From assembly GCA_963834935.1 (NCBI GenBank), contig CAWIDS010000003.1, positions 37,999 through 101,998 on the forward strand: DNA of 64,000 nt. Reading direction: 5' to 3'. Source of the DNA: Candidatus Nomurabacteria bacterium. Lineage in GTDB: Bacteria; Patescibacteriota; Minisyncoccia; Phycocordibacterales; CALRBL01. Position numbers and translations under genes: made by a program. Shown here piece after piece: positions 1-64,000 of the stretch. How positions within the stretch are numbered: the stretch's first letter is position 1; each line of letters begins with the position of its first letter. The notes beneath the pieces were generated by a model that saw only the letters and a program-made list of their open reading frames with translations, was not told the origin of the DNA and made no database searches.

Positions 1-1959
1 AAGCGGAGATTCGCCCGTGCCTGACGGCTCATATGATTTCACTTTAGGAAGAATGACAGGCAGATCCTTTTCCTTCACCGGAATGATTGTACCATCCTCG
101 GCATGGAATACTGGAATCGGCTCGCCCCAATAACGCTGCCGAGAAAAAACCCAGTCGCGGAGCTTATAGTTGACCTTGCGGGTTCCAAATCCTCCCTCGA
201 CTATGTGATTGATGATGTCCTGCCGCACTTCTCCCCATTTTCTTCCTTTGAATTTTGAAGGTTCAAGCATTATTCCGTTCCAATCCCTCGCGTAGCAGAC
301 CTCAAGATTTTTTACTTTCTGAGCTAAGACGGGATCTGCAGGAACAGTGACCACCCTGAGAGGTATGTCATATTTCTTTGCAAAAGCAAAATCACGCTCA
401 TCATGGGCGCTGCAATTGACGATTCCTGTTCCGTAATCCGATAAGACATATGATGCGATCCAGATAGGCAGATCCCTTCCTGTATCGGCAAAACTTTCTA
501 TATATCTACCGGTAAAGATTCCTTCCATGTCTTTCTCAACATCGAATTTATTCTGGGCTTTTTTCTGCTTCAGCTTGGCCACGAATTCCATCACTTTCTT
601 TTCATGAGGAGTATCTTTGACTAATTCCTCGATGAGCGGATGATCCGGCGCAATAGCAGTGAACGTTTCGGCATGATATGACTGCGGCACTGAGTTATAC
701 ATCTCAACTCTTATATCGAGATCTTTTACCTTGCATTTGAAATTGACTCCTTCGCTTCTTCCAATCCAATTCCTTTGGCTTTCCTTTATCGATTCTGGCC
801 AGTCAAGAAGCGGTTTTGGAAATCCTTTTTTCGGATCTTTGAGGCGCTCGAGCCAGATAGGTAATTCCGAATTAACCATCTTGCCCGGAACGAAATCAGC
901 TTCGTCGATCCACAGGATTTCATTATCCTTGTCTTCATCGGCGCCGATCGAGACTTTCTTGTAGCTTTTCAATTCAAGATAGACGCCGGTGGCGATCGCT
1001 ACCCTGTTCTCGCCTTTATGCTTGGTGTAATACGAAGCCTTGGTCGGGCCACCGAGAATGCGTTTGAATTCGACATCGACATAACCTGTCTCCTCCTTCA
1101 ATTCGCGGAAAACCGTATCTTTTGCGGTTTCGTCTTCTTCAATTCCGCCGATCACTACCGTATCCCAGCCGAATTTCTTGTTGCGGATGATCAGGTATTT
1201 CTTAGTCTTTGGATCGAAGACGATCGCATGAGCGACCTTTCGGATGACAAGCGGTTTTCCCGGCTGATGCGGATTGACCTTGTCGACTAGTTCCGGCATT
1301 TCATATTCGGTCGCATCCAGATCCTTGAGCAAGCGGTCTGCATAGTCGGTGATTTTCAAGATCCACTGGCGCATCATCTTTTTCTCGACAAGCGCTCCGC
1401 ACCGCTCGCAGCGGCCGTTCTCCACGTCTTCATTGGCCAGGCCTGTCATGTCTACCGGACACCAGTTGATAGGCTCGTACGCTTCGTAGGCCAAGCCTTT
1501 CTCAAGCAATTTCAAGAATATCCATTGCGTCCATTTATAATATTTCGGATCAGTGGTATTCACCTCGCGCGACCAATCGTAATCGAAGCCAAGAATTTCC
1601 AATTGCTTCTTGTAGTGCGCGACATTTTTCGCTACACCGACAGCTGGATTGGTCTTGGTCTTGATTGCATAGTTTTCCGCAGGCAATCCGAAGGCATCGA
1701 AACCCATCGGATGCAAGACATTAAAGCCTTGCATTCGCTTCATGCGCGAGATGACATCAGTGGCAATATATCCTTTCGGATGGCCGACATGAAGGCCTTC
1801 TCCGGACGGATATGGAAACATATCGAGGATATAGCATTTCTCTTTTTTGCCCTCCTCAGCTGTCTTGTAGATTTTCTTCTTTTCCCAGTCTTTCTGCCAC
1901 TTCTTCTCTATCTTGAAAGGGTCATATGATGAGCGGGACACCGGAGTTTTTTTCTTCAT
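1..1959 (-). CDS. leuS: Leucyl-tRNA synthetase, N-terminal about 650 aa; the gene continues past the window start. An extra Nudix domain is inserted.
   Basis: Reverse-strand translation starts [21 protein letters not shown] and carries the HIGH-region motif [16 protein letters not shown], the zinc-finger motif CPVD...CERCG, [9 protein letters not shown], the CP1 editing-domain motifs ([21 protein letters not shown]) and [19 protein letters not shown]. The ORF is absent from the supplied track because it runs off the window edge. Start codon complement at 1957-1959. Confidence 0.85.
   Translation of the reverse strand, partial: [653 protein letters not shown]
802..1305 (-). other. Nudix hydrolase domain inserted into LeuRS, residues about 219-386, between the zinc-finger motif and the RNWIGRSEG motif
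   Basis: Nudix box [23 protein letters not shown] (GX5EX7REUXEEXGU) inside a domain of about 160 aa. E. coli LeuRS is contiguous at this point ([24 protein letters not shown]), so this is a true insertion and not a replacement of CP1. Confidence 0.6.
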
Positions 1960-2105
1960 AAGTGTAATTATCATACACTAGAGGGAGTAATGTAGACAAA
2001 TGTATTTTTATCAGATTGCCTGGAATTGGGCACTTTCTTTTTCAAAAGAAGAAAGACAGCAAAAATTTGAAGAACTATTGAAGGTCACTATTTAATACTT
2101 ACAAC

Positions 2106-2134
2106 TTGACTTATGTATATATTTGTGGTTTACT
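2106..2134 (+). promoter_or_regulatory. Promoter with -35 TTGACT, a 17-nt spacer and an extended -10 TGgTTTACT; leaderless, with the ATG 7 nt downstream
   Basis: TTGACT at 2106-2111 and TTTACT at 2129-2134 preceded by TG; the ATG of the 2142 ORF lies exactly at the predicted transcription start. Confidence 0.45.
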
Positions 2135-2141
2135 CACATAG

Positions 2142-2408
2142 ATGAAACCTATTGTTCTTATACAGACTGGCGACCGTAGTATGGTTGTCATTTTACCATT
2201 GACCCCCGATTCCCATTCAGATGAAAGCTGGAGTCAAATGGAAAACTTGATCAAGGATGCCTGTGTCGGAGCATTCGACACGGATATGCCCTTGGAAATC
2301 GAGATGGTTGAAGCAATCGTTGAAAAACATCCTGAATGGAAATGCTGGGCACTTGAGTGTATTTCGATTTCCATACAGAGCCTCGATGATGATGAAGATT
2401 TTGGCTAA
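2142..2408 (+). CDS. Hypothetical small acidic protein (88 aa)
   Basis: ORF bounded by a sigma70-like promoter and an intrinsic terminator; no recognisable family. Confidence 0.55.
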   Translation: MKPIVLIQTGDRSMVVILPLTPDSHSDESWSQMENLIKDACVGAFDTDMPLEIEMVEAIVEKHPEWKCWALECISISIQSLDDDEDFG

Positions 2409-2439
2409 TAAACATCTGCACAAAAAGCAACATTTTTTA

Positions 2440-2470
2440 ATATTTCCTGACCAGTCAAGTTGGTCAGGAT
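2440..2470 (+). terminator. Rho-independent terminator
   Basis: Hairpin cctgacca-gtcaag-ttggtcagg followed by attttttattt. Confidence 0.6.
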
Positions 2471-2477
2471 TTTTTAT

Positions 2478-4613
2478 TTATCCCCTGCCATACTCCTTTC
2501 TGCCTTTAATTCCCTTGTTCTCGTCCTTTTTTTCTTTCTTGTCGCGCTTCACTTTGTTGTCCATCCTTTCTACAATCGCTTTTATTTCATCGCGAAGTAT
2601 CGCAGCAGTTTCAAAATCCAGATCCTTCACCGCTTCGCTCATCTGCTTTTCTTTTTCCTTAATGAGCTTGGCTGGATTTTTCTGGTAGGCCTCTTCATCG
2701 AGCTTCAAAAGAGTTTTTATGGTCTTCTCATGCTCACTCTGAATCTCTTCGGTGATATCTTTGATTTTTTTGATGATAGTTGTCGGAGTAATCCCATGTT
2801 CCTTGTTGTAGGCAAGCTGGATAGTGCGACGACGCTCGGTTTCTTTCATGGCTTTCTCCATCGAATTGGTAATCTTGTCGGCATAGAGAATGACGCGGCC
2901 TTCCGAATTTCTGGCTGCACGACCGATGGTCTGAATGAGCGCTTGTTCCGAACGGAGGAAGCCTTCCTTGTCCGCGTCGAGGATGCCTATAAGCGCCACT
3001 TCGGGAAGATCCAATCCTTCGCGAAGAAGGTTCACTCCGACAAGCACGTCGAATGTGCCTTTACGGAGCTCGGTCAAGATGCGAATGCGATCAAGCGTCT
3101 CGATATCGCTATGCAGATACTCCGCCTTTATCTTCTTTTCCTTCAGATACTCGCTTAAATCTTCTGCCATTTTCTTAGTAAGCGTCGTTGCAATCACCCT
3201 GAAGCCTTTCTTGATCACCTCGAGCGCTTCTTCGGTGAAATCGATCACCTGGCCAAGGTATTTCTTGTCAGTAGTACTGACGATCGGCTTGACGGAAATG
3301 ATCGGATCGACAAGACCTGTCGGACGGATGATCTGCTCCGCAATGTTTTGGCTTTTTTCGAATTCGTATTTGCCTGGAGTAGCCGAAGTATAGATAGCTT
3401 GACCGATTTTTTTCTCAAATTCCTCGAACTTGAGAGGGCGGTTATCACGAGCAGATGGCAATCGAAAGCCGAATTCGATGAGGCTTTGCTTTCGCGAAGC
3501 GTCTCCGGCATACATTCCGCCTATCTGCGGAATGGTGACGTGTGACTCGTCGATGATGGTCAGGAAATCCGCACTGCCATCGGCATTATGGGGAAAATAT
3601 GAAAGCAGCGAATCGGGTGCTTCTCCGGGAGCCTTGCCCGAAAAATGCCGGGAATAGTTCTCTATGCCGTTGCAATAGCCGACTTCCTTGATCAGCGCGA
3701 GGTCGTAATTGGTTCGGCGCTTCAGGCGGTCAGCTTCGAGTATCTTGCCTTCAGCTGCCAATTCTTTCAGCCTCCTGTCGAGTTCGGCTTTGATGTCCTT
3801 GATTGCACGGATGCGCTCGTCTTCCGGCGTGACGAAATGCTTTGCAGGAAACAAGAAGAAGACGGGGACCTCCTCGACGATCCTGCGGGTTATTTCGTCT
3901 ATCTTGAAGACGCTTTGTATCACGCTTTCGCCTTTGACAGTTGCGCCGAATTCAACTTTGTAGATCACCCGTTCGGATGTCGGCATGATTTCTATTTTGT
4001 TTCCCATCGCCCGGAACGTTCCCGGACTCAAATCTGCATTGGTACGCGTAAAGTAGATGGAAATGAGCCGGCGGATGAACTCTGCGCGGTCGGTCTTTGC
4101 GCCTGCCTGTATTTTCATATTGACTTTCTGATATTCCACAGGACTTCCCAAGCCGTAGATGCAAGAAACGGACGCGACGATAATCACGTCATTGCGACTA
4201 AGAAGCGCTTGAGTAGAAGCATGGCGCAGTCGGTCAATTTCCTCATTTATCTGCGCTTCCTTCTCTATATATGTGTCAGTCGTCGGCATGTAGGCTTCCG
4301 GCTGGTAGTAGTCGTAATAGGAAACAAAGTAGTGGACGGCATTATCTGGAAAGAATTCCCGATATTCCTGAGCAAGCTGGGCCGCGAGAGTTTTGTTGTG
4401 GGCAATCACCAGCGTCGGCTTGCCGACATGAGCAATCACATTCGCCACAGTGAAAGTCTTTCCGCTGCCTGTCACTCCGAGCAATGTCTGATGCCTGTAG
4501 CTTCGCTCGATACCTTCAATGAGGCTCTCAATAGCCTTTGGCTGATCCCCTGCGGGAGCAAATCGGGTGGAAATCTTGAATAGGTTTTCTTTTTTCTGCT
4601 CTTTTTTTGCCAT
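2478..4613 (-). CDS. uvrB: Excinuclease ABC subunit B
   Basis: 711 aa with Walker A GVTGSGKT, the UvrB beta-hairpin region and helicase motifs, and a lysine-rich C-terminal tail. An upstream TGTATAGT-like -10 lies 6 nt before the ATG, which implies a leaderless transcript. Confidence 0.95.
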   Translation of the reverse strand: MAKKEQKKENLFKISTRFAPAGDQPKAIESLIEGIERSYRHQTLLGVTGSGKTFTVANVIAHVGKPTLVIAHNKTLAAQLAQEYREFFPDNAVHYFVSYYDYYQPEAYMPTTDTYIEKEAQINEEIDRLRHASTQALLSRNDVIIVASVSCIYGLGSPVEYQKVNMKIQAGAKTDRAEFIRRLISIYFTRTNADLSPGTFRAMGNKIEIMPTSERVIYKVEFGATVKGESVIQSVFKIDEITRRIVEEVPVFFLFPAKHFVTPEDERIRAIKDIKAELDRRLKELAAEGKILEADRLKRRTNYDLALIKEVGYCNGIENYSRHFSGKAPGEAPDSLLSYFPHNADGSADFLTIIDESHVTIPQIGGMYAGDASRKQSLIEFGFRLPSARDNRPLKFEEFEKKIGQAIYTSATPGKYEFEKSQNIAEQIIRPTGLVDPIISVKPIVSTTDKKYLGQVIDFTEEALEVIKKGFRVIATTLTKKMAEDLSEYLKEKKIKAEYLHSDIETLDRIRILTELRKGTFDVLVGVNLLREGLDLPEVALIGILDADKEGFLRSEQALIQTIGRAARNSEGRVILYADKITNSMEKAMKETERRRTIQLAYNKEHGITPTTIIKKIKDITEEIQSEHEKTIKTLLKLDEEAYQKNPAKLIKEKEKQMSEAVKDLDFETAAILRDEIKAIVERMDNKVKRDKKEKKDENKGIKGRKEYGRG

Positions 4614-4673
4614 TACTTAACTATACACTTTTTTGCTTTTTCGTGCTAAAAAGGGTGCTGAAAGGAACAACTT

Positions 4674-4835
4674 ATGGCAGGAACATTAAACGTAACGGAA
4701 ACAGACCAGGGAACAGGAGAAGCGCCTTTGGATCGCATTCCAGGCGAAGACCCGGACGAAACAGCAGATTGCTCTGGCGACGGAGCAGAATGTCCGCTTG
4801 GCACGGTAGTAGTCCGGACGGATCAAAAGGAATGA
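4674..4835 (+). CDS. Hypothetical small acidic protein (53 aa, MAGTLNVTETDQGTGEAPLDRIPGEDPDETADCSGDGAECPLGTVVVRTDQKE)
   Basis: ORF shorter than 60 aa and therefore not in the track. It has a weak AAAGG ribosome-binding site upstream and is followed 11 nt later by a strong intrinsic terminator. Confidence 0.35.
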   Translation: MAGTLNVTETDQGTGEAPLDRIPGEDPDETADCSGDGAECPLGTVVVRTDQKE

Positions 4836-4846
4836 TATTCCGACTT

Positions 4847-4876
4847 GCGCAACCTCACGTAGGTTGCGCTTTTTTG
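4847..4876 (+). terminator. Rho-independent terminator
   Basis: gcgcaacct-cacgt-aggttgcgc followed by tttttt. Confidence 0.6.
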
Positions 4877-4880
4877 CAAT

Positions 4881-4906
4881 AAAAAAGCCCCTTCATGCTA
4901 GGGGCG
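4881..4906 (-). terminator. Rho-independent terminator for the minus-strand gene 4925-5398
   Basis: On the minus strand: gcccct-agcatga-aggggc followed by ttttttatt. Confidence 0.55.
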
Positions 4907-4924
4907 CTGGTTCAACAGCTTTCA

Positions 4925-5398
4925 TCACTTCTTTTTTCGTGGCAGCCTTTCCTGCTTGATCTTAAGACGGAACACGATTTTCGGCCGGAGCTTGAAACCA
5001 AGAACGAGAGCGATATCCCTCAATTCATCATCATACTCGTTTACCTTCATCTCAACGTATCGATAGGCATTGCCTTGCAGGCTATCCCTGATCGATTCGA
5101 GGAGGCGTTTCCTGATGGCGAGGGTGTCAAGTCCCTTCATGACAACCAGGTTCCTTATTTCCGTGCAAGTGTGACCGAGCGGGTTAGAAGGAAGAATGAC
5201 TGCCATTCCTACAATGTTATCATCCATGCGTGCTATGAAGACGCGCAAGGATGCCATGTGCTCACGAAGCTGTTTGAGGCTCGTGATTTCGGATGCTTCA
5301 GAGTGTTGAAGGCGTAGCAGCTTGTTGATCTGCCGTACCGTGTCTTCTCTGGCATCAAGTGGGTATAGTCGTCCCACATCGACAGTTCCAGTGAACAT
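4925..5398 (-). CDS. Hypothetical protein (157 aa), possibly a GNAT-like acetyltransferase
   Basis: ORF with a downstream terminator; the family assignment is weak. Confidence 0.5.
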   Translation of the reverse strand: MFTGTVDVGRLYPLDAREDTVRQINKLLRLQHSEASEITSLKQLREHMASLRVFIARMDDNIVGMAVILPSNPLGHTCTEIRNLVVMKGLDTLAIRKRLLESIRDSLQGNAYRYVEMKVNEYDDELRDIALVLGFKLRPKIVFRLKIKQERLPRKKK

Positions 5399-5432
5399 AC
5401 TAGCTGGACTTTATAACTCAACAGAATCAAAG

Positions 5433-6641
5433 TCAATCTTTCAAATAGTTTCCCAGAAAAGCCTCCTTGTACTCCTCGAAATTGCCGTCCAGAATGCTTT
5501 GCCTCATGCCATCGACCAGATTGATTATGAAATGGAGATTATGCACCGAAGCTAGCGTGCAGCCGAGCATTTCCTTGGCGCGGAAAAGGTGAGCGATATA
5601 TGCTTTGGTGTAATGGGTGCATGTATGACAATTACAGCCTGCCTGAATCGGAGAAAAATCTTCGCGGTATGACGTATTCAAGATATGAATCTTGCCAGCC
5701 GATGTATATAAAGTGCCGGAGCGGCCTGTGCGCGTCGGGCCGACACAATCGAAAAGGTCGCAGCCATTCTCCACCGCCATAAAGAGGTCTTCCGGCTCGC
5801 CGATGCCAAGAAGGTGCCGCGGCTTGTCCTCCGGCAATACTTCATTGACCCACTTTACAGCTGTCGACATGTCTTCTTTGGCGAAGGACCCGCCGATGCC
5901 GAAGCCATCGAAATCCATCGTCCCTATTATCTCCGCGCTTTCCTTGCGCAGCTTCTCGTGTCTTCCGCCTTGGACGATTCCAAAAAGGGCCGGCCCGCTT
6001 CCGTTTTCCTTTTTCAATTCATCATGGCGCACCAAGCTCCTCCGCGCCCAGCGATGTGTCCGATCAAGCGCCTGACGCTGGTAAGCAAATGGCTCGTGGG
6101 GCGAAGTGCATTCGTCAAAAGCAAAGATAATGTCTGCTCCGAGATTATGCTGAATCTCCACCGAACGCTCGGGAGTGAAGTAGTGCGCGTCGCCGCTCAA
6201 ATGCGAGCGGAACATCACGCCATCGTGGTCAATCTTCACCAGCTTTGGCATGGTATCTTCCGGAAGCTGCGCAAGCAAAGGCTCTTCAGAGGGCTTCAGC
6301 AGCTTGCCTATTCCCTTTCCGTATGCAGCACCGAGAGAAAAAACCTGGAAGCCTCCTGAGTCGGTCATCGTCGGGCCATGCCAATTCATGAACTTGCCAA
6401 GGCCGCCTGCCTTTTTTACCTTCTCGTCGCCAGGCTCAAGAAAAAGGTGGTAAGTGTTGGCGAGCACCACCTGCGCGCCGGCGTCTGCAACTTGTTCAGG
6501 CGAAAGGCCTTTGACAGTCGCTTTGGTTCCTACTGTCACGAATGCAGGCGTCTTGATAATCCCGTTCGATGTCGAAATTTCTCCGGCACGGCCTAGTGTC
6601 CCTTCCAGTCTCTTATGTATGGAGAATTTAAAAACCGACAT
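5433..6641 (-). CDS. tgt: Queuine tRNA-ribosyltransferase (tRNA-guanine transglycosylase)
   Basis: Motifs VTVGTKATVKG, LANTYHL, DSGGFQVFSL and the zinc-site motif CNCHTC...H. Confidence 0.9.
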   Translation of the reverse strand: MSVFKFSIHKRLEGTLGRAGEISTSNGIIKTPAFVTVGTKATVKGLSPEQVADAGAQVVLANTYHLFLEPGDEKVKKAGGLGKFMNWHGPTMTDSGGFQVFSLGAAYGKGIGKLLKPSEEPLLAQLPEDTMPKLVKIDHDGVMFRSHLSGDAHYFTPERSVEIQHNLGADIIFAFDECTSPHEPFAYQRQALDRTHRWARRSLVRHDELKKENGSGPALFGIVQGGRHEKLRKESAEIIGTMDFDGFGIGGSFAKEDMSTAVKWVNEVLPEDKPRHLLGIGEPEDLFMAVENGCDLFDCVGPTRTGRSGTLYTSAGKIHILNTSYREDFSPIQAGCNCHTCTHYTKAYIAHLFRAKEMLGCTLASVHNLHFIINLVDGMRQSILDGNFEEYKEAFLGNYLKD

Positions 6642-7180
6642 TATTTGATGCTGACCAGCTCAATCTCGAAAATCAATGTCGAATTCGCAGGAATAGTTCC
6701 GGTCGACGTAGGCACTGCCTGATTGCCGTATCCGAGAGCTGGCGGAATGATCAGCTTTCGCTTTCCTCCAACTTTCATGCCAACAACTCCTTCATCCCAT
6801 CCTTTGATCACCTGACCCACTCCGAGCGTGAATGGCAGAGGCTGGTTCCTGTCATACGAGCTGTCGAATTTCGTACCATCCTCGAGCGTTCCGACATAAT
6901 TCATCTCAAGCTGATCCCCAGCTTTGGCTGCGGGACCTGTTCCTATCTGTTCGTCCTGGATAATAAGGCCATCAGGAAGCGTTGTTGGTTCGTTCATGTT
7001 TGTGGTTGTTGTTGCTTGTGCTGTTAATGCTGCCGATGTCGCCGCTTGATTCGTATCCGGCGCCGACACTACTGTTGGTCCCATCGAATTCTGGTAAAGG
7101 CTATATCCGCCTAAAGCGATGCCAACGGCGATAAGGGCGATGACGATCGCTATCCATTTATTTTTCTCTGTTGTGTTCAT
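6641..7180 (-). CDS. FKBP-type peptidyl-prolyl cis-trans isomerase, membrane-anchored
   Basis: C-terminal FKBP domain (DGTKFDSSYDRNQPLPFTLGVGQVIKGWDEGVVGMKVGGKRKLIIPPALGYG) with an N-terminal transmembrane helix. Start chosen at the ATG (MNTTEKNKW) and not at the track start. Confidence 0.8.
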   Translation of the reverse strand: MNTTEKNKWIAIVIALIAVGIALGGYSLYQNSMGPTVVSAPDTNQAATSAALTAQATTTTNMNEPTTLPDGLIIQDEQIGTGPAAKAGDQLEMNYVGTLEDGTKFDSSYDRNQPLPFTLGVGQVIKGWDEGVVGMKVGGKRKLIIPPALGYGNQAVPTSTGTIPANSTLIFEIELVSIK

Positions 7181-7222
7181 GAAAATATGATACCATATCA
7201 TTCTACTAATTAAGAAATATAA

Positions 7223-8509
<1,287 letters not shown>

Positions 8510-8518
8510 GCAAATAAA

Positions 8519-8541
8519 AAAACCGTCATAAAGACGGTCAG
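8519..8541 (-). terminator. Terminator hairpin with a T-run on the minus strand
   Basis: Hairpin accgtc-ataaag-acggt. It is flanked by an A-run on the plus strand, which reads as a T-run on the minus strand. Confidence 0.5.
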
Positions 8542-9026
8542 AGATTATCCATTAGCTCCGCAGCATCCATGCGAAGTATCTCCGCCCATTTCATTTTCCA
8601 CTCCCATACCCTTCGGAAATCCTTGAGGTAGAAGTATCCATCGGAAAGCATTATCACATCCTTGTGCTCGGTGGTTTCATTTGACACTTCGTCATCATAG
8701 TAAACCACGGCAAGCGAAAATGCAGCCGTAATCATGCGAGTAGCCTTGTTGGCAAAAATTGTCGGTAGAAGATTGAAGTATTCCGCTGTCCTCCCGGCCG
8801 AAAAATCAATCCTGAAATTGATTCTCCGGCTTTTTTCCATCTTATGACCGATAATCACGCCGTCTTGGTTTACAAGCCACAAAAAGCCGTCGAAACGCTT
8901 CTTGAAAGCTATGATTGCCTTAGGCGTGATGTCGGGATTGTATGTTGCGTCATCAGCGCTAAAACTGGCATTGAAAAGGTACGTGCACTGCTCGGTAGCA
9001 GAAGGTTCTCTTGGCTTATTTTTCAT
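8538..9026 (-). CDS. Hypothetical protein (162 aa), unknown family
   Basis: ORF co-directional with the mreB-holB operon; no recognisable motif. Confidence 0.55.
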   Translation of the reverse strand: MKNKPREPSATEQCTYLFNASFSADDATYNPDITPKAIIAFKKRFDGFLWLVNQDGVIIGHKMEKSRRINFRIDFSAGRTAEYFNLLPTIFANKATRMITAAFSLAVVYYDDEVSNETTEHKDVIMLSDGYFYLKDFRRVWEWKMKWAEILRMDAAELMDNL

Positions 9027-9048
9027 ATGAGAAGGTTTCTCCTCCTAT

Positions 9049-9720
9049 CTAAGCACATAATGCCAGATACTCCAAGATAAGCTTAACCGATGAAGACTGG
9101 TCGAGGGCATAGGAAGCAACTTTTGACGAAAAACCGAGCGATTTGAATTCCTCGATGTTCTTTATCTGGCTATGTTTAGTTTTAACGACTTCCTGAATAA
9201 AAGAAAAGACATCTGATTTTGATATTTTCTCCTTTTCAAGGTCTGAAAGAATATCCTTTACGACGGCGAGACGCTTCGGTATCGGCAACAAAATAAAATC
9301 TCCAGCACCAAAGGCAAGTGAGGCGGCTTTTTCGCCAGAAAAATAAATGACACGGCAACGCGAGAGTATAGTCGGCAGTATCCTCTTGATCGAAGGAATA
9401 AGGATAAAAAAATAAGTGCCTTCAGTAGGTTCTTCAAGCGTCTTAAGCAAGGCATTCCCTGCCTCTCGGGTCATCGAATTCAAGCTAATGATGAAAATTC
9501 TCTTGCCTGTGCCGACTGCCCGGCGCGAAGCCTGCTCCTTTATGTTTCGCGCGTCTTCTATGGCAAAGGTACCAAAAGTACTTGTCAGAAAATCAGGGTT
9601 GTTTTCTATGTTAATGCCATGTTCCTTCTTCAGGATCTTGAGCAGCTTCACATGGGATGAGCGCGCATCCCCTTCGATGAGATACGCATGGTGCAATGGG
9701 ATGAAATCTGAAAGATTCAT
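9049..9720 (-). CDS. holB: DNA polymerase III delta-prime subunit-like clamp loader
   Basis: Motifs HAYLIEG, LLKTLEEP and ILSRC typical of delta-prime and AAA+ clamp-loader subunits. Confidence 0.7.
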   Translation of the reverse strand: MNLSDFIPLHHAYLIEGDARSSHVKLLKILKKEHGINIENNPDFLTSTFGTFAIEDARNIKEQASRRAVGTGKRIFIISLNSMTREAGNALLKTLEEPTEGTYFFILIPSIKRILPTILSRCRVIYFSGEKAASLAFGAGDFILLPIPKRLAVVKDILSDLEKEKISKSDVFSFIQEVVKTKHSQIKNIEEFKSLGFSSKVASYALDQSSSVKLILEYLALCA

Positions 9721-9734
9721 TTTATCTTTTTATT

Positions 9735-10745
9735 TTACCGTTTCGAAATGACGCTTTTCTTGTAGACGTCGAGATGCTCAAGGGCGATGCCGGTGCCTTT
9801 TGCCACGCAGTAAAGCGCGTCGTCAGCTAGGACGGCTTTCACGCCCGTGCGGCGGAATACCAATTCGGGAAGGTTGCGCAGGAGTGATGAGCCGCCGGTC
9901 ATGATGATGCCGTGGTCGATGATGTCTGATGCGAGCTCAGGAGGAGTCTCCTGCAAGACATCCTTTATCGCCTTTATCATCTCACGAAGCTCCTTGGTGA
10001 TAGCTTTGACCACTTCATTAGTCTTTACCTCGATCGAGCGCGGAAGGCCGGTCATCAGATCGCGTCCTTTCACCATCATCGACAACTCTTCTTCCATAGG
10101 AACGGCTGATCCTATCTTTATTTTTATGTCTTCCGCCGTCTTGTCTCCAACTGAAAGGTTGTAGGTCTTCTTGATATGGTCAGTAATGGCATAATCGATG
10201 CGATTGCCGGCACATTTCACCGAAGTGGAAGCGACGATGCCTCCGAGAGAGATCACGGCGACGTCGGTAGTGCCTCCGCCGATATCGACGATCATGTGGC
10301 CGATAGCTTCCTGGATGGAAATGCCCGCGCCGATCGCAGCGAGAATCGGTTCCTTCACGACATACGCATTCTTGGCTCCTGCCTTGATTGCGGCTTCGAT
10401 GACGGCCCGGCGTTCAGTGGAAGTGACTCCAGCCGGAACGGATATCATCACTTCCGGCCGCGAGAAATTCCATTTGCCGAGAGCCTTGTTCATGTAATAG
10501 CGAAGCATCGCTTCGGTCACGCGGTAGTCGGCAATTACGCCATCTTTCATGGGGCGATAGGCGACAATAGAATCAGGCGTCCTGCCTATCATTTCCTTGG
10601 CCTCAAGGCCGACTGCAAGGATCTTATTGTCCTCGGATACGGCCACTACTGACGGCTCATTAAGCACAATTCCCTTGCCGGGCAGAAAAACCAGCGTATT
10701 CGCCGTTCCAAGGTCGATACCTATCTTTTTAGTGAAGAATGCCAT
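9735..10745 (-). CDS. mreB: Rod shape-determining protein MreB
   Basis: IGIDLGTANTLV, actin-fold phosphate loops, 336 aa. Confidence 0.9.
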   Translation of the reverse strand: MAFFTKKIGIDLGTANTLVFLPGKGIVLNEPSVVAVSEDNKILAVGLEAKEMIGRTPDSIVAYRPMKDGVIADYRVTEAMLRYYMNKALGKWNFSRPEVMISVPAGVTSTERRAVIEAAIKAGAKNAYVVKEPILAAIGAGISIQEAIGHMIVDIGGGTTDVAVISLGGIVASTSVKCAGNRIDYAITDHIKKTYNLSVGDKTAEDIKIKIGSAVPMEEELSMMVKGRDLMTGLPRSIEVKTNEVVKAITKELREMIKAIKDVLQETPPELASDIIDHGIIMTGGSSLLRNLPELVFRRTGVKAVLADDALYCVAKGTGIALEHLDVYKKSVISKR

Positions 10746-10803
10746 GGGTACAGTCTAAGGTTAAAACGAGTAAATGTAAAACATGGCGTTCAATCGCCCT
10801 CAT

Positions 10804-10831
10804 TGTCAGAAAACAGGCTGTGTCTTATAAT
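10804..10831 (+). promoter_or_regulatory. Promoter with -35 TTGTCA, a 16-nt spacer and -10 TATAAT
   Basis: Near-consensus hexamers located 32 nt upstream of the 10864 ORF. Confidence 0.45.
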
Positions 10832-10863
10832 ATTTGCATACTTATAAATTAACTTAATAAAAA

Positions 10864-11175
10864 ATGTCAGGACAAGAATTGCCTCGAGACGGAAGGACTG
10901 AAACGGATATTGATCACGCAAGAGAGTTTGCAAGGAAAAAGCAAGAACTCGAAAGCCAAGGATATGAGACAAGAGAAGAAACTGTCAACGAGAGCGGAAT
11001 AGACATGATTCCGCAGGACTACGTTGGCGAGATTGACACTGAATGGGTGCCAGTCTCAAGCTACCGTTCTTACGCCGGAAATGATGACGATTCGACTTAC
11101 GAAGTGCTTTATGCGCGAAAGAAGCCTGAATCAGGCGACGTAGAGGCTTTGATCCAGCCGAACGTTGAAATCTAA
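10864..11175 (+). CDS. Hypothetical acidic protein (103 aa)
   Basis: ORF downstream of a consensus promoter; no recognisable family. Confidence 0.5.
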   Translation: MSGQELPRDGRTETDIDHAREFARKKQELESQGYETREETVNESGIDMIPQDYVGEIDTEWVPVSSYRSYAGNDDDSTYEVLYARKKPESGDVEALIQPNVEI

Positions 11176-11240
11176 CCGTACCCGTCATTTGACATAATAA
11201 TTTTTTTATTCTACTTTATAGCGGAAAGGACTTTTTTGCT

Positions 11241-11729
11241 GTGAAAAAAATATTCATTCTCCGTCACGGGGAGTATAGAAACGACAACGGTCGTTACCCG
11301 TTAAGCGACAACGGAAAACGCCAAGTCCGGGAGCTCGCCTGCCTTCTGAAGGAAAACATCGGCGATGAAACGAGCATCCGCATCCTTTCGTCCGTTGCCT
11401 TAAGAGCGCTTCAAAGCGCTGACATTATTGCCGCCGCGCTCGGCGATATCGAATACGAGCAGCATGAGCTGCTCTGGTTTGATGGTGATGGCCACGGTAA
11501 GCGGGATTATGAAGGCGTAATCGAGCTCATCAGGGAAAGAGATATTGAAGTGGTGATCGTCATCACTCACGATCCATATGTCAGCAGCCTGCCTCGGCCA
11601 GTTGCATATGAGTTCTTCGGCGCAGGAGTGAGATTCCTATCACCAGGCAGAGGAGCGTGCGTCTATGCCGAAGGAATGCTTATAGACGGCGACTGCCGAA
11701 TTTATGACTATTTTCCAGCGCGGAATTAA
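11241..11729 (+). CDS. Histidine phosphatase family protein (SixA/phosphoglycerate mutase-like), GTG start
   Basis: ILRHGE catalytic RHG motif near the N-terminus; about 160 aa. Confidence 0.6.
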   Translation: MKKIFILRHGEYRNDNGRYPLSDNGKRQVRELACLLKENIGDETSIRILSSVALRALQSADIIAAALGDIEYEQHELLWFDGDGHGKRDYEGVIELIRERDIEVVIVITHDPYVSSLPRPVAYEFFGAGVRFLSPGRGACVYAEGMLIDGDCRIYDYFPARN

Positions 11730-11747
11730 ATTCGCTGGCCTTTACCA

Positions 11748-11771
11748 CCGCACCTTAGGGTGCGTTTTTTT
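11748..11771 (+). terminator. Rho-independent terminator
   Basis: ccgcacc-ttag-ggtgcg followed by tttttttat. Confidence 0.6.
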
Positions 11772-11774
11772 ATC

Positions 11775-12878
11775 TCAATAATCCGCCCACGACCACTTTA
11801 TCGCATATGATCCGATTACCACCGAAATGAATGCAGTCAGAAACAGGATTATGATGTCTTTTAAAATTCCCTGTAATGAAGAATAAAAAAGAGCTTGCCT
11901 TAATCCGTCGATGGCATATCGGATGGGAATAAAGGAGCTGAGTGTCTGAAGCCATGGAGAAAGAAAAGAAATGGTGGTGAATCCTCCGCCTAAGAAATAC
12001 ATGTAAGTAGCAAAGACAGTAGCTGCCATCGCGATAGTCCTTGTTTCCTTGAAAAGCGATCCGAGGACCGCCCCCAGGCTGGAAGCGCATGTCGAGGTAG
12101 CAATGAAAATTAATATGATCGCCCACCAATGATAGAGCGGAGGATTTATGATGCCGAACAAGGAACAAAGCGCTACTGCAGGAATAAGGACTGCCAATGA
12201 AGCCAGCAAGCCCCCCGACAAGCGCCCGGCAATCAGAGTGGATGCCGATTGTGGAGCAATGAGAAGCAGGCGAGAGGTCTTCCTCTCAATGTCTTGAGCA
12301 CACATGAGGGCAGTTCCCATCAATCCTACATTGAGGATCAGCAGGACCAGAGCCGGGATGATCTGATAATCCAGCCAATCTACATTCGTCTTTCGAATGT
12401 CGTGCTCGTCCACTTGTATCAGATACGGATTCTTGCCGGCATCTGAGGAAGATATGTTAAATTGGCCGACTGAGCGGTCGACGCTTCGCCTGATGTCGTC
12501 AGCGAAATCGATATCAATATTATTCAAAGTCAGCATCACGTCTCCGCCATTCTTCATCACTTCAGCATCGAAATCGGCGGGTATAGTGATGATTGCCGCG
12601 ATCTTTTGGTCTGAGAGCATTTTTTCGGCGGTTTTCGAGTCCGTCAATGTAAGCAGATACGCATCGTCGTCAGCCTGGATGATGTGCGACATCCTTTGCG
12701 CGGCTGTACCGTTGCTGCCAAGCACCAAAGCGACTGGCTGCTGCGTCACCGTAAAGCTCAGGATCACCAGGAAGAAAGTCATCATTATCGGCGGCAGCAA
12801 GACGCTTGCCATCGCGAGCGGCATCCTCCACCACCTAAGTAGATCGAGCTGCGCTAATTTCCATATGTTCCTGATCAT
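11775..12878 (-). CDS. ABC-2 type transporter permease
   Basis: Six-transmembrane ABC-2 permease architecture with a large extracytoplasmic loop after TM1. Confidence 0.75.
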   Translation of the reverse strand: MIRNIWKLAQLDLLRWWRMPLAMASVLLPPIMMTFFLVILSFTVTQQPVALVLGSNGTAAQRMSHIIQADDDAYLLTLTDSKTAEKMLSDQKIAAIITIPADFDAEVMKNGGDVMLTLNNIDIDFADDIRRSVDRSVGQFNISSSDAGKNPYLIQVDEHDIRKTNVDWLDYQIIPALVLLILNVGLMGTALMCAQDIERKTSRLLLIAPQSASTLIAGRLSGGLLASLAVLIPAVALCSLFGIINPPLYHWWAIILIFIATSTCASSLGAVLGSLFKETRTIAMAATVFATYMYFLGGGFTTISFLSPWLQTLSSFIPIRYAIDGLRQALFYSSLQGILKDIIILFLTAFISVVIGSYAIKWSWADY

Positions 12879-13978
12879 CGCTGCATTTTATTATTAAGGG
12901 AGAAAAATCCTATGAAAAGCGCTATAGCGGCAAATATGCCTAGGATGAGAAAATCCATCGCCACCGATTCTGGCGTGACTTTGAGATTCAGCATCGATGA
13001 TTCCAATATCCCGACGGAATAATACATCGGCGAGAGATGGGCTATCCTCCAGATCAGCTCGCCATCGAACCTTTGGGGCTCATAAGCCCCGCTTATGAGA
13101 TAGAGTGGCATGGATATTCCAAAAATCAAAGAAGCGACTGGCAGCGGCTTCCTGATCAGGGCACCGATGGCCGCCCCGACGAAGCTGAAAATAAGGACCG
13201 ACAGGATAAGCCCTGACATCATTTTCAGAGGATGATACGGCCTGATTCCATAGCCGAATATGACAAGTGCGAGAACAAGACATAGTGCAGCAGCCGAGAC
13301 TGTGCTGTCCGCCAATACCCGCCCGAAAAGGGAAACTAACGGATTTGCCGGCGAGATGCGAAGAAGGTTGATCATCTTCGATTCGAATTCAGCTGCTATT
13401 GAAATCGCGCCAAGGATTCCGGAGATGATGAATGCGCTCAAAGCCAAAGCGCTTACGACCAAGTAAGAGATGAAACCCGTATCATGATCGATAAGGTCGT
13501 TCTCTTGCGCTCGGACCGAAATGCCTGGAAGATTCAGGCTGTTTCCGAAATGAGTGATTGCCGAAGGAAGAGCTCTCTGGATATCGTCAGTCATGTCCGT
13601 ATCGATATTATTCAAAGACAGATTGGCTGAAGCGGCCGAGCCGTACGAGATCTTTTCCGAAAAGCCTTCGGGAATAGTGATTATCGCCACAATATGCCCC
13701 TTATCCATCTCAGCTGAGGCTTCTTTCTGATCCATCCTCATGAGATCGAATGAGTCATGTGCCTCCTGAAGATCTTGGATGAAGAGATCGGAATATGCTG
13801 CATGGTCATTATCTACGAGCCCGGTCGGCGCGAAAGATCCTGCCATGCCGAAGAAATTCACAAGGAAGATGAAGGTGATCGCCTGCACCGCTGTCAGAAG
13901 CAATAAAAAAGGAGACCTGCCCAGCCTGATCAATTCCGAGCGGAAGGAACCGTAAAAAGAAGAGTAATCATTGCTCAT
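12875..13978 (-). CDS. ABC-2 type transporter permease (second)
   Basis: Paralogous ABC-2 permease; the ATG start (MSNDYSSFYG) overlaps the end of the ATPase gene. Confidence 0.75.
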   Translation of the reverse strand: MSNDYSSFYGSFRSELIRLGRSPFLLLLTAVQAITFIFLVNFFGMAGSFAPTGLVDNDHAAYSDLFIQDLQEAHDSFDLMRMDQKEASAEMDKGHIVAIITIPEGFSEKISYGSAASANLSLNNIDTDMTDDIQRALPSAITHFGNSLNLPGISVRAQENDLIDHDTGFISYLVVSALALSAFIISGILGAISIAAEFESKMINLLRISPANPLVSLFGRVLADSTVSAAALCLVLALVIFGYGIRPYHPLKMMSGLILSVLIFSFVGAAIGALIRKPLPVASLIFGISMPLYLISGAYEPQRFDGELIWRIAHLSPMYYSVGILESSMLNLKVTPESVAMDFLILGIFAAIALFIGFFSLNNKMQR

Positions 13979-14882
13979 TTTTTTCTTCGAATGTGCTGAA
14001 GACCTCCGCAAGGTCCGGCTCGCGGATGCGGAACCTGCCATTCGGGACCTCTTTCAGCACGAAGGCTATCACTTCCTGGGAAATCGACGTGCTCTTCAAG
14101 TAAAGCGAGAACCCGCTCGAGGTAATGTCGGCGCGCATAATATCCGGCCGGCTAGAGATGTGAGGCACGACCGACTTCGCTTCTTCCTTGCCGCATTCCA
14201 TATCAAGGCAGACTCCTATCCTTGAAAGCAGAGCCTCGGATGACTCTGATGCCACCAGCCGTCCATCCTTGAGGACCGCAACTCTGTCGCACAGCGCCCG
14301 GATTTCATCGATGTAGTTGGTTGCGACAATGATGGTCTTGCCTTGCGATTTCAGCAGCCTGAGATACGACCAGATATCATAGCGCGCTTCGGCATCGACC
14401 CCGAGTGTCGGCTCGTCGATGATGAACAAGTCGGGATCGTGAAGCAAAGACCGGGCGATGCTTATGCGCCTCCTTAATCCGCCGGACAAGGTCTTAACCA
14501 TCTGCGCTGCCCTGTCAGACAATCCAAGAAGATCAAGAACCTCTTTTATTTTTTGTTTCGGGTCCTTCACGCCATATAGCGAAGCCGAGAATTGGAGATT
14601 CTCGAATACGGTCAGCTCTTCATACAATGCGGTCTCCTGGAAGACGACCCCGATCCGCTGCCTATATCTTTTGCTTGATAGGTCCTTTTCCCCCATTGAC
14701 TCGATAGTCCCTTCAGACGGCCGGCGCAATCCCATGATAAGCGAAAGAAGCGTCGATTTGCCGGCGCCATTCAATCCGAGTATTCCGGTAATGCTTCCTT
14801 TCTGAATGCTTAGAGTAATATCCTTGAGAATCGTTTTCTTCTTTATTAAGAAAGAAACTTCATTGCATGAGATCTCTGCCAT
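13968..14882 (-). CDS. ABC transporter ATP-binding protein (ABC-2 type)
   Basis: Walker A GLNGAGKST, signature LSGGLRRR, Walker B LFIIDEPT. Confidence 0.85.
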   Translation of the reverse strand: MAEISCNEVSFLIKKKTILKDITLSIQKGSITGILGLNGAGKSTLLSLIMGLRRPSEGTIESMGEKDLSSKRYRQRIGVVFQETALYEELTVFENLQFSASLYGVKDPKQKIKEVLDLLGLSDRAAQMVKTLSGGLRRRISIARSLLHDPDLFIIDEPTLGVDAEARYDIWSYLRLLKSQGKTIIVATNYIDEIRALCDRVAVLKDGRLVASESSEALLSRIGVCLDMECGKEEAKSVVPHISSRPDIMRADITSSGFSLYLKSTSISQEVIAFVLKEVPNGRFRIREPDLAEVFSTFEEKNEQ

Positions 14883-14924
14883 TGCATGATTATAACAGTA
14901 ATAATGACCTTCTGCAATTGACTC

Positions 14925-16694
14925 CTATTTCTTCGACGCGCTTTTCAAGAGCTCAAGCACTTGTTTCTCGTCAGCCACTTGCTTCACTTCACCGCCGCCG
15001 ACGAACAGTATCTCATCAGCTTTTTTAATGGTGTTGAGGCGGTGGGCAATGATGACTTTGGTGGTATCTTCAGGCAGCGAATCGATAAGCTTCTGGAGAT
15101 TCGCTTCTGTGACCGTGTCGATATTGGCGGTGGCTTCGTCAAGAATGAGGAATTCCGGCTCGCGGAGGATGGTGCGGGCGAAAGAGATGATCTGCTTCTG
15201 GCCGATGCTTATGTTTTCCGATCCGCCTTCGATGTGGGTCTTCAGGCCATCAGGAAATCGTTTCAGCAAGTCTGCCATCTTTTTTTCTTCAAGAAGCTTT
15301 TCAAGCTCGTCATCAGTCATGGTGAAGAATTTGTCGTTTCCGTAGCGGATATTGTCCGCTACGCTTCCCGAGAAAAGGAAAGGCTCCTGGAGGATGACGC
15401 TGACATGTCCTGACAGATGGTCCCGGTCATAGGTGCGCATATCCTTGCCCTTCCAGAAGACCGTTCCGGAAACGGGATCATACAGGCGAGCCATAAGCGA
15501 AGCGATGGTGCTTTTTCCTCCTCCAGTCGGCCCTACCAATGCATATGTCTTTCCTTTGCATAAAGAAAACGTTACGTTCTTGAGAACATGGCTTTTCTCC
15601 TCATAGCCAAAACCGACATTGTCAAAAAGCATCACAGCTTCTTGATCCGATCCCTGAGGAAAAGGATTGCCATCCGAGACTTGCACGACGTTTGATGACA
15701 GGGAAAGTATATCGCTGATCCTTCCCCACGATGCGAGCGATACCTGTATGTCGCCAAAGATGTTTGCGATAAAGCGGAGCGGATCGTAGAATTTTTGGCT
15801 ATAGTTAAGGAAGCTCACCAAAAGCCCAATGGTTATCTGGCCATGCATGGCGAGGTAGATGCCATATGCCAAGACGACGGCTTGAGCGATGTAGCCGGCA
15901 AAATCATAGAGCGGCGAAAAGACTTGATTGAGGAAGCTGGCAAGAAGGGACTTCGAATAGACCTGCTTGTTGAGATCCGATAGCGAGCTTTCAAAGAAAT
16001 TGCGCCGATCGAAAGCGATGTTGGCCTTGAAGTTGGTAAGCTGCTCAGCAACCCCAGCAGTGAATATTCCGAGCGATGCCGAGCTTTTCCTATTAGCACT
16101 CTCGAGGAAAGGAGAAACGACGCGAGTGACAACAAGAAGAAAGATGGTCGAAGAAAGAAGCACCAAAGCAAGCTTCCAATTGAGATACAGGATGAATGCA
16201 CCGATGCCGACCAAGGTGAATGAACTTCCGGCAAAGCGAAGGATGCTTTCCGAAAGAAATTGCGAGAGCTTGTCGGTATCATTGTTGATGCGAGACATCA
16301 GGTCGCCGGTCTTGTTTTGATTGAAAAAAGCGATCGGAAGGGATTGGATCTTCTTGAAGATGTCAGCGCGGAGCTTATAAAGTGCCTGCTGTCCGACCTT
16401 ACCCATGATATTCTGCTGAAAATAAGTAATGACACCACTTGCGAGATAGAGAATTATCAAAAAGAATATCAGGCGCGCTAGTCCGGCGAGATTTCCATGC
16501 GCGATATAGACGTCGATCGCATCTCCGAGATAATAAGGCGTGACTATCGATGCGATCGAGCTCAGCACCACCAGCACGATTGACCACGCAAGCCTTTTCT
16601 TGTTGAGATACGAGCCTAATTCCTTGCCACTCTGATAAAGCCTTCTCAAATAGGATTTTTCATTCTTCTTTATGCTGTTCAGATCGTAGTACAT
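14925..16694 (-). CDS. ABC exporter, fused permease and ATPase (half transporter B)
   Basis: Six-transmembrane N-terminal domain plus a nucleotide-binding domain (GPTGGGKST, ILDEAT). Confidence 0.85.
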   Translation of the reverse strand: MYYDLNSIKKNEKSYLRRLYQSGKELGSYLNKKRLAWSIVLVVLSSIASIVTPYYLGDAIDVYIAHGNLAGLARLIFFLIILYLASGVITYFQQNIMGKVGQQALYKLRADIFKKIQSLPIAFFNQNKTGDLMSRINNDTDKLSQFLSESILRFAGSSFTLVGIGAFILYLNWKLALVLLSSTIFLLVVTRVVSPFLESANRKSSASLGIFTAGVAEQLTNFKANIAFDRRNFFESSLSDLNKQVYSKSLLASFLNQVFSPLYDFAGYIAQAVVLAYGIYLAMHGQITIGLLVSFLNYSQKFYDPLRFIANIFGDIQVSLASWGRISDILSLSSNVVQVSDGNPFPQGSDQEAVMLFDNVGFGYEEKSHVLKNVTFSLCKGKTYALVGPTGGGKSTIASLMARLYDPVSGTVFWKGKDMRTYDRDHLSGHVSVILQEPFLFSGSVADNIRYGNDKFFTMTDDELEKLLEEKKMADLLKRFPDGLKTHIEGGSENISIGQKQIISFARTILREPEFLILDEATANIDTVTEANLQKLIDSLPEDTTKVIIAHRLNTIKKADEILFVGGGEVKQVADEKQVLELLKSASKK

Positions 16695-16699
16695 AAATT

Positions 16700-18400
16700 T
16701 TAATGGGATTCGGTCGATTGCTGCGATTCATAAATCTGGCGATACTCCAGAGAGCCTTTGATGAGCTCGTCATGCGTTCCTTGGGCTATCAATTCTCCCT
16801 CCATCAGCACGATGATGTGGTCATAGTGCCTGATAGGCTCTATTTTCTGAGTAATGGAAATAAGGGTGATACCACCGAACTGCTCGTTGATATTCTTCAA
16901 TATCCTTTCCTCAGTTCCCGCATCGACGCGCGAAGTGAAATCGTCAAGAAGCAGTATCTTCGGATTGAGGGAAAGGGCGCGAGCAAGCATGAGACGCTGC
17001 TTCTGACCCCCTGAAAGGCTCGTACCGCGCTCGCTGACATTGGTGTCGATTCCTTGCGGCAATTCTTTCACCAAGGAAGAAAGCTCAGCGGCATCGATAG
17101 CCTTAGAAAGCATAGCTTGATCTGCATCGCTTTTGAAAAGGATATTTTCCTTGAAGGACGTATTGAAGATGATGCTGTCTTGAAAGACCATTCCCACCTG
17201 AGACAGAAATGTCGAGGAATTCCACTCCTTCAAAGGCTTGCCGTCCACAGTAATCTCTCCTTCGGTCGGCTCCGCAAGGCCTGCAAGAAGATAGAAGAGC
17301 TCTGTCTTGCCGGCTCCTGTCGGACCAATGATTGCTGTGCGCGTATGAGGCATGATCTCGAAAGAAATATCCTTCAGTATTTCCTTTTCTCCGTATTTGA
17401 GAGTAACACTGTCAAATATTATATGTCCTTTGAGGACATCGTCGGTCACTTGGGTCGTCCGATAGCCTTCGTCGTCAGCGGCATCAAGCACCTCGTTGAT
17501 CCTCTTTAGCGATACTTGCGCGCGCGAGACGAAGGTCCCGGCGAACGAAAGAATGAAGAACGGCCAGATGAAAACTGACGTATATGAGAAGAATGCGCTC
17601 ATCTCTCCGATCGACAGATTACCTTTTATAACATCGCTTCCTCCGTACCAAAGGACGATCAGGACCGCGAAGTTCGAAAGTAGAGTGATGATCGGAATTA
17701 GTCCAGCAAAGAAGGTGACAATATCCTGGCTGATCTTCGTTCCGAGCTTATTGACCACATCGAACTTCTGCAATTCGAAGCGGGTGGCATTGAGCACGCG
17801 CACCAATGCCGAAGCGATAATGCTTTCATTGATGGTCTTGTTTATATCATCGAGATTTATCTGCCCTTTGCCGAAAAGGGCTCCTATCTTGCCGAAAATG
17901 AGGCCGAACACCAGGATGATGAGCGGTATGACAGACAAGGTAAGCAATGCGAGCTTCAGGTTGATAAGCACAAGGAAAATGACGACGCCTACTAAAGTGA
18001 CTGCGGCGGTCAGGATAGAGACGATTCCCGAAGCGACCAAGTTCTTTACGGCATCCACATCGGATGTCATGACAGTGATCAGCCTTCCTCCCGTCACGCT
18101 TCGCATGTATTTGAATGACCTGTCTTTGAGCGAAGCCACGAGCTTGTTGCGCAAATCGAGTCCGATCTTTTCCGAAGCGTAACTGGCGATTGCTGACTGT
18201 ATGAACGTCAATAGAAGAACAATCAGTGCGATGCCGCCAAGCACCAGAAGCGCGCCCTCTGCATTGAAATTGCCTTTATTGTAGAGGTCTATATACTCAC
18301 CAAGCTTCTTGGGGAAGAAAAGCGAAAGGATGTTCGCACCCACGGAAAAAATGAATATGAAAAAAATCAAAAGGCTATAGGGCTTCAGTGCTTTTATCAT
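16700..18400 (-). CDS. ABC exporter, fused permease and ATPase (half transporter A)
   Basis: Six-transmembrane domain plus a nucleotide-binding domain (GPTGAGKT, LSGGQKQRLMLARAL, LLLDD). Confidence 0.85.
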   Translation of the reverse strand: MIKALKPYSLLIFFIFIFSVGANILSLFFPKKLGEYIDLYNKGNFNAEGALLVLGGIALIVLLLTFIQSAIASYASEKIGLDLRNKLVASLKDRSFKYMRSVTGGRLITVMTSDVDAVKNLVASGIVSILTAAVTLVGVVIFLVLINLKLALLTLSVIPLIILVFGLIFGKIGALFGKGQINLDDINKTINESIIASALVRVLNATRFELQKFDVVNKLGTKISQDIVTFFAGLIPIITLLSNFAVLIVLWYGGSDVIKGNLSIGEMSAFFSYTSVFIWPFFILSFAGTFVSRAQVSLKRINEVLDAADDEGYRTTQVTDDVLKGHIIFDSVTLKYGEKEILKDISFEIMPHTRTAIIGPTGAGKTELFYLLAGLAEPTEGEITVDGKPLKEWNSSTFLSQVGMVFQDSIIFNTSFKENILFKSDADQAMLSKAIDAAELSSLVKELPQGIDTNVSERGTSLSGGQKQRLMLARALSLNPKILLLDDFTSRVDAGTEERILKNINEQFGGITLISITQKIEPIRHYDHIIVLMEGELIAQGTHDELIKGSLEYRQIYESQQSTESH

Positions 18401-18606
18401 AGTGATTTCTCGATTTCTTTGAAGACATTCTCTTTCTCTTTGAGCTCGGCGCGGCCGAGTTTCAGCAATTCCGACCCTTCCTTCAGCTTTTCAATACTTT
18501 TTTCGACATCAATCTCCATCTCATCATCAAAATACGAAGCTATCTCGCGGAGCTTTTTCAGTATGTCCGACAAGCCGGGTGTAGTTTTGTTACTTTTCTT
18601 CGCCAT
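18397..18606 (-). CDS. xseB: Exodeoxyribonuclease VII small subunit
   Basis: 69-aa coiled-coil protein (SFEEAL-like LEKIVEKLE pattern) immediately downstream of xseA; its stop overlaps the exporter start. Confidence 0.7.
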   Translation of the reverse strand: MAKKSNKTTPGLSDILKKLREIASYFDDEMEIDVEKSIEKLKEGSELLKLGRAELKEKENVFKEIEKSL

Positions 18607-18612
18607 AGGGCC

Positions 18613-19704
18613 TCATATTATCACACCTTCAGATTTTCCGTCACCAAATTGAACTTCTATCTCGTCGCCTTTCCTAAGCGATTTTGACTTCGATATAACC
18701 TTGCCTTTCGAGCGAACAATCGAAAAGCCGCGATTCAATTGCCGGACCGGATCATGTGCTGAAAAAATGACTGAAAAATTCTGGAATTGCCTTTCGGTCT
18801 CGGCAATGATCTCTTTAGCATGTCTTCTGAAGTCCTTTGAGTAAATTTCGAATGCTCCTTCAGTCTGTTGTACCAGTCTTGAAAAGGCGTTCTGAATCTT
18901 GTTTGAAAGGAGAGAAAATTCATATGAGGCGCTCATCCACGGCTCGTTAAGAAGCGCAGTGATGGCGGTTGGCGTCGATGTCATCATGTCGGCAGCAAAG
19001 GAAAGCAATGGCACGTCCTTGTCATGGCCAAGGCCAACAATGACAGGAAAGGGCAGGTCCAAAATCTCGCGTATGACCGCTTCATTATTGAAGGCGATAA
19101 ATGACTCGAGGGAACCGCCTCCTCGAATAATGACCAGTACATCGATGTCCCTGTTCTTGAATGTCCTTATCGAGGAGATTATTTCTTCGACTGCTCTTGA
19201 TCCCTCGACTCGCGAATTGACCAATTCTGTCTGGAAACCATACTGACCGAGATTATTGAGAAAATCGTGTATGACTGCGCCTTCTCTGGAGGTGATCACC
19301 CCTATTTTCAACGGAAAAGCAGGCAAACTTTTCTTGCGAGCTTCGGCGAACACTCCCTCAGCTTCGAGTTTCGCCTTCAGCTTGTCATACGCTTTCTTAA
19401 GTTCGCCCTCGCCGACGAGTTCGATGACTTGCGCCTTGAACGTCAGCCGTCCCATCGGCTTGTATATTTCAGGCTGACCGATAACGAGCACTTCTGTTCC
19501 CTCCTTCAGGTCAAGGCTGAGCATCGAGTAAGTGGAGAGCCATATCAAGCAGGAAAGGACGCTCCCGTCTTTCATGTCGCGCAAAGTAAAATAGACCGCC
19601 TTGCCGCGAATGGTAATCTGGCCTATTTCCCCGGAAACGCTTCCTGAAAGTGGAGCGATCGTTTCCTGCAGGATTCCGAGATATTCGCTTACTGAAAAAA
19701 TCAT
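18613..19704 (-). CDS. xseA: Exodeoxyribonuclease VII large subunit
   Basis: N-terminal OB fold (SVSEYLGILQETI...GEIGQITIRGKAVYFTLRD) and the catalytic core of the ExoVII large subunit. Confidence 0.85.
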   Translation of the reverse strand: MIFSVSEYLGILQETIAPLSGSVSGEIGQITIRGKAVYFTLRDMKDGSVLSCLIWLSTYSMLSLDLKEGTEVLVIGQPEIYKPMGRLTFKAQVIELVGEGELKKAYDKLKAKLEAEGVFAEARKKSLPAFPLKIGVITSREGAVIHDFLNNLGQYGFQTELVNSRVEGSRAVEEIISSIRTFKNRDIDVLVIIRGGGSLESFIAFNNEAVIREILDLPFPVIVGLGHDKDVPLLSFAADMMTSTPTAITALLNEPWMSASYEFSLLSNKIQNAFSRLVQQTEGAFEIYSKDFRRHAKEIIAETERQFQNFSVIFSAHDPVRQLNRGFSIVRSKGKVISKSKSLRKGDEIEVQFGDGKSEGVII

Positions 19705-20219
19705 TATTGGGCCTTAAAGCTTGCGCGGACGATATCAGAACCATTCATCACCAGGTTTGACGGGCTATAATCAAAATCAGGGCTGTCATTGTAAAGCACG
19801 ACGTCATAAGTCGCGCCTGGTACGGTCGCTCTTGATACATATATGGAAGCATTCTGATAATTTCCTGCAAATATCTTGCGGGCCCCGAGGACGCGAGGAG
19901 TGGTAGTGGACTCTATATGGTCGCGGATGGCAACCCAGTAATTCTTGTCGAGCGAAAGCGTCGCAAGGGTTACTGAATTTCCTGCAGGCTGATCAGAAAC
20001 AGAAACCCATTCAGCGCTTAAGCTGCTCGTGGACGAAGCCGAAACGGAAGTCGAGGTGGAGACCGCCGAATTGTTTGGAATAGTGTTCACCCCGCCGGCA
20101 AACTTGCCCGCAGACATGTTTCCGATGATAAAGCCGATAAGAAGGCCGAGGACGAAAGCTATTCCCAACGAAGTATTGAAGGAGATGCGTCCCTCTTCTG
20201 GTATTTGTTCCGGATTCAT
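19704..20219 (-). CDS. Hypothetical membrane-anchored protein (171 aa)
   Basis: N-terminal transmembrane helix with a Ser/Thr-rich linker; first gene of the xseA-containing minus-strand operon. Confidence 0.55.
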   Translation of the reverse strand: MNPEQIPEEGRISFNTSLGIAFVLGLLIGFIIGNMSAGKFAGGVNTIPNNSAVSTSTSVSASSTSSLSAEWVSVSDQPAGNSVTLATLSLDKNYWVAIRDHIESTTTPRVLGARKIFAGNYQNASIYVSRATVPGATYDVVLYNDSPDFDYSPSNLVMNGSDIVRASFKAQ

Positions 20220-20244
20220 ATATATTCATTGTAACATACGCCAG

Positions 20245-20829
20245 ATGAAATATGCCAACTTCATAGCTTCAGCTTTTTTGATTTCCGCCGTCGTCTTTTT
20301 AGATCCAAAAGGTCAGCCCTTTAGCTCTTTCAGCGCGAATATGCAGAAGAGTTTTTATCTTGATGATTGCAAAAAAGACACTGTCCATCCGCCTTCGGGC
20401 GACAATTCCCTTTTCCAGGTCATAAGCGTCATAGATGGCGACACGATTGAGATAGAGAAAGGCTGCAAGCCGATAAAAATACGCTTCATTGGCATCAATA
20501 CGCCCGAAAGCGTCGATCCCCGCCGTCCCATCCAATGTTTCGGCCTTGAAGCATCTCATCATGCGAAAGAAGTCCTTTCGGGCAGGAAGGTTCGCATCGA
20601 GACCGACTCTTCGCAAAATGCATTGGACAAGTATGGAAGAACGTTGGGATATGTAATACTAGAGGACGGGACCAACTTTAATCTTGAAGAGGTCCGGGAC
20701 GGCTACGCGTATGAATATACCTATGACACCCCCTACAAATATCAAAAAGAATTCAAGCAAGCAGAAGAAGACGCCCGCGAGCAAGGAAGAGGCCTTTGGG
20801 CTCAAAACACCTGTGATGGAAAAAAGTAA
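20245..20829 (+). CDS. Thermonuclease (SNase/micrococcal nuclease family), secreted or membrane-anchored
   Basis: VIDGDTIEI...IRFIGINTPE...YGRTLGYV motifs of staphylococcal-nuclease homologues; start chosen at the ATG (MKYANF). Confidence 0.75.
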   Translation: MKYANFIASAFLISAVVFLDPKGQPFSSFSANMQKSFYLDDCKKDTVHPPSGDNSLFQVISVIDGDTIEIEKGCKPIKIRFIGINTPESVDPRRPIQCFGLEASHHAKEVLSGRKVRIETDSSQNALDKYGRTLGYVILEDGTNFNLEEVRDGYAYEYTYDTPYKYQKEFKQAEEDAREQGRGLWAQNTCDGKK

Positions 20830-21358
20830 GCATCAGCAGCTGAAGGAACTCATCGATGCCCATATCAAGATGGTGTATAATTTCATATTCAGGATGACTG
20901 GAAATTCCGATGAAGCGCAGGACCTCACCCAGGAGACGTTCATCCGCATATGGAAGAACATAAACAAATATGACCCCGAACGAAATGCCAAGGCGTGGAT
21001 CTTAGCCATTGCGCGGAATGCGACTATTGACTGGATCAGGAAAAGCAAGCCGCTTACCTTTTCGCAGCTGCAGAGGGAAGGATCTGATGATTCATTCGAG
21101 GAAAATATCGCTGACCTCTCGCCGCTTGCCGACGAGCTTTTCGAGCAGAATGAAAGGAAGCTGCTGACCGAAAGCATATTACCGAAGATTAATCCCGAAT
21201 ACAGAGCCATCATACTTCTTCACCTTTTCGAGGAAATGACATTCGAGCAGATTGCCTTGGCGCTTAAGAGGCCTATAAATACCGTCAAAAGCCAATACCG
21301 AAGAGGATTGATAGAGCTTAAGAAGCATGCTGACCTGCACCAAAAACCTCTCTTATAG
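20816..21358 (+). CDS. RNA polymerase ECF-type sigma-70 factor
   Basis: Region 2 (ETFIRIWKNINKYDPE...AWILAIARN) and region 4 (MTFEQIALALKRPINTVKSQYRRG). Confidence 0.8.
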   Translation: MEKSKHQQLKELIDAHIKMVYNFIFRMTGNSDEAQDLTQETFIRIWKNINKYDPERNAKAWILAIARNATIDWIRKSKPLTFSQLQREGSDDSFEENIADLSPLADELFEQNERKLLTESILPKINPEYRAIILLHLFEEMTFEQIALALKRPINTVKSQYRRGLIELKKHADLHQKPLL

Positions 21359-21371
21359 CGTAGTAGTGGAT

Positions 21372-21635
21372 ATGGAAATAAAATATATCGAAGTACCGGA
21401 AGGCCTCAGCAAGGCCATTTTGTCTAAAATAGATGAATTGGAAAACCGAAGAGCAAGGTTTCACTTTGCTCTTTTTAGCTGCATTTCCTTGACGTCATTA
21501 AGCGGAGTCATCGGCAGCCTGATGTATCTCTGGAAATATCCTTATGACTGGCTTCGATCAGTACCTTTCCCTCGCCTTTTCAGACAGCAGCGTCCTTATC
21601 ACTTATTGGAAGGAGCTTTCATTGTCTCTCGTTGA
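21372..21635 (+). CDS. Putative anti-sigma factor, small membrane protein
   Basis: Lies immediately downstream of the ECF sigma gene and has one transmembrane helix; weak evidence. Confidence 0.4.
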   Translation: MEIKYIEVPEGLSKAILSKIDELENRRARFHFALFSCISLTSLSGVIGSLMYLWKYPYDWLRSVPFPRLFRQQRPYHLLEGAFIVSR

Positions 21636-21744
21636 ATCGCTGCCGCTGATGGCAGTGATGCTGGTGCTTGGCGCTCTCGGACTCTTCATCTGGTCTTCAG
21701 CAAAGGCATTTCAGGATGCTGAGACATTATTCTTAACCGCATAG
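21544..21744 (+). CDS. Small membrane ORF overlapping the previous gene in another reading frame; possibly the frameshifted continuation of it
   Basis: 66-aa ORF with a transmembrane helix and a 92-nt overlap with 21372-21635. Confidence 0.3.
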   Translation: MTGFDQYLSLAFSDSSVLITYWKELSLSLVESLPLMAVMLVLGALGLFIWSSAKAFQDAETLFLTA

Positions 21745-21752
21745 CATTTTTT

Positions 21753-22220
21753 ATGACAAAATACACGAAATACGTGCTTTCAAGCATCATCGGATTGATA
21801 GTAGCGATCTTGATTTTCCAAGCTGGAGTCTTCGTCGGCTATCACAAAGCCTCTTTCTCTTACCGATTCGGTGACAATTACTCCCGCAATTTCATGGGTC
21901 CTCGCGGAGGTATCATGGATACGCGTGACAATATGATGGGAGGCGACGGAGCTTCCGGAAAGATCATAAAGATCAGCCTGCCTGACATCATCGTCTCAAG
22001 CCCGGACAACACCGAAAAGACCGTGGTTCTTGGAAATGATACTTCCTTCAGGGAATTTCACGGCGTAATCACGGCGCAAGATCTCAAGGTAGATGATTTC
22101 GTGGTGGTTCTCGGCACGCCTGACAATAAGGGAGAGATCGATGCAAAGCTCGTGCGCGTGCTGCCAACGCCTCCTCCAAGCCCAGATGCGACCAGCACGG
22201 CGACCACTTCAAACCAATAA
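21753..22220 (+). CDS. Hypothetical membrane-anchored protein with a DUF5666-like C-terminal domain
   Basis: Transmembrane helix plus ...DDFVVVLGTPDNKGEIDAKLVRVLP. Confidence 0.55.
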   Translation: MTKYTKYVLSSIIGLIVAILIFQAGVFVGYHKASFSYRFGDNYSRNFMGPRGGIMDTRDNMMGGDGASGKIIKISLPDIIVSSPDNTEKTVVLGNDTSFREFHGVITAQDLKVDDFVVVLGTPDNKGEIDAKLVRVLPTPPPSPDATSTATTSNQ

Positions 22221-22233
22221 TCAATAAAATCCA

Positions 22234-24030
22234 ATGAATATCCAAACCATAAAAAATTTATTCGCATCAATAAAAAAATATGCGCTCGCGCACAAGGTGA
22301 TCAGCGGAATAGTGTTGGTCGTAATCCTTTTCGGCGGATATGAAGCGGTGCATGCTTTCACTAATACGAGCAATCAAACCAAATATGTCGTGGCGACCGT
22401 CCAGGACGGCGCTATCATCCAGACAGTGACAGGAACCGGCCAGGTCTCGGCTTCAAACCAGATCGACCTCCTCGCCAAGGGATCGGGGAATTTAACATCC
22501 GTTACAGGCGCCGTAGGCCAAACATTCAAGGCCGGCGATGTCATTGCCCAGATTGATGACACCGATACATCATTCGCCCTGCAAAATTCGAAGCTTGCCC
22601 TTCAGAAATTGACTGAGCCAGCTGACCAAGTGACATTAGTCGAGGCTCAGAATGCCTTGAATGACGCGATCACTTCAAAAGCGCAGGCTCAAAGCGACCT
22701 CACGACAGCCTATGCCAATGCCCTCAAGACGATGAGCGATACGTTCGTCGATATGCCGGGCGTCATCAGCGGAATGAACAATATGTTCAACACTTCCCAG
22801 GGACTACTGAGCCCAGGCGGAAGCTTTTATAATCTGAACGACGAGATACGTACCGACCGGGATGCTGCCGGAGCGCAGCTTGACGCGTCGAAGACAAAAT
22901 ACACTTCAAACCTTCAGGATTACCAGGCAATCAATACGACGACTCCTACCAGCACGCTTGAAAGCGTTCTCGCGGAAACTCTCGATACCGCCTCTTCCCT
23001 TTCATCAAGCGTAAAAGCGGCAAAAAATACCGTTGACTTGGTTCAGAATCTCAATACATATAATTCAAGCATCACGAGCACTCAGATCACTTCGGCTCAG
23101 ACCAATCTTAATAACTGGCTGACCTTGATGTCCGGGCACGCGGCAGACCTCGCTTCAATACAAGAAACCATACAGACCGACAAGGATGCCATCACGAGCG
23201 CCAATGCCTCGATCAATGACAAAAACCTTTCCCTTATCAAGCTTCAGGACGGCCCTGATCCTATCGACGTGCAGACGCAGGAATTGCAAGTGCAGCAGGA
23301 GCAAGTAGCGTACGACAACAGCTTCATTACAGCACCTTTCGACGGAACTCTTGCGACTCTCAGCATCAAGCAGGATGACGCTGTCACGAGCGGAGAGAAC
23401 GTAGGAACTTTCATCACCAATCAAAATATAGCTACCATTTCCCTCAACGAAGTGGATGCGGCAAAAGTGCAAGTAGGCCAGAAAGTAACGCTTACTTTTG
23501 ATGCGATTCCCGACCTTACCATTTCAGGGACTGTTGGAGAGGTGGATCTAGTCGGAACAGTCAGCCAAGGAGTCGTTACTTATAATGTGCAGATCGGATT
23601 CGATACCCAGGATAGCAGGGTAAGGCCAGGCATGAGCGTGAATGCGAACATCATTACCAATATGAAGCAGAATGTCATTACCGTTCCGAACGCGGCATTG
23701 AAGACCCAAGGCGGAGTGACCTACGTGCAGATATTCAGCCCTGCCCTTCCTTCAGATCCCGCAAACTCAAGCGCTGCAGGAATAGCTACGGCACAAGTGC
23801 CTATCGATCAGCAAGTGCAGATAGGATTGGCCGATGACACTTCGACCGAAATCACTTCCGGCTTGAACGTGGGAGATCAGATCGTCACCAAGACCATCGC
23901 TCCTTCCACCGCAAAAACGACGACCACGCCAAGCATCTTGAGCAGCGTCAGCGGAAGCAGGACGACAGGAGCGGCGGGCGCATTCAGGGGAACTGGAGCG
24001 GCAGGAGCCGGAGCGGCTCGGGGAAATTAA
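22234..24030 (+). CDS. HlyD/MacA-family periplasmic adaptor (membrane fusion protein), 598 aa with a long coiled-coil
   Basis: N-terminal transmembrane helix, a long alpha-helical hairpin and C-terminal beta-barrel motifs (GTV..V...V.V....G.S.). Confidence 0.75.
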   Translation: MNIQTIKNLFASIKKYALAHKVISGIVLVVILFGGYEAVHAFTNTSNQTKYVVATVQDGAIIQTVTGTGQVSASNQIDLLAKGSGNLTSVTGAVGQTFKAGDVIAQIDDTDTSFALQNSKLALQKLTEPADQVTLVEAQNALNDAITSKAQAQSDLTTAYANALKTMSDTFVDMPGVISGMNNMFNTSQGLLSPGGSFYNLNDEIRTDRDAAGAQLDASKTKYTSNLQDYQAINTTTPTSTLESVLAETLDTASSLSSSVKAAKNTVDLVQNLNTYNSSITSTQITSAQTNLNNWLTLMSGHAADLASIQETIQTDKDAITSANASINDKNLSLIKLQDGPDPIDVQTQELQVQQEQVAYDNSFITAPFDGTLATLSIKQDDAVTSGENVGTFITNQNIATISLNEVDAAKVQVGQKVTLTFDAIPDLTISGTVGEVDLVGTVSQGVVTYNVQIGFDTQDSRVRPGMSVNANIITNMKQNVITVPNAALKTQGGVTYVQIFSPALPSDPANSSAAGIATAQVPIDQQVQIGLADDTSTEITSGLNVGDQIVTKTIAPSTAKTTTTPSILSSVSGSRTTGAAGAFRGTGAAGAGAARGN

Positions 24031-24036
24031 AATCAA

Positions 24037-24747
24037 ATGATCGAAATAAAAAACGTAACGAAGACATATAAAAGCGGAGACTATGATTTCCAAGCTCTCA
24101 AAGGCGTAAGCTTTACCATAAAGGACGGAGAGTTCGTGGCGATCATGGGGCCGTCCGGCTCGGGAAAATCGACGCTCATGCACATCCTTGGCGCGCTCGA
24201 CACGCCGACTTCAGGCAGCTATTTTCTCGATGGCAAAGACGTCTCCACCCTTTCGGACGATGAATTGGCCGACATCCGCAAGGATAAGATCGGCTTCGTC
24301 TTCCAGGCTTTCAACTTGCTTCCCCGCACTACCGTCATCCGCAATACCATGCTTCCCTTGATGTATTCGTCAATCGAGAAAACGAAAAGAGAAGAGCTCG
24401 CTACCAATGCCCTTCTTTCTGCCGGCCTCGACAAAAGCCACTTCTATCACCTTTCGAACCAGCTTTCCGGAGGACAGATACAGCGCGTCGCCATTTCGCG
24501 CGCGCTTGTGAACAATCCGAGCCTTATCCTGGCCGATGAGCCGACAGGAAACCTCGACACAAAGACAGGAGATATCGTCCTCGGCACGTTCCAGAAGCTC
24601 AACCAGGATGAAGGCCGCACCATCGTCCTCATCACCCACGAACGCGATGTCGCCGAGCACGCGGACCGCATCATCTTTATCAAAGACGGTCTTATCCTTG
24701 AAGACAATCCGACGCACGGAAAGAAAAGGATAGCTTACAAAAAATAA
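24037..24747 (+). CDS. MacB/LolD-type ABC transporter ATP-binding protein
   Basis: GPSGSGKSTLMHILG, LSGGQIQRVAISRAL and LILADEPTGNLD. Confidence 0.9.
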   Translation: MIEIKNVTKTYKSGDYDFQALKGVSFTIKDGEFVAIMGPSGSGKSTLMHILGALDTPTSGSYFLDGKDVSTLSDDELADIRKDKIGFVFQAFNLLPRTTVIRNTMLPLMYSSIEKTKREELATNALLSAGLDKSHFYHLSNQLSGGQIQRVAISRALVNNPSLILADEPTGNLDTKTGDIVLGTFQKLNQDEGRTIVLITHERDVAEHADRIIFIKDGLILEDNPTHGKKRIAYKK

Positions 24748-24748
24748 T

Positions 24749-25975
24749 ATGCTTCTAAGCGACACACTTCACGAGACATATTCGGCGCTCTCAGCCAACA
24801 AGGCGCGATCGGGCTTGACCATGCTCGGAATCATCATCGGCATCAGCTCGGTCATCGCCTTGGTCGCCGTCGGACAAGGAGCCCAGAGCTCAGTCCAATC
24901 GAGCATCCAATCGATCGGCTCGAACCTCATCCTCGTAATGCCAGGCGCGCAGCGAGCGCCCGGAGCGCAAGTAAGCACAGGAAGAGGAACGGCGCGAACG
25001 CTTACCCAGGAAGATGCGACTGCCATATCGACGGACATCAGCGATGCCCAAGCAGTCGCTCCGGAAAATTCAGGCAGATACCAAGTGACAAGCACTACGG
25101 GATTGAACACGAACACCTCAGTAGTGGGGACAGTTTCCGCCTACCCTACAGTAAGAAATGTCCAGATAGACGAAGGAGACTTCATTTCTGACCAGAATGT
25201 CGCCAACCTTTCGAAAGTGGCAGTGCTCGGGCCGACCGCGCGCGATGACCTCTTCGGAGTCGGCGCTGAAGCGGTCGGCTCGATCATCCGCATCAAGGGA
25301 ATAGATTTCACCGTCATCGGAATAACCAAGGCAAAAGGAGGAAGCGGCTTCGGAAGCCAGGATGACATGATATTCATCCCTCTTTCAAGCGACCTGCGCT
25401 TCCTTGCCGGCGCCGATTATGTCACCACCATCAGCGTCCAGGCTCCGAACAGCAGCGACATGACGAACTTGCAACAGGAAATCACCGACCTTCTTCTCAC
25501 TCGCCACAAGATAACCGACCCTAACCAAGCTGACTTCAGCACATTGAACGAAGCCGATATCGTAGCGACTGCATCAAACGTGACGCAGACCTTCACTGTC
25601 CTTCTCGGTGCCGTTGCAGGAATCTCCCTTCTCGTCGGAGGAATCGGGATCATGAACATGATGCTCACCACCGTCACCGAGCGTACCCGAGAAATCGGGC
25701 TCCGCAAGGCTATCGGCGCGAAGAAAAAAGACATCAGCCTGCAGTTCCTGATCGAAGCCATCGCCCTTACGTTTACCGGAGGAATGATAGGTATCATATT
25801 AGGCTGCAGCATCTCCTTCTTCCTGAATTACTTCGGCATCATCCAGGCCCAGCTTTCCCTCTCGCCTATCCTTCTTGCCTTCGGCGTCTCGGCCCTCATC
25901 GGAATCATATTCGGCTATTATCCCGCTCGGCGGGCTGCCGGGCTCAATCCGATCGAGGCGTTGAGGTTCGAATAA
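24749..25975 (+). CDS. MacB/FtsX-like ABC transporter permease
   Basis: Transmembrane helix 1, a large periplasmic domain and a C-terminal FtsX three-helix bundle (MNMMLTTVTERTREIGLRKAIGA). Confidence 0.85.
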   Translation: MLLSDTLHETYSALSANKARSGLTMLGIIIGISSVIALVAVGQGAQSSVQSSIQSIGSNLILVMPGAQRAPGAQVSTGRGTARTLTQEDATAISTDISDAQAVAPENSGRYQVTSTTGLNTNTSVVGTVSAYPTVRNVQIDEGDFISDQNVANLSKVAVLGPTARDDLFGVGAEAVGSIIRIKGIDFTVIGITKAKGGSGFGSQDDMIFIPLSSDLRFLAGADYVTTISVQAPNSSDMTNLQQEITDLLLTRHKITDPNQADFSTLNEADIVATASNVTQTFTVLLGAVAGISLLVGGIGIMNMMLTTVTERTREIGLRKAIGAKKKDISLQFLIEAIALTFTGGMIGIILGCSISFFLNYFGIIQAQLSLSPILLAFGVSALIGIIFGYYPARRAAGLNPIEALRFE

Positions 25976-26005
25976 GGCATTATCATTAAAAATTAATTTA
26001 AAAAT

Positions 26006-26419
26006 ATGAACGCAAAAAAAATAACAGGCATCATCGTAGCAGTAATCATCGTCGGAGGAGCATCATTTTACGGAGGAATCAAATATGATCAGAGCACGGC
26101 CAAGCCTTTGACAGCGCAAGCAGGAGGCTTCAGGGGACGAACTGGCGCAGCCGCAGGAGGAAGCGTCACTGCAGGAAGCATCCTTTCAGTCGATCCGACT
26201 GGCATCACAGTCCAGCTTCGCGCCGGAGGATCAAAGATAGTATTCATCTCTTCGAGCACTGCGATAACCAAAAGCGTAACCGGAGCTGCTCAGGATCTCT
26301 CAACTGGCCAGCAAGTGATGGTATCAGGACAGACTAATTCAGACGGCAGTATAGAGGCATCCTCGATCCAGATCCGACCAGACATGGCAAGCACGACATC
26401 AGCCGCTGCTACTCAGTAG
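26006..26419 (+). CDS. DUF5666-family membrane-anchored protein
   Basis: Transmembrane helix plus ITVQLRAGGSKIVF...GQQVMVSGQTNSDGSIEASSIQI. Confidence 0.6.
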   Translation: MNAKKITGIIVAVIIVGGASFYGGIKYDQSTAKPLTAQAGGFRGRTGAAAGGSVTAGSILSVDPTGITVQLRAGGSKIVFISSSTAITKSVTGAAQDLSTGQQVMVSGQTNSDGSIEASSIQIRPDMASTTSAAATQ

Positions 26420-26420
26420 G

Positions 26421-26909
26421 TCATTTGAAGACGATCGGTACGATGACCGAGTCATCGTTGCTTGAAAGGCCGCTTGAATTATTCTTGCTGAAAACAAGCG
26501 TTCCCTCGCTTCCGGATTGCTGCTTGGCAAAGGTAATCTGAATGCTGAAAGGAACGTATTTGCCGCTTATCCAGTCGCCTTCCGCTTCGGCATCTCCCTT
26601 GAACAAGGAGATGCCTTTTGCGTTCATGAGCTCGACAGGAAAAGTGCCTTCATCATACCAGCCGCGCGCCTTTCCCAAGACGGCGAAAGGCGATGAGATC
26701 ACCATTCCGTCGGTGAGATCATCAAAGACCACCGCATTGACGATGCCTTTTTCGGAAAGGGTGATGGTCGTATTGGGAGACAAGTCAGGATCGGGAGCAT
26801 GCGATTGGACGGGAGCTAGCGAGGGAGCGAAGCCGATCCTCTGGTATATGAAAAAGCTGCCCAAGGCAATGACGACGATTATAAGAGTAAGAAGGATATT
26901 TTTTTTCAT
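26421..26909 (-). CDS. Gmad2 immunoglobulin-like domain protein, membrane-anchored
   Basis: ISSPFAVLGKARGWYDEGTFPVELMNAKG...DWISGKYVPFSIQITF matches the Gmad2 pattern. Confidence 0.65.
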   Translation of the reverse strand: MKKNILLTLIIVVIALGSFFIYQRIGFAPSLAPVQSHAPDPDLSPNTTITLSEKGIVNAVVFDDLTDGMVISSPFAVLGKARGWYDEGTFPVELMNAKGISLFKGDAEAEGDWISGKYVPFSIQITFAKQQSGSEGTLVFSKNNSSGLSSNDDSVIVPIVFK

Positions 26910-26910
26910 G

Positions 26911-27951
26911 TCATTTCAGGATATTCCACAAGCGGGGATCTTCCATGCCGAGAACCCATGCCGACATTCCGCGGACATTATTCGAAGTGAGAAGCTGAAG
27001 CTTCTCCTGAAGGCTTGTGACATCCTCATACCATAATATCCTTTTTTCCTTCGTTTTTGTACCCTTTGTCATATATATGACCCAAGGCACTTCTTGCGTC
27101 TGGTCGATGCCGTAGGAAATCTGCCGCTTATCCTTGAAGATAGATTGGGCATAAGAATAGCTATCCTCGGCTGACTTGGCATCCGCTCCGAGCTTCCAGT
27201 TCCATCCGTACACCGGAATGCCGAACGATATCTTATTTGCCGGCAGATTCGCTAAAGCATATTTCAATGCCTGAGCATAGAATGGAAAGCCGGCGACCGG
27301 ACCGATGGAATGCGGGTCGTCATAAGCCATGACGGAAAGAAAATCGACGGAAGGAGCCAGAGCCTTGTAGTCATAAGCGCCGACCCAATCGTTCCAGGAA
27401 GCTGCGGGGTAGTTCGACGGATCGTCACTGGTCTTGGCGACGACAGCAACGCTGAAAGTGAGATTATTCTGGCGGATGACGGTCCCGAGCGCCTGCACGA
27501 ATGCGGAATATTTATCCTTGTACGCCACCCCGATATGCTCGATATCCAATTGCCAGCCTGCAAAACCCTGAGCTTTGGCTTCCTTGACCAAAGCCTGAGC
27601 TATCGCCTGATATTCCGGCGGATTATCCAAGACGCTTTCGATGCCGCTTTCGCTGAACGATTGGTTCACCACAAGCGGCATTATCTTGGTCTGGTGAGCG
27701 CGTGCCAATGCAAGCACGCTGTCCGGAACGCTTCCATACAAGGTGCCTGATGCGGTAAGTCCGTAAGATTGCGGAGCGAGGATATCGATCTTTCCGATAT
27801 TGTCAGAAAGCGAAGCGAAGCCCTTCGTGGTGGGAACGTAATAGAATACCTTCTCGCCTGAATAGAAAAAAGGGATTGTTGAAGCGCGGGCGGAATGAAA
27901 GGAAGCGAGAAAGATGAAAGCGGCAATGATGATCAGCTTACTTCTCATCAT
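26911..27951 (-). CDS. Glycoside hydrolase family 18-like protein, secreted
   Basis: Signal peptide; catalytic-type motif GFAGWQLDIEH (DxDxE-like), TIM-barrel. Confidence 0.7.
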   Translation of the reverse strand: MMRSKLIIIAAFIFLASFHSARASTIPFFYSGEKVFYYVPTTKGFASLSDNIGKIDILAPQSYGLTASGTLYGSVPDSVLALARAHQTKIMPLVVNQSFSESGIESVLDNPPEYQAIAQALVKEAKAQGFAGWQLDIEHIGVAYKDKYSAFVQALGTVIRQNNLTFSVAVVAKTSDDPSNYPAASWNDWVGAYDYKALAPSVDFLSVMAYDDPHSIGPVAGFPFYAQALKYALANLPANKISFGIPVYGWNWKLGADAKSAEDSYSYAQSIFKDKRQISYGIDQTQEVPWVIYMTKGTKTKEKRILWYEDVTSLQEKLQLLTSNNVRGMSAWVLGMEDPRLWNILK

Positions 27952-28336
27952 CTTTTTTCTCTTCCGTTTCGAGATTAAGGCAGACTGAATTCATGCAGTA
28001 GCGCTTGCCGGTCGGAGTGCCGATGGCATCATCGAAGATATGGCCGAGATGCGACTTGCAATTGCTGCAGACTACTTCGGTCCTTCTCATGCCATGAGAA
28101 TCGTCATGGATGAATTCGACGCTGCCAGGAAGCGCATCATAAAAGCTTGGCCAGCCAGTGCCGGAATCGAATTTGGTATCGGAAGGAAAGAGCTTCTGTC
28201 CGCAGGCCTTGCACGTATAAATTCCTTTTTCCTTGCTATTCCAATACTTGCCGGTAAAAGGCGCTTCCGTTCCCTTCTCGCGAAGGACCGAATATTCTTC
28301 TGGAGTCAATTTCTTTTTTAGTTCTTCGTTATTCAT
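27938..28336 (-). CDS. msrB: Peptide-methionine (R)-S-oxide reductase
   Basis: CxxC...CxxC zinc site and the catalytic motif RYCMNSV. Confidence 0.9.
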   Translation of the reverse strand: MNNEELKKKLTPEEYSVLREKGTEAPFTGKYWNSKEKGIYTCKACGQKLFPSDTKFDSGTGWPSFYDALPGSVEFIHDDSHGMRRTEVVCSNCKSHLGHIFDDAIGTPTGKRYCMNSVCLNLETEEKKDDEK

Positions 28337-28350
28337 GCTTCCATTCTACC

Positions 28351-29433
28351 CTATTTCGTAAGATTAAAAAGAGCAGGTTCGGTGGAAGTAGCTTCTACCT
28401 TGAAGCTTATCCTTCCGATGTGCTGGCCCGTGCGAGTCTCCACATCTACCCTCCATGAGCCGAGCGCCAAGGAATCCTTCTCGGAATACGTCCGGAAGCC
28501 GTTGTCGCGGCCGCCAACGATGGGAAGGTCGATGCGCGCCGTCTCGACCCACTTCTTGCTCTTGGCGTCGTAATATTGCCAGACATGATAGATATCGGTA
28601 TTGAGGTGGGTCGGCGAAAAGACCGCGCTCCAGACATAGACCGGATCGCCGGCAGCGATATGGACCGTCTCCTGGAATTCGAAGAAATTCCACCAGCTCG
28701 GCAATTCTTCCGCGGTAACGGCATACGTGCCATCTCCATTCCTGGAGATCGAATGATAGATGCCGGCATCCTTAAGCGAAAGCGGCAGCGGCGGGATGAT
28801 ATCGTAGAAATAAAGGACGTTCATGATGACGATGATGCTGAACACGCTTATGAGGACCAGCTTGCGGCTTTGCGCATACTGAGTGGGAGCGATCTTCTTC
28901 AGGATGAAAAGGAATATGCCGATGATGACCAGGCTGATGAATCCGCTCAAGACGAAGATCTCGTCTCCGATCTGATGCACCATTACCGGCACGATGAAGA
29001 TGGCGAAGGAATAAATTGAGACGAAGAGGACTGTTATCTGAAAGACGAGCCGCGTGTAATGCTTTTTCAAGGCCTCGTTGCAGACGAAGACCGCGATGAG
29101 GACAAGGAGGAACGGCCAGCTTACCGCCAGCGTGGCGCTCCTGAAGTAGAAGACGATGAACGTGCTCAACAGTCCTCCGAAGGCGAATTGGATCAAGATA
29201 ACCAGCCAGAAATGCACCCTTTTGTCGCCCTCGGAATTCCTGGTATAAAAATTGATGGCGATGATGCCGAATGCAGCTACTAAAAGATGAGCGAGGACCC
29301 ACAGGTTATCCCAGAACAGGTCCACCCGCGTCAGGCTGACCGCATCGAAAATGAATCCGCTGATGAGGGAAAGAGACGAGATATGCCTTTCATATTTGAA
29401 ATAGAATTTCTTGACGTGCTTCAAGGGCTTCAT
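28351..29433 (-). CDS. Polytopic membrane protein with a C-terminal extracytoplasmic beta-rich domain, possibly DUF2914-like
   Basis: Start placed at the ATG (MKPLKHV). The upstream 300 aa of the 666-aa track ORF have no coding character. Confidence 0.55.
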   Translation of the reverse strand: MKPLKHVKKFYFKYERHISSLSLISGFIFDAVSLTRVDLFWDNLWVLAHLLVAAFGIIAINFYTRNSEGDKRVHFWLVILIQFAFGGLLSTFIVFYFRSATLAVSWPFLLVLIAVFVCNEALKKHYTRLVFQITVLFVSIYSFAIFIVPVMVHQIGDEIFVLSGFISLVIIGIFLFILKKIAPTQYAQSRKLVLISVFSIIVIMNVLYFYDIIPPLPLSLKDAGIYHSISRNGDGTYAVTAEELPSWWNFFEFQETVHIAAGDPVYVWSAVFSPTHLNTDIYHVWQYYDAKSKKWVETARIDLPIVGGRDNGFRTYSEKDSLALGSWRVDVETRTGQHIGRISFKVEATSTEPALFNLTK

Positions 29434-29452
29434 GCCGCAATTGTAACTTGTT

Positions 29453-29481
29453 TTGACAGAAATGAACAGATAAGGTTTAAT
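29453..29481 (+). promoter_or_regulatory. Consensus-like sigma70 promoter with -35 TTGACA, a 17-nt spacer and -10 TTTAAT
   Basis: TTGACA at 29453-29458 and TTTAAT at 29476-29481; the ATG at 29491 is 9 nt downstream, giving a leaderless or near-leaderless transcript. Confidence 0.5.
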
Positions 29482-29490
29482 ACAGGCCGA

Positions 29491-29904
29491 ATGAGCACAC
29501 TGACATCGCCTCAAGATGTCGCAAAACATCTTCTTAGGAACAGCGGTACCCTTCTCGCCATCAAGCGTCAGACCTTGTATGGGGGACAGCCACTGTCGCG
29601 CAGCCAAATCGGATTGTTGAATGAAATTGGAGACCAGATCATCGGTTTCGGCATCGAGATAGAGAATTTGAAAACAAGTGACATCATGCTCGCCATAATG
29701 GCGGTGAATCATGTCAGGAAGTTCGGAAACTCCTTTTCTCACAATGCCGCGTACCGCCGTAAAAATCAGCTCCAACTTAAACTTCTCTACCGGCGCGACG
29801 TTTCGAGACGCGAGGGTAAAGGAGAATACGTCGGCTGTATTGAGCTTGTACACCGGGAACTCAGCACGCATATTCCCTACGACGTCCTGAACGAGATGGT
29901 TTAG
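29491..29904 (+). CDS. Hypothetical protein (137 aa, MSTLTSPQDVAKHLL...)
   Basis: The only long ORF in this region on either strand, placed between a consensus promoter and a terminator-like hairpin. Confidence 0.4.
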   Translation: MSTLTSPQDVAKHLLRNSGTLLAIKRQTLYGGQPLSRSQIGLLNEIGDQIIGFGIEIENLKTSDIMLAIMAVNHVRKFGNSFSHNAAYRRKNQLQLKLLYRRDVSRREGKGEYVGCIELVHRELSTHIPYDVLNEMV

Positions 29905-29911
29905 CGACCCC

Positions 29912-29943
29912 AGCCTGCGTCCCCCGGACCAGGCTTTTTTATT
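29912..29943 (+). terminator. Candidate terminator hairpin
   Basis: agcctg-cgtcccccggac-caggct followed by tttttatttg. Confidence 0.4.
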
Positions 29944-30004
29944 TGACTGAATTTGCCCAGAACCAGACAAAGAGTATACTGTTTCCGAAACCGAAGGAGG
30001 CTTC

Positions 30005-30142
30005 ATGATCAATAAAATCTGGCATAAGCTTGTCAATCTCTTTTGTGTGATTTTTGTCCTTTTAGTGGTCTTCGTGTGGAACATGTGCATATCCGCCGCG
30101 AAGAAATTGAGGCGCCAAAAGAGGAATAAACATCCGAAATGA
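30005..30142 (+). CDS. Small hydrophobic membrane protein (45 aa, MINKIWHKLVNLFCVIFVLLVVFVWNMCISAAKKLRRQKRNKHPK)
   Basis: Strong Shine-Dalgarno site GAAGGAGG 5 nt upstream of the ATG; one transmembrane helix plus a basic tail; a hairpin and T-run follow. Not in the track because it is shorter than 60 aa. Confidence 0.5.
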   Translation: MINKIWHKLVNLFCVIFVLLVVFVWNMCISAAKKLRRQKRNKHPK

Positions 30143-30508
30143 ATGCTCCGCTTGCGTGGGGCTTTTTTAATGATATGTTTATGAAGGAAAAGCATGCGCC
30201 GATAACGCCCTTCTGGTCTTGGGACGGCGCGACAACAAAACCAGCATCCGGCTGCCGACCCAATGAAAAAACGCCACTTCGCACAAAAAATGAAAATGCT
30301 TTGCTTTGGCATTAGAAGTAGGCTTTGGCGCCAAAAAGTCAAAGCGGGCATGAAGACACGATAAAACGCCTTTGTGCCGCCGGTCTGACAGAATCAGGTG
30401 ATTGAGAATAACAGTGCAAATGGCCATACAGTCGCCCAACGGCCAGCAGCCGACTCATGATGAAAAGGGCTGGAATACACTCCTGTCATAGGTGGAAATC
30501 CAACAATG

Positions 30509-30549
30509 GTCCCGCGACGGCTCACATGCCGCGCGGGACCTCTTTTATT
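30509..30549 (+). terminator. Strong rho-independent terminator
   Basis: ggtcccgcg-(14 nt loop)-cgcgggacc followed by tcttttatt. Confidence 0.6.
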
Positions 30550-30596
30550 GACACGTCTATTTAAAGGTATAAAGTTTCCAATCGGAGGAAAAAAAT

Positions 30597-31115
30597 ATGA
30601 ACCTATTAGAGAAATTAGGATTCGGCAGTGCTGCTGAAGTGCAGCGACTGCTTTCAGCTCGTTCCAGTACCAAAGAGAGCGTCCCCGTTCCCCAACAGAC
30701 GAAACCTGCAGTGGCGGCAGATCCGCCGAAAAGGAAAGGAAGGCCGCCGAAGGCGCGCCATGCTGAAAACGGACATGTTGAACCGGCTGCTTCGGAGGAA
30801 ACGCCTCCAGTGAAAAAGACTGTTCGGTCGCGAACGCCGAGGCCTGACCGCCAACAGCTCGGTGAGCGTCTCGGCAGAGAGGCCAAGGTTAATGAAGGAG
30901 ACCGCATCCGCGTGATCGTGGCTGGCCGAGGGCATATTCCGATCAGTAAAATGGAAGACCGGAAAGCGATCGCTTACCTTTCCGAGGGAACCTACTTGCT
31001 GCTTGCAGCCAAAGACGGCTATGGCAATATCTGGTTGATCAGTGAGAAAAGCCCTGAACGAAACTCGGTCGGCAGAAATGCCGCCCGGCCATCGCAAGAT
31101 GGCTTTTTTATTTGA
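30597..31115 (+). CDS. Hypothetical DNA-binding protein with an AT-hook (PKRKGRPPKA) in a disordered basic N-terminal half and a C-terminal AbrB/MazE-like swapped-hairpin-type domain
   Basis: GGAGG ribosome-binding site and a TTGACA -35 at 30548. The GRP AT-hook core is present. The C-terminal stretch RGHIPISKMEDRKAIAYLSEGTYLLLAAKDGYGNIWL resembles SpoVT/AbrB motifs; this is inference. Confidence 0.55.
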   Translation: MNLLEKLGFGSAAEVQRLLSARSSTKESVPVPQQTKPAVAADPPKRKGRPPKARHAENGHVEPAASEETPPVKKTVRSRTPRPDRQQLGERLGREAKVNEGDRIRVIVAGRGHIPISKMEDRKAIAYLSEGTYLLLAAKDGYGNIWLISEKSPERNSVGRNAARPSQDGFFI

Positions 31116-31146
31116 ATCATATATACTCGCTCGAAAGGAGCACATT

Positions 31147-31443
31147 ATGCCGACGACTGAAATAAAAAGAACCGTGGATTTCATCTGGGGAGACCAACGG
31201 CCTTCCCATTGCGGAAAGATTGGCTTTGCCATCGAATGCCAAGGCGGAGTACTGTATGCGTTTATCTTCTTCAACGGAGAAGAGCGCCACATCAGCAGCC
31301 ATTACGATGGCTCGAGCTGGCAAAAGGAAACCATCTCACGAGTTCTTGCGGGATACGAATCCCTCCAAACCGACTTTTCCAAAGAGAGGCGCAAGCTTCT
31401 CGAGGATCAGCTTGAACGAGCGAAAGAACACGCCCTCATCTGA
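31147..31443 (+). CDS. Hypothetical protein (98 aa), partner of the AT-hook protein
   Basis: AAAGGAG ribosome-binding site 7 nt upstream; begins 31 nt after the previous stop; a terminator follows. Confidence 0.5.
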   Translation: MPTTEIKRTVDFIWGDQRPSHCGKIGFAIECQGGVLYAFIFFNGEERHISSHYDGSSWQKETISRVLAGYESLQTDFSKERRKLLEDQLERAKEHALI

Positions 31444-31450
31444 GGGTTTT

Positions 31451-33172
31451 TTATTTGTCCCCTTCGACCTCGGCCTTCACGAAAATCCGAACCAGCTGCA
31501 CTTCGCGGTAACTCACTGCAGGGCTCAGCTTGAATTTCTTCTTGTTCTTCTCAAGGTAATCCTTCGCAGGTGCCAAGCGCCAGTCCTTGTTTTTTTCATA
31601 CATCATGGCAAGCGCTTCAGAAATCGGATCAAAGCGCTTTTTAGGAATGGTTTTGCGGAGATATTCGACTTCTCGCAGGACCGCAGCATCTTCTTCGACC
31701 AATTTTTCAATATGATCGATGACTGTCTGCTCGGTGATTCCCCTCTTTTTTGCGATTTCCTCGATAAGCAATTCTTCCTTGATGAGCTCGTGGGTGACTT
31801 CGAATGTCGAAGGCTTCGCTGCTTTCTTCGGCTTTGATGAAGTGATCGAGGCAAGATAGCTTTCCTGCGCAGACTGAAGCTTTCCTTTCTTTGCGTATTC
31901 CTTGAGCTGCTTGACTGCCGTCTCTGATTGAACCTTCAGCTCTTCATCGTGCTCCAGCACCTCGTCATTGACCTCAAGAGCGCTTTCATTCATGCCAAGT
32001 ATGGTAAGGCCTGCAAGAGTGCGCACTCTGGAAAGCGCCACATAGCCCATTCCCTTCTCGAAGGATTTAGAAAGATCCACTTCTACCGCATCGAGCGACA
32101 TTCCCTGGCTTTTATGAACCGTGATTGCCCATGCCAGCCGGAGCGGATACTGCTGAAGCTCGGCTTTGGCTTTTCCCTCTTCCTCGATGGTCCAGCTTGC
32201 TATCGGAACTTCAATGAACTCGCCGGTGCGCAGTATTTCAACCACTGGCCCTCCGGCATTGCCTTCGAGCTTTCGCACGATTCCGAGGGTTCCGTTGGCG
32301 AAGCCTATCTCGAAATCATTCTTGACGAACATCACGCGCGCACCCGCTTTCAATCGGAGCCTCTCGGGAGCGAGGCAGCTTTTTTTCAGGATCGATACCA
32401 GCATGTCGGAGCCGGAGGTATGCATGTCATAATTCATCGACTGGCCGTCGAGCACGTCGAGCTCATTCTCATTCACCTTGTCCACATCGATATTGTGGGT
32501 ATAAAGGCGCGTCGGCTGGATGCTCATTTCTTCTTCCTTCTTGTTGGCTTTGAAGCATTTCTTCAGATGATCCATCGTGGTTCCGCTTACCCTGTTTCCG
32601 CGGATGTCATTGAGGACGGTCAGCGCGTGGTCGTCCGTCTGTCGGTACTGCTCCTCCAGATAGCAGATCTTGAATCCGGCATTCTTCCATGATTCGGAAT
32701 GGTAGGCGAAATGCGCATCCTGCTCGCCCATCCGCGATACCGGCGGAAGCTGGAAGAAATCGCCGCAAAGGATCACCTGTATGCCGCCGAAAGGCTTGTC
32801 ATTCCTCTTGAAAGTGCGGACTATCTTCTCCACCAGATCAAGGCGGAAATGATGAAGCATGGATATCTCGTCGATGATGAGCACTTTCACGCGCTCCATG
32901 CGCTTCCAGAGATACGGCTTCTCGAGCATCGCCTCAAGGTCGTAGTCGCTGATGCTGTCACGCACGCCGAGGCCTGTCCAGGAATGGATAGTCACGCCTC
33001 CCATGTGCGTAGCAGCAATGCCCGTGGAGGCGGTAATTCCGACATCGACATCATGATGATTAAGGTAATCGATGTACTGATTCAAAAGATGAGTCTTACC
33101 CGAGCCTGCAGGCCCCGTAATATACGCATTGCAGCCGAGCTTGAGGATGTCGAGAGCTTCTTTTTGAGTCAT
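31451..33172 (-). CDS. Pif1-like/RecD-like superfamily 1B DNA helicase with a C-terminal helix-turn-helix-like extension
   Basis: Motifs GPAGSGKT, IIDEISML and ILCGDFFQLPPV, plus a C-terminal domain of about 120 aa (KKRGITEQTVIDHIEKLVEE). Start placed at the ATG (MTQKEALD). Confidence 0.8.
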   Translation of the reverse strand: MTQKEALDILKLGCNAYITGPAGSGKTHLLNQYIDYLNHHDVDVGITASTGIAATHMGGVTIHSWTGLGVRDSISDYDLEAMLEKPYLWKRMERVKVLIIDEISMLHHFRLDLVEKIVRTFKRNDKPFGGIQVILCGDFFQLPPVSRMGEQDAHFAYHSESWKNAGFKICYLEEQYRQTDDHALTVLNDIRGNRVSGTTMDHLKKCFKANKKEEEMSIQPTRLYTHNIDVDKVNENELDVLDGQSMNYDMHTSGSDMLVSILKKSCLAPERLRLKAGARVMFVKNDFEIGFANGTLGIVRKLEGNAGGPVVEILRTGEFIEVPIASWTIEEEGKAKAELQQYPLRLAWAITVHKSQGMSLDAVEVDLSKSFEKGMGYVALSRVRTLAGLTILGMNESALEVNDEVLEHDEELKVQSETAVKQLKEYAKKGKLQSAQESYLASITSSKPKKAAKPSTFEVTHELIKEELLIEEIAKKRGITEQTVIDHIEKLVEEDAAVLREVEYLRKTIPKKRFDPISEALAMMYEKNKDWRLAPAKDYLEKNKKKFKLSPAVSYREVQLVRIFVKAEVEGDK

Positions 33173-33203
33173 GTGGATTGAAGTATATGGTATAATCGCC
33201 TGT

Positions 33204-33557
33204 ATGAAAAATGCCGAAGAAATGGCACAAGAGGAATCAGGAATCCTCAACCACGAGATCACTCCCAAAGACCGCTTGCAGAAGCAGATGGTCCTTGCTG
33301 AGGAGCTCTATATCAGAAATCACCCTGATCAGACGGTAGATGTCGGGAATCATGATATGAGAAATGCGATCATGAACGAGTGGTCAAACATCGACGGAGA
33401 CATGAGCAAAAGCTTCTCTGCCTATTTCAGGGAACTTGAAAATGCCTTAATGGCAAGCCCCGGACACGCTGAACGCGGAAAGACTATTCTCGATATCACG
33501 CTCGACGACCTTATCGCTTTCAAAGAGACAGGAACTCTCCCTCCCGAGTGGCTTTAG
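33204..33557 (+). CDS. Hypothetical protein (117 aa), leaderless
   Basis: TGgTATAAT at 33188-33196 lies 7 nt upstream of the ATG (MKNAEEM). Confidence 0.5.
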   Translation: MKNAEEMAQEESGILNHEITPKDRLQKQMVLAEELYIRNHPDQTVDVGNHDMRNAIMNEWSNIDGDMSKSFSAYFRELENALMASPGHAERGKTILDITLDDLIAFKETGTLPPEWL

Positions 33558-33563
33558 TTAAAA

Positions 33564-34667
33564 TCAGAAAGAACTGGTTACCGGGCTTCCCAAGCCCGTC
33601 ACATAATCATAATGCTTCCGAGCGGTGCAGAAATATCCGCAAGCGCCGTTCGAACCGCTGGTGATGTCCCGGAAATAATTCTGCGGATTGTCACTTGCCT
33701 TGTCTGCATAAAGAATTGAGTCCCTGATAGGACCCATTGAGGCGATCGCTGCCCATTGAGGAGCGCCGGCGCTCGTTCCTCCGACGACATACCATTTTCC
33801 TCGATATATCGGATAGCCGGAATGCGGATCGGCATCGTACGAGACATCAGGTATTGCCCGCATACCGCCTGATTTGCTGATATTGAAACTGTCTTGATAC
33901 GTTCCAGCTTTTTCGAACTGGCTTATGCCGCCTCCGCTGCCGGCCCATGCCGTTTCAGACAGAAGATTTCCGGATGAAGAAAGCGCAAGGCTCGTGCCGC
34001 CGACAGCAATGACATTCGGCGAGGCTGCAGGCCAGCTTGCTCCTGCTCCTTGGTCTCCGGATGAAGCGAAGAATGCTATCGGATGCGCAGGATCAGGAGA
34101 AACGAAATGACTATCAAGGGATGTCTCGTCAGAAAACTCAGGACCGCCCCAGCTCATCGAGACTGAGACGACATCTTTCCTCTGGCGGGCATAATCGACG
34201 GCCTTGAGAAGATTTGGGCCGCTTTGCGTATCAGCTTCAACGAGCAGAATGTGCGCCTGAGGCGCGATGGCGTGAGCCCATTCGACATCCAGGCTCGTTT
34301 CCATCGCCCATCCCGGATCGCTTCTTACTTTTGCCGACATCTTATGCTTCTCGAAGCATCCGTTCGCTGCCGTGCAATCCACCAATCCAAAGGCCTTGTC
34401 GAAAACTGCCAAGTCCTTCTCTATGCTCGGCGCATCATATGCCCCGATAAGAGCGATAGTCCCCTTTCCTCCGGCTTTCGGCAAGTTGTAAATCTGCTTT
34501 ATCTGGTCGGGGCTGAGCCCTTGCGGAAGGGCTGATGTCTTTCCCCAGATGTGGATAGGCGACCTCGCCTTGAAATTGGCAAATCGGTACGCGGCATAGG
34601 CAGGATAGAAATAAAACATCGAGTAGCAGAGCAGCGAGATGATAAGTAGCAATAAATATTTTCTCAT
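33564..34667 (-). CDS. S53 (sedolisin/kumamolisin-like) serine peptidase, secreted
   Basis: Signal peptide; GTSAGAPQWAA serine motif of the S8/S53 fold. Start chosen at the ATG (MRKYLLLL). Confidence 0.7.
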   Translation of the reverse strand: MRKYLLLLIISLLCYSMFYFYPAYAAYRFANFKARSPIHIWGKTSALPQGLSPDQIKQIYNLPKAGGKGTIALIGAYDAPSIEKDLAVFDKAFGLVDCTAANGCFEKHKMSAKVRSDPGWAMETSLDVEWAHAIAPQAHILLVEADTQSGPNLLKAVDYARQRKDVVSVSMSWGGPEFSDETSLDSHFVSPDPAHPIAFFASSGDQGAGASWPAASPNVIAVGGTSLALSSSGNLLSETAWAGSGGGISQFEKAGTYQDSFNISKSGGMRAIPDVSYDADPHSGYPIYRGKWYVVGGTSAGAPQWAAIASMGPIRDSILYADKASDNPQNYFRDITSGSNGACGYFCTARKHYDYVTGLGSPVTSSF

Positions 34668-34773
34668 GCATGCATTGTGGCAAATTCCATTCAAGTGGTA
34701 GAAAAAATTTCCTCAATTATTTATCAAATAAAAAAGCTGCCGATTAAGGCAGCGTACAGCGCAAACTGGAATA

Positions 34774-35214
34774 TTACTCTTCTTGAACCGCGGCCGCGAT
34801 TTCAGCTGCGGCCTCCGAATCCGTCTCGGCTTGTCCCAGATTCGCGCTTGCAGTTGCAACGAGGAAATGGCGGATGATAAAGCGAGTCTCCCACAGGAAA
34901 TCCTGGTAAAGCGTCAGGCCGTTGCACGGGCAGCCGACTACAGCCGCGCTTCCGTCGATGTAGCCGAAAAAAACTTGGCTATCGTTTCCGATATACTTCC
35001 TCGGATTTTCCTGTTGCTTTGCAAGCAGACTGCGAAGCTCTCCCTCCTCCATATACTCGCCGTTAAGGTCGAAATGTACCCGGCCGCAAAGGTCGCAACC
35101 CCTTACCGGACCGCCGCCATCACAGACGGCATTTATGATTTCTTCATCAGGAGGGTTTGGGGAGAATATCGGAAGACTCCCTTTTTCAAAGGTCGGAAAC
35201 AATTTGTATCTCAT
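34774..35214 (-). CDS. Hypothetical Cys-rich protein (146 aa)
   Basis: CDGGGPVRGCDLCGRVHF and VGCPCNG suggest a possible zinc-binding module; unknown family. Confidence 0.5.
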   Translation of the reverse strand: MRYKLFPTFEKGSLPIFSPNPPDEEIINAVCDGGGPVRGCDLCGRVHFDLNGEYMEEGELRSLLAKQQENPRKYIGNDSQVFFGYIDGSAAVVGCPCNGLTLYQDFLWETRFIIRHFLVATASANLGQAETDSEAAAEIAAAVQEE

Positions 35215-35263
35215 ATTTAAGGTCCTATTTGCCCTAGACTATCGCATCTGCGATATTTATCAA

Positions 35264-36400
35264 CTATCCGAAAGTAAAGGTGAAAGCGTTGAGGCCGGCC
35301 GAAGGAATATCGAGCTCAAGCGTGTGAGTGCCTTCGGCGGAATCCTGGATGAGCGGATAGAGTCCAGAATTCTGTATGGTCACTTGGCCGGCAGGCACGC
35401 CATCCTTGATGATATTGACAGTGACTGGCTGATCAGATGAAGCGACGATATACACGTCTTTCGCATCATATTTGTAGACGATCTTGGCCGCTGATTTGGT
35501 AGTAGCGTATTCGCCTTGGAAATCCCATGTGCCGTCAAGATAGAACTTATTCATATCCATCGACTGAGGGAGCGTAAGCGTCTGAGTTCCTGTTTGCTGG
35601 GCATTGCCGTTGCCGAAATATTCGTTGCGTGCCGAACCGAAGTAGGTTTCAGGACTCTGAGTATCAATCGTATATGACTTAGAGACAAGGTTAGTTGGAA
35701 TGGTGTCATGTAAACCTAATCTCTGCTGCCTTTCCTGAAGGGCAGCCTGGATCTTTCGCTCGGTGACATCGTAATTGCCTTCACCGATCGAATTATCCAC
35801 GATGAAGCCGTCGATGTCGATGAGGTATTCCGAAGGCCAGAAGCGGTTCTGATAAGCATTCCAAGTGCCGAGGTCATTGTCCATCACCACCGGATAAGTG
35901 ATTCCGTACTGTGCCACTGCCCTTTTAACATTATCGATATTCTTTTCAAACTCGAATTCAGGAGAATGGACGCCGATGATTACGAGGCCGAGGTCCTTGT
36001 ATTTCTGGTACCATGAAGTGACGTATGGAAGAGTGCGCTGGCAATTAATGCAGCTGTAAGTCCAGAAATCCACAAGAATGACTTTCTTGCCGATGAGGCT
36101 CTTGATCGTAAAAGGATCAGTGTTTATGAAAGCAGAAGGATCAGTCAATTCCCGGGCGCGGTCATATTTCTGTGATTTTTCCTGAATGATAGTGGCAAGC
36201 GCCTGCTGACTTGTATTCGCAGCGGCTGACGTGGTCGCGGTACTTGTAGCTGAACCGAGACCGTTCACGTCAACCGGAATGATCGAATTCGAAAGATCTA
36301 CGGGAGCAGTCTGGACCTTTTTCGATTCAAGAAAAGCGATCAGGCCAACTATGACAATGACTGCAACGACAAGAGGGATGTGTTTTTTAAATTTATTCAT
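35264..36400 (-). CDS. TlpA/ResA-like thiol-disulfide oxidoreductase (thioredoxin fold) with a C-terminal extension of about 160 aa
   Basis: WTYSCINCQ CxxC motif and a membrane anchor; start at the ATG (MNKFKKH). Confidence 0.75.
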   Translation of the reverse strand: MNKFKKHIPLVVAVIVIVGLIAFLESKKVQTAPVDLSNSIIPVDVNGLGSATSTATTSAAANTSQQALATIIQEKSQKYDRARELTDPSAFINTDPFTIKSLIGKKVILVDFWTYSCINCQRTLPYVTSWYQKYKDLGLVIIGVHSPEFEFEKNIDNVKRAVAQYGITYPVVMDNDLGTWNAYQNRFWPSEYLIDIDGFIVDNSIGEGNYDVTERKIQAALQERQQRLGLHDTIPTNLVSKSYTIDTQSPETYFGSARNEYFGNGNAQQTGTQTLTLPQSMDMNKFYLDGTWDFQGEYATTKSAAKIVYKYDAKDVYIVASSDQPVTVNIIKDGVPAGQVTIQNSGLYPLIQDSAEGTHTLELDIPSAGLNAFTFTFG

Positions 36401-36401
36401 A

Positions 36402-37103
36402 TCATTTGTACAGGCTGGTAATCGATTGGAAATCACCAAGCAGCCTGATGTTGTCAGTGAACACCAAGATGCCGAGCAGGATCAGGAGATAGCCGAAAAT
36501 GCGATTGATGATGACGCTTGCCTTGCCGAAACGGTTGATGAAAGCGGTCGCTTCGGCGGTAAAAATGCCGACAAAGAGGAAAGGCACGCCAAGGCCGAGC
36601 GAATAAGCGAGCAGCAGGAAGAAAGCGGAAACAGGAGCTGAAGTAGCCAAAGCTAAGATACTTCCGAGAACCGCTCCGGCGCATGGCGTCCAACCCACCG
36701 CAAAAGCGATGCCGAAGACGAATGAGGTCAGATAACGCGAATTGAATTTCTTAGCTTTGACATTGTAGGTCTTTTCCATGAAGCCGATATGAAGGAAGCC
36801 TGCAAGGTAAAGCCCGAAGACGATGATGATGATGCCGCCGATGCGGGAGAGCCATGTCTGGACATCAGAGCCGACTGCCCGCAGGACAGTCTGAAGGAGG
36901 ACGCCGAGCAAGGCGAAGATGACCGAGAAACCAAGAACGAAAAAGACGCTGTTAATGAAGACTTCCCGCCTGTTTGCTCCTTTTTCACCTGTAGTAGCAC
37001 CGCCGAGATAGGCTAAAAAGCCTGGGATGATAGGAAGGACGCATGGAGCTAAAAAACTAATAATGCCGGAAAAAAATGCCGTTCCTAAATATATTACGTT
37101 CAT
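36402..37103 (-). CDS. ccdA: Cytochrome c-type biogenesis protein CcdA (DsbD transmembrane-domain family)
   Basis: Six transmembrane helices with conserved Cys in TM1 (FLAPCVLP) and TM4 (WTPCAG). Confidence 0.85.
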   Translation of the reverse strand: MNVIYLGTAFFSGIISFLAPCVLPIIPGFLAYLGGATTGEKGANRREVFINSVFFVLGFSVIFALLGVLLQTVLRAVGSDVQTWLSRIGGIIIIVFGLYLAGFLHIGFMEKTYNVKAKKFNSRYLTSFVFGIAFAVGWTPCAGAVLGSILALATSAPVSAFFLLLAYSLGLGVPFLFVGIFTAEATAFINRFGKASVIINRIFGYLLILLGILVFTDNIRLLGDFQSITSLYK

Positions 37104-37120
37104 AATGTTACAATTCTAAC

Positions 37121-38368
37121 ATGGATACCACAGAAATCTACAATACATATCTGGAATGTGAAGGAGTGTGTACTGACACTCGATCGATCAAGCCCGATTG
37201 CCTTTTTGTTGCCCTCAAAGGCGACCATTTCGACGGCAATGATTTTGCGCTTGAAGCGCTCGAAAAAGGAGCCAAATACGCCCTCGTCGATGATGCAAGA
37301 TTCGGTGGGAAGAAAAACAACAGGATCATCAAGGTGAAAGATTGCCTCGCCTCCCTTCAGGCACTTGCTCATCAGCACCGGAAGCAATTCGACATCCTGA
37401 TAATCGGAATCACTGGCAGTAATGGAAAGACTACCACCAAAGAACTGGTCTCGACCGTACTCAATGAAAAATACCGAGTCATAACGACTGAAGGAAACCT
37501 GAATAATCACATCGGGGTGCCGTTGACCCTGCTTCGCCTCACCAAGAATACGGAAATTGCCGTCATTGAGATGGGCGCGAATCATCTGAACGACATCAAG
37601 GATCTTTGTGAGATTGCCGAGCCGACGCATGGGATAATTACCAACATAGGAATGGCTCATCTTGAAGGTTTCGGTAGCAAGGAAGGCGTCGCGTTCGCCA
37701 AGAGCCAGCTGTATATCTGGGTGCGCGATCATGGCGGAACCATTTTCGTCAATGAGAAGGACAGGGATTTGAAGGAGCTGGCGCTAAAAGTGAATTATGA
37801 GAAATCAGTAAATATAGTCTGGTACGGGAATGAGGAAATTCCCGAGAACGACAGGCTTTTCGGCGAATTCAACAGAGAAAATGTCAGGGCTGCTTATGGA
37901 ATCGGCCTTTTCTTCAAGGTGCCCGTGCGGCAGATCAATCATACCCTCAAGACCTACGTGCCTAAAGACATGCGCGGCGAGAGAAAGGAAACCAAAAGAG
38001 GAAATGAGCTCATCCTTGATGCTTACAATGCCAATCCTTCGAGCATGAAGGCGGCAATCGAGGCCTTCAGTGAGATACGTACAGACAAGATGCGATACCT
38101 CATCCTTGGCGACATGAAAGAGCTCGGCCTTGAATCGGAAAAAGAGCACAAGAAGATCGTTGACCTGATCCGACTGCGGCGCTTCACGCATGTCATCCTT
38201 GTCGGCGAGGAATTCTCAAAGGCTGCCGCCAAAGAAAAAATATTCGTCCCATTCAAGACAACAGCTGAGTGCACTTCTTCATTCTTCATATCCAACATCA
38301 AACGTTCGCTGGTGCTGATCAAGGCAAGCAATAGCATGAAGCTATGGGAGCTTGCGGACAATCTTTGA
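37121..38368 (+). CDS. murF: UDP-N-acetylmuramoyl-tripeptide--D-alanyl-D-alanine ligase
   Basis: GITGSNGKTTT and DAYNANP motifs; leaderless, with TGtTACAAT at 37106-37114 lying 6 nt before the ATG. Confidence 0.85.
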   Translation: MDTTEIYNTYLECEGVCTDTRSIKPDCLFVALKGDHFDGNDFALEALEKGAKYALVDDARFGGKKNNRIIKVKDCLASLQALAHQHRKQFDILIIGITGSNGKTTTKELVSTVLNEKYRVITTEGNLNNHIGVPLTLLRLTKNTEIAVIEMGANHLNDIKDLCEIAEPTHGIITNIGMAHLEGFGSKEGVAFAKSQLYIWVRDHGGTIFVNEKDRDLKELALKVNYEKSVNIVWYGNEEIPENDRLFGEFNRENVRAAYGIGLFFKVPVRQINHTLKTYVPKDMRGERKETKRGNELILDAYNANPSSMKAAIEAFSEIRTDKMRYLILGDMKELGLESEKEHKKIVDLIRLRRFTHVILVGEEFSKAAAKEKIFVPFKTTAECTSSFFISNIKRSLVLIKASNSMKLWELADNL

Positions 38369-38398
38369 GATTGAAGCATTAAATGCTATTATTTTCTG

Positions 38399-38737
38399 AT
38401 GAACATACTTTCAAAAGCGAAACCATGGGGAAATTCGCTGACGCTGACGCAGAATGAGAATTCGACCGTCAAGCTCCTGACTGTGAAAAAAGGTGAGGCA
38501 CTGAGCCTGCAGTATCATCAGAATCGGGAAGAATTCTGGAAAATATTAAAAGGAAATCCGGAGCTTGTCATCGGGGAAAAAACTATCGAAGCTCATCCTG
38601 ATGAAGAATACTCCGTTTTGCGAACTATCAAGCATCGCATCTCAGCGCCAACCGATGATGTCCTCATCCTAGAGATATCAAAAGGAACTTTTGACGAGAA
38701 TGATATAGTGCGCCTTAAAGATAAATATGGAAGATAA
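38399..38737 (+). CDS. Cupin-domain protein (mannose-6-phosphate isomerase type II C-terminal-like)
   Basis: SLQYHQNREEFW cupin motif 1. Confidence 0.6.
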   Translation: MNILSKAKPWGNSLTLTQNENSTVKLLTVKKGEALSLQYHQNREEFWKILKGNPELVIGEKTIEAHPDEEYSVLRTIKHRISAPTDDVLILEISKGTFDENDIVRLKDKYGR

Positions 38738-38767
38738 AAGCCAGCGGAGCAATTTTAATGCTTCTGT

Positions 38768-39334
38768 CTAATACTTTCGAATGACGCCTTTCACGATAGC
38801 AGCAATAGTGAGATCATTCTCCGGAAAGATCGGCTTGTATTTCTTGTTAGCAGGTTCAAGGTAAACTTTACCACCTTTCTTGCGTAGATATTTCATCGTC
38901 CAATCACCATCTACTTGGGCGATGACGATGTCGCCATCCTTCGGCTCGTTCTTGCGCTCAACGATAACGAGATCGCCTTCTTGGATGGCGGCATCGATCA
39001 TTGAATCGCCTTTCACTTCGAGAATGTAGGTCTTGTCCTTGTCGCCGACAAGATAGTCGTCGAGGCTTAACATGTCGAGCACTTGGGAATCGGCAACCGA
39101 AGGGATTCCGGCTTCAACCAACCCAAGAAGAGGCAATTCGTTCATCAATGATGTCGGCGTCAGCCGGCCGTTGTCATCCTTGGTGACTATTCCCTCCTCA
39201 ACCAACTTATTGATCAGCTTGTAGACGGCATTCTTGGATTTGAAGCCGACCAGATCCATGATCTCCTTATACCCAGGCATGCGACGATGCCGCTTGTAGA
39301 AGGAAGTTATTTTATTCTTGTATTGCTCGTACAT
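38768..39334 (-). CDS. lexA: LexA repressor (S24 peptidase)
   Basis: N-terminal winged helix-turn-helix; Ala-Gly cleavage site (VEAGIPS); GDSM catalytic Ser; Lys in MKYLRKKGG. Confidence 0.85.
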   Translation of the reverse strand: MYEQYKNKITSFYKRHRRMPGYKEIMDLVGFKSKNAVYKLINKLVEEGIVTKDDNGRLTPTSLMNELPLLGLVEAGIPSVADSQVLDMLSLDDYLVGDKDKTYILEVKGDSMIDAAIQEGDLVIVERKNEPKDGDIVIAQVDGDWTMKYLRKKGGKVYLEPANKKYKPIFPENDLTIAAIVKGVIRKY

Positions 39335-39355
39335 ATTGATGCTTTTGTTCCTGTA

Positions 39356-39562
39356 TTATAGGACGAAAGCGCTTAAAAAACTAAGAGATTCGGAAAGCCA
39401 TGATGAAGTGTAGCCTTGTAGGTCGCGAAGCTGCCTCGAAAGGAACTTGTGTCGGCGCGCTTCATTCTTGTATGGAAGGCCCTTGATGATCTTGATATCG
39501 ATCTCTGCGTTCAGCTTCGACAATTCCCTTTCTATTTTCCTACTTAATGCGTGATTGCTCAT
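39356..39562 (-). CDS. Small protein (68 aa) encoded immediately upstream of lexA in the same operon
   Basis: ATG at 39560-39562, 21 nt ahead of lexA; coiled-coil character, possibly a DUF465-like small protein. Confidence 0.5.
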   Translation of the reverse strand: MSNHALSRKIERELSKLNAEIDIKIIKGLPYKNEARRHKFLSRQLRDLQGYTSSWLSESLSFLSAFVL

Positions 39563-39599
39563 GTTTTTGTTGGTTATTTGATAATTTTCTTATATTTAT

Positions 39600-39628
39600 A
39601 GTATAGGTGAACTTAAGTTCACCGTCAA
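39600..39628 (-). promoter_or_regulatory. SOS promoter on the minus strand: -35 TTGACG, a 17-nt spacer and -10 TATACT, with a LexA operator-like palindrome GGTGAAC-TTAA-GTTCACC (39606-39623) filling the spacer exactly
   Basis: Perfect 7-4-7 inverted repeat of the Cheo-box type GAAC-N4-GTTC, read directly from the sequence. Confidence 0.6.
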
Positions 39629-39723
39629 GCAGATAGTTGTGGATAACTGAAAAAATAGACAATATCGCGAGGAGAAAGGCATAATGATTTTTAAAAAACC
39701 ATCAAGGCTATATCAACCACCCT

Positions 39724-39750
39724 CAGCCTGCGCTAAGCAGGTTTTTTATT
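39724..39750 (+). terminator. Rho-independent terminator upstream of tRNA-Gln
   Basis: cctgc-gctaa-gcagg followed by ttttttattt. Confidence 0.5.
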
Positions 39751-39797
39751 TGCTTGAAATATGCTAAATTGGGAACCTCAAGGGACCGCCCTTACAT

Positions 39798-39871
39798 TGC
39801 GAGATCGTCTAATGGTAGGACATCAGGTTTTGGTCCTGAGTATCTAGGTTCGAGTCCTAGTCTCGCAGCCA
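39798..39871 (+). tRNA. tRNA-Gln (anticodon UUG), CCA encoded
   Basis: Hand-folded cloverleaf: acceptor tgcgaga/tctcgca; D-arm gtct-aatggta-ggac; anticodon stem tcagg/cctga with loop ttTTGgt; T-arm ctagg-ttcgagt-cctag; discriminator g followed by cca. Confidence 0.8.
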
Positions 39872-39931
39872 GCGTATTACACGCCGAGTGACCGACTCGC
39901 GTTATATTTTTCAACCTAAAAAAGTCACTCC

Positions 39932-39944
39932 GTTCGAGTCCTAG
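39932..39944 (+). repeat. 13-nt direct repeat of the tRNA-Gln T-arm (GTTCGAGTCCTAG, identical to 39848-39860); an inverted copy GACTCGAA lies at 39962-39969
   Basis: Exact match 72 nt downstream of the tRNA 3' end, resembling an attachment-site scar. Confidence 0.5.
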
Positions 39945-40031
39945 ATACATGACAGGAAAGAGACTCGAACAGCACTAGGGATGGTGGTTAAGTTTAAATG
40001 ATACAATTAGGTTTATAATATTTTAAAAACT

Positions 40032-40415
40032 ATGAACACGGAACTTATTGAATCTATAGGATCACGAGGTGAAAATTTGCTTGAGAAAAATCTTCACAAA
40101 GATGAAACCGTTCTTGTAAAATTAGGGGGTTCATTTGGTGAAGCTTTGGTTATGACAAACAAGCACGTTTATATTATTAAGTGGGGCTTAATGACCCATA
40201 ATGTTTTTGGAGGCAATTGCAATGCTTTTGATTATGGAAATATTGTTGGACTTGAGATAAAAAGAAGTCTTATAAACGGCACTGTAGAAGTTTTAACTGC
40301 TGCAAATAAAGATGTGAAGACAAGACAATCGGTTACCCGTCGCTCTCAAGGGGGAAACCCTCAGGCTCTTTCTTCAATCGCTTTTTTCTTGTCTGATTTA
40401 TCCTGTCTATTTTAA
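40032..40415 (+). CDS. Hypothetical protein (127 aa) with a bacterial PH-like (bPH/DUF304-like) signature, encoded by a low-GC gene
   Basis: KDETVLVKLGGSFGEALVMTNKHVYIIKWG; the local GC is clearly lower than in the flanks; TATAAT at 40014. Confidence 0.5.
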   Translation: MNTELIESIGSRGENLLEKNLHKDETVLVKLGGSFGEALVMTNKHVYIIKWGLMTHNVFGGNCNAFDYGNIVGLEIKRSLINGTVEVLTAANKDVKTRQSVTRRSQGGNPQALSSIAFFLSDLSCLF

Positions 40416-40563
40416 ATAAGATGTCGAAAAGCCCTGCTAAATTGCGAATACCCTCTGGATCCATGGGATCCTCTACCGCTTCATATGTTACTTCCATATT
40501 TTTTTATGAATATGACTTATAAACGAGACACCGACAGATGTCTCGCTAGGGGAATTCGTTCAG

Positions 40564-41027
40564 ATGATCCGAAAGGAAAATATGCCTGAATCAGAACCGG
40601 AGCAACAGCTCCAAAACCTACGAACGTACCTCACCATCAGCGAGCCTTTCAGACACTACCGCGGCAAATTAGGCAACGGCTGGACAGGAACAGGAATGTT
40701 CCTTGAGCTAAAAGATTCGAGTCCACGGCAATACTCGATCAGTTCGACTGGCGCAATAGCCAGATACGCGTGCTCATGAACCACCGGGCGAAACTTCGTC
40801 GAGACGGTCAACTGGCCGCATTTGAGGAACTCAGCTGCGCACTCACCAACCCTGACTTCGTCATTACTGACGAAGAGCTTCCACTTCACAAGAGAACTCC
40901 CGGCGTCCTGCTTTTGTACTACCCTGAGCGGATACTGGAATTGATCAAGTGGATGAAGCTCGTTAGTCCGGAGATAGTGGACTTGCAGCTTGGTCATCCT
41001 GGATCATTTGCATTTGGATATGAATGA
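40564..41027 (+). pseudogene. Two overlapping ORFs in different frames (71 aa and 85 aa); possibly one disrupted gene
   Basis: The ORFs at 40564-40779 and 40770-41027 overlap by 10 nt; there is no recognisable family; an antisense 113-aa ORF also exists. Confidence 0.25.
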
Positions 41028-41198
41028 TTCGCTCTTCGACCTCAAGCGCTGGCGGGATCAGGAAAATGAACCCGACAAGAATGAAATAGGGCTGAAACTT
41101 CATTTCCTTGAAAATTAAGCAGTTTGATTTCTCACACACTCAGTCCGGACGAAAGTCTAGACGGGGTGTTTTTTATTTCAAATTGGTATACTGTCCCC

Positions 41199-41657
41199 AT
41201 GCAAAATTACTGGCTCATAAAAAGCGAACCGACCTGCTATTCGATTGACGACCTTGCAAGGGACAGGCAAACGCTCTGGACCGGAGTCAGGAATTACCAA
41301 GCACGGAATTTCATGAGGGATGAGATGAAGCCGGGCGACCTTGCTCTATTTTATCATTCAAGCACCGAGGTGATCGGCGTCGTTGGCGTTGCAGAAATAT
41401 CCGGTCCGTCCGTATTCGATAAGACAGCCTTAGACAAGAAAGATGATCATTTCGACCCGAAAGCCACCAGGCAAGATCCGATCTGGTATGCGGCACAAAT
41501 AAAATTCAAAAGAAAATTGGCAAAGCCAGTGACATTGGTACAGATAAAATTCAACCCGAAGCTCAAAGGCATCATGGTAGCAGCTACCGGATCGCGCCTT
41601 TCCGTCCAACCTGTCTCGGAAGCTCATTACAAGGAAATCATTGCCATGGCGGAATAA
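41199..41657 (+). CDS. EVE (PUA-like) domain protein
   Basis: YWLIKSEP...WTGVRNYQARNFMRDEMKPGDLALFYHS; leaderless, with TGgTATACT at 41184-41192 lying 6 nt before the ATG. Confidence 0.7.
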   Translation: MQNYWLIKSEPTCYSIDDLARDRQTLWTGVRNYQARNFMRDEMKPGDLALFYHSSTEVIGVVGVAEISGPSVFDKTALDKKDDHFDPKATRQDPIWYAAQIKFKRKLAKPVTLVQIKFNPKLKGIMVAATGSRLSVQPVSEAHYKEIIAMAE

Positions 41658-41700
41658 TTAACCAATTCTCTCTGTCCAGATTTTTTATTATAATATATCC

Positions 41701-42666
41701 ATGAGCACCGAAAAGAAATTCGCTTTCCTCCGCATCGCCTTCGGCTGCGTTTGGGCTATTGATGCCTGGTTCAAGTGGCAGCCTGCATTCCTTAATGGTC
41801 TCAGCGACATGCTGACATCAATGCTCGCCGGCCAGCCGGGGTGGGTCCAGGCATGGATCAACCTCTGGATATCCATAATCAGCATCAATCCTCACTTTTT
41901 TGCTCTCATCATCGCCCTCACTGAGACCGCAATTGCCCTCTCCCTCATCTTTGGCTTCCTTACCCACATTACGCTGGCCACAAGCATCGTTTTCTCGCTG
42001 CTCATCTGGTCTGTCGGAGAAGGATTCGGCGGCCCATATGCGGCAGGCTCGACAGACATGGGCTGTGCCGTTATATATGCATTCGTTGCCGCTGCCTTGT
42101 GGTTCGGCCATTCATGGAGAGCTTACAGCGCTGACAGCCTCATATGGAAAGATCCCCATCATGTTGCCGTCGTCCGCGAAGATAAGAAAGATACCATCAT
42201 CAAGCTTCTAATTCTTGGCATCATTATCCTTGGCTCGATCATTCTATCTGCTCACGTACCCGCAGCAACAGCGCCTTCTGATCAAAGCATAAGCACCGGT
42301 CCCGGCGCCATGGCGCCTGCAGGCATGACACTGAAAACACTCGACCTTGCTCCGACTGATCCTGTTCCCACCGTCGCTTTCACTATCAATAAGGATCCTG
42401 TGGCCATGGGCGGCTGGGATGTGCATATCACCACCACGAACTTCATCTTCACGCCGCAGAACGTGAATCAGGCGCCCGTCGTAGATCAGGGCCATGCGCA
42501 TTTGTATGTCGACAGCAAGATGTATGTCGTCTACGGTAATTGGTATCACCTCGACGATGTCCCTCCCGGACAGCATCTCATAACCGTCTCCCTTATGGCC
42601 AATGACCACAGCATTTTCTCGAAAAACAGGCAATGGATCGAAGCCACGACAACGATTAACCAATAG
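41701..42666 (+). CDS. DoxX-family membrane protein fused to a C-terminal extracytoplasmic domain of about 130 aa
   Basis: Four transmembrane helices (DoxX-like) followed by a soluble domain containing GHAHLYVD. Confidence 0.6.
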   Translation: MSTEKKFAFLRIAFGCVWAIDAWFKWQPAFLNGLSDMLTSMLAGQPGWVQAWINLWISIISINPHFFALIIALTETAIALSLIFGFLTHITLATSIVFSLLIWSVGEGFGGPYAAGSTDMGCAVIYAFVAAALWFGHSWRAYSADSLIWKDPHHVAVVREDKKDTIIKLLILGIIILGSIILSAHVPAATAPSDQSISTGPGAMAPAGMTLKTLDLAPTDPVPTVAFTINKDPVAMGGWDVHITTTNFIFTPQNVNQAPVVDQGHAHLYVDSKMYVVYGNWYHLDDVPPGQHLITVSLMANDHSIFSKNRQWIEATTTINQ

Positions 42667-42680
42667 AAAGTTAGAAAAAA

Positions 42681-42710
42681 TAAAAATCCCCTTGCTGGGG
42701 ATTTTTATTT
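42681..42710. terminator. Bidirectional intrinsic terminator
   Basis: aaaaa-atcccc-ttgct-ggggat-ttttatt. Confidence 0.65.
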
Positions 42711-42727
42711 GTCAGATCAACGTTGCC

Positions 42728-43549
42728 TTAGAATCCGAAGATGTGCATGAAGAACTGGCCGATACCTGCCAAGAAGCCTTTAGGCTTGGCATTTTGGGGT
42801 CCTGGAGCAGGATTTGCGCCTCCGGAATTAGCACCCGCTTGTCGATCAATGATGGTAGATGCAGCGATAGCATTTCCATTTATGGTTCCCTGGACGACAA
42901 CAGTATCACCGACTGCGATATTTGAGATGCTTGCAGCGGTGTTTCCTTCAACAACTTTGGCATTCGTGGCATCAACAGTATACGAGACGTTGCTTGAATT
43001 AGTGATGACGACGGAGTCTCCGTTAATCGATGCCACTTTTCCAGCAACTATAGGATTTCCATTGCCCACGAAGGGTGCTGTGCCGGAAGCTGAGCGGGGT
43101 CCGCCTTGTGCACCCGGTGCGCCGCGCATGCCGACGCCGTCACGTATTATGGTTGCAGTGACATTCGTTCCGCTCACTGTTCCCTGGACGAAGACATTGT
43201 CGCCAGTTGCGATGTTTGAAACGCTGCTTGTAGCATTATTCTTCATCACAATCGCATTTGTCGCATCGACTGTATAAGTGACCGACGCAGCGCCCGAGCC
43301 CATGCCCTGACGGCCGCTGACCGTGATGGAATTTCCATTCACAGCCGAAACAGTACCAACAACCGCAGGACGCATGCCTCCCATCCTATATCCGCCTGGA
43401 CCCCGACCTTGCTGTCCCGAGCCTCCGCTAATACCAACATTAACGTTCGCGTTAACACCTACGCTCTGGGCAGAAGCAGGGAGAGTCAGTGAAAGGCTGG
43501 TAAAAAGGGCTGCTATGGCAATGATTGAAGCGATTTTCTTGATTTTCAT
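42728..43549 (-). CDS. Secreted protein with two tandem DUF5666-like repeats and Gly-rich linkers
   Basis: Signal peptide; repeat units ITV...VSYTVDATNA.V......SNIA.GD.V.VQGT..G....A..I occur twice. Confidence 0.65.
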   Translation of the reverse strand: MKIKKIASIIAIAALFTSLSLTLPASAQSVGVNANVNVGISGGSGQQGRGPGGYRMGGMRPAVVGTVSAVNGNSITVSGRQGMGSGAASVTYTVDATNAIVMKNNATSSVSNIATGDNVFVQGTVSGTNVTATIIRDGVGMRGAPGAQGGPRSASGTAPFVGNGNPIVAGKVASINGDSVVITNSSNVSYTVDATNAKVVEGNTAASISNIAVGDTVVVQGTINGNAIAASTIIDRQAGANSGGANPAPGPQNAKPKGFLAGIGQFFMHIFGF

Positions 43550-43687
43550 TTGATTTTTAAGGGTTAGTCTAATAACAAGGCTTCACAGCCTCATACTCTT
43601 AATACGTTCCCTGTGGCAAAAGGTTGCATCAATGCTTTTTTACACCACATTTATGCTTTTGTTACAAAAAGTGAGATAATACACGCA

Positions 43688-44389
43688 ATGAAAGGGAAAA
43701 TAGCAATCATCACCGGAGGCGAGCGAGGCTTAGGAAAAGCTTTGGCAGTACTTCTCAGATCAAAAGGGGTTGAAGTGGTCATTTGCGGCGTCGAAAAAGA
43801 AGAGCTTGAGAAAACCGCGAATGAGCTCGGCGTTACGCCCTTTTTTGCTGATGTTTCTGAGGAAGAAGAGGTGAAGAATGCGGCGAGAGAGACGCTTGCG
43901 CGCTTCGGCGCGATAGATATATGGATAAACAATGCGGGCGTCTGGATTCCGCGCATGCCGATCGAAGAAATCGACACTCAAAAAGCAAAACGGCTTTTTG
44001 AGGTTAATGTCTTCGGATCAATCTTCGGAATGAAATCGGCGGTCGCTGCGATGAAGGATCGAGAAGGCGGAACGATCATCAATATTCTCTCCACTACTGT
44101 GTTTCCCGGCGGCAACGGATCAAGCTCATGCATCTACACCTCAAGCAAATCGGCAATCAAGGGATTCGCCGAAGCGCTTCGCGAGGAACTCAAAGGAACA
44201 GCTATCAGGATAATCAACGCCTACCCCGGCGGAATAAAGACAGACCTCTTCAATGAGAAGATTCCCGCAAACATCGGCGACTTCATGACGCCTGAATCGG
44301 TCTCGGAAAAGATCGTCGCTAATCTCGAAAAAGAAAATCCTGAGCTCGATCTCATCATCAAGCGTCCGGGACAAAGCATCATCTTATGA
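43688..44389 (+). CDS. SDR-family oxidoreductase
   Basis: TGGERGLG NAD(P)-binding motif; YxxxK. Leaderless, with TGaGATAAT at 43672-43680 lying 7 nt before the ATG. Confidence 0.85.
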   Translation: MKGKIAIITGGERGLGKALAVLLRSKGVEVVICGVEKEELEKTANELGVTPFFADVSEEEEVKNAARETLARFGAIDIWINNAGVWIPRMPIEEIDTQKAKRLFEVNVFGSIFGMKSAVAAMKDREGGTIINILSTTVFPGGNGSSSCIYTSSKSAIKGFAEALREELKGTAIRIINAYPGGIKTDLFNEKIPANIGDFMTPESVSEKIVANLEKENPELDLIIKRPGQSIIL

Positions 44390-44662
44390 AAAAGACAAAA
44401 CTCGAAACGATGAGAAAAAAACTGAATGTACTCGATGAAAGGCTCATCCGCATCCTTGCAAAAAGGCAGTCTTACATGCCGGCAATCGGCGCTTGGAAAA
44501 AAAGAATGCAAGCTGCCCATAAGTTACCCTGCGCGAGAAAGAGAGATCATCAAGAATATGCGCGCGCTTGCAAAGGAGAAAAATATTGACCCTGACCTAA
44601 TCGAGAAGATATTCAAAGCAATCTTCAAGGACGCAAAAAGGATTCAGAGGTATAATGACTAG
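44386..44662 (+). pseudogene. AroQ-type chorismate mutase interrupted by a frameshift in an A7 run at 44497-44503
   Basis: The N-terminal part (MKKTKLETMRKKLNVLDERLIRILAKRQSYMPAIGAWKK) and the C-terminal part (KLPISYPAREREIIKNMRALAKEKNIDPDLIEKIFKAIFKDA) lie in two frames; deleting one A restores a single 91-aa ORF. Confidence 0.6.
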
Positions 44663-45079
44663 ATGAAAGGGAAAAATCAAAATGAAAGAGAATACAGGGA
44701 ATACAAACGTCCGAGCTGGGCTCCACCATCGTGGCTTTTTGCGCCGGTATGGAGCTTCCTTTATGCCCTGATATTGGTCTCGTTCAGCTATGCAGGCTAT
44801 CTCTATCTCGCCCGTGTGATACCCTTCATTGTACTGCTGCCGTTCATCCTCAACATTATCTTCAATGTCACCTACACGACATTTCAATTCAAGCTGAAGA
44901 ATTTCGTGCTCGCTTCCATTGATGTGCTTCTTATCCTCGGCACCCTCATCTGGGCAATGATAACAGTCTATCCTTTCGTCCATTGGGTCACCGTCATCAA
45001 CATCCCTTATCTGCTCTGGGTTTCCTTCGCTACCATCCTTGAATTCACCGTAGTCACGATGAACTGGAATAGGAAATAG
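44663..45079 (+). CDS. tspO: TspO/MBR (tryptophan-rich sensory protein) family protein
   Basis: SWAPPSWLFAPVWSFLY and five transmembrane helices. Confidence 0.8.
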   Translation: MKGKNQNEREYREYKRPSWAPPSWLFAPVWSFLYALILVSFSYAGYLYLARVIPFIVLLPFILNIIFNVTYTTFQFKLKNFVLASIDVLLILGTLIWAMITVYPFVHWVTVINIPYLLWVSFATILEFTVVTMNWNRK

Positions 45080-45085
45080 ACGGAA

Positions 45086-45112
45086 AATAAAAAAGCTTGC
45101 ATAAATGCAAGC
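45086..45112 (-). terminator. Rho-independent terminator of pheA
   Basis: Minus strand: gcttgca-ttta-tgcaagc followed by a T-run. Confidence 0.6.
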
Positions 45113-45132
45113 CTGCTGGCTAACAGCGAAAC

Positions 45133-46026
45133 CTAAACAACCTTGAACGGGCCGAAAAGCAAGTGCTGCTTTGTCTGCTTGGCGAATGCCGCCAATGCCC
45201 TGTCGAAAGCTTCCCTCTCTATGTCCTTCATCTCGACCTCGATAGCGAAGTGATAAATATACTCCTTCACGTGAACCGAGTGGATCTGGACCAGATTCAG
45301 TTTCTCTTCCTTGAACGGCAGCAGCGCGTTCACAAGCGAGCCCGAGTCATGAGAAATGCTGAAGACTATCAATGCTCGCTCCACTTCCCCTTTCTTTCTT
45401 CCATCAGCAACTGCCGTGCTCCGGGGAGTAAGAAGGAAGAAAGCGGTGATTGCCTCACTATCTTCAAAAGCATTATCAAGGATATCCAGTCCATACTTGA
45501 GCGCGGCAGACTTCGGACCAAGTGCTGCGCAATCGGCATATCGTTCATCTTCTGCCACCAGTCTCGCGGCCTCGCCATTGCTCGAAACCTCAAGCGTCGG
45601 CATGGCATTCTCAGCGATCCTGTTTTTGCATGCGCCAAGCGCCTTCGGGTGCGCTATGATTCTCGAAACGGAAGATTTACTCATCCCCTTCTGTACCATC
45701 AGGCAAAAATGAAGTTTCAGCCTGACGGCTCCTGCTACCTGTAAAGGGCAATTTTCGTTTTTGCCATAGGATTGTAGGAGCTCGATGAACGACTCGAGCG
45801 GCTCGGTAACCCTGCCTTGAGCACGCGTCTCCATGGCAATCGCGCCGTATCCGCCATGAGCAATGACCGTTTTTATGATTTCCGCATTTGATGAAGCCGG
45901 AATGCAATTGCTTTCCGATTCTGAATCTGCGACTTGCGGCGCACCGAATATCTCTGCAAGCGCCACATAGGCATCATGCGAGAAGGTAGCCCCGACAGGT
46001 CCGAGGAATGTGATTTTTGGTTTCAT
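45133..46026 (-). CDS. pheA: Prephenate dehydratase (PDT domain plus ACT domain)
   Basis: TFLGPVGATFSHDA and the C-terminal ACT regulatory domain. Confidence 0.85.
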   Translation of the reverse strand: MKPKITFLGPVGATFSHDAYVALAEIFGAPQVADSESESNCIPASSNAEIIKTVIAHGGYGAIAMETRAQGRVTEPLESFIELLQSYGKNENCPLQVAGAVRLKLHFCLMVQKGMSKSSVSRIIAHPKALGACKNRIAENAMPTLEVSSNGEAARLVAEDERYADCAALGPKSAALKYGLDILDNAFEDSEAITAFFLLTPRSTAVADGRKKGEVERALIVFSISHDSGSLVNALLPFKEEKLNLVQIHSVHVKEYIYHFAIEVEMKDIEREAFDRALAAFAKQTKQHLLFGPFKVV

Positions 46027-46071
46027 TTTTTATTTTCTGTTTTACTATCGTTTAAAGGACAGTCCAAAAAA

Positions 46072-46105
46072 CAAAAACCGCCATCCGGAGTGGATGGCGG
46101 TTTTT
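46072..46105. terminator. Bidirectional intrinsic terminator
   Basis: aaaaaa-ccgccatcc-ggagt-ggatggcgg-ttttt. Confidence 0.65.
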
Positions 46106-46210
46106 GAATCTAGATCTTATACGCGCGCCAACTCCCTCCGGTTTTCCGTTTCGTTGAAAAAGAATCCAAAAAAAATATTTGCTCGTATCATGAGGTTATA
46201 TTAGCAGATT

Positions 46211-46453
46211 TTAGCGGTCTAAGCAACACTTGCAATTCTTCGCTGCTACCTTTGATCCTGCTCCGATGATGAGAAGTATCGGCCAGACGATGCTGAAGAC
46301 GAAGAATGTTATGACATTGAATTCGACAAGCAATACTGCAATGGCGAAAATGATGACGAGGATAGGGGTGATATTGTGATGCTGGCATCCGCAGACCTTA
46401 CCGCCCGATGAGGCGATTCTGTGTTCGTGGTTATGTTCGTGTTCTTCAGGCAT
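46211..46453 (-). CDS. Small His/Cys-rich membrane protein (80 aa)
   Basis: N-terminal MPEEHEHNHEHR...CGCQHHN, two transmembrane helices and a C-terminal CKCC; likely metal-binding. Confidence 0.5.
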   Translation of the reverse strand: MPEEHEHNHEHRIASSGGKVCGCQHHNITPILVIIFAIAVLLVEFNVITFFVFSIVWPILLIIGAGSKVAAKNCKCCLDR

Positions 46454-46502
46454 ATGTTTTTATTTGAATATTATTATTGATAGAAGTACATTATAGCACA
46501 CC

Positions 46503-47486
46503 TTATTTAGAGGCAATATCGATAACGGCAAGCTCAAGCGGCAATTCTGCCAAAGGGCTCATCTTCATGTCCTGATAGGCTGAAAGAAGGCGTAGCAGCG
46601 TCTGAGACGAAATGACAGGGTTCTTCGGCAAATCCGGCGTAGTGACCGATGAAAGCAAGAGGCTGCGGAAACGTTCAATCAGTATTTCCGCGCATTTGAT
46701 CATATCGATTCCTTTTTCCTGAAGCTTCTTTATTATCTTAAGTGCTTCAGGAGCATCTTTGGAAACGATGGCATCGACAAGCGATTGCATGAGGCTCTCC
46801 TTAGGCGCGCCGAGGATTGTCTCAGCTTCAGACAAAGAGATCTTCTTGTCATTCGAAGCGGAAATTATCTTTTCCAAAGTGCCGTAGCTGTCGCGAAACG
46901 AACCATCCCCGAAAAGAGCGATCAGGTCAGAAACTCCTTCTTCGAGCTTCACTTCTTCTTTCTTGGCTGCATCTTCGATCACTTCTTTCAGCACGGCGCG
47001 CGATGGCTTCTTAAAGATGAAAGTCTGGCATCGCGAAAGGATAGTATCGGGTACTTTTTCTATCTCGGTAGTAGCAAGGATGAAGATGACATGCGCAGGA
47101 GGCTCTTCCAGAGTCTTCAGGAATGCATTCCAGGCCGATTTCGAAAGCATATGGACCTCGTCAAGAATATATATCTTGTAATCCGAGCGGAACGGCAGAG
47201 TGTAGACGCCATCGTTCAATTCCTTTATGTTCTCGACGCTCGTATGCGACGCAGCATCGATCTCATAGATGTCATCAGGAGAAACACCGAGCGTGTCGGC
47301 AAAGATCCGAGCAATGCTCGTCTTGCCTGTTCCCCGTGATCCGGAAAAAAGATAGGCATGTGAAATCTTCTTGTTTTTTATCGCACCTTCAAGGGCGATG
47401 ACTGCCTGTTCTTGCCCGACTACTTCCTTGAACGTGTGTGGGCGGTATTTCCGATAAAGGGCTTGGTGAGGGGTAATATTTTTCAT
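46503..47486 (-). CDS. dnaX: DNA polymerase III subunit gamma/tau (short form)
   Basis: YRPHTFKEVVGQE...HAYLFSGSRGTGKTS. Confidence 0.85.
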   Translation of the reverse strand: MKNITPHQALYRKYRPHTFKEVVGQEQAVIALEGAIKNKKISHAYLFSGSRGTGKTSIARIFADTLGVSPDDIYEIDAASHTSVENIKELNDGVYTLPFRSDYKIYILDEVHMLSKSAWNAFLKTLEEPPAHVIFILATTEIEKVPDTILSRCQTFIFKKPSRAVLKEVIEDAAKKEEVKLEEGVSDLIALFGDGSFRDSYGTLEKIISASNDKKISLSEAETILGAPKESLMQSLVDAIVSKDAPEALKIIKKLQEKGIDMIKCAEILIERFRSLLLSSVTTPDLPKNPVISSQTLLRLLSAYQDMKMSPLAELPLELAVIDIASK

Positions 47487-48319
47487 ATCATAATTGCCTG
47501 AAGCTCTGCCAAGGCCCTATCGCCTTCGGCCTGAGTGGGCGCTTTGCCGTGCCACTCGAATTTCTTCTCGAATTCCTTCACTCCTTTGCCAGGAATGGTA
47601 TTTGCGAGGATGACCACCGGCCGATTATGGATCGACTTCGCTTCTTCGACAGTGGAAATTATCTCGTCGAAATTATGCCCATTTATCTCGAAGACATGCC
47701 AATTGAATGACTGCCACTTGTCTGAAAGCGGCTCGAGCGGCATGACATTCTCGGTGAAGCCGTCGATCTGGATATTGTTGCGATCGACGATAGCGATCAG
47801 GTTGCTTAGTTTTTCCTTGCCAGCAAGCATGATTGCCTCCCAATTCTGGCCTTCGTCCAGCTCTCCATCGCCAAGGAAACAATAGACGAAGCGCTCCTCA
47901 TTATTGTCATGACGGAGCGAGAGGGCCATGCCGACTGCCTGCGAAAGGCCTGAGCCAAGCGGTCCTGAGCTTGTTTCAAGTATCGACAGGAATTCTCGAT
48001 GAGGATGGCCTTGGAGGCGCGAGCCGAATTTTCGCAAAGTCTGCAATTCTTCTACCGGGAAATAACCTGCATGCGCCATAGCCGCGTAAAGGACCGGACA
48101 AATGTGGCCATTCGAGAGCACTACCAAATCCCGTTCCGCCCAAGTGGGATTCTTCGGGTCATGACGCAAAAGATAGAAATAGAAGGCAGTGAAAACATCT
48201 GCCATGCCAAGAGGGCCGGCAGTATGTCCCGACTTGGCTTCCACTAGCATCCTAATGATGGATTGCCGCACGCCGTTAGCCTTGATCTCCAATTCTTGCC
48301 TTTCGTTATCGGTAATCAT
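47483..48319 (-). CDS. Transketolase, N-terminal (thiamine-diphosphate-binding) subunit
   Basis: GHTAGPLG, GDGELDEGQNWEA; 278 aa, the split form. The C-terminal subunit is not adjacent. Confidence 0.85.
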   Translation of the reverse strand: MITDNERQELEIKANGVRQSIIRMLVEAKSGHTAGPLGMADVFTAFYFYLLRHDPKNPTWAERDLVVLSNGHICPVLYAAMAHAGYFPVEELQTLRKFGSRLQGHPHREFLSILETSSGPLGSGLSQAVGMALSLRHDNNEERFVYCFLGDGELDEGQNWEAIMLAGKEKLSNLIAIVDRNNIQIDGFTENVMPLEPLSDKWQSFNWHVFEINGHNFDEIISTVEEAKSIHNRPVVILANTIPGKGVKEFEKKFEWHGKAPTQAEGDRALAELQAIMI

Positions 48320-48353
48320 AGTATTATTCTAACATACGTTATATAATTTTTAT

Positions 48354-49109
48354 ATGAAAAAAAATCCTTCCTTCTGGCTCTCGTTGATTGTTATCCTTGC
48401 GGTCGGCGGAACGTTCATCTATCTGATTCTCATAACCACCCAGAAGATAGTGAAGCAAGCGGCAGCCCTCCCCCAGAACGCGACTTCGACGGCAGAGGAT
48501 ACCAATCCATGCAGCCAAGTGGACGTTCCGGGGCCTTCGTACAATATCCACGTGAAAGATGGCTTGCCCAATTACACCATTCAGGCTTACGTGAGCCACA
48601 AGAATAATTCAACAAGCACCGATTGCTATCAGGTGATAAATAATTCCAATTCGACGAGATATCTTCTGGAAAGTGGAGAGGATGATTCTGGCAATCCAGT
48701 TTATGAGAGTGCCACTGATTCATCTGATGACGGCGCAGTGCAGGCAGGCGATTTCAATTTCGACGGGTATAAGGACATAATGATTACCGTTAGCACTGGC
48801 GCTACAGGAAACACCGACAATGACTTTTTCCTTTATAATCCATCCACTAAGAAATTCGAATTCGACCAAGCTCTGACTGGGGCAGACATAACCGGGCTGG
48901 ATCAGAATGGAAATCTCTATTATTTCAGCAATTGGTGCGCGGGATGCGGCATAACTCAGACATACAAATATGTGAACGGCAAGCTTACCATGACCAAATC
49001 AGTAAGCGATGATGTGAATCGGACAACTGGCAAATGGACGGAAACGATTGTGGATTATTCTGACGGAAAATACTCGACAACGACAAAAAGCATCGATCCT
49101 CAGTATTAA
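48354..49109 (+). CDS. Hypothetical membrane-anchored/secreted protein (251 aa)
   Basis: N-terminal transmembrane helix; Ser/Thr/Asn-rich; unknown family. Confidence 0.55.
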   Translation: MKKNPSFWLSLIVILAVGGTFIYLILITTQKIVKQAAALPQNATSTAEDTNPCSQVDVPGPSYNIHVKDGLPNYTIQAYVSHKNNSTSTDCYQVINNSNSTRYLLESGEDDSGNPVYESATDSSDDGAVQAGDFNFDGYKDIMITVSTGATGNTDNDFFLYNPSTKKFEFDQALTGADITGLDQNGNLYYFSNWCAGCGITQTYKYVNGKLTMTKSVSDDVNRTTGKWTETIVDYSDGKYSTTTKSIDPQY

Positions 49110-49118
49110 CCTGCCGTA

Positions 49119-49787
49119 TCAGAGGGCTTCAAAGAAACGGAATGCTTCGCCAATATCATCGCTGTCAAAGAGTGCTGATCCGACAATAAGTTGAGTAGCG
49201 CCCGCAGCAGCAAGAAGAGCGGCACTGCCGACATTTACGCCGCCGTCGACGCTAATCGGCAGCTCCGGATATTTTTTCCTGATGGCTTTTATCCTTTCGA
49301 CGACTTCGGCGTCAAAGGGTTCGCCTTGGAAGCCTATGCGGCGGATTCCCATGAGCTGGACGACCTCGATGTCAGCAGCATAATCATCAAGCGCTTCGAT
49401 CGGTTGATCGAGATGCAAGGCAAGGCCCGCTCCGACTCCGCGTTCTTTCATTGCCTTGAATATGTCCTTTATCTTTTCAATATTGCCGCCGTAGTGGACA
49501 ATGATCCGCGAAGCGCCCGCGTCTATCCATCTCTCGAATTCCCTGCTCGGATTCAGGACCATCAGGTCGATCTCGAAATCGAACTTGTCCCAAAGAGGCA
49601 GTCCATCCTGCTGCGAGAGGATTTCCTCGAATTCCCCCCTATTGCCAGAGTAAGGCCATGACGCGGAACCTGTAAGCCGGCCGTCGCACGCGTCGATCTG
49701 CACTGACCTGACAAGATTCTTCACCCGATGCAGATGGCTGGCAAGATCATCGATATCCTCTGGCAGAATCGCAGGAAGGACTATCAT
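49119..49787 (-). CDS. rpe: Ribulose-phosphate 3-epimerase
   Basis: Motifs ...DLMVLNP and SVDGGVN of the Rpe TIM barrel. Confidence 0.75.
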   Translation of the reverse strand: MIVLPAILPEDIDDLASHLHRVKNLVRSVQIDACDGRLTGSASWPYSGNRGEFEEILSQQDGLPLWDKFDFEIDLMVLNPSREFERWIDAGASRIIVHYGGNIEKIKDIFKAMKERGVGAGLALHLDQPIEALDDYAADIEVVQLMGIRRIGFQGEPFDAEVVERIKAIRKKYPELPISVDGGVNVGSAALLAAAGATQLIVGSALFDSDDIGEAFRFFEAL

Positions 49788-50245
49788 ATTTCAGGTTTGC
49801 TATCTATCTTCCGTATGCGCCGGAGGTGCTTCTCTTCATTCGAGAACGGAGTCGCAAGCCAAAGCGAGACGGTATTTTCAGCTTCCTCAGCCGAAATGAA
49901 ACGCGCGCCGAGCGAAAGGATATTAGCGTCATTATGCTCCCGCGAAAGCTCTACTATCTTCATATCGCCGCCGTAATATAGTGCTGCACGCGCACCTCTG
50001 AAGCGATTGGCTGAAATGGCTTCTCCTTGGCCTGAACCGCCGATGATGATTCCCTTCGTGTCGTCGGAGGCTACTGCGATCTTTTCAGCCACCTTGTTTA
50101 TATAATCCGGATAGTCATCGTCCGCAACAAACGAAAACGCCCCGACATCTTCAACATCATACTGAGCATTCTTGAGGAATCCGATGAGTGTTTTTTTTAA
50201 TTCGAAGCCCGCATGGTCTGATCCGATGATTATTTTCATATACAT
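49784..50245 (-). CDS. rpiB: Ribose-5-phosphate isomerase B
   Basis: KIIIGSDHAGFELK N-terminus typical of RpiB/LacAB. Confidence 0.85.
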   Translation of the reverse strand: MYMKIIIGSDHAGFELKKTLIGFLKNAQYDVEDVGAFSFVADDDYPDYINKVAEKIAVASDDTKGIIIGGSGQGEAISANRFRGARAALYYGGDMKIVELSREHNDANILSLGARFISAEEAENTVSLWLATPFSNEEKHLRRIRKIDSKPEI

Positions 50246-50274
50246 ATATTATCATATAAGCTATAATAAATTAT

Positions 50275-50565
50275 ATGCAAATCAAACAAGAGATCAGAAA
50301 AGAAATTTTATTAATTCCCTTATCAATATTAATTTCAGGCCTGCTTATCAGCATTGCTATCGTGCTTGGAGCATGGATCACTGCAAAACCCGGCAATTCA
50401 CGGACACCGGCCTATGTCGCCCAGCAGCATCCGCTTCCGCCTAATTACTTGCAGCAGATGCAGCAGAACCAGGCACGTGTGGGCAGCACTACTGCCAACA
50501 TCAGTAATGCCAACCGAACCGTCGTCGGGTCAACCACAAGCATTCCCGCTGCTCAAAAAAGATAG
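50275..50565 (+). CDS. Hypothetical membrane-anchored protein (96 aa)
   Basis: Single transmembrane helix with a Gln-rich tail. Confidence 0.45.
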   Translation: MQIKQEIRKEILLIPLSILISGLLISIAIVLGAWITAKPGNSRTPAYVAQQHPLPPNYLQQMQQNQARVGSTTANISNANRTVVGSTTSIPAAQKR

Positions 50566-50577
50566 GCTCTCCTGAAA

Positions 50578-51612
50578 TTATTTTATAAATCCCCCCGTTT
50601 TGATGACATGTTCGAGAAGTGTGTGGGTGTACCCCATTTCGTTGTCATACCATGCAAGCACTTTTACGAGATTGCCTCCGACGACCCGCGTCATGGAAAG
50701 ATCAGCGATCGAGGCGTGCTTGTTGCCGACAATGTCTGAAGAAACGAGATCTTCGGTAGTGACCGTGAAGATATTCGACCAACGGTCGGTTTTGGAGGCT
50801 TCAGTGAGAATTTTATTCACCTCTTCGACAGTAGTATCGCGCTTCGCGATGAAAGTGATGTCGGCAAGCGATCCGGCTACTACCGGCACGCGTACTGAGA
50901 TGCCGTCAAATTTTCCCGCAAGCTCGGTGATGACTTTACCCACGGCTAGAGCGGCGCCAGTGGATGCCGGCACCATGTTCTGCGCTGCAGCTCTTCCCTC
51001 GCGCATGTCTTTCTTTGACGGCCCATCAACTAATGACTGAGATGCAGTGTAAGCATGAGTGGTATTCAGGACCGCCTTTTCGATACCGATCGAATCATTG
51101 AGGATCGAAATGACGGGGCTCGAGGCGTTGGTGGTACACGAGGCGTTCGAGCTAATGATCTTCTCGCTGAGCGTATCGCAATTAATGCTCATGAGGACCA
51201 TTCCTTGAGTAGCATCGGCGGCATCACCTTTAGCAGGAGCGGAAATGACTACTTTTTTCGCGCCAGCGCTGATGTGAGCCTTGGCTTTCTCATAATCAGT
51301 AAAAAGTCCTGTCGATTCCACGACTACGTCGATATCCAAATCCTTCCATGGAAGCTTGTTCGGATCCTTTTCGCTGATGTATTTCACTTCCTTTCCGGCT
51401 ACCACTAGATTTCCGTCCTTTACCGCTATTTCAAAAGGGGTAATTCCATAAACTGAATCGTATTTCAGAAGATAAGCAATATTGTCGATCGAGGTGAGGT
51501 CATTCAAGGCGATCACCTGTATTTCCTCGGGCCTTTCTTCGGCCAATTTCAAAAAAGCCCGTCCGATCCTTCCCGCGCCGTTGATGGCGACTCGCGTGAT
51601 TTTGTTTTGCAT
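50578..51612 (-). CDS. gap: Glyceraldehyde-3-phosphate dehydrogenase (type I)
   Basis: INGAGRIGR and the catalytic region SNASCTTN; start at the ATG (MQNKITRV). Confidence 0.9.
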   Translation of the reverse strand: MQNKITRVAINGAGRIGRAFLKLAEERPEEIQVIALNDLTSIDNIAYLLKYDSVYGITPFEIAVKDGNLVVAGKEVKYISEKDPNKLPWKDLDIDVVVESTGLFTDYEKAKAHISAGAKKVVISAPAKGDAADATQGMVLMSINCDTLSEKIISSNASCTTNASSPVISILNDSIGIEKAVLNTTHAYTASQSLVDGPSKKDMREGRAAAQNMVPASTGAALAVGKVITELAGKFDGISVRVPVVAGSLADITFIAKRDTTVEEVNKILTEASKTDRWSNIFTVTTEDLVSSDIVGNKHASIADLSMTRVVGGNLVKVLAWYDNEMGYTHTLLEHVIKTGGFIK

Positions 51613-51619
51613 AAGAGCA

Positions 51620-53089
51620 TTATATGCCACTGACCAACTTCTCCGCAAGGATGCGGGTGGTTTCGGGATTGGCTGAGCCTTTTGACTGCTTCATGACCTG
51701 ACCCACGAAGAACATCAGCGCGGAAGCTTTGCCCGCTTTGTAGTCGGCTACCACTGTTGGATTGGCTTCAATCAAAGCCTTGAGCATAGCTTCAAGAGCA
51801 ACATCATCATTCTTCTGCAGAAGGTCGTTCTTTTCAGCGATCGCGCGCGGGCTCCCCCCTTCATTGAACATTATTTTCAGGATGTCTTTTCCGGCGCGCG
51901 AAGAAAGCTCTTTTGCAGCCAGCATGTCGATGAGCTCGGTAAAGTCCCTTTCCCGTATCTTCGAAAGATGTTCGGACGAGCTGGCAAGCGAAATGAGATC
52001 AGAAAGGATGTAATTGGTAGCGAGGCGGACTTTTGCTTTGTCTTGCTTGAGCTCGCCCGACACTTTCTCGAGATACGAAAGAGCGGAAGTATCTCCGACA
52101 AAAAACATGATTTCCTTCTCGGTAAGATCGAAATCTGATTTTAATCGTTCCCTCTTATGCCACGGCAATTCTGGAAGCTCCTTCTTCAATTCCTCGATGC
52201 TGAATTCCTTGAGCTCGGACAGCTTGATTTTGGGGAGGTCGGGATCAGGGAAATAGCGATAATCATGCGAATCTTCCTTCTGGCGCTGCGAATACGTCGC
52301 CTGCTTGCTTTCATTCCAGCCGCGCGTCTCTTGGATGATCTTCTCGTTATTTTCAAGCGCCTCGATATGCCTTTTTACCTCGTATTCTATGGCGCGTTCG
52401 ACGGCGCGGAATGAATTGAGGTTCTTCACTTCCACTTTTGTGCCAAGTTTTTCCTTGGCTATTATATTTGTTTCTTGGCTCCGCCTCGAAACTGAAATAT
52501 TTGCTTCGACGCGCATTTCCCCTTTTTCCATGTTCGCTTCCGCGACGCCAAGCGTCTTCAGGAGCAATTGCAACTCGCGTGCGAAATCGCCCGCTTCCTT
52601 TGCGGAATGGATGGCCGGTTCAGTGACAAGCTCCATCAGCGGCACGCCAGCACGGTTGAAATCAACGAGCGAAAAATCACCTTGATCATGCGAAGAACGT
52701 GCAGTATCTTCTTCAAGATGAATGCGTGTAAGCTCGACACCATTCAGCGAGCCGCCGGAAACAAGAGGATATTTGTACTGGCTGATCTGATAGCCCTTGG
52801 GAATGTCAGGATAGAAATAGTTCTTTCGGTCGAACTCAGTGAAGTCGGCGAGCTTGCTTCCGAGCGCCACCCCGACCTTGAGGACATTTTTCACGGCCTG
52901 CTTATTGATGGTCGGTAGCGTTCCCGGATGGCCCATACAGACAGGGCAGATGTTGCTGTTGGGTTTCAATTCCCCGCTTGTCGCCTCGTTCAGGCACGCG
53001 CAAAACATCTTGGTCTTGGTATTAAGCTCGGCATGAATCTCCAAGCCGATAGTGGTTCTGTAGTTATCCGACATGAAAAGAGTATACAA
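51620..53089 (-). CDS. gatB: Asp-tRNA(Asn)/Glu-tRNA(Gln) amidotransferase subunit B
   Basis: IGLEIHAELNTKTKMFC... and a C-terminal YqeY-like domain. The start is uncertain: TTG at 53089 or ATG at 53074. Confidence 0.9.
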   Translation of the reverse strand: MYTLFMSDNYRTTIGLEIHAELNTKTKMFCACLNEATSGELKPNSNICPVCMGHPGTLPTINKQAVKNVLKVGVALGSKLADFTEFDRKNYFYPDIPKGYQISQYKYPLVSGGSLNGVELTRIHLEEDTARSSHDQGDFSLVDFNRAGVPLMELVTEPAIHSAKEAGDFARELQLLLKTLGVAEANMEKGEMRVEANISVSRRSQETNIIAKEKLGTKVEVKNLNSFRAVERAIEYEVKRHIEALENNEKIIQETRGWNESKQATYSQRQKEDSHDYRYFPDPDLPKIKLSELKEFSIEELKKELPELPWHKRERLKSDFDLTEKEIMFFVGDTSALSYLEKVSGELKQDKAKVRLATNYILSDLISLASSSEHLSKIRERDFTELIDMLAAKELSSRAGKDILKIMFNEGGSPRAIAEKNDLLQKNDDVALEAMLKALIEANPTVVADYKAGKASALMFFVGQVMKQSKGSANPETTRILAEKLVSGI

Positions 53090-53126
53090 GAAACGGGCTT
53101 AAATACAAAAAATGGAAATAAAAAAA

Positions 53127-53150
53127 CCCGGATCAATCCGGGTTATCTTG
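53127..53150 (-). terminator. Rho-independent terminator of the 53133-53642 gene
   Basis: Minus strand: cccgga-ttga-tccggg followed by ttttttt. Confidence 0.6.
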
Positions 53151-53642
53151 CTCATATTCCATTATCCGCAGCATCGTCATTCCCAAAGAGCAGCCCGCTC
53201 TTTCATTGAGCATCAGTGCTGCAAGAAAGCGCTCGGGAAGAACGAGAACAAGATAACGTTCAGGCAGGATGTTGGCGCCGTCACTAAGAGAGGACTGGCG
53301 CTCTGCCGGGAGGAGCTTTTTGAATTCCACGAATTCATCATCGCTCATCACTTCCGCCCGCGAAAGAGCATCGTCCGCAAAAGGACTGAGCAGCGCCAGA
53401 CCCGCAATCAGATCGGCTCTCGTCGCGACATGATCGAGAAAATAAACATAATCTTTCATCTCGAAATCAATCATATCATTAACATTGATTGGTCCCATAT
53501 CTCCGAAGGCCTCCTTCGGAAGGTGCCAGCCGGTGCTGCTCATCATTGAGTTGGCCTGCCGCAACGTCCTGCGCGGTACGATCACTAAGGGAAATTCCGA
53601 TTGGTTTTTCATAGGTACAGTTAACTTAAACGAGTCTAGCAT
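53133..53642 (-). CDS. Hypothetical protein (169 aa)
   Basis: ORF with its own terminator; unknown family. Confidence 0.5.
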   Translation of the reverse strand: MLDSFKLTVPMKNQSEFPLVIVPRRTLRQANSMMSSTGWHLPKEAFGDMGPINVNDMIDFEMKDYVYFLDHVATRADLIAGLALLSPFADDALSRAEVMSDDEFVEFKKLLPAERQSSLSDGANILPERYLVLVLPERFLAALMLNERAGCSLGMTMLRIMEYEQDNPD

Positions 53643-53786
53643 AATTTAAAAAACGTACCACTCGTGCGGTACATCAGGCTGATTGTAATTCTGAGCGGAT
53701 CACTTGAAAAAACCTGAAAACTCTTCTTCTATCCCCCAGTTTCTTTTGACAAAAAAGGCGGAATATATTAGATTTCTCTCTTAGAT

Positions 53787-53939
53787 ATGTCAAACAGAAA
53801 AGCACAACAGGCACGGGAGACTTACCAATCAACCATCCGGCCCGGAGGCCGAGGACAGAAGCCATCGCTTCACCAGATTGTCGATTCGCGCAAGAATCTC
53901 CAAGCCGTCACCGGCGACAGAAAGAAGGGCCGCTTGTAA
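53787..53939 (+). CDS. Candidate small basic protein (50 aa, MSNRKAQQARETYQSTIRPGGRGQKPSLHQIVDSRKNLQAVTGDRKKGRL), or alternatively a small RNA
   Basis: Lies between a TTGACA -35 at 53744 and a strong terminator at 53971-53996; there is no Shine-Dalgarno site. Confidence 0.3.
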   Translation: MSNRKAQQARETYQSTIRPGGRGQKPSLHQIVDSRKNLQAVTGDRKKGRL

Positions 53940-53970
53940 GTTCCGCTTCACATTTTTCTTTGTTCAGTCC

Positions 53971-53996
53971 CCGCCACGTAGGCGGTTTTTTATTTT
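53971..53996 (+). terminator. Rho-independent terminator
   Basis: ccgcc-acgta-ggcgg followed by ttttttatttt. Confidence 0.6.
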
Positions 53997-54024
53997 CTCA
54001 ACCTGAAAATGATATAATAGTCGG

Positions 54025-54978
54025 ATGCAGCCTTCGCGAAAGACTTCTTGGATTCCTTTGCTTCTTCTCATCGCAGTCGTTGGTGCCGGCTTCTATTACA
54101 AAGCCCCGCTGCTCAATCTCGTCCAGACGATCGAGACAAGCTTCCAGCCGAAGCCGTGCGAGAAGCCTATTACCTATTCCGTCGTCAGCTTCGATCCGCG
54201 TTTCGGTTTGAGCAAACAGGATTTTATCAATGACTTGGAACAAGCGGCATCTATCTGGCAAGGAGCGCTCAACCGTCCCCTTCTTCAGTACGTGCAGCAA
54301 GGAGGCGTAGTCAGCGTCAATCTCGTTTACGATCAAAGGCAGGCTTCCACAGTCAAACAGCAGCAGATCAGCACACACATCGACAGCAAGCGCACAGCCT
54401 ATGAATCGCTTAAAGCTGAATTCGATTCGGAAAAAGCGGCCTACGACCAGCAGAAAGCTGACCTTGATGCGAAGATAAGCGCCTATGAATCGCAAAAAAA
54501 CTCTTACCAGCAAGAAGTTGACTACTGGAACAGCCAAGGCGGCGCACAACCAGCGGAGTATGCGAAGCTGCAAGCCGAGAAGCAAAGTCTCGATAACCAG
54601 AATGCGGAGCTGACTGAGGAAGAACAGCGGGTCAACGCATCAGCAGTACAGCTCAACCAAACCGTCACTAATCTTAACGCGATGGTAAAGGATCTCAATC
54701 TCAATGTGGCTACTTATAATTCGGTTGGAGATGCCGTCGGACCAAACTTTGCCGAAGGTGAATATGTCACTGGTCCTTCGGGAAGGATGATAAATATCTA
54801 TCAATATAGCAGCCAGGACAAGCTCATCCGCGTACTTGCTCACGAGATGGGACATGCCCTCGGTCTCCAGCACATCAACAATCCGAGAGCCATCATGTAC
54901 TACTTGAATGAAGGAGTGAATGATCAGCTCACTCAGGACGATATCAATGAATTAAAACAAGTTTGCGGAACCAATTAA
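54025..54978 (+). CDS. Matrixin-like zinc metalloprotease (metzincin), membrane-anchored, with a coiled-coil spacer
   Basis: HEMGHALGLQH (HExxHxxGxxH) motif; leaderless, with TGaTATAAT at 54010-54018 lying 6 nt before the ATG. Confidence 0.8.
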   Translation: MQPSRKTSWIPLLLLIAVVGAGFYYKAPLLNLVQTIETSFQPKPCEKPITYSVVSFDPRFGLSKQDFINDLEQAASIWQGALNRPLLQYVQQGGVVSVNLVYDQRQASTVKQQQISTHIDSKRTAYESLKAEFDSEKAAYDQQKADLDAKISAYESQKNSYQQEVDYWNSQGGAQPAEYAKLQAEKQSLDNQNAELTEEEQRVNASAVQLNQTVTNLNAMVKDLNLNVATYNSVGDAVGPNFAEGEYVTGPSGRMINIYQYSSQDKLIRVLAHEMGHALGLQHINNPRAIMYYLNEGVNDQLTQDDINELKQVCGTN

Positions 54979-55031
54979 AGATACTTCAAAAAAGAGTGTT
55001 CCCTTTCTTTTTCTGAATCTTTCCTGACTGA

Positions 55032-55184
55032 TTACGCAATCGGATTCTTTCCGCGAATGATCCTGATGAGGAACATTATAATGGCGATGACGAGAAGGAT
55101 ATGAATGAATCCGCCGAGCACCGGAAAGGCAATGTAGCCGATGAGCCAAAGGATGATAAGTATGACAGCGATGGTAGTAAGCAT
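55032..55184 (-). CDS. lmo0937-family small membrane protein (50 aa, MLTTIAVILIILWLIGYIAFPVLGGFIHILLVIAIIMFLIRIIRGKNPIA)
   Basis: Matches the conserved small-membrane-protein pattern (IIVILLILWLLG...GGLIHILLVIAII) of that family. Not in the track because it is shorter than 60 aa. Confidence 0.6.
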   Translation of the reverse strand: MLTTIAVILIILWLIGYIAFPVLGGFIHILLVIAIIMFLIRIIRGKNPIA

Positions 55185-55226
55185 TTGATTTATATTAACT
55201 AATAATTCCCTATTATACTCCCGCTG

Positions 55227-56480
55227 CTAATTTTTCAATAGCTGCGCGGCAGCTTCCATCTGCGGATCTCTTCCGGCGGCAATGTCATCGGCAGTAATGT
55301 CGACTGGAAGATCAGGAGTGAGGCCACCGTCCGAGATGGATTTTCCGCTCGGGGTCAGCCATCGGGCAACAGTCACTTTCAAGGCGGTATCGGGGGTGAT
55401 GTTGATGAGTTCCTGGACCGAACCTTTTCCGAATGATTTGGTTCCAACCAATTTCGCCTTGCCGTATTCGCTCAAGGCGCCAGCGAGAATTTCTGATGCA
55501 GACGCCGAACCTCCGTTTATGAGGATAGCGAATTTCAGATTATTATTAAAGATATCATAGCCCTTGCTTCGGGAAATATCCTCAGGCTTTCCGGGTCCGT
55601 AATTCTCCCTGACCACTACCTGGCCTTCAGGCAGGAACCAGCTTGCGATATCAACTGCAGCATCAAGATATCCTCCGGGATTTCCTCGAAGGTCGAGGAT
55701 GAGCTTGTTTGATTTGGAGAGCACGAATTGCCGTAGGGCGTCTCTGAAGAGAACAGGGGAATCGGCGGTGAAGGTGTAAAGGCTGATGACGAATACTCCG
55801 TCCGGCCGCATAGTCGTATCGATAGTCGGAATATTGATAACATCACGAACGATCTTCACATCAAAAGGCTTGTCTTGGCCTCGCTGGATGGTCAAGTCGA
55901 CTGCTGTTCCCTTGGGACCTTTGATGAGATTGATGGCTTCGTCCACTGAGATGCCTGCTGCAACGGTATTATCGATCTTGATGATCTTATCGCCCGGCTG
56001 TATGCCTGCGCGCTCTGCCGGAGTTCCTTTGAGAGCGGAAATGACAGTCAGGATATTATTATTGATACCCACTTCCATTCCGACGCCATCGAAATTGCCG
56101 CTGATCTCGTCCTGGAAATCCTGCGACTCCTGCGGCGTGAAGAATACAGTGTACGGATCTCCGAGAGAGGCAGTCATTCCTTTGATAGCTCCGTAAACGC
56201 GGTCTTGGTCGCTGACTGATTCAGCGCTCGTGGTGGCAGTAGAGCTTGAAATGCCGTGAGTCTTCACATATTTGTCATCAAGGATGTTCCAAACTTTCCA
56301 GAAGATAGAGAAATCGATGTCAGACGGCTTTCCCAGATCCTTGTTCTCGATATTGGCCGTGGTATCGACTGCCAGATGGGATTGAAGTCCGACGTATGTC
56401 CCTATAAAAAAAGAGCCTGTGACCACCATCACTGCCACTATGATCACTCCCACCTTCGAAAGAAATTTATTTTTATGCAT
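55227..56480 (-). CDS. ctpA: Carboxyl-terminal processing protease (S41 family), membrane-anchored
   Basis: PDZ domain; LILDLRGNPGGYLDAAVDIASWFL; catalytic Ser/Lys region. Start at the ATG (MHKNKFL). Confidence 0.85.
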   Translation of the reverse strand: MHKNKFLSKVGVIIVAVMVVTGSFFIGTYVGLQSHLAVDTTANIENKDLGKPSDIDFSIFWKVWNILDDKYVKTHGISSSTATTSAESVSDQDRVYGAIKGMTASLGDPYTVFFTPQESQDFQDEISGNFDGVGMEVGINNNILTVISALKGTPAERAGIQPGDKIIKIDNTVAAGISVDEAINLIKGPKGTAVDLTIQRGQDKPFDVKIVRDVINIPTIDTTMRPDGVFVISLYTFTADSPVLFRDALRQFVLSKSNKLILDLRGNPGGYLDAAVDIASWFLPEGQVVVRENYGPGKPEDISRSKGYDIFNNNLKFAILINGGSASASEILAGALSEYGKAKLVGTKSFGKGSVQELINITPDTALKVTVARWLTPSGKSISDGGLTPDLPVDITADDIAAGRDPQMEAAAQLLKN

Positions 56481-56523
56481 GTAGGTACAGTATCTCAAAA
56501 TAGTGTATAATTGTAAAATTAAA

Positions 56524-57777
56524 ATGGAACTGGAAAAAGACGTCATCGCGTATTTACAAAAGCTCGGACCTGGTCTGATCACCGGAGCGGCTGACGATGA
56601 CCCTTCGGGAATCGCTACTTACTCCCAGGCCGGAGCCCAGAAAGGCTTCGGCTACCTGTGGGTCGCGCTCTTCTCTCTTCCTTTCATGGTAGTTGCCCAG
56701 GAAATGTGCGGACGTATCGGCATCGTCACTGACAAAGGCCTTGCAGCGAACATCCGCGAGCATTTTCCGGAATGGCTACTGCTTTTCATCACAGGAATAC
56801 TTTTCGCGGCCAATGCTTTTAATATCGGAGCCGATCTCGGTGCGATGGCTGAAGTGACCAGACTCCTCGCGCCCGCTCTTCCCTTTGCGTTGCTCGTCAT
56901 CGCTTTCACCTTGCTGAGCCTTTACCTGATGATATTCCTGACGTACAAGACCTACACTCGCTATCTGAAGTGGCTGTCGTTCATCCTTTTCACATACATC
57001 ATCACCGCATTCAGCATCCGCCTGCCATGGAAAGAGATCCTTTACAGCACTTTCGTTCCTCATATTGCATTCAATAATGACAGCTTGCTTCTCATTTCAG
57101 CGGTGCTTGGCACAACTATCTCACCCTATCTTTTCTTCTGGCAGACTTCGCAGGAAATCGAAGAGAAGAATCTCAGATCAGCTATTCCTGAGCCGGCTTC
57201 AAGAGACGAGATCAGAAACATGCGCTTCGACACGTGGACAGGAATGTCCATCTCAAATATTGTCATGTTCTTCATCATTACCGTCTGCGCCGCCACTCTT
57301 TTCAGCCATGGCATTACCAACATAAACACCGCGGCTGATGCCGCTGCCGCGCTCAAGCCGCTTGCAGGCAATGCGGCATATTTCCTCTTCGCCCTCGGCG
57401 TCATCGGCGCAGGCCTTCTGGCAGTTCCTGTCCTCGCAGGCTCGTCGTCCTATGCTCTTTCCGAAACTCTCCGTTGGAAGCTTGGCCTGTACCGTAAGAT
57501 GCATGAGGCATATGCTTTTTATGGAGTAATCATCGTTTCGGTTCTCATCGGCCTTTCGCTAAACTTCGTCGGCCTTGATCCAATAAAAGCGCTCATCTAC
57601 TCGGCAGTGGCCAACTGCCTGGTCGCTCCTATCGCGCTCATCTTCGTAGTGAGCCTGAGCAGCAGCAAGAAAATAATGGGAGAATATGCCAACGGCTGGC
57701 TGACAAATGTCCTTGGCTGGTTGACTATTCTCATAATGATCGTTGCGGGCATCGCGACCCTTGTGAGCCTGCTCTGA
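56524..57777 (+). CDS. mntH: Nramp-family divalent metal (Mn2+/Fe2+) transporter
   Basis: DPSGIATYSQAG (DPGN-type) motif and 11 transmembrane helices; start at the ATG (MELEKDV). Confidence 0.85.
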   Translation: MELEKDVIAYLQKLGPGLITGAADDDPSGIATYSQAGAQKGFGYLWVALFSLPFMVVAQEMCGRIGIVTDKGLAANIREHFPEWLLLFITGILFAANAFNIGADLGAMAEVTRLLAPALPFALLVIAFTLLSLYLMIFLTYKTYTRYLKWLSFILFTYIITAFSIRLPWKEILYSTFVPHIAFNNDSLLLISAVLGTTISPYLFFWQTSQEIEEKNLRSAIPEPASRDEIRNMRFDTWTGMSISNIVMFFIITVCAATLFSHGITNINTAADAAAALKPLAGNAAYFLFALGVIGAGLLAVPVLAGSSSYALSETLRWKLGLYRKMHEAYAFYGVIIVSVLIGLSLNFVGLDPIKALIYSAVANCLVAPIALIFVVSLSSSKKIMGEYANGWLTNVLGWLTILIMIVAGIATLVSLL

Positions 57778-57798
57778 TTCGGGGTAAGATGAACGGAC

Positions 57799-59154
57799 AT
57801 GGCAACGCGCATACCTCCTCAAAACATCGATTCTGAAAAAGCATTCCTCGGCTCAATCATGCTGAAGCCCGACAGCATGAATGATATTTTCGATATCATA
57901 AATTCCCAATCGTTCTACGCCGAAAGGCATCGCAATATCTACATCGCCATGGGCGAGCTCTTCCAGAGACAGGAACCGATCGACATCATTTCCCTTTCAT
58001 CGAAGCTCAAGGAAAAAGGCATCATCGACCAAGTCGGCGGAGGAAGCTATCTCGCCGAGCTTGTGAACTTCGTGCCATCTGCGGCAAACCTCACATACTA
58101 CGCAGACATCATCAGAAAAAAGCACATCATGCGCAACCTCATCGAGGCCGGAGAGCATGTGGCTCATCTTGGCTACAATGAAAGCGGCGAGATGGAAGAG
58201 ATTCTCGACCAGGCGGAAAAGAAGATGTTCGAAGTGACTAATTTCTCCTCGACCAACAAATTCATCGAATTGAAAGATACTCTCGGGGACGCATGGGAAC
58301 GCATCGACAAGCTCCACAAGAATCAACATGAGCTCCGCGGCGTGCCGACCGGCTTCCGCGAGCTTGATGACAAGCTTCTAGGCTTCCAGAAATCCGACCT
58401 CATCATCCTCGCTGCCCGGCCTTCCATGGGTAAGACTTCCCTTGCCTTGGACATTGCCCGCAAGACCGCCATCCAGAACAATATACCAGTCGCTATCTTC
58501 TCCCTTGAAATGAGCGCGGCGCAGCTTGTCGACCGAATGCTTGCTGCCGAATCAAACGTCGACTCATGGAAGCTCCGCACCGGCCACGACCTCTCAATCG
58601 AAGATGACTTCATCCGCATCCGAGACGCCATGGACAAGCTGTCCAAAGCCCCTATCTTCATCGACGACCAGCCAGGAAACAATATCCTCAAGATGCGTTC
58701 CATCGCCCGTCGCTTGAAAAATGAGAAAGGTCTCGGCCTGATCATCGTTGACTATCTCCAGCTCATGGCTCCCGTGCAGACGAAGAATTCCGACAGCATG
58801 GTCAACCAGATCACCGAGATTTCCAAGTCGCTCAAGAATCTTGCCCGCGAGCTCGATGTTCCGGTGATAGCCCTTTCGCAGCTCAACCGTGCCGTCGAAG
58901 CTCGCGGAGGCGAACCGCGACTTTCGGATCTTCGAGATTCAGGTTCTATCGAGCAAGATGCCGATGTCGTCATGTTCATCCACCGCGAAGACAAATACAA
59001 CAAGGAGTCGGATCGTCCGAACATCGCCCGCATCATGATCGAGAAGCACCGAAACGGTCCCACCGGCGTCGCCGAGCTTTACTTCAATGCCCAGAAGACT
59101 ACCTTCCAGAGCATCGACAAAAGCCAGCACGGAGGCGACTTCGGCGCATTTTAA
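57799..59154 (+). CDS. dnaB: Replicative DNA helicase
   Basis: N-terminal domain; Walker A ARPSMGKTS; SQLNRAVE...; H4 motifs. Confidence 0.95.
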   Translation: MATRIPPQNIDSEKAFLGSIMLKPDSMNDIFDIINSQSFYAERHRNIYIAMGELFQRQEPIDIISLSSKLKEKGIIDQVGGGSYLAELVNFVPSAANLTYYADIIRKKHIMRNLIEAGEHVAHLGYNESGEMEEILDQAEKKMFEVTNFSSTNKFIELKDTLGDAWERIDKLHKNQHELRGVPTGFRELDDKLLGFQKSDLIILAARPSMGKTSLALDIARKTAIQNNIPVAIFSLEMSAAQLVDRMLAAESNVDSWKLRTGHDLSIEDDFIRIRDAMDKLSKAPIFIDDQPGNNILKMRSIARRLKNEKGLGLIIVDYLQLMAPVQTKNSDSMVNQITEISKSLKNLARELDVPVIALSQLNRAVEARGGEPRLSDLRDSGSIEQDADVVMFIHREDKYNKESDRPNIARIMIEKHRNGPTGVAELYFNAQKTTFQSIDKSQHGGDFGAF

Positions 59155-59163
59155 AATTACGAT

Positions 59164-59790
59164 TTGTCTACGACCATGGACCCCATCGACCATCTCTCAC
59201 ATCTTTTAAATGAACTTCCAGGAATCGGCCCTCGGCAAGCGAAACGCCTTGCCTATTTTCTCATTTTGAAATCACAGGAATTCAACGAAGAGCTTTCTGA
59301 TACTATCCGCGAAGTAAAGCTCGGCATCTCCAATTGCACATCCTGCTGCCGCTACATCAGCAAAAAAAATCTTGTCAGTGGACTGTGCTCTATCTGCCGC
59401 GACCAGACCCGCGACCGGAGCCTACTGATGATCGTCTCACGCGATGTCGATCTCCAAAGCATGGAGCGAAGTGGCCTTTTCAAGGGATACTATTTCGTCC
59501 TCGGCGGAAGCGTGCCGGTGCTCGACAAGGCTCCACAGGATTCGATCAGGCTCAAAGAGCTCATCTCTAAGATCGACAAGGAAAAAGAAAACCTGAAGGA
59601 GATAATCCTTGCTCACAACCAGAACCCAGAAGGCGAACACACTGCCCGCGTCATTTCAGAAGCTCTTGATGACCTCAAGGCAGCTGCACAATTCAAGATC
59701 TCCCATCTCGGTCGCGGCCTTTCGACAGGGACCGAGCTCGAATACTCCGACAATGAAACATTGCGCAATGCCTTGAAAAATCGCGGATAG
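59164..59790 (+). CDS. recR: Recombination protein RecR
   Basis: HhH (LPGIGPRQAKRLAYFL), C4 zinc finger (CTSCC...CSIC) and Toprim domain. Confidence 0.9.
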   Translation: MSTTMDPIDHLSHLLNELPGIGPRQAKRLAYFLILKSQEFNEELSDTIREVKLGISNCTSCCRYISKKNLVSGLCSICRDQTRDRSLLMIVSRDVDLQSMERSGLFKGYYFVLGGSVPVLDKAPQDSIRLKELISKIDKEKENLKEIILAHNQNPEGEHTARVISEALDDLKAAAQFKISHLGRGLSTGTELEYSDNETLRNALKNRG

Positions 59791-59825
59791 TAAGCTACGA
59801 TAGCGGCGATTGTACCTTCTTATTT

Positions 59826-60212
59826 ATGAATACCAAAGCCCTACTCGAAAGCCTCGACACACTGCGGGAATTCCTGCAATGGGTCTTCGAAAGCAAGAAC
59901 ATCGGAAACATCCAAATTCCCTATATCGAGAACACTCTGATTTCCCGCCCTCTGAAAGGCGTTGAAGAAGCTCCGGCTGACGAGGATTTTTTCCTCAACG
60001 AAACGGAGTGCAACCACCGTCATTTCCATTGGACAATGAACCGCATGATCAACCTCTATCTCGCACAATACAGGTTCACGTGCAGCGAGGACGAAACTGT
60101 GACCACCGGTGCTCGGACATTCCTGTCGGAAAGAAATAACCCTCACGCAATTGCTGTCACCTACACGATCCGTCATTGCGGCCAAGTGCAGGTCACCTTG
60201 CAAAAGGTCTAA
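59826..60212 (+). CDS. Hypothetical protein (128 aa)
   Basis: ORF followed by a terminator; the overlapping antisense ORF is rejected. Confidence 0.45.
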   Translation: MNTKALLESLDTLREFLQWVFESKNIGNIQIPYIENTLISRPLKGVEEAPADEDFFLNETECNHRHFHWTMNRMINLYLAQYRFTCSEDETVTTGARTFLSERNNPHAIAVTYTIRHCGQVQVTLQKV

Positions 60213-60232
60213 CATGAGATGCTTCTCCCGAC

Positions 60233-60262
60233 CCGCTTCCTACATAGGCAGCGGTTTTTTAT
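60233..60262 (+). terminator. Rho-independent terminator
   Basis: ccgct-(12 nt)-agcgg followed by ttttttatt. Confidence 0.5.
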
Positions 60263-60278
60263 TGCAAATTTTCGTCAC

Positions 60279-60301
60279 AAAAAAACTCAGGTTTCCCTGA
60301 G
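60279..60301 (-). terminator. Rho-independent terminator of rplU
   Basis: Minus strand: ctcagg-gaaa-cctgag followed by ttttttt. Confidence 0.6.
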
Positions 60302-60308
60302 CCTTTCC

Positions 60309-60617
60309 TTATTTGATGGTAACTTTGGTGTGAGGCTGCTTGTGGCCGTTCTTCTTGAAGTAGCGCGATTTCTGCTTGTATTTGATGACAACTACTTTTT
60401 TGTTTCGTCCTTGTTCCTCGAATGAGGCGGTGACAGTGGCGCCTTCCACGTAGGGAGTTCCGATGGTAGTCTTTCCGGCCTTCTCTACAAGAAGAATCTT
60501 GTCAAAGACAATCTCATCGCCTTTCTTGAAGTCACCAGTGAGCTTCTCAACCTTGAGAACGTCGCCTGAAGCGACTTTGTATTGCTTTCCGCCTGTCTGA
60601 ATGATGCTAAAATCCAT
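60309..60617 (-). CDS. rplU: 50S ribosomal protein L21
   Basis: FSIIQTGGKQYKVASGDVLKVEKL. Confidence 0.9.
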   Translation of the reverse strand: MDFSIIQTGGKQYKVASGDVLKVEKLTGDFKKGDEIVFDKILLVEKAGKTTIGTPYVEGATVTASFEEQGRNKKVVVIKYKQKSRYFKKNGHKQPHTKVTIK

Positions 60618-60643
60618 AGTCCAGCCATATTACAAGAATATGG

Positions 60644-61717
60644 CTAAGAATGCAAATCCTCCTGTTCCGGCTTGTCTACAGCCTCGATACCAAGCTCTAT
60701 CGACACCCCGTTTATCCTGACCATATCCTTGTCTATCTTCTTGAATTCCTTGGAAGAATCGTTGTATTGACCAACTACAGTCTTCAGCGAATTACCCATT
60801 TTCGAGTGAAATTCCTCGTAAGTTTTGAGGTGTTTCTGAAGGTTTTCAACATTCTTGCGGATTTCCTTGGCGGACTCCTCGATCTGAAGGGCTTTCAGGC
60901 CTTGAAGGACGGTCTGGAGGTAGGCAAGAAATGACGTCGGCGAAACGATGATGACGTGATATTTAGAAGCGGCCCGCTGGATAAGGTTCTCATTCTCGTC
61001 ATCTTTGAGTGCGCCGATCTTGTTGATAAGCAAGTCATAATAGATGGCTTCATGTGGAATGAACATGAAAGCAAAGTCGAGGGTCCCTTTGTTCGGCTGG
61101 ATATATTTCGAAGTCTCGCTGATGCGTGTTTTCAAGTCGTTGACAAAGACGGTCTCAAGGCGCTTCTTTTCTGCGGGATCACGCTCCTCGACGACGCGAT
61201 TATAATTTTCAAGCGAGAATTTCGAATCGATAGGTATGATTTTATCCTTGACGAAGACGACCGCATCGACGATCAGATCCTTTCCGCCTTCGCTTTCGCC
61301 GAGCTGGTATTGCATCTCGAAACTGCCAGGGGGCAGGACATTCTTGAGCAAGGTCTCAAGATAATATTCACCGATGATGCCGCGCTGCTTCGGATTCTTC
61401 AGGATGTCCTGAAGCGACTGGAGCTGATCAGCAAAAGAAACTACCTGTTTGTTGGTCTCATCAAGGCGCGTCAATTTTTCGGTAATGTCCTGGATGATGC
61501 GAACGGAATTGTTCGACTGGTGAAGCAGCGTGGCCTGGATATTCTTTGAGGATTCGCCAAGCTTGGCATCGACTGTCCGTGAAAGCTCATTGATCTGATT
61601 CAGAAGGAGCTCTATGGCTCGCGAATCATCCCGAACTTCCGTCTTCTTAGTGCGAAGATAGATAACGATGGCTAAAACGGCTATTCCGAGCAGCAAAATG
61701 AGGGAGTTTGAATTCAT
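60644..61717 (-). CDS. rmuC: DNA recombination protein RmuC
   Basis: N-terminal transmembrane helix, a long coiled-coil and the C-terminal RmuC nuclease-like core (FAFMFIPHEAIYY). Confidence 0.85.
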   Translation of the reverse strand: MNSNSLILLLGIAVLAIVIYLRTKKTEVRDDSRAIELLLNQINELSRTVDAKLGESSKNIQATLLHQSNNSVRIIQDITEKLTRLDETNKQVVSFADQLQSLQDILKNPKQRGIIGEYYLETLLKNVLPPGSFEMQYQLGESEGGKDLIVDAVVFVKDKIIPIDSKFSLENYNRVVEERDPAEKKRLETVFVNDLKTRISETSKYIQPNKGTLDFAFMFIPHEAIYYDLLINKIGALKDDENENLIQRAASKYHVIIVSPTSFLAYLQTVLQGLKALQIEESAKEIRKNVENLQKHLKTYEEFHSKMGNSLKTVVGQYNDSSKEFKKIDKDMVRINGVSIELGIEAVDKPEQEDLHS

Positions 61718-61760
61718 ATCGCTTTGTATTATACTACATTAACTAACATTCGCTCAAAAC

Positions 61761-62210
61761 ATGCTACACCAACAAATCAAAGCCAGCTTGAAAGAAGCCA
61801 TGCTCGCCAAAGACGAAGTCAGACTTTCCGTCGTGCGAGGACTGCTCACCTCTTTCACCAACGAGCTCGTCTCCAAGGGCAAGAAGCCGCAGGACGAGCT
61901 ATCAGATGACGAAGCGCTTGCCGTCATCAGCCGCGCGGTCAAGCAGCGAAAAGACTCGATCAAGCAATTCACCGACGGCGGCCGGCCCGAGCTTGCCGAA
62001 AGCGAGCAAGCGGAACTCACTGTCCTCCAAGCGTATCTCCCCGCCCAAATGTCGGAAGACGAAGTCAGAAAAATCGTCGAAGCGAAGAAAGCCGAGCTCG
62101 GTATCACGGATAAGACTGGCGCGGGAAATCTCATGAAAGCTACAATGGCTGAACTGAAAGGAAAAACCGACGGCAACGTGGTCAAGAAGATAGTAGACAA
62201 CCTGTTTTAA
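61761..62210 (+). CDS. yqeY: GatB/YqeY domain protein
   Basis: IKASLKEAMLAKDEVRLSVVRGLLTS. Confidence 0.85.
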   Translation: MLHQQIKASLKEAMLAKDEVRLSVVRGLLTSFTNELVSKGKKPQDELSDDEALAVISRAVKQRKDSIKQFTDGGRPELAESEQAELTVLQAYLPAQMSEDEVRKIVEAKKAELGITDKTGAGNLMKATMAELKGKTDGNVVKKIVDNLF

Positions 62211-62213
62211 AAC

Positions 62214-63233
62214 ATGAAGATAAAGAAGATATATCTCTATTCGGCGATAATATTTTCAATCATAGTCGGAGGAGCGTTGGGCTATTTCGGAAGAAGCTTC
62301 ATTGGCACCGGCACGACCGCTGGCACATCAGTAAAATCAGGAGAAGTCAGAGTGAATTCGCCAGAATACAAATTCATAAATCCTATAGTCTTTCTGGACA
62401 ATGACCAGAGGATATACAACGAATACAATTCACTAGACAAGTCTCTCAATTCATATATCCAATCCGAAGAGAACAATAAGGACGTAAGCTCCGTTTCGGT
62501 CTATTACCGAGACCTCAATACCGGCCACTGGGCAGGAATCAATGAAGACCAGACATACGAGCCGTCGAGCATGCTCAAGGTCCTTGTGCTTCTCTCATAT
62601 TTGAAGCATGCCACTAACGATCCCTCCATTCTCACCCAACAGCTCGTCTATCATAAGAGCACAGATGACGCGCAGACATATTACAAGCCGGTAAACAGCC
62701 TAGTTGACGGGCATAGCTATATGGCCGAGGATCTTTTGCAAAACATGATTATAAGCTCGGACAATGGAGCCATGAATACCCTCGTGCCGAACATAACGCA
62801 TGACCTCAGTGACGCGTATAAGGCGCTGGAACTTCCGACCCCTCCCCTCAACGTGAATATCGTCAACGCCAACTTCATGTCGGCAAAATCATATTCACGT
62901 GTCTTCCGAACCCTTTATAACGGAACCTATCTTCCATGGAACCTTTCGGAACAGGCCCTCGAACTCCTTTCCCAGACCGATTTCAAAAACGGAATAAATG
63001 CCGGGGTGCCCGCGGACATGGTGGTATCACACAAATTCGGAGAGCACACCAACCTTCTCGCAAGCGGAACCGTCGACAGCCGCGAGCTTCATGACTGCGG
63101 AATCGTCTACTACCCGACTAATCCCTACCTCATCTGTATAATGACCAAGGGGCAAGAGTTTCCGAAGCTCGAAGGCGTTATCTCGAATATCTCAAAAATA
63201 ATTTACAATTACGTCAATAACGCCAATAAATAA
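62214..63233 (+). CDS. Class A beta-lactamase-related serine hydrolase, membrane-anchored
   Basis: SMLK (SxxK), SSDN (SDN) and HKFGE (KTG-like) motifs. Confidence 0.65.
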   Translation: MKIKKIYLYSAIIFSIIVGGALGYFGRSFIGTGTTAGTSVKSGEVRVNSPEYKFINPIVFLDNDQRIYNEYNSLDKSLNSYIQSEENNKDVSSVSVYYRDLNTGHWAGINEDQTYEPSSMLKVLVLLSYLKHATNDPSILTQQLVYHKSTDDAQTYYKPVNSLVDGHSYMAEDLLQNMIISSDNGAMNTLVPNITHDLSDAYKALELPTPPLNVNIVNANFMSAKSYSRVFRTLYNGTYLPWNLSEQALELLSQTDFKNGINAGVPADMVVSHKFGEHTNLLASGTVDSRELHDCGIVYYPTNPYLICIMTKGQEFPKLEGVISNISKIIYNYVNNANK

Positions 63234-63285
63234 GGATTGACTGCGGACGTGCGGAATGGTACTGTCTTGGCAGAAAATTTGAAAT

Positions 63286-63855
63286 ATGACCCCGATCACT
63301 ATTGGCGGATTATCCGCTACAGGCACGAGTACTGCCGCAAAAGTATTAGCTCAAACGCTCGGCTGGGGTGAAGCGCTGTCAGCCGGGACGCTAATGAGAA
63401 TGCAGGCGGCTGAAGCAGGTTTTGCAACCGTCGACGAATATCATCGCGCCATGCCCGAAAGGATAAAGACCGATGATCGTGCCATCGATGGCTGGATAAA
63501 AGGATTAGCCCGAAGCAAGAAGCCGTTCATCCTTGAAGCCAGGCTCGGGTGGTTTTTTCTTCCGAAGTCGTTTAAAGTCCTCCTTACTTGCCCGGATGCG
63601 ATCCGAGGAGAAAGAGGTCTTCAGCGCGACGCCAAGAAGTACAACCTCAAAACCCACCACGATGCTCTCTCCGCGCTCAACGCGCGTGACGAGAAAGACC
63701 TCATCCGCCTTCACAGCATCTACCACAAGATGGGTAGGTTCGATGACCCGACGAAATTCGACATGGTGATCGACTCTGGCGTGAACGACCCAGAGCAGAT
63801 TGCCTCTCTTATCATCGGCGAAATGTCCCGTCGCAACCTCCTCAGCGCAAGCTGA
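63286..63855 (+). CDS. Cytidylate kinase-like/P-loop kinase family protein
   Basis: N-terminal GGLSATGTST P-loop-like motif; weak assignment. Confidence 0.45.
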   Translation: MTPITIGGLSATGTSTAAKVLAQTLGWGEALSAGTLMRMQAAEAGFATVDEYHRAMPERIKTDDRAIDGWIKGLARSKKPFILEARLGWFFLPKSFKVLLTCPDAIRGERGLQRDAKKYNLKTHHDALSALNARDEKDLIRLHSIYHKMGRFDDPTKFDMVIDSGVNDPEQIASLIIGEMSRRNLLSAS

Positions 63856-63865
63856 GGTTTTTTAT
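63840..63865 (+). terminator. Rho-independent terminator overlapping the end of the CDS
   Basis: cctcagc-gcaa-gctgagg followed by ttttttatt. Confidence 0.6.
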
Positions 63866-63891
63866 TACAAAAGCTGAATAAGAAAATAAAT

Positions 63892-63918
63892 AAAAAAAAA
63901 CCGCACGCATTGCTGCGG
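63892..63918 (-). terminator. Candidate terminator for a minus-strand gene entering the window end
   Basis: A9 on the plus strand, then ccgca-cgcattgc-tgcgg; on the minus strand the hairpin is followed by a T9 run. Confidence 0.45.
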
Positions 63919-63947
63919 CGGCTGAATTGTGAGAAAAGAACGATGCT

Positions 63948-64000
63948 TCAACGATCAGGCATGCCGCGGATGGCAAGGCTGCTGTTGGAGAAACGGCTGT
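63948..64000 (-). CDS. 3' end of an unidentified minus-strand CDS (partial)
   Basis: Open frame ending ...SRFSNSSLAIRGMPDR with its stop at 63948-63950, directly upstream of the terminator. Confidence 0.25.
   Translation of the reverse strand, partial: SRFSNSSLAIRGMPDR

Follow-up and report, generated by a model that had tools for sequence, protein, structure and literature searches.

The LexA repressor of Bacillus subtilis (DinR) is autoregulated and acts with an SOS box of the Gram-positive type, the Cheo box CGAAC-N4-GTTCG. Lineage-specific small proteins encoded next to lexA are typically checkpoint inhibitors; sulA lies downstream of lexA in Pseudomonas, and yneA in Bacillus, sosA in Staphylococcus, chiZ in Mycobacterium and divS in Corynebacterium are divergent from it. 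Small helical partners that bind LexA are known as well, and the models for small proteins that modulate the switch itself are DdrR with UmuDAb, gp7 of phage GIL01 with LexA, and DinI or RecX with RecA. The replication checkpoint protein Sda of B. subtilis is a helical hairpin of 46 aa that targets the sporulation kinases, is removed in dependence on its C-terminal residues and is made from a damage-responsive promoter containing DnaA boxes; DnaA-regulated promoters with TTATCCACA boxes include those of dnaA, nrdAB and sda. Much of bacterial diversity belongs to the Patescibacteria, most of which are uncultured; as their genomes are minimal, the SOS-controlled genes that they keep indicate what a damage response cannot spare. 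Our literature search for LexA in CPR bacteria or Parcubacteria returned nothing relevant. The SOS network of Patescibacteria is said to have been treated by Sanchez-Osuna, Barbe and Erill (Environ Microbiol 2017;19:3465), and parts of the present findings may already have been described there.

We describe a locus within a 64-kb stretch of DNA (the window, i.e., the whole stretch that was analyzed) which we read as the autoregulated core SOS operon of a Paceibacteria-type Patescibacteria genome, with a probability of about 0.8 for the operon and its autoregulation. A sigma-70-type promoter with an operator-filled spacer appears to drive one bicistronic transcript that would encode a 68-aa protein and then LexA (Table 1). 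A LexA dimer would sit on the palindrome and shut RNA polymerase out of both hexamers; once the DNA is damaged, LexA, stimulated by RecA, would cleave itself at Ala75-Gly76 with its Ser111/Lys148 dyad, which would lift the repression, and the small protein and new LexA would then be produced together, resetting the circuit. We infer LexA binding, damage induction and translation of the small ORF, as well as the DnaA binding considered below, from sequence comparison.

The locus shares with the Cheo-box systems a self-cleaving LexA of the S24 type, a GAAC-N4-GTTC palindrome over its own promoter and translesion polymerases in the predicted regulon. It differs from them in that 1) the flanks of the core are T/A (TGAAC...GTTCA) and not C/G in 45 of 45 sites, partly imposed by the search pattern, and 2) a new small gene precedes lexA as the first cistron and the promoter carries an additional conserved box, TTATCCACA. 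The initial annotation of this DNA had classed the operator as a Cheo-box type, which holds for the shared core but not for the flanks. An autoregulated lexA with a GAAC-N4-GTTC operator is known from other bacteria; the small-protein family is undescribed.

Table 1. Elements of the predicted SOS operon and other genes verified in the window
Feature	Position	Strand	Remarks
Conserved box TTATCCACA	39646-39638	minus	15 nt upstream of the operator, just above the -35 hexamer
-35 hexamer TTGACG	39628-39623	minus	its final G opens the 18-bp palindrome
Spacer GTGAACTTAAGTTCACC	39622-39606	minus	17 nt; holds GTGAACTTAAGTTCAC
Predicted LexA operator GGTGAACTTAAGTTCACC (GGTGAAC-TTAA-GTTCACC)	39606-39623	.	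18-bp perfect palindrome; fills the 17-nt spacer
Operator core GTGAAC-N4-GTTCAC	39607-39622		16 bp
-10 hexamer TATACT	39605-39600	minus	1 nt past the operator core
Predicted A-rich leader	39563-39593	minus	~31 nt; 5' end inferred from the position of the -10 hexamer
Small ORF, first cistron	39562-39356	minus	68 aa
Intercistronic gap	39335-39355	minus	21 nt
lexA, second cistron	39334-38768	minus	188 aa
uvrB	2478-4613	minus	verified
Gene for PIF1-type helicase	31451-33268	minus	verified
dnaB	57799-59154	plus	verified

The promoter and the palindrome in its spacer, from which the initial annotation had started, were confirmed letter by letter on the minus strand, and the gene order given there, with lexA following the 68-aa ORF at 21 nt, agrees with the coordinates of both cistrons. 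The TTGACG/TATACT pair is the sole strong minus-strand promoter found, and neither a promoter-like nor a terminator-like site was detected in the gap between the small ORF and lexA. The predicted RNA structure of the leader together with the first cistron is unexceptional (z = -0.57), and tRNA-Gln is the only Rfam match nearby.

The product of the second cistron is a genuine LexA, as had been proposed. It scores 132.4 bits against TIGR00498 (cutoff 110.95), in an alignment that covers residues 10-187, and matches Peptidase_S24 with E = 4.5e-30. In comparison with E. coli LexA (PDB chains 7b5g and 1jhh), the self-cleavage site LVEAG (Ala75-Gly76) aligns with A84-G85, and the catalytic dyad Ser111 (GDSM) and Lys148 (MKYL) with S119 and K156; this alignment starts at residue 20. 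The N-terminal part contains a putative winged helix-turn-helix, for which the Pfam model LexA_DNA_bind gives 17 bits (E = 0.0049), under its cutoff of 23.7.

The window contains a single GAAC-N4-GTTC motif where 0.88 are expected by chance, and the 12-mer alone is not significant because about one copy per 64 kb is expected anyway. The 16-mer operator with up to three mismatches also occurs once, against 0.13 expected. The significance of the operator derives from the conservation of the layout across orthologous promoters and not from its rarity in the window. The same arrangement of promoter and operator was found ahead of orthologous small ORFs at 45 loci, and after a metagenome scan and pooling the total rose to 113 unique promoters from Patescibacteria MAGs and metagenomes. 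The half-sites GTGAAC and GTTCAC are identical in all 45 orthologous promoters, where the search pattern partly fixed them, and they are constant between the -35 and -10 hexamers throughout the 113 promoters, which is partly a result of site selection. The central N4 carries 0.26-0.48 bits per position in the 45 promoters and takes 34 distinct forms among the 113. The orthologous -35 hexamer is TTGACG, TTGACA or TTGCAG, the -10 hexamer is TATACT or TATAAT in nearly all promoters, and the operator sits exactly in the spacer at every locus examined. The length of the leader varies from ~2 to 158 nt, three loci (L004, L051 and L170) being nearly leaderless. The autoregulation proposed in the initial annotation thus gains the support of phylogenetic footprinting, with fixed half-sites around a free N4 in all 113 unique promoters.

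The near-expected count of the 12-mer in the window would also fit the view that the palindrome in the promoter is fortuitous or structural and that the 68 codons form a lexA leader which is not translated, as would the lack of an obvious Shine-Dalgarno sequence ahead of the small ORF on inspection of its leader. This view is opposed by the constant half-sites and position of the palindrome around a variable N4, and by the occurrence of the same operator ahead of classic SOS genes, namely those for a Y-family polymerase and a umuD-like protein. Loss of the anti-Shine-Dalgarno motif is common in Parcubacteria, about half of which do not have it (PMC9297842), and this weighs against drawing on the missing Shine-Dalgarno sequence. 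The small ORF itself bears a strong coding signature: pairwise differences at codon positions 1, 2 and 3 amount to 0.41, 0.28 and 0.61, respectively, and codon differences of a single nucleotide are synonymous in 14,063 cases and non-synonymous in 6,839, a ratio of ~2:1. Its product has 343 homologs that form at least 308 clusters at 50% identity, all of them unnamed or hypothetical. By these substitution patterns the small ORF is a real coding gene, and the explanation by chance and an untranslated leader, which we consider extremely improbable, is effectively refuted by the comparative data.

The initial annotation had found no second copy of the box upstream of uvrB, xseA, recR/dnaB or the helicase gene and had suggested that the regulon might be tiny or the other operators degenerate. 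We scanned for further operators with a position weight matrix built from the 45 sites, the weakest of which scores 22 bits. Nothing else in the window reaches 8 bits, in agreement with the first of these statements; the genes for UvrB, the helicase and DnaB were verified in the course of this analysis (Table 1), and the two ORFs tried as xseA and recR proved to be something else. In 295 kb of genome flanks no further operator scores 13 bits or more, save the expected operon operator of locus L042, and in 696 kb of metagenome flanks none beyond the pattern matches scores 16 bits or more. The suggestion of a tiny regulon does not hold for the relatives, where the same operator promoter precedes Y-family polymerase genes (L082, L160 and L175) and a pair of umuD-like and polymerase genes (L118). 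The SOS regulon predicted from these promoters in related genomes is larger than the lexA operon, and the 16-bp operator locked in a promoter spacer offers a means of mapping SOS-controlled genes in any genome of the Patescibacteria.

A small gene upstream of lexA had been regarded as atypical. Within the clade it is the rule: lexA lies downstream of the small ORF in 43 of 43 GTDB species genomes that have the small ORF, and the distance between the two genes is -4 to +32 nt in 41 of the 43 loci. The gene is nevertheless optional, as it is missing from 30 related metagenomic loci in which lexA directly follows the same promoter. The LexA proteins of these loci are ~31-66% identical to that of the window (~47-66% for full-length matches), and those of loci with the small ORF 48-72%. 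On one contig (L170) the two genes are 2.7 kb apart; the small ORF stands as a monocistronic unit with a box, -35 hexamer, operator and -10 hexamer of its own, and lexA follows another copy of this module. Because the monocistronic small ORF has a complete promoter of its own, it appears to be under independent SOS control, i.e., a genuine gene of the SOS response with its own predicted LexA regulation and not a passenger of lexA.

The same observations bear on the possibility that the small protein is a part of the switch, namely a modulator of LexA or RecA that tunes operator binding or self-cleavage. The strict gene order and the tight spacing in 41 of the 43 species loci are what such a function would lead one to expect, and in several relatives the stop codon of the small ORF and the start codon of lexA overlap as ATGA, which suggests translational coupling; the protein is also small and, in the predicted model, helical. 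On the other hand, 30 loci keep operator and promoter and run lexA with no small gene while their LexA is no more divergent, the monocistronic copy is separated from lexA, the family is missing from viral contigs, and no homology to any known modulator was detected. We therefore consider a modulator unlikely. Since the 30 loci without the gene have an equally similar LexA, the small protein looks like an output of the LexA switch and not like one of its components. The pairs DdrR/UmuDAb of Acinetobacter and gp7/LexA of phage GIL01 resemble the present case in coupling a small protein to a LexA-type repressor under SOS control, and differ from it in that the gene studied here is optional, can be unlinked, is not found on viral contigs and has no homology to either. 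A search of viral contigs yielded no relative of the small protein, which argues against a phage origin of the gp7 kind.

The initial annotation assigned the 68-aa protein to no annotated family, and this stands: it has no match in Pfam, NCBIfam or PHROGs, and none of 66 family members matched Pfam or NCBIfam. Homology to SulA, YneA, SidA, Sda or DinI was not detected. An AlphaFold2 model (mean pLDDT 82) places helices at residues 3-27 and 32-67, and with the median net charge of +8 in the family this portrays a soluble, basic helical hairpin. The hairpin fold is generic and carries no functional information. The C-terminal end is conserved as [S/T/A][S/T/A]-F-hydrophobic-hydrophobic, and 62 of the 66 members have Phe at C-terminal position -3. 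A transmembrane or tail-anchor interpretation of this end was rejected, the maximal hydropathy over 19 residues being 1.13, below the approximate threshold of 1.6 for transmembrane segments; among the 66 members there is likewise no membership in the LysM or SulA families and no segment of transmembrane grade.

The small protein, whose widespread unannotated family has at least 308 clusters and is predicted to be LexA-controlled in every case, is a strong candidate for the SOS cell-cycle effector that this lineage is missing. By analogy with SulA and Sda, and in logic only, it may be an SOS checkpoint effector, a reading that we hold tentatively, at somewhat less than even odds. The protein would bind the machinery of division or of replication initiation through its hairpin and would be removed via the C-terminal motif during recovery. 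With the SOS division inhibitors it has in common that a short lineage-specific protein gene adjoins lexA and that the predicted LexA control is kept when the two are unlinked (L170), and it differs from them in having no sequence similarity, transmembrane segment or LysM domain. It is also far smaller than SulA, and its gene lies upstream of lexA in the same predicted transcript. With Sda it would share the very small hairpin, as modeled, a DnaA-box-like promoter element and the predicted damage-responsive control, and its conserved C-terminal tail might mark it for degradation; the two proteins have no similarity in sequence, the family has no Pfam match, and the likeness is one of logic and not of family membership. 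To our knowledge, Sda has not been reported to be repressed by LexA from a spacer operator, and we would not expect sporulation kinases in Patescibacteria. Two observations can be set against the checkpoint reading: the basal expression that maintains LexA would also yield an inhibitor encoded by the preceding cistron, and most known SOS division inhibitors have a membrane segment, which the small protein does not.

The high net charge would equally suit a protein that binds nucleic acid, either rRNA or the ribosome in the manner of bS20 or DNA, possibly the TTATCCACA box. The best PDB matches of the family profile are all bS20, the invariant core D-x5-G-x6-A-x-RHK aligns with the C-terminal hairpin of bS20, and a tblastn search with E. 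coli bS20 against ~360 kb matches almost only the small-protein family. As for the box, it is present in 59 of 64 promoters with the small ORF and in 5 of 31 without it. Homology to bS20 was rejected, however, as the PDB matches have E-values of 0.39-0.66, hhalign gives probabilities of 9% and 3.6%, and PF01649 is matched by none of the 66 members. In comparisons with shuffled sequences, Thermus bS20 scores 1.1 bits, which 506 of 5,000 shuffles equal or exceed, and E. coli bS20 scores 13.6 bits, where the best of 5,000 shuffles reaches 12.1. A homolog search seeded with E. coli bS20 returned enterobacterial sequences only. Furthermore, the ribosomal proteins that CPR bacteria have lost do not include bS20 (PMC9297842), which we count against the bS20 reading. 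Binding to the box is opposed by the occurrence of the box at promoters of loci that have lexA only and of other genes. Taken as a whole, a nucleic-acid binder is in our estimate quite improbable.

The box upstream of the -35 hexamer was overlooked in the initial annotation. It has one perfect copy in the window, where copies with one mismatch are not enriched. Of the 113 unique promoters of small ORFs, 77 have a perfect box and 106 a box with at most one mismatch, and its orientation never changes; at the same tolerance a box occurs in 111 of 14,706 control segments of 40 nt (0.75%). Its distances from the operator cluster at 5-8, 13-17 and 24-26 nt, three classes about one helical turn apart, and in a few loci (L109 and L131) several boxes precede the promoter. 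TTATCCACA is the DnaA-box consensus (TT[A/T]TNCACA), and the observed variants TTTTCCACA, TTGTCCACA and TTATACACA are classic DnaA-box variants, which we count in favor of DnaA. That the box binds DnaA seems to us, judging from the consensus, about an even bet. In that case the promoter would read both the state of replication and damage to the DNA, and DnaA might be tied directly to the SOS switch; our literature search found no earlier report of such a tie, and none joining a DnaA box and a lexA promoter. Neither a dnaA gene nor oriC was found in the 1.08 Mb of DNA searched.

If both the DnaA assignment and the checkpoint reading are adopted, SOS promoters of the Paceibacteria type would be dual-input switches, with DnaA on a phased box and LexA on the spacer operator, and their first product would be a soluble checkpoint protein of a type not recognized before, a basic helical hairpin with a C-terminal degradation or docking motif, which would stop division or re-initiation in organisms that would be without all known SOS inhibitors. 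We regard this combined proposal as doubtful.

The box might instead be the site of another lineage-specific factor or an upstream element that boosts a weak -35 hexamer, an alternative that we consider possible and only a little short of an even chance. It agrees with the finding that promoters of the main spacing class most often have the weak -35 hexamer TTGCAG. It agrees also with the 11 other perfect boxes in 295 kb, 7 of which are intergenic; 3 of these are clearly followed, at 31-33 nt, by a TATAAT-like -10 hexamer, the same distance as at lexA, and they precede ddl and genes for a PAP2 phosphatase and hypothetical proteins, which are unrelated to replication. Against it, the 9-mer equals the near-universal DnaA-box consensus exactly, the box is too rare for a general promoter element, given its single perfect copy in the window, and the multiple boxes at a few loci resemble DnaA-regulated promoters. 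Such promoters are matched here in the exact 9-mer, the fixed orientation, the phased spacing to the core promoter and the occasional multiplicity of boxes; the present box differs from theirs in that it also precedes cell-wall genes.

On the minus strand, hexamers matching a promoter flank a 17-nt spacer that holds a palindrome, as the initial annotation described and as the sequence bears out, and nothing else on that strand in the vicinity of these genes matches a promoter at 10 of 12 positions. The annotated order of a small ORF followed by lexA also holds, given the ORF coordinates and the match of the 188-aa product to the NCBIfam LexA equivalog model (132.4 bits, cutoff 110.95). The product also passes Peptidase_S24 and retains the cleavage site A75-G76 and the catalytic residues S111 and K148 in an alignment to the solved E. 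coli LexA; the Pfam LexA DNA-binding model matches weakly, and the N-terminal region is covered by full-length LexA models. Operon anatomy, gene identities, coding status and conservation are established here by sequence comparison. Coordinates are collected in the table, where L-numbers denote related genome or metagenome loci used for comparison.

Coordinates of the features discussed
Feature	Source	Position	Strand	Remark
DnaA-box-like element, TTATCCACA	window	39646-39638	minus	directly upstream of -35
Promoter: TTGACG, GTGAACTTAAGTTCACC, TATACT	window	39628-39600	minus	sequence reading
Operator core, GTGAAC-TTAA-GTTCAC	window	39622-39607		inside spacer
Perfect palindrome, 18 bp	window	39606-39623		spacer operator plus last G of -35
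Small ORF, 68 codons	window	39562-39356	minus	
lexA, 188 codons	window	39334-38768	minus	starts 21 nt after small ORF
Terminator-like hairpin and T-run	window	39725-39743	plus	between operon promoter and divergent tRNA-Gln
tRNA-Gln	window	39798-39871	plus	
PIF1-like helicase with C-terminal HTH_40	window; L004	31451-33268; 941-2602	minus; 	few kb from lexA operon
Small-ORF ATG 6-7 nt past -10	L004; L051; L170	2985-3003; about 3985-4003; 596-611		
Promoter and leader duplication	L017	3850-4000		tandem
Small ORF-lexA interval without convincing ORF	L052; L054	4168-4706; 4168-4540		371-540 nt
Monocistronic small ORF	L170	580-812		own box, -35, operator, -10
lexA	L170	3317-3925		second full module
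Y-family polymerase	L170	4488-5789		downstream of lexA
Y-family polymerase after operator promoter	L082; L160; L175	552; 624; 1648	;; minus	
umuD-like gene and polymerase after operator promoter	L118	2864	minus	
N6-adenine methylase or Eco57I-like gene after operator promoter	L098; L059	226; 9723	minus; 	
Phage small terminase after operator promoter	L099; L161	400; 1276		
Other perfect intergenic TTATCCACA	L024; L031; L033; L037; L043; L049; L050	160; 848; 545; 2966; 5572; 5750; 5768		

lexA genes that regulate themselves through a GAAC-N4-GTTC operator are a known kind. What is established for LexA elsewhere leads one to expect that a dimer bound to a 16-18-bp site taking up the full spacer would keep RNA polymerase off the promoter, that RecA-stimulated cleavage of LexA would derepress it, and that the bicistronic message would provide negative autoregulation. 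Sanchez-Osuna et al. reportedly analyzed the SOS response of Patescibacteria in 2017. As far as the literature was checked, three features appear to be new: a conserved family of small proteins encoded first in the operon, SOS control of the small gene in its own right, and the phased DnaA-box-like element. Between the operon promoter and the divergent tRNA-Gln, no plus-strand gene ends at the terminator-like hairpin, and Rfam gives the tRNA alone around 39725-39871.

The GAAC-N4-GTTC core occurs once in the 64-kb window against 0.88 expected, so the window alone cannot place it beyond chance; the operator 16-mer, at up to 3 mismatches, is also single (0.13 expected). Across 45 orthologous promoters the order is -35 (TTGACG, TTGACA or TTGCAG), GTGAAC-N4-GTTCAC, one base and TATAMT, with constant half-sites and 0.26-0.48 bits per position in the central N4. 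The constancy of the half-sites is partly imposed by the search pattern; what carries information is that the centre varies freely, the position is constant and the layout is universal. In one apparent exception (L042) the operator sits further upstream. In the L017 duplication, copy 2, ahead of the small ORF, carries a degenerate operator, GTGAAGGACCGTTAAC. No further operators turned up in the flanks of the compared loci.

The small ORF is a gene by its pattern of substitution: a codon alignment of 43 orthologs gives mean pairwise differences of 0.41, 0.28 and 0.61 at the first, second and third codon position, and single-nucleotide codon differences comprise 14,063 synonymous and 6,839 non-synonymous changes. 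Across 66 diverse members of the family, ten positions never change (E13, N18, I21, D22, I25, G28, Y31, R37, H38 and F40). A word-indexed search found 343 homologs and an exhaustive profile search 308 clusters at 50% identity; these homologs span 44-147 aa and every one is unnamed or hypothetical, in agreement with the unannotated family first proposed. When one genome per species was scanned, the gene was present in 43 genomes, whose specifically labelled hosts are Patescibacteria MAGs (Taylorbacteria, Paceibacteria, Nomurabacteria and Giovannonibacteria, besides generic labels). A same-strand LexA gene lies downstream in 43/43, at a gap of -4 to +32 nt in 41, with overlapping ATGA stop/start in several. 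Two loci have a long interval between the genes (table).

No Shine-Dalgarno sequence precedes the small ORF in the window, where its leader is A-rich and about 31 nt long. The ATG follows the -10 by just 2-9 nt in some relatives, and the spacing of 6-7 nt at three loci implies leaderless or nearly leaderless mRNAs. The missing Shine-Dalgarno and short leaders fit a published finding that roughly half of Parcubacteria have lost the anti-SD motif (PMC9297842).

A position weight matrix trained on orthologous sites found no second operator at or above 8 bits elsewhere in the 64 kb, hence none ahead of uvrB, dnaB or the PIF1-type helicase encoded there, as had been claimed. The helicase with HTH_40 lacks the operator in both the window and L004, a distant relative. 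The further suggestion of a tiny regulon is weakened by related bacteria with the same promoter at other genes. Scanning metagenomes for the operator plus -10 gave at least 120 loci. Among those listed, the promoter precedes the small ORF and then lexA in at least 65, a lexA-like gene directly in at least 31 as scored (at least 30 without L118, which is a umuD-like gene with a Y-family polymerase), and neither in at least 9. Of these, three have a Y-family polymerase gene, two an N6-adenine methylase or Eco57I-like gene and two a phage small terminase gene, and the last two are identical copies of a probable chance match on a GC-rich contig. The polymerase, umuD-like, methylase or Eco57I-like and terminase genes are candidate SOS regulon members and LexA-controlled mobile elements of related bacteria.

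In lexA-only loci the promoter lies 7-34 nt from lexA (full-length matches). Their LexA shares about 31-66% identity with that of the window (about 47-66% for full-length matches), compared with 48-72% at small-ORF loci, and is by this measure no more distant; LexA function thus does not require the small gene, which some loci have added to a promoter layout common to all. The most informative locus is the metagenomic contig L170, where three unrelated genes separate the small ORF from lexA, 2.7 kb apart, and the box is TTATCCCCA in both modules. Because the small ORF there has a separate module, the gene keeps predicted LexA control in its own right.

The AlphaFold2 model (66-sequence alignment) is a helical hairpin, with helices 3-27 and 32-67 joined by a GLPY turn; block-mean pLDDT is 96-98 over residues 11-40 and falls to about 56 in the tail. 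Fold searches gave only generic hairpins. A tempting likeness to the hairpin at the C-terminus of ribosomal protein bS20 did not survive testing (hhalign probability 9% and 3.6%, zero PF01649 matches, Thermus bS20 at shuffle level). The family ends in a conserved motif, [S/T/A][S/T/A]-F-hydrophobic-hydrophobic, with Phe at -3 in 62/66 members; this peptide might serve in docking or mark the protein for degradation. Independent LexA control, lineage specificity, dispensability for LexA and the terminal peptide speak for an output of the SOS response, with a cell-cycle checkpoint effector as the leading candidate (probability about 0.4). We favour the checkpoint effector over a modulator of LexA or RecA, which is unlikely, and over a nucleic-acid-binding factor, which is more doubtful still. 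Members of the family are strongly basic, with a median net charge of +8. Most known SOS inhibitors have a membrane segment, whereas no hydrophobic window in this family approaches transmembrane grade, so the protein, if an inhibitor, would be of a new kind.

The box is the only perfect copy of TTATCCACA in the window. Of 113 unique small-ORF promoters, pooled from genomes and the metagenome loci listed, 77 carry it without a mismatch and 106 with one mismatch at most, always in one orientation, and it recurs at the matching position in L004, L008, L010, L011, L013-L055 and most of L056-L175. By comparison, 0.75% of 40-nt control segments from these loci hold a copy within one mismatch, and 29 of 40 perfect copies in 295 kb are at the small-ORF promoter. 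Its distance from the operator falls into three discrete classes that differ by about one turn of the helix: 5-8, 13-17 and 24-26 nt. In sequence the box is the classic DnaA-box consensus, and its observed variants are likewise classic for DnaA boxes; DnaA is the most economical candidate for binding it, at roughly even odds. That the box serves another factor or is an upstream promoter element is a serious alternative, short of an even chance. Among the metagenome loci listed, it occurs within one mismatch in 59/64 small-ORF promoters versus 5/31 lexA-only promoters; it also accompanies the L170 lexA, L118 umuD-like and L098 methylase promoters. Some lone intergenic copies are followed after about 31-33 nt by a TATAAT-like -10, a distance similar to that of the lexA-operon box. 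The genes behind lone boxes are ddl (at two loci), one for a PAP2 phosphatase and others for hypothetical small proteins, and this distribution suggests a small box regulon reaching past SOS genes.

Follow-up and report, generated by a model that had tools for sequence, protein, structure and literature searches.

A possible remnant of horizontally acquired DNA downstream of tRNA-Gln in a Paceibacterota-like genome

Results

Overview of the locus

Just 3' of a functional tRNA-Gln gene, a Paceibacterota-like (CPR) genome carries what has about an even chance of being the scattered remains of horizontally acquired DNA. At this point the window (the whole 64-kb stretch of DNA analysed) holds an exact copy of part of the T-arm of the tRNA, a low-GC block and a truncated gene of the bPH_3(+SHOCT) family (Table 1). 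The extreme composition, the truncation, the non-random T-arm copy and the mobile-element-like contexts in which relatives of the gene are found together support the presence of decayed DNA of foreign origin immediately 3' of the tRNA gene. In this respect the first-pass annotation, which proposed a decayed island, is supported; the classic attachment scar bounding a cargo, which was part of the same proposal, is not.

Table 1. Features of the tRNA-Gln locus, in window coordinates.
Feature	Position	Strand	Description and basis
tRNA-Gln(UUG)	39798-39871	+	intact, CCA encoded; ARAGORN; Rfam RF00005, 61.7 bits, E 1.9e-12
DR1, GTTCGAGTCCTAG	39848-39860	+	within tRNA-Gln; G53, T-loop and 3' T-stem
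Hairpin CGAGT-GACCG-ACTCG (GC-rich), then T-rich run	39885-39912	+	consensus terminator scan; folding
DR2, GTTCGAGTCCTAG	39932-39944	+	exact 13-nt copy of T-loop and 3' T-stem; left edge of low-GC block
Inverted 9-nt copy, GACTCGAAC	39962-39970	+	pairs with 39932-39940, 21-nt loop
bPH_3(+SHOCT) family gene, 127 aa	40032-40415	+	AT-rich, 3'-truncated; homology, AF2 model, composition
Spacer	40416-40563	.	without convincing coding signal (every frame scores about zero or less; no family matches)
ORF A	40564-40779	+	contains TTCGAGTCC at 40716-40724
ORF B	40776-41027	+	ATGA overlap with ORF A
ORF C	41020-41118	+	ATGAATGA overlap with ORF B
EVE (PUA-like) domain gene	41199-41657	+	stand-alone; PF01878, E 4.8e-50, profile positions 1-145 of 145

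Both the tRNA-Gln gene and the 13-nt direct repeat of its T-arm (CTAGG-TTCGAGT-CCTAG, 39844-39860) are confirmed as first annotated, by ARAGORN, Rfam and the sequence itself. The tRNA is the sole known RNA family in an Rfam scan of 39300-41400; a plant-virus pseudoknot match in the AT-rich sequence is sub-threshold (E 0.18) and was dismissed. The hairpin that follows the gene folds at -9.3 kcal/mol (z -1.4), appears as a terminator-like site in the consensus scan, and is likely the terminator of the tRNA-Gln gene.

Composition of the block and truncation of the bPH gene

The gene at 40032-40415 is the strongest compositional outlier of the window (GC 0.34, GC3 0.26, z -7.7), and its markedly AT-rich character, already noted in the first-pass annotation, is upheld by both windowed GC and codon usage. 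GC3 in resident genes is 0.583 +/- 0.042, and none of 117 resident 96-codon chunks is as low. The lowest-GC 400-nt stretch of the window is 39901-40300 (0.34, z -4.0). The atypical composition is confined to about 39900-40330; the ORFs at 40564-41118 and the EVE gene lie outside it and have host-like GC.

The encoded protein matches no Pfam family at E<=0.1, bPH_3 (PF14470) included, and its family membership is transitive, through 50% identity over aa 5-96 (E 6e-31) to P0002, a 185-aa protein with a SHOCT domain (PF09851). Identity to family members is 50-57% over the ~95-aa core, and in an alignment of the family (A1) bPH_3 is matched by 8 of 18 members (best E 3.4e-7) and SHOCT by 10 of 18. 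The AF2 model (pLDDT 81.8) has residues 1-96 as a confident PH-like beta-sandwich (residues 11-90 at pLDDT 86-97), and its best PDB matches are the bacterial PH domains 3hsa and 3dcx (DUF1696; probability 1.0, TM about 0.5). The earlier description of the protein as bPH-like is thus borne out despite the lack of a Pfam match of its own, the protein being PH-like at the level of family and of predicted fold.

The family comprises 233 representative clusters, mostly of 170-330 aa, and after the core its members keep a conserved strand, a helix and SHOCT. Confident homology of the window protein to the family covers aa 1-96 only. The conserved helix is present even in aligned members without SHOCT (142-175 aa) but is missing in the window protein, the model of which ends in a tail that is disordered at 97-107, with at most one strand and a C-terminal capping helix of 4 residues. 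MAFFT and AF2 indicate that this tail may still hold the last beta-strand. In the six-frame translation of the window the family profile (E<=10) finds no SHOCT and matches only the bPH ORF, up to position 122 of 181. The gene is truncated, having lost SHOCT entirely and the C-terminal helix for the most part. However, short family members of 121-146 aa occur, and a natural short form may be an alternative to truncation.

Genomic context of relatives

At 55% identity, P0123 is the nearest homologue of the bPH protein, and is found at a locus (L095) that carries, in order, an XRE HTH gene, bPH-SHOCT, orf176, a large serine recombinase and tRNA-Val. The recombinase is 603 aa long and its gene runs 28 nt into tRNA-Val. 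P0002 also has an XRE gene upstream, and both donor-type contigs are AT-rich like the window fragment (L095 at 0.35 GC). The L095 element resembles the window in having the same gene family adjacent to a tRNA gene on an AT-rich background, but the tRNA is tRNA-Val rather than tRNA-Gln, and the window lacks the recombinase, the XRE gene and orf176. The orientation of bPH relative to the tRNA is also opposite, so that deletion alone would not turn an L095-like element into the window locus. A phage or ICE origin of the bPH gene is not substantiated: a close-pattern search finds no match to the gene in GenBank phages, PLSDB plasmids or IMG/VR, and among PHROGs only phrog_2700 is matched (P0002 4.9e-19, window protein E 0.017).

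LexA alone has a second member in its 90% cluster (P0273); the 12 other window proteins checked are all singletons. In the one sibling lineage, to which P0273 belongs (L090/L091), the order cupin, LexA, orf68, tRNA-Gln is conserved, at a DNA identity of only about 75%, and the L090 tRNA-Gln gene is the same gene, with compensatory changes in its stems. The L090 contig ends 227 nt past the tRNA, and those 227 nt match nothing in the window; at ~75% identity this failure to align is expected anyway and proves nothing. LexA homologues are found in five more distant contexts, all without the tRNA at this position, and a pattern of the tRNA 5' half matched only an unrelated AT-rich CPR lineage in JGI metagenomes.

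ORFs A-C and the EVE gene

ORFs A-C have weak codon scores (-0.02 to 0.24, versus 0.32 +/- 0.09 per codon in resident genes). Those at 40564-41027 have no homologues among 5.8 billion proteins, taken as parts or as a fusion, and those at 40564-41118 have no Pfam, PHROG, NCBIfam or PADLOC matches. The overlap of ORFs A and B is real, but their interpretation as a single broken gene is not sustained, given the absence of homologues and the ATGA overlap, which argues for two ORFs rather than a frameshift. ORFs A-C appear to overlap in the manner of coupled small genes, and are ORFans of uncertain status. A minus-strand ORF of 54 aa is also called at 40333-40497, overlapping the spacer.

The EVE gene, correctly recognised in the first-pass annotation, has GC 0.48, GC3 0.55 and a codon score of 0.21, all within the resident range. 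Its protein has 473 relatives in many phyla, with identity of at most 59%; in GTDB genomes, 80 loci of such relatives (identity <=59%) were found, and tRNA-Gln is present at none of the 10 CPR or unclassified loci scanned. The EVE gene is probably a resident chromosomal gene outside the remnant, and the DoxX-like gene is probably resident as well. A defence-associated cargo role for EVE is unsupported: its composition is host-like, and PADLOC at E<=0.01 matches neither the EVE protein nor any of the other products searched (bPH, ORF A, ORF B, the DoxX-like protein, orf68 and a 273-aa protein at 42728-43549). The last has a faint match to DUF5666.

Extent of the T-arm copies

DR2 lies 84 nt downstream of DR1, with 71 nt (39861-39931) between the copies. 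It corresponds to tRNA positions 51-63 of 74 only, an internal fragment that lacks the last 11 nt, made up of the acceptor strand and CCA. In the 5' direction the likeness of DR1 and DR2 reaches 22 nt at 82% (18/22), into the variable-loop region. On the 3' side it ends abruptly, with ATACATG after DR2 versus the acceptor strand TCTCGCA in the tRNA, and the bases that follow DR2 (ATACATGACAG) match those of the tRNA (TCTCGCAGCCA) at 2 of 11 positions. A DR2-specific 19-mer has 0 matches in IMG/VR. A 25-mer of the tRNA 3' end has one match there, in a 100-kb viral contig with tRNA-Pro genes. The match falls where the stored part of the contig stops, and is uninformative.

The inverted copy, first annotated as 39962-39969, is present but is one base longer than described, ending at 39970. 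It forms a 9-bp hairpin with DR2 that is of unremarkable stability (z -0.8 to -1.5), and was rejected as a stable RNA element, folding no better than shuffles. A 9-nt inverted copy of a tRNA segment is seen in 4% of simulations, and alone is near chance level. The further copy that had been reported inside an ORF is also confirmed; it extends to 11/12 with its flanks (AGATTCGAGTCC), 783 nt downstream of DR2, and is then followed by unrelated sequence. This copy sits in a 52%-GC ORF (ORF A), away from any compositional boundary, and the 9-mer TTCGAGTCC is found again at 12634, 27 kb away. A direct copy of at least 13 nt of any tRNA segment, at most 200 nt downstream, arises in 5 of 40,000 Markov simulations (~1e-4). 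The 13-nt T-arm copy is not a chance match.

Origin of the T-arm copies

If the low-GC block is foreign, the 13-nt copy and its 9-nt inverted partner would most likely be a vestige of the recombination site of the incoming element, or a product of recombination or repair at T-arm homology. DR1 and DR2 are not a canonical attL/attR pair, and bracket nothing today.

An unlikely, though by no means negligible, alternative is that the T-arm copy was made without site-specific integration, as a small duplication or a templated patch, while a fast-decaying intergenic or pseudogene stretch was being rearranged. Slippage, template switching or filling-in during repair, perhaps where a deletion was joined, would be the mechanism. 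The shortness of the copy, its proximity to the original and its sharp 3' edge are all in keeping with this, as are the inverted copy of the same core 30 nt away and the truncated gene in the region. Furthermore, the junction of DR2 with its 3' flank is spanned by 9 nt, CCTAGATAC, whose reverse complement is identical to GTATCTAGG in tRNA-Gln (variable loop and 5' T-stem), a pattern as would come from hairpin-templated synthesis. However, this amounts to 4 complementary bases beyond the palindromic T-stem, a 1/256 chance found post hoc, and there is nothing that indicates a patch directly. A tendency to templated insertions is not known in CPR genomes.

The classical form of a decayed tRNA-integrated island is improbable. 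In this reading a tyrosine integrase would have left DR1, DR2 and possibly also the copy at 40716 as attL/attR cores, and the bPH gene, the ORF pair and EVE would be the surviving cargo of the island. The T-arm copy is indeed non-random and has a third counterpart further downstream, the first gene is foreign in composition, and T-stem or junction crossover sites are used by many islands (PMC4383910). However, under the Islander rules the displaced fragment comes from one end of the tRNA gene (the 3' end for a downstream island) and has the same orientation, the island is located in the interval that separates it from the intact gene, and internal tRNA fragments are explicitly rejected (PMC4383910). 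DR2 does not reach the tRNA 3' end, and both it and the 40716 copy are internal fragments that give way to unrelated sequence; the AT-rich gene, the ORFs and EVE all lie beyond DR2, outside the DR1-DR2 interval. EVE and the ORFs are host-like in GC, and the 40716 copy has no compositional boundary beside it and its 9-mer recurs elsewhere. Atypical composition, as expected of inserted DNA, is found in the low-GC block only. No integrase is recognisable by inspection (rather than HMM search) of ORFs of at least 110 aa at 28-54 kb, in agreement with the first-pass annotation, and the ORFs of the locus have no Pfam recombinase match. Thus, with an internal copy, a 71-nt interval, cargo outside it and no integrase, the claim that duplication of a tRNA 3' segment has left a classic attachment scar is unsupported.

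Like tRNA-gene islands and prophage remnants of the Islander type (PMC4383910), the window has DNA of foreign composition that begins 3' of a tRNA gene, with tRNA sequence repeated directly over a short length close by, and a cargo family that is found next to recombinases and tRNAs elsewhere; it differs in the internal copy, the 71 nt enclosed, the missing integrase and the size of the whole remnant (<1.3 kb). In another genome of the same phylum (Paceibacterota; L011, JBBDKB010000030.1), part of a tRNA is likewise repeated directly a short distance away, beside an EVE gene, but the scar there is canonical: a 19-nt 3'-end copy of tRNA-Ala, 186 nt away, that begins in the T-loop, takes in the acceptor strand and reaches the discriminator, whereas the window copy stops at the end of the T-stem.

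It is also improbable that nothing happened at the locus, the 13-mer being due to chance and 40032-40415 being a functional, resident, short bPH gene that is simply AT-rich. Two local 13-mer repeats are observed in the whole window, the second at 54397/54481, and at least one is seen in about 23% of simulated 64-kb windows; short family members are known, and the PH core is modelled with high confidence. However, for such a repeat to hit the single tRNA has a chance of only ~1e-4, no resident chunk has a GC3 comparable to that of the gene, and the tail has a coding score of -0.40 per codon and is missing the helix that SHOCT-less members keep.

That DR2 is all that can still be recognised of a decayed tRNA gene once in tandem with tRNA-Gln is very improbable. 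The 84-nt spacing is close to that of one tRNA plus spacer, the 18/22 likeness reaches 5' into the variable-loop region, and ARAGORN, with its default thresholds lowered to 60%, places a 'tRNA-???' precisely at 39872-39951. However, ARAGORN is silent at thresholds of 80% or more, and at 60-70% also yields noise on the opposite strand; RF00005 has no match at E<=10 in a 171-nt search (39865-40035) and none at E<=1 in the wider scan. The would-be T-stem pairs at 3 of 5 positions, there is no acceptor stem, and an exact 13-mer beside wholly unrelated sequence is unlike uniform decay. A second pseudo-tRNA, which the first-pass annotation had itself named as an observation that would refute its reading, was looked for with ARAGORN and Rfam and not found.

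Finally, there is only a slender chance that DR2 and its inverted partner (39932-39970) are the site at which a CPR mobile element recombines, or did so until recently. Its recombinase, possibly a large serine recombinase of the L095 type, would read the T-arm hairpin itself rather than an identity block reaching the tRNA 3' end; were this so, such elements would insert beside unsplit tRNA genes and internal T-arm copies would be their sole scar.

Discussion

In the reading preferred here, that of a small remnant of horizontally acquired DNA, the foreign block would extend from just past the terminator hairpin to about 40320-40415, at ~34% GC, and would hold the 5' two-thirds of a bPH_3+SHOCT gene. 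A deletion would have taken the C-terminal helix and SHOCT, and probably also the rest of the element, including its recombinase. We infer the foreign origin, this history of deletion and a link of the T-arm copy to recombination; the tRNA, the repeat, the composition, the truncation, the family and the fold are seen directly in the results above.

The locus matters little beyond its annotation. It serves as a worked example that short tRNA-like repeats need to be checked against the real geometry of attachment scars before an island is called. For the organism, it suggests that a CPR genome here took up foreign DNA at a tRNA gene and then eroded it. For the bPH_3+SHOCT family, its occurrence beside XRE regulators and recombinases offers a minor lead to those cataloguing the accessory genes of mobile elements.

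An AT-rich, probably 3'-truncated bPH gene

Among 400-nt stretches of the 64-kb window, 39901-40300 has the lowest GC (0.34, z -4.0). GC3 over codons 1-96 of the bPH gene is 0.26; 31 resident genes give 0.583 +/- 0.042, and all 117 resident chunks of 96 codons reach at least 0.438. The marked AT-richness noted in the first-pass annotation is thus confirmed by both measures. The second-lowest stretch of the window (1811-2210; 0.36, z -3.5) resembles by sequence an intergenic region or promoter separating divergent genes.

The bPH protein has 50% identity over residues 5-96 to P0002, a 185-aa homologue with a SHOCT domain, and HMMER, run in full against 1.84 billion representatives, gave a family of 233 clusters, mostly of 170-330 aa. 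In an 18-member family alignment, bPH_3 (PF14470) is matched by 8 sequences and SHOCT by 10. The AlphaFold model (pLDDT 81.8) has a confident beta-sandwich at residues 1-96, and its top PDB matches, 3hsa and 3dcx, are bacterial PH domains. Although the protein has no Pfam match of its own, family alignment and predicted fold therefore agree with its description as PH-like. The family conserves a strand and a capping helix after the core, usually with SHOCT too. In the model, a disordered segment (residues 97-107) leads to one more strand and a terminal helix of only 4 residues; the coding score of the last 31 codons is negative, and no remnant of the post-core strand, helix or SHOCT was found anywhere in the window by six-frame profile search. 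Thus, the gene is truncated at its 3' end or, at best, represents an unusually short variant, and the 40032 region is probably a foreign, truncated remnant.

Features of the tRNA-Gln locus and of the closest bPH relative
Feature	Position	Remarks
tRNA-Gln(UUG)	39798-39871	sole tRNA in window (ARAGORN); 61.7 bits (Rfam tRNA model)
DR1	39848-39860	13-mer in tRNA-Gln T-arm
Candidate tRNA terminator	39885-39912	GC-rich hairpin, then T-rich run; plausible
DR2	39932-39944	downstream copy of DR1
bPH gene	40032-40415 (+)	
ORF A	40564-40779	71 aa, no known relatives
ORF B	40776-41027	83 aa, no known relatives
ORF C	41020-41118	32 aa, no known relatives
EVE gene	41199-41657 (+)	
Large serine recombinase gene with tRNA-Val(GAC)	L095 6229-8087 (Logan SRR22387922 contig)	recombinase of 603 aa; XRE, bPH-SHOCT and 176-aa HTH-like ORF (orf176) upstream

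The closest homologue, P0123 (55% identity), is encoded on a contig of 35% GC (L095) in the order XRE HTH, bPH-SHOCT, orf176, large serine recombinase. The last of these genes extends with its 3' end 28 nt into the 3' part of tRNA-Val(GAC), which is on the opposite strand, a possible case of a tRNA-gene insertion that uses a serine, not tyrosine, recombinase. The P0002 gene likewise lies downstream of an XRE-type gene, and P0002 matches phrog_2700 (E 4.9e-19). These features of the relatives give moderate support to an origin of the bPH fragment in a mobile element of an AT-rich donor. In the proposed comparison with phage and ICE cargo, close-pattern searches with the bPH gene itself gave no match in GenBank phages, PLSDB plasmids or IMG/VR.

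The T-arm copy downstream of tRNA-Gln

The T-arm of tRNA-Gln is CTAGG-TTCGAGT-CCTAG (39844-39860), and CCA is encoded. The T-arm copies had been correctly located: the 13-mer GTTCGAGTCCTAG starts at 39848 and 39932 and is absent from the rest of the window; the inverted core copy reported at 39962-39969 is 9 nt long (GACTCGAAC, 39962-39970; reverse complement of the first 9 nt of DR2); and TTCGAGTCC is found again at 40716, and also at 12634. DR1/DR2 similarity reaches 22 nt on the 5' side with mismatches (18/22), and the 3' edge is sharp, with TCTCGCAGCCA next in the tRNA versus ATACATGACAG in DR2. Markov-simulated sequence for the 200 nt that follow the tRNA contained a direct copy (at least 13 nt of any tRNA segment) in 5 of 40,000 runs and a 9-nt inverted copy in 4%. 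Local 13-mer repeats alone are not rare (2 in the whole window; at least one in 23% of simulated windows), and the repeat is taken as non-random because it is tied to the window's only tRNA. Folding of the DR2 hairpin and the entire spacer is not better than that of shuffled sequence. The other exact local 13-mer repeat, GCCTATGAATCGC (54397-54409 and 54481-54493, inside ORF 54025-54978), likewise has its copies 84 nt (28 codons) apart and may be an internal protein repeat.

A second tRNA or pseudo-tRNA as the source of DR2 is rejected, as ARAGORN found no further tRNA down to 80% of its thresholds (60-70% gave noise calls on both strands) and Rfam, run on 2.1 kb with a limit of E<=1 and on 171 nt with E<=10, no tRNA-like match besides tRNA-Gln.

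The repeat had been read as a classic attachment scar. In tRNA-gene integration, the gene is restored from island sequence and an end fragment is displaced, the island sitting between the two; the Islander algorithm rejects internal tRNA fragments and requires an integrase (PMC4383910). DR2 is an internal fragment, DR1 to DR2 encloses 71 nt, the proposed cargo lies outside both copies and, as previously claimed, no integrase was seen by inspection among ORFs of at least 110 aa at 28-54 kb. The repeat is therefore not a classic scar. In contrast, a Paceibacterota MAG (L011, JBBDKB010000030.1, 10486-10770) shows a textbook att-type scar with hardly any sequence inside: 19 nt of the tRNA-Ala(UGC) 3' end, from T-loop to discriminator, are repeated 186 nt from that tRNA gene, immediately behind an EVE gene. 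Part of tRNA-Ala(UGC) is duplicated in L011 by an N-run scaffold gap as well. The window's T-arm copy is non-random, yet without the anatomy of an attachment scar; its derivation from site-specific recombination is somewhat doubtful, the main rival being a local templated duplication.

In an AT-rich CPR metagenome contig (JGI, L086), a ~107-nt insertion (311-417) sits precisely at the 5' boundary of a nearly identical tRNA-Gln, with ATTGCGAGA duplicated on its flanks and a GC-rich palindrome inside; the uninterrupted counterpart is found in another such contig (L085, 4765-4775). The insert looks like a small MITE-like insertion whose target duplication includes the first tRNA bases. Two Logan contigs of run ERR10755936 (L083, L001) meet inside the window's tRNA-Gln with an 18-nt overlap (39815-39832); the assembly graph thus branches there, which could reflect strain variation or k-mers common to other organisms. 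A 100.8-kb viral contig (IMGVR_UViG_3300021088_000005) has at 2041-2065 an exact match to the final 25 nt of the window's tRNA-Gln. The match closes the available part of that contig, lies ~0.9 kb from two tRNA-Pro genes and probably belongs to a phage-encoded tRNA.

ORFs A-C and the EVE gene

ORFs A and B overlap by ATGA (ATG at 40776, TGA at 40777-40779) and ORFs B and C by ATGAATGA (41020-41027), which by sequence appears as the layout of translationally coupled small genes, not a frameshift. ORF A, ORF B and their fusion have no homologues, and the broken gene proposed at 40564-41027 is not sustained. Neither ORF has a significant match in Pfam, PHROG, NCBIfam or PADLOC (the sole profile match of ORF A, IGPS at E 0.079, is far below cut-off), and their codon scores are weak.

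The EVE domain is well supported (PF01878, E 4.8e-50), but not its role as defence-associated island cargo. The gene is treated as resident, since its GC is host-like, its codon score lies inside the resident range, the protein has no match in the PADLOC defence library, and its hundreds of relatives are spread across phyla in varied contexts.

Comparison with related genomes

LexA matches at 68-76% identity bear Paceibacterota-like names, suggesting a Paceibacterota-like organism. Of the window proteins checked, 12 are singletons in 90% clusters; LexA, the exception, has one cluster mate, leading to contigs L090 and L091, which share cupin, LexA, orf68 and tRNA-Gln with the window. L090 ends 227 nt past the tRNA, and these 227 nt have no match in the window, the sibling being merely ~75% identical in DNA. 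More distant relatives have no tRNA at the corresponding position.

Of the decayed island proposed beside the tRNA, the foreign, decayed DNA is supported (GC3, truncated bPH gene) and the attachment scar, the repeat being an internal fragment, is not. The locus is real but ordinary: decayed, probably foreign DNA adjoining a tRNA gene.
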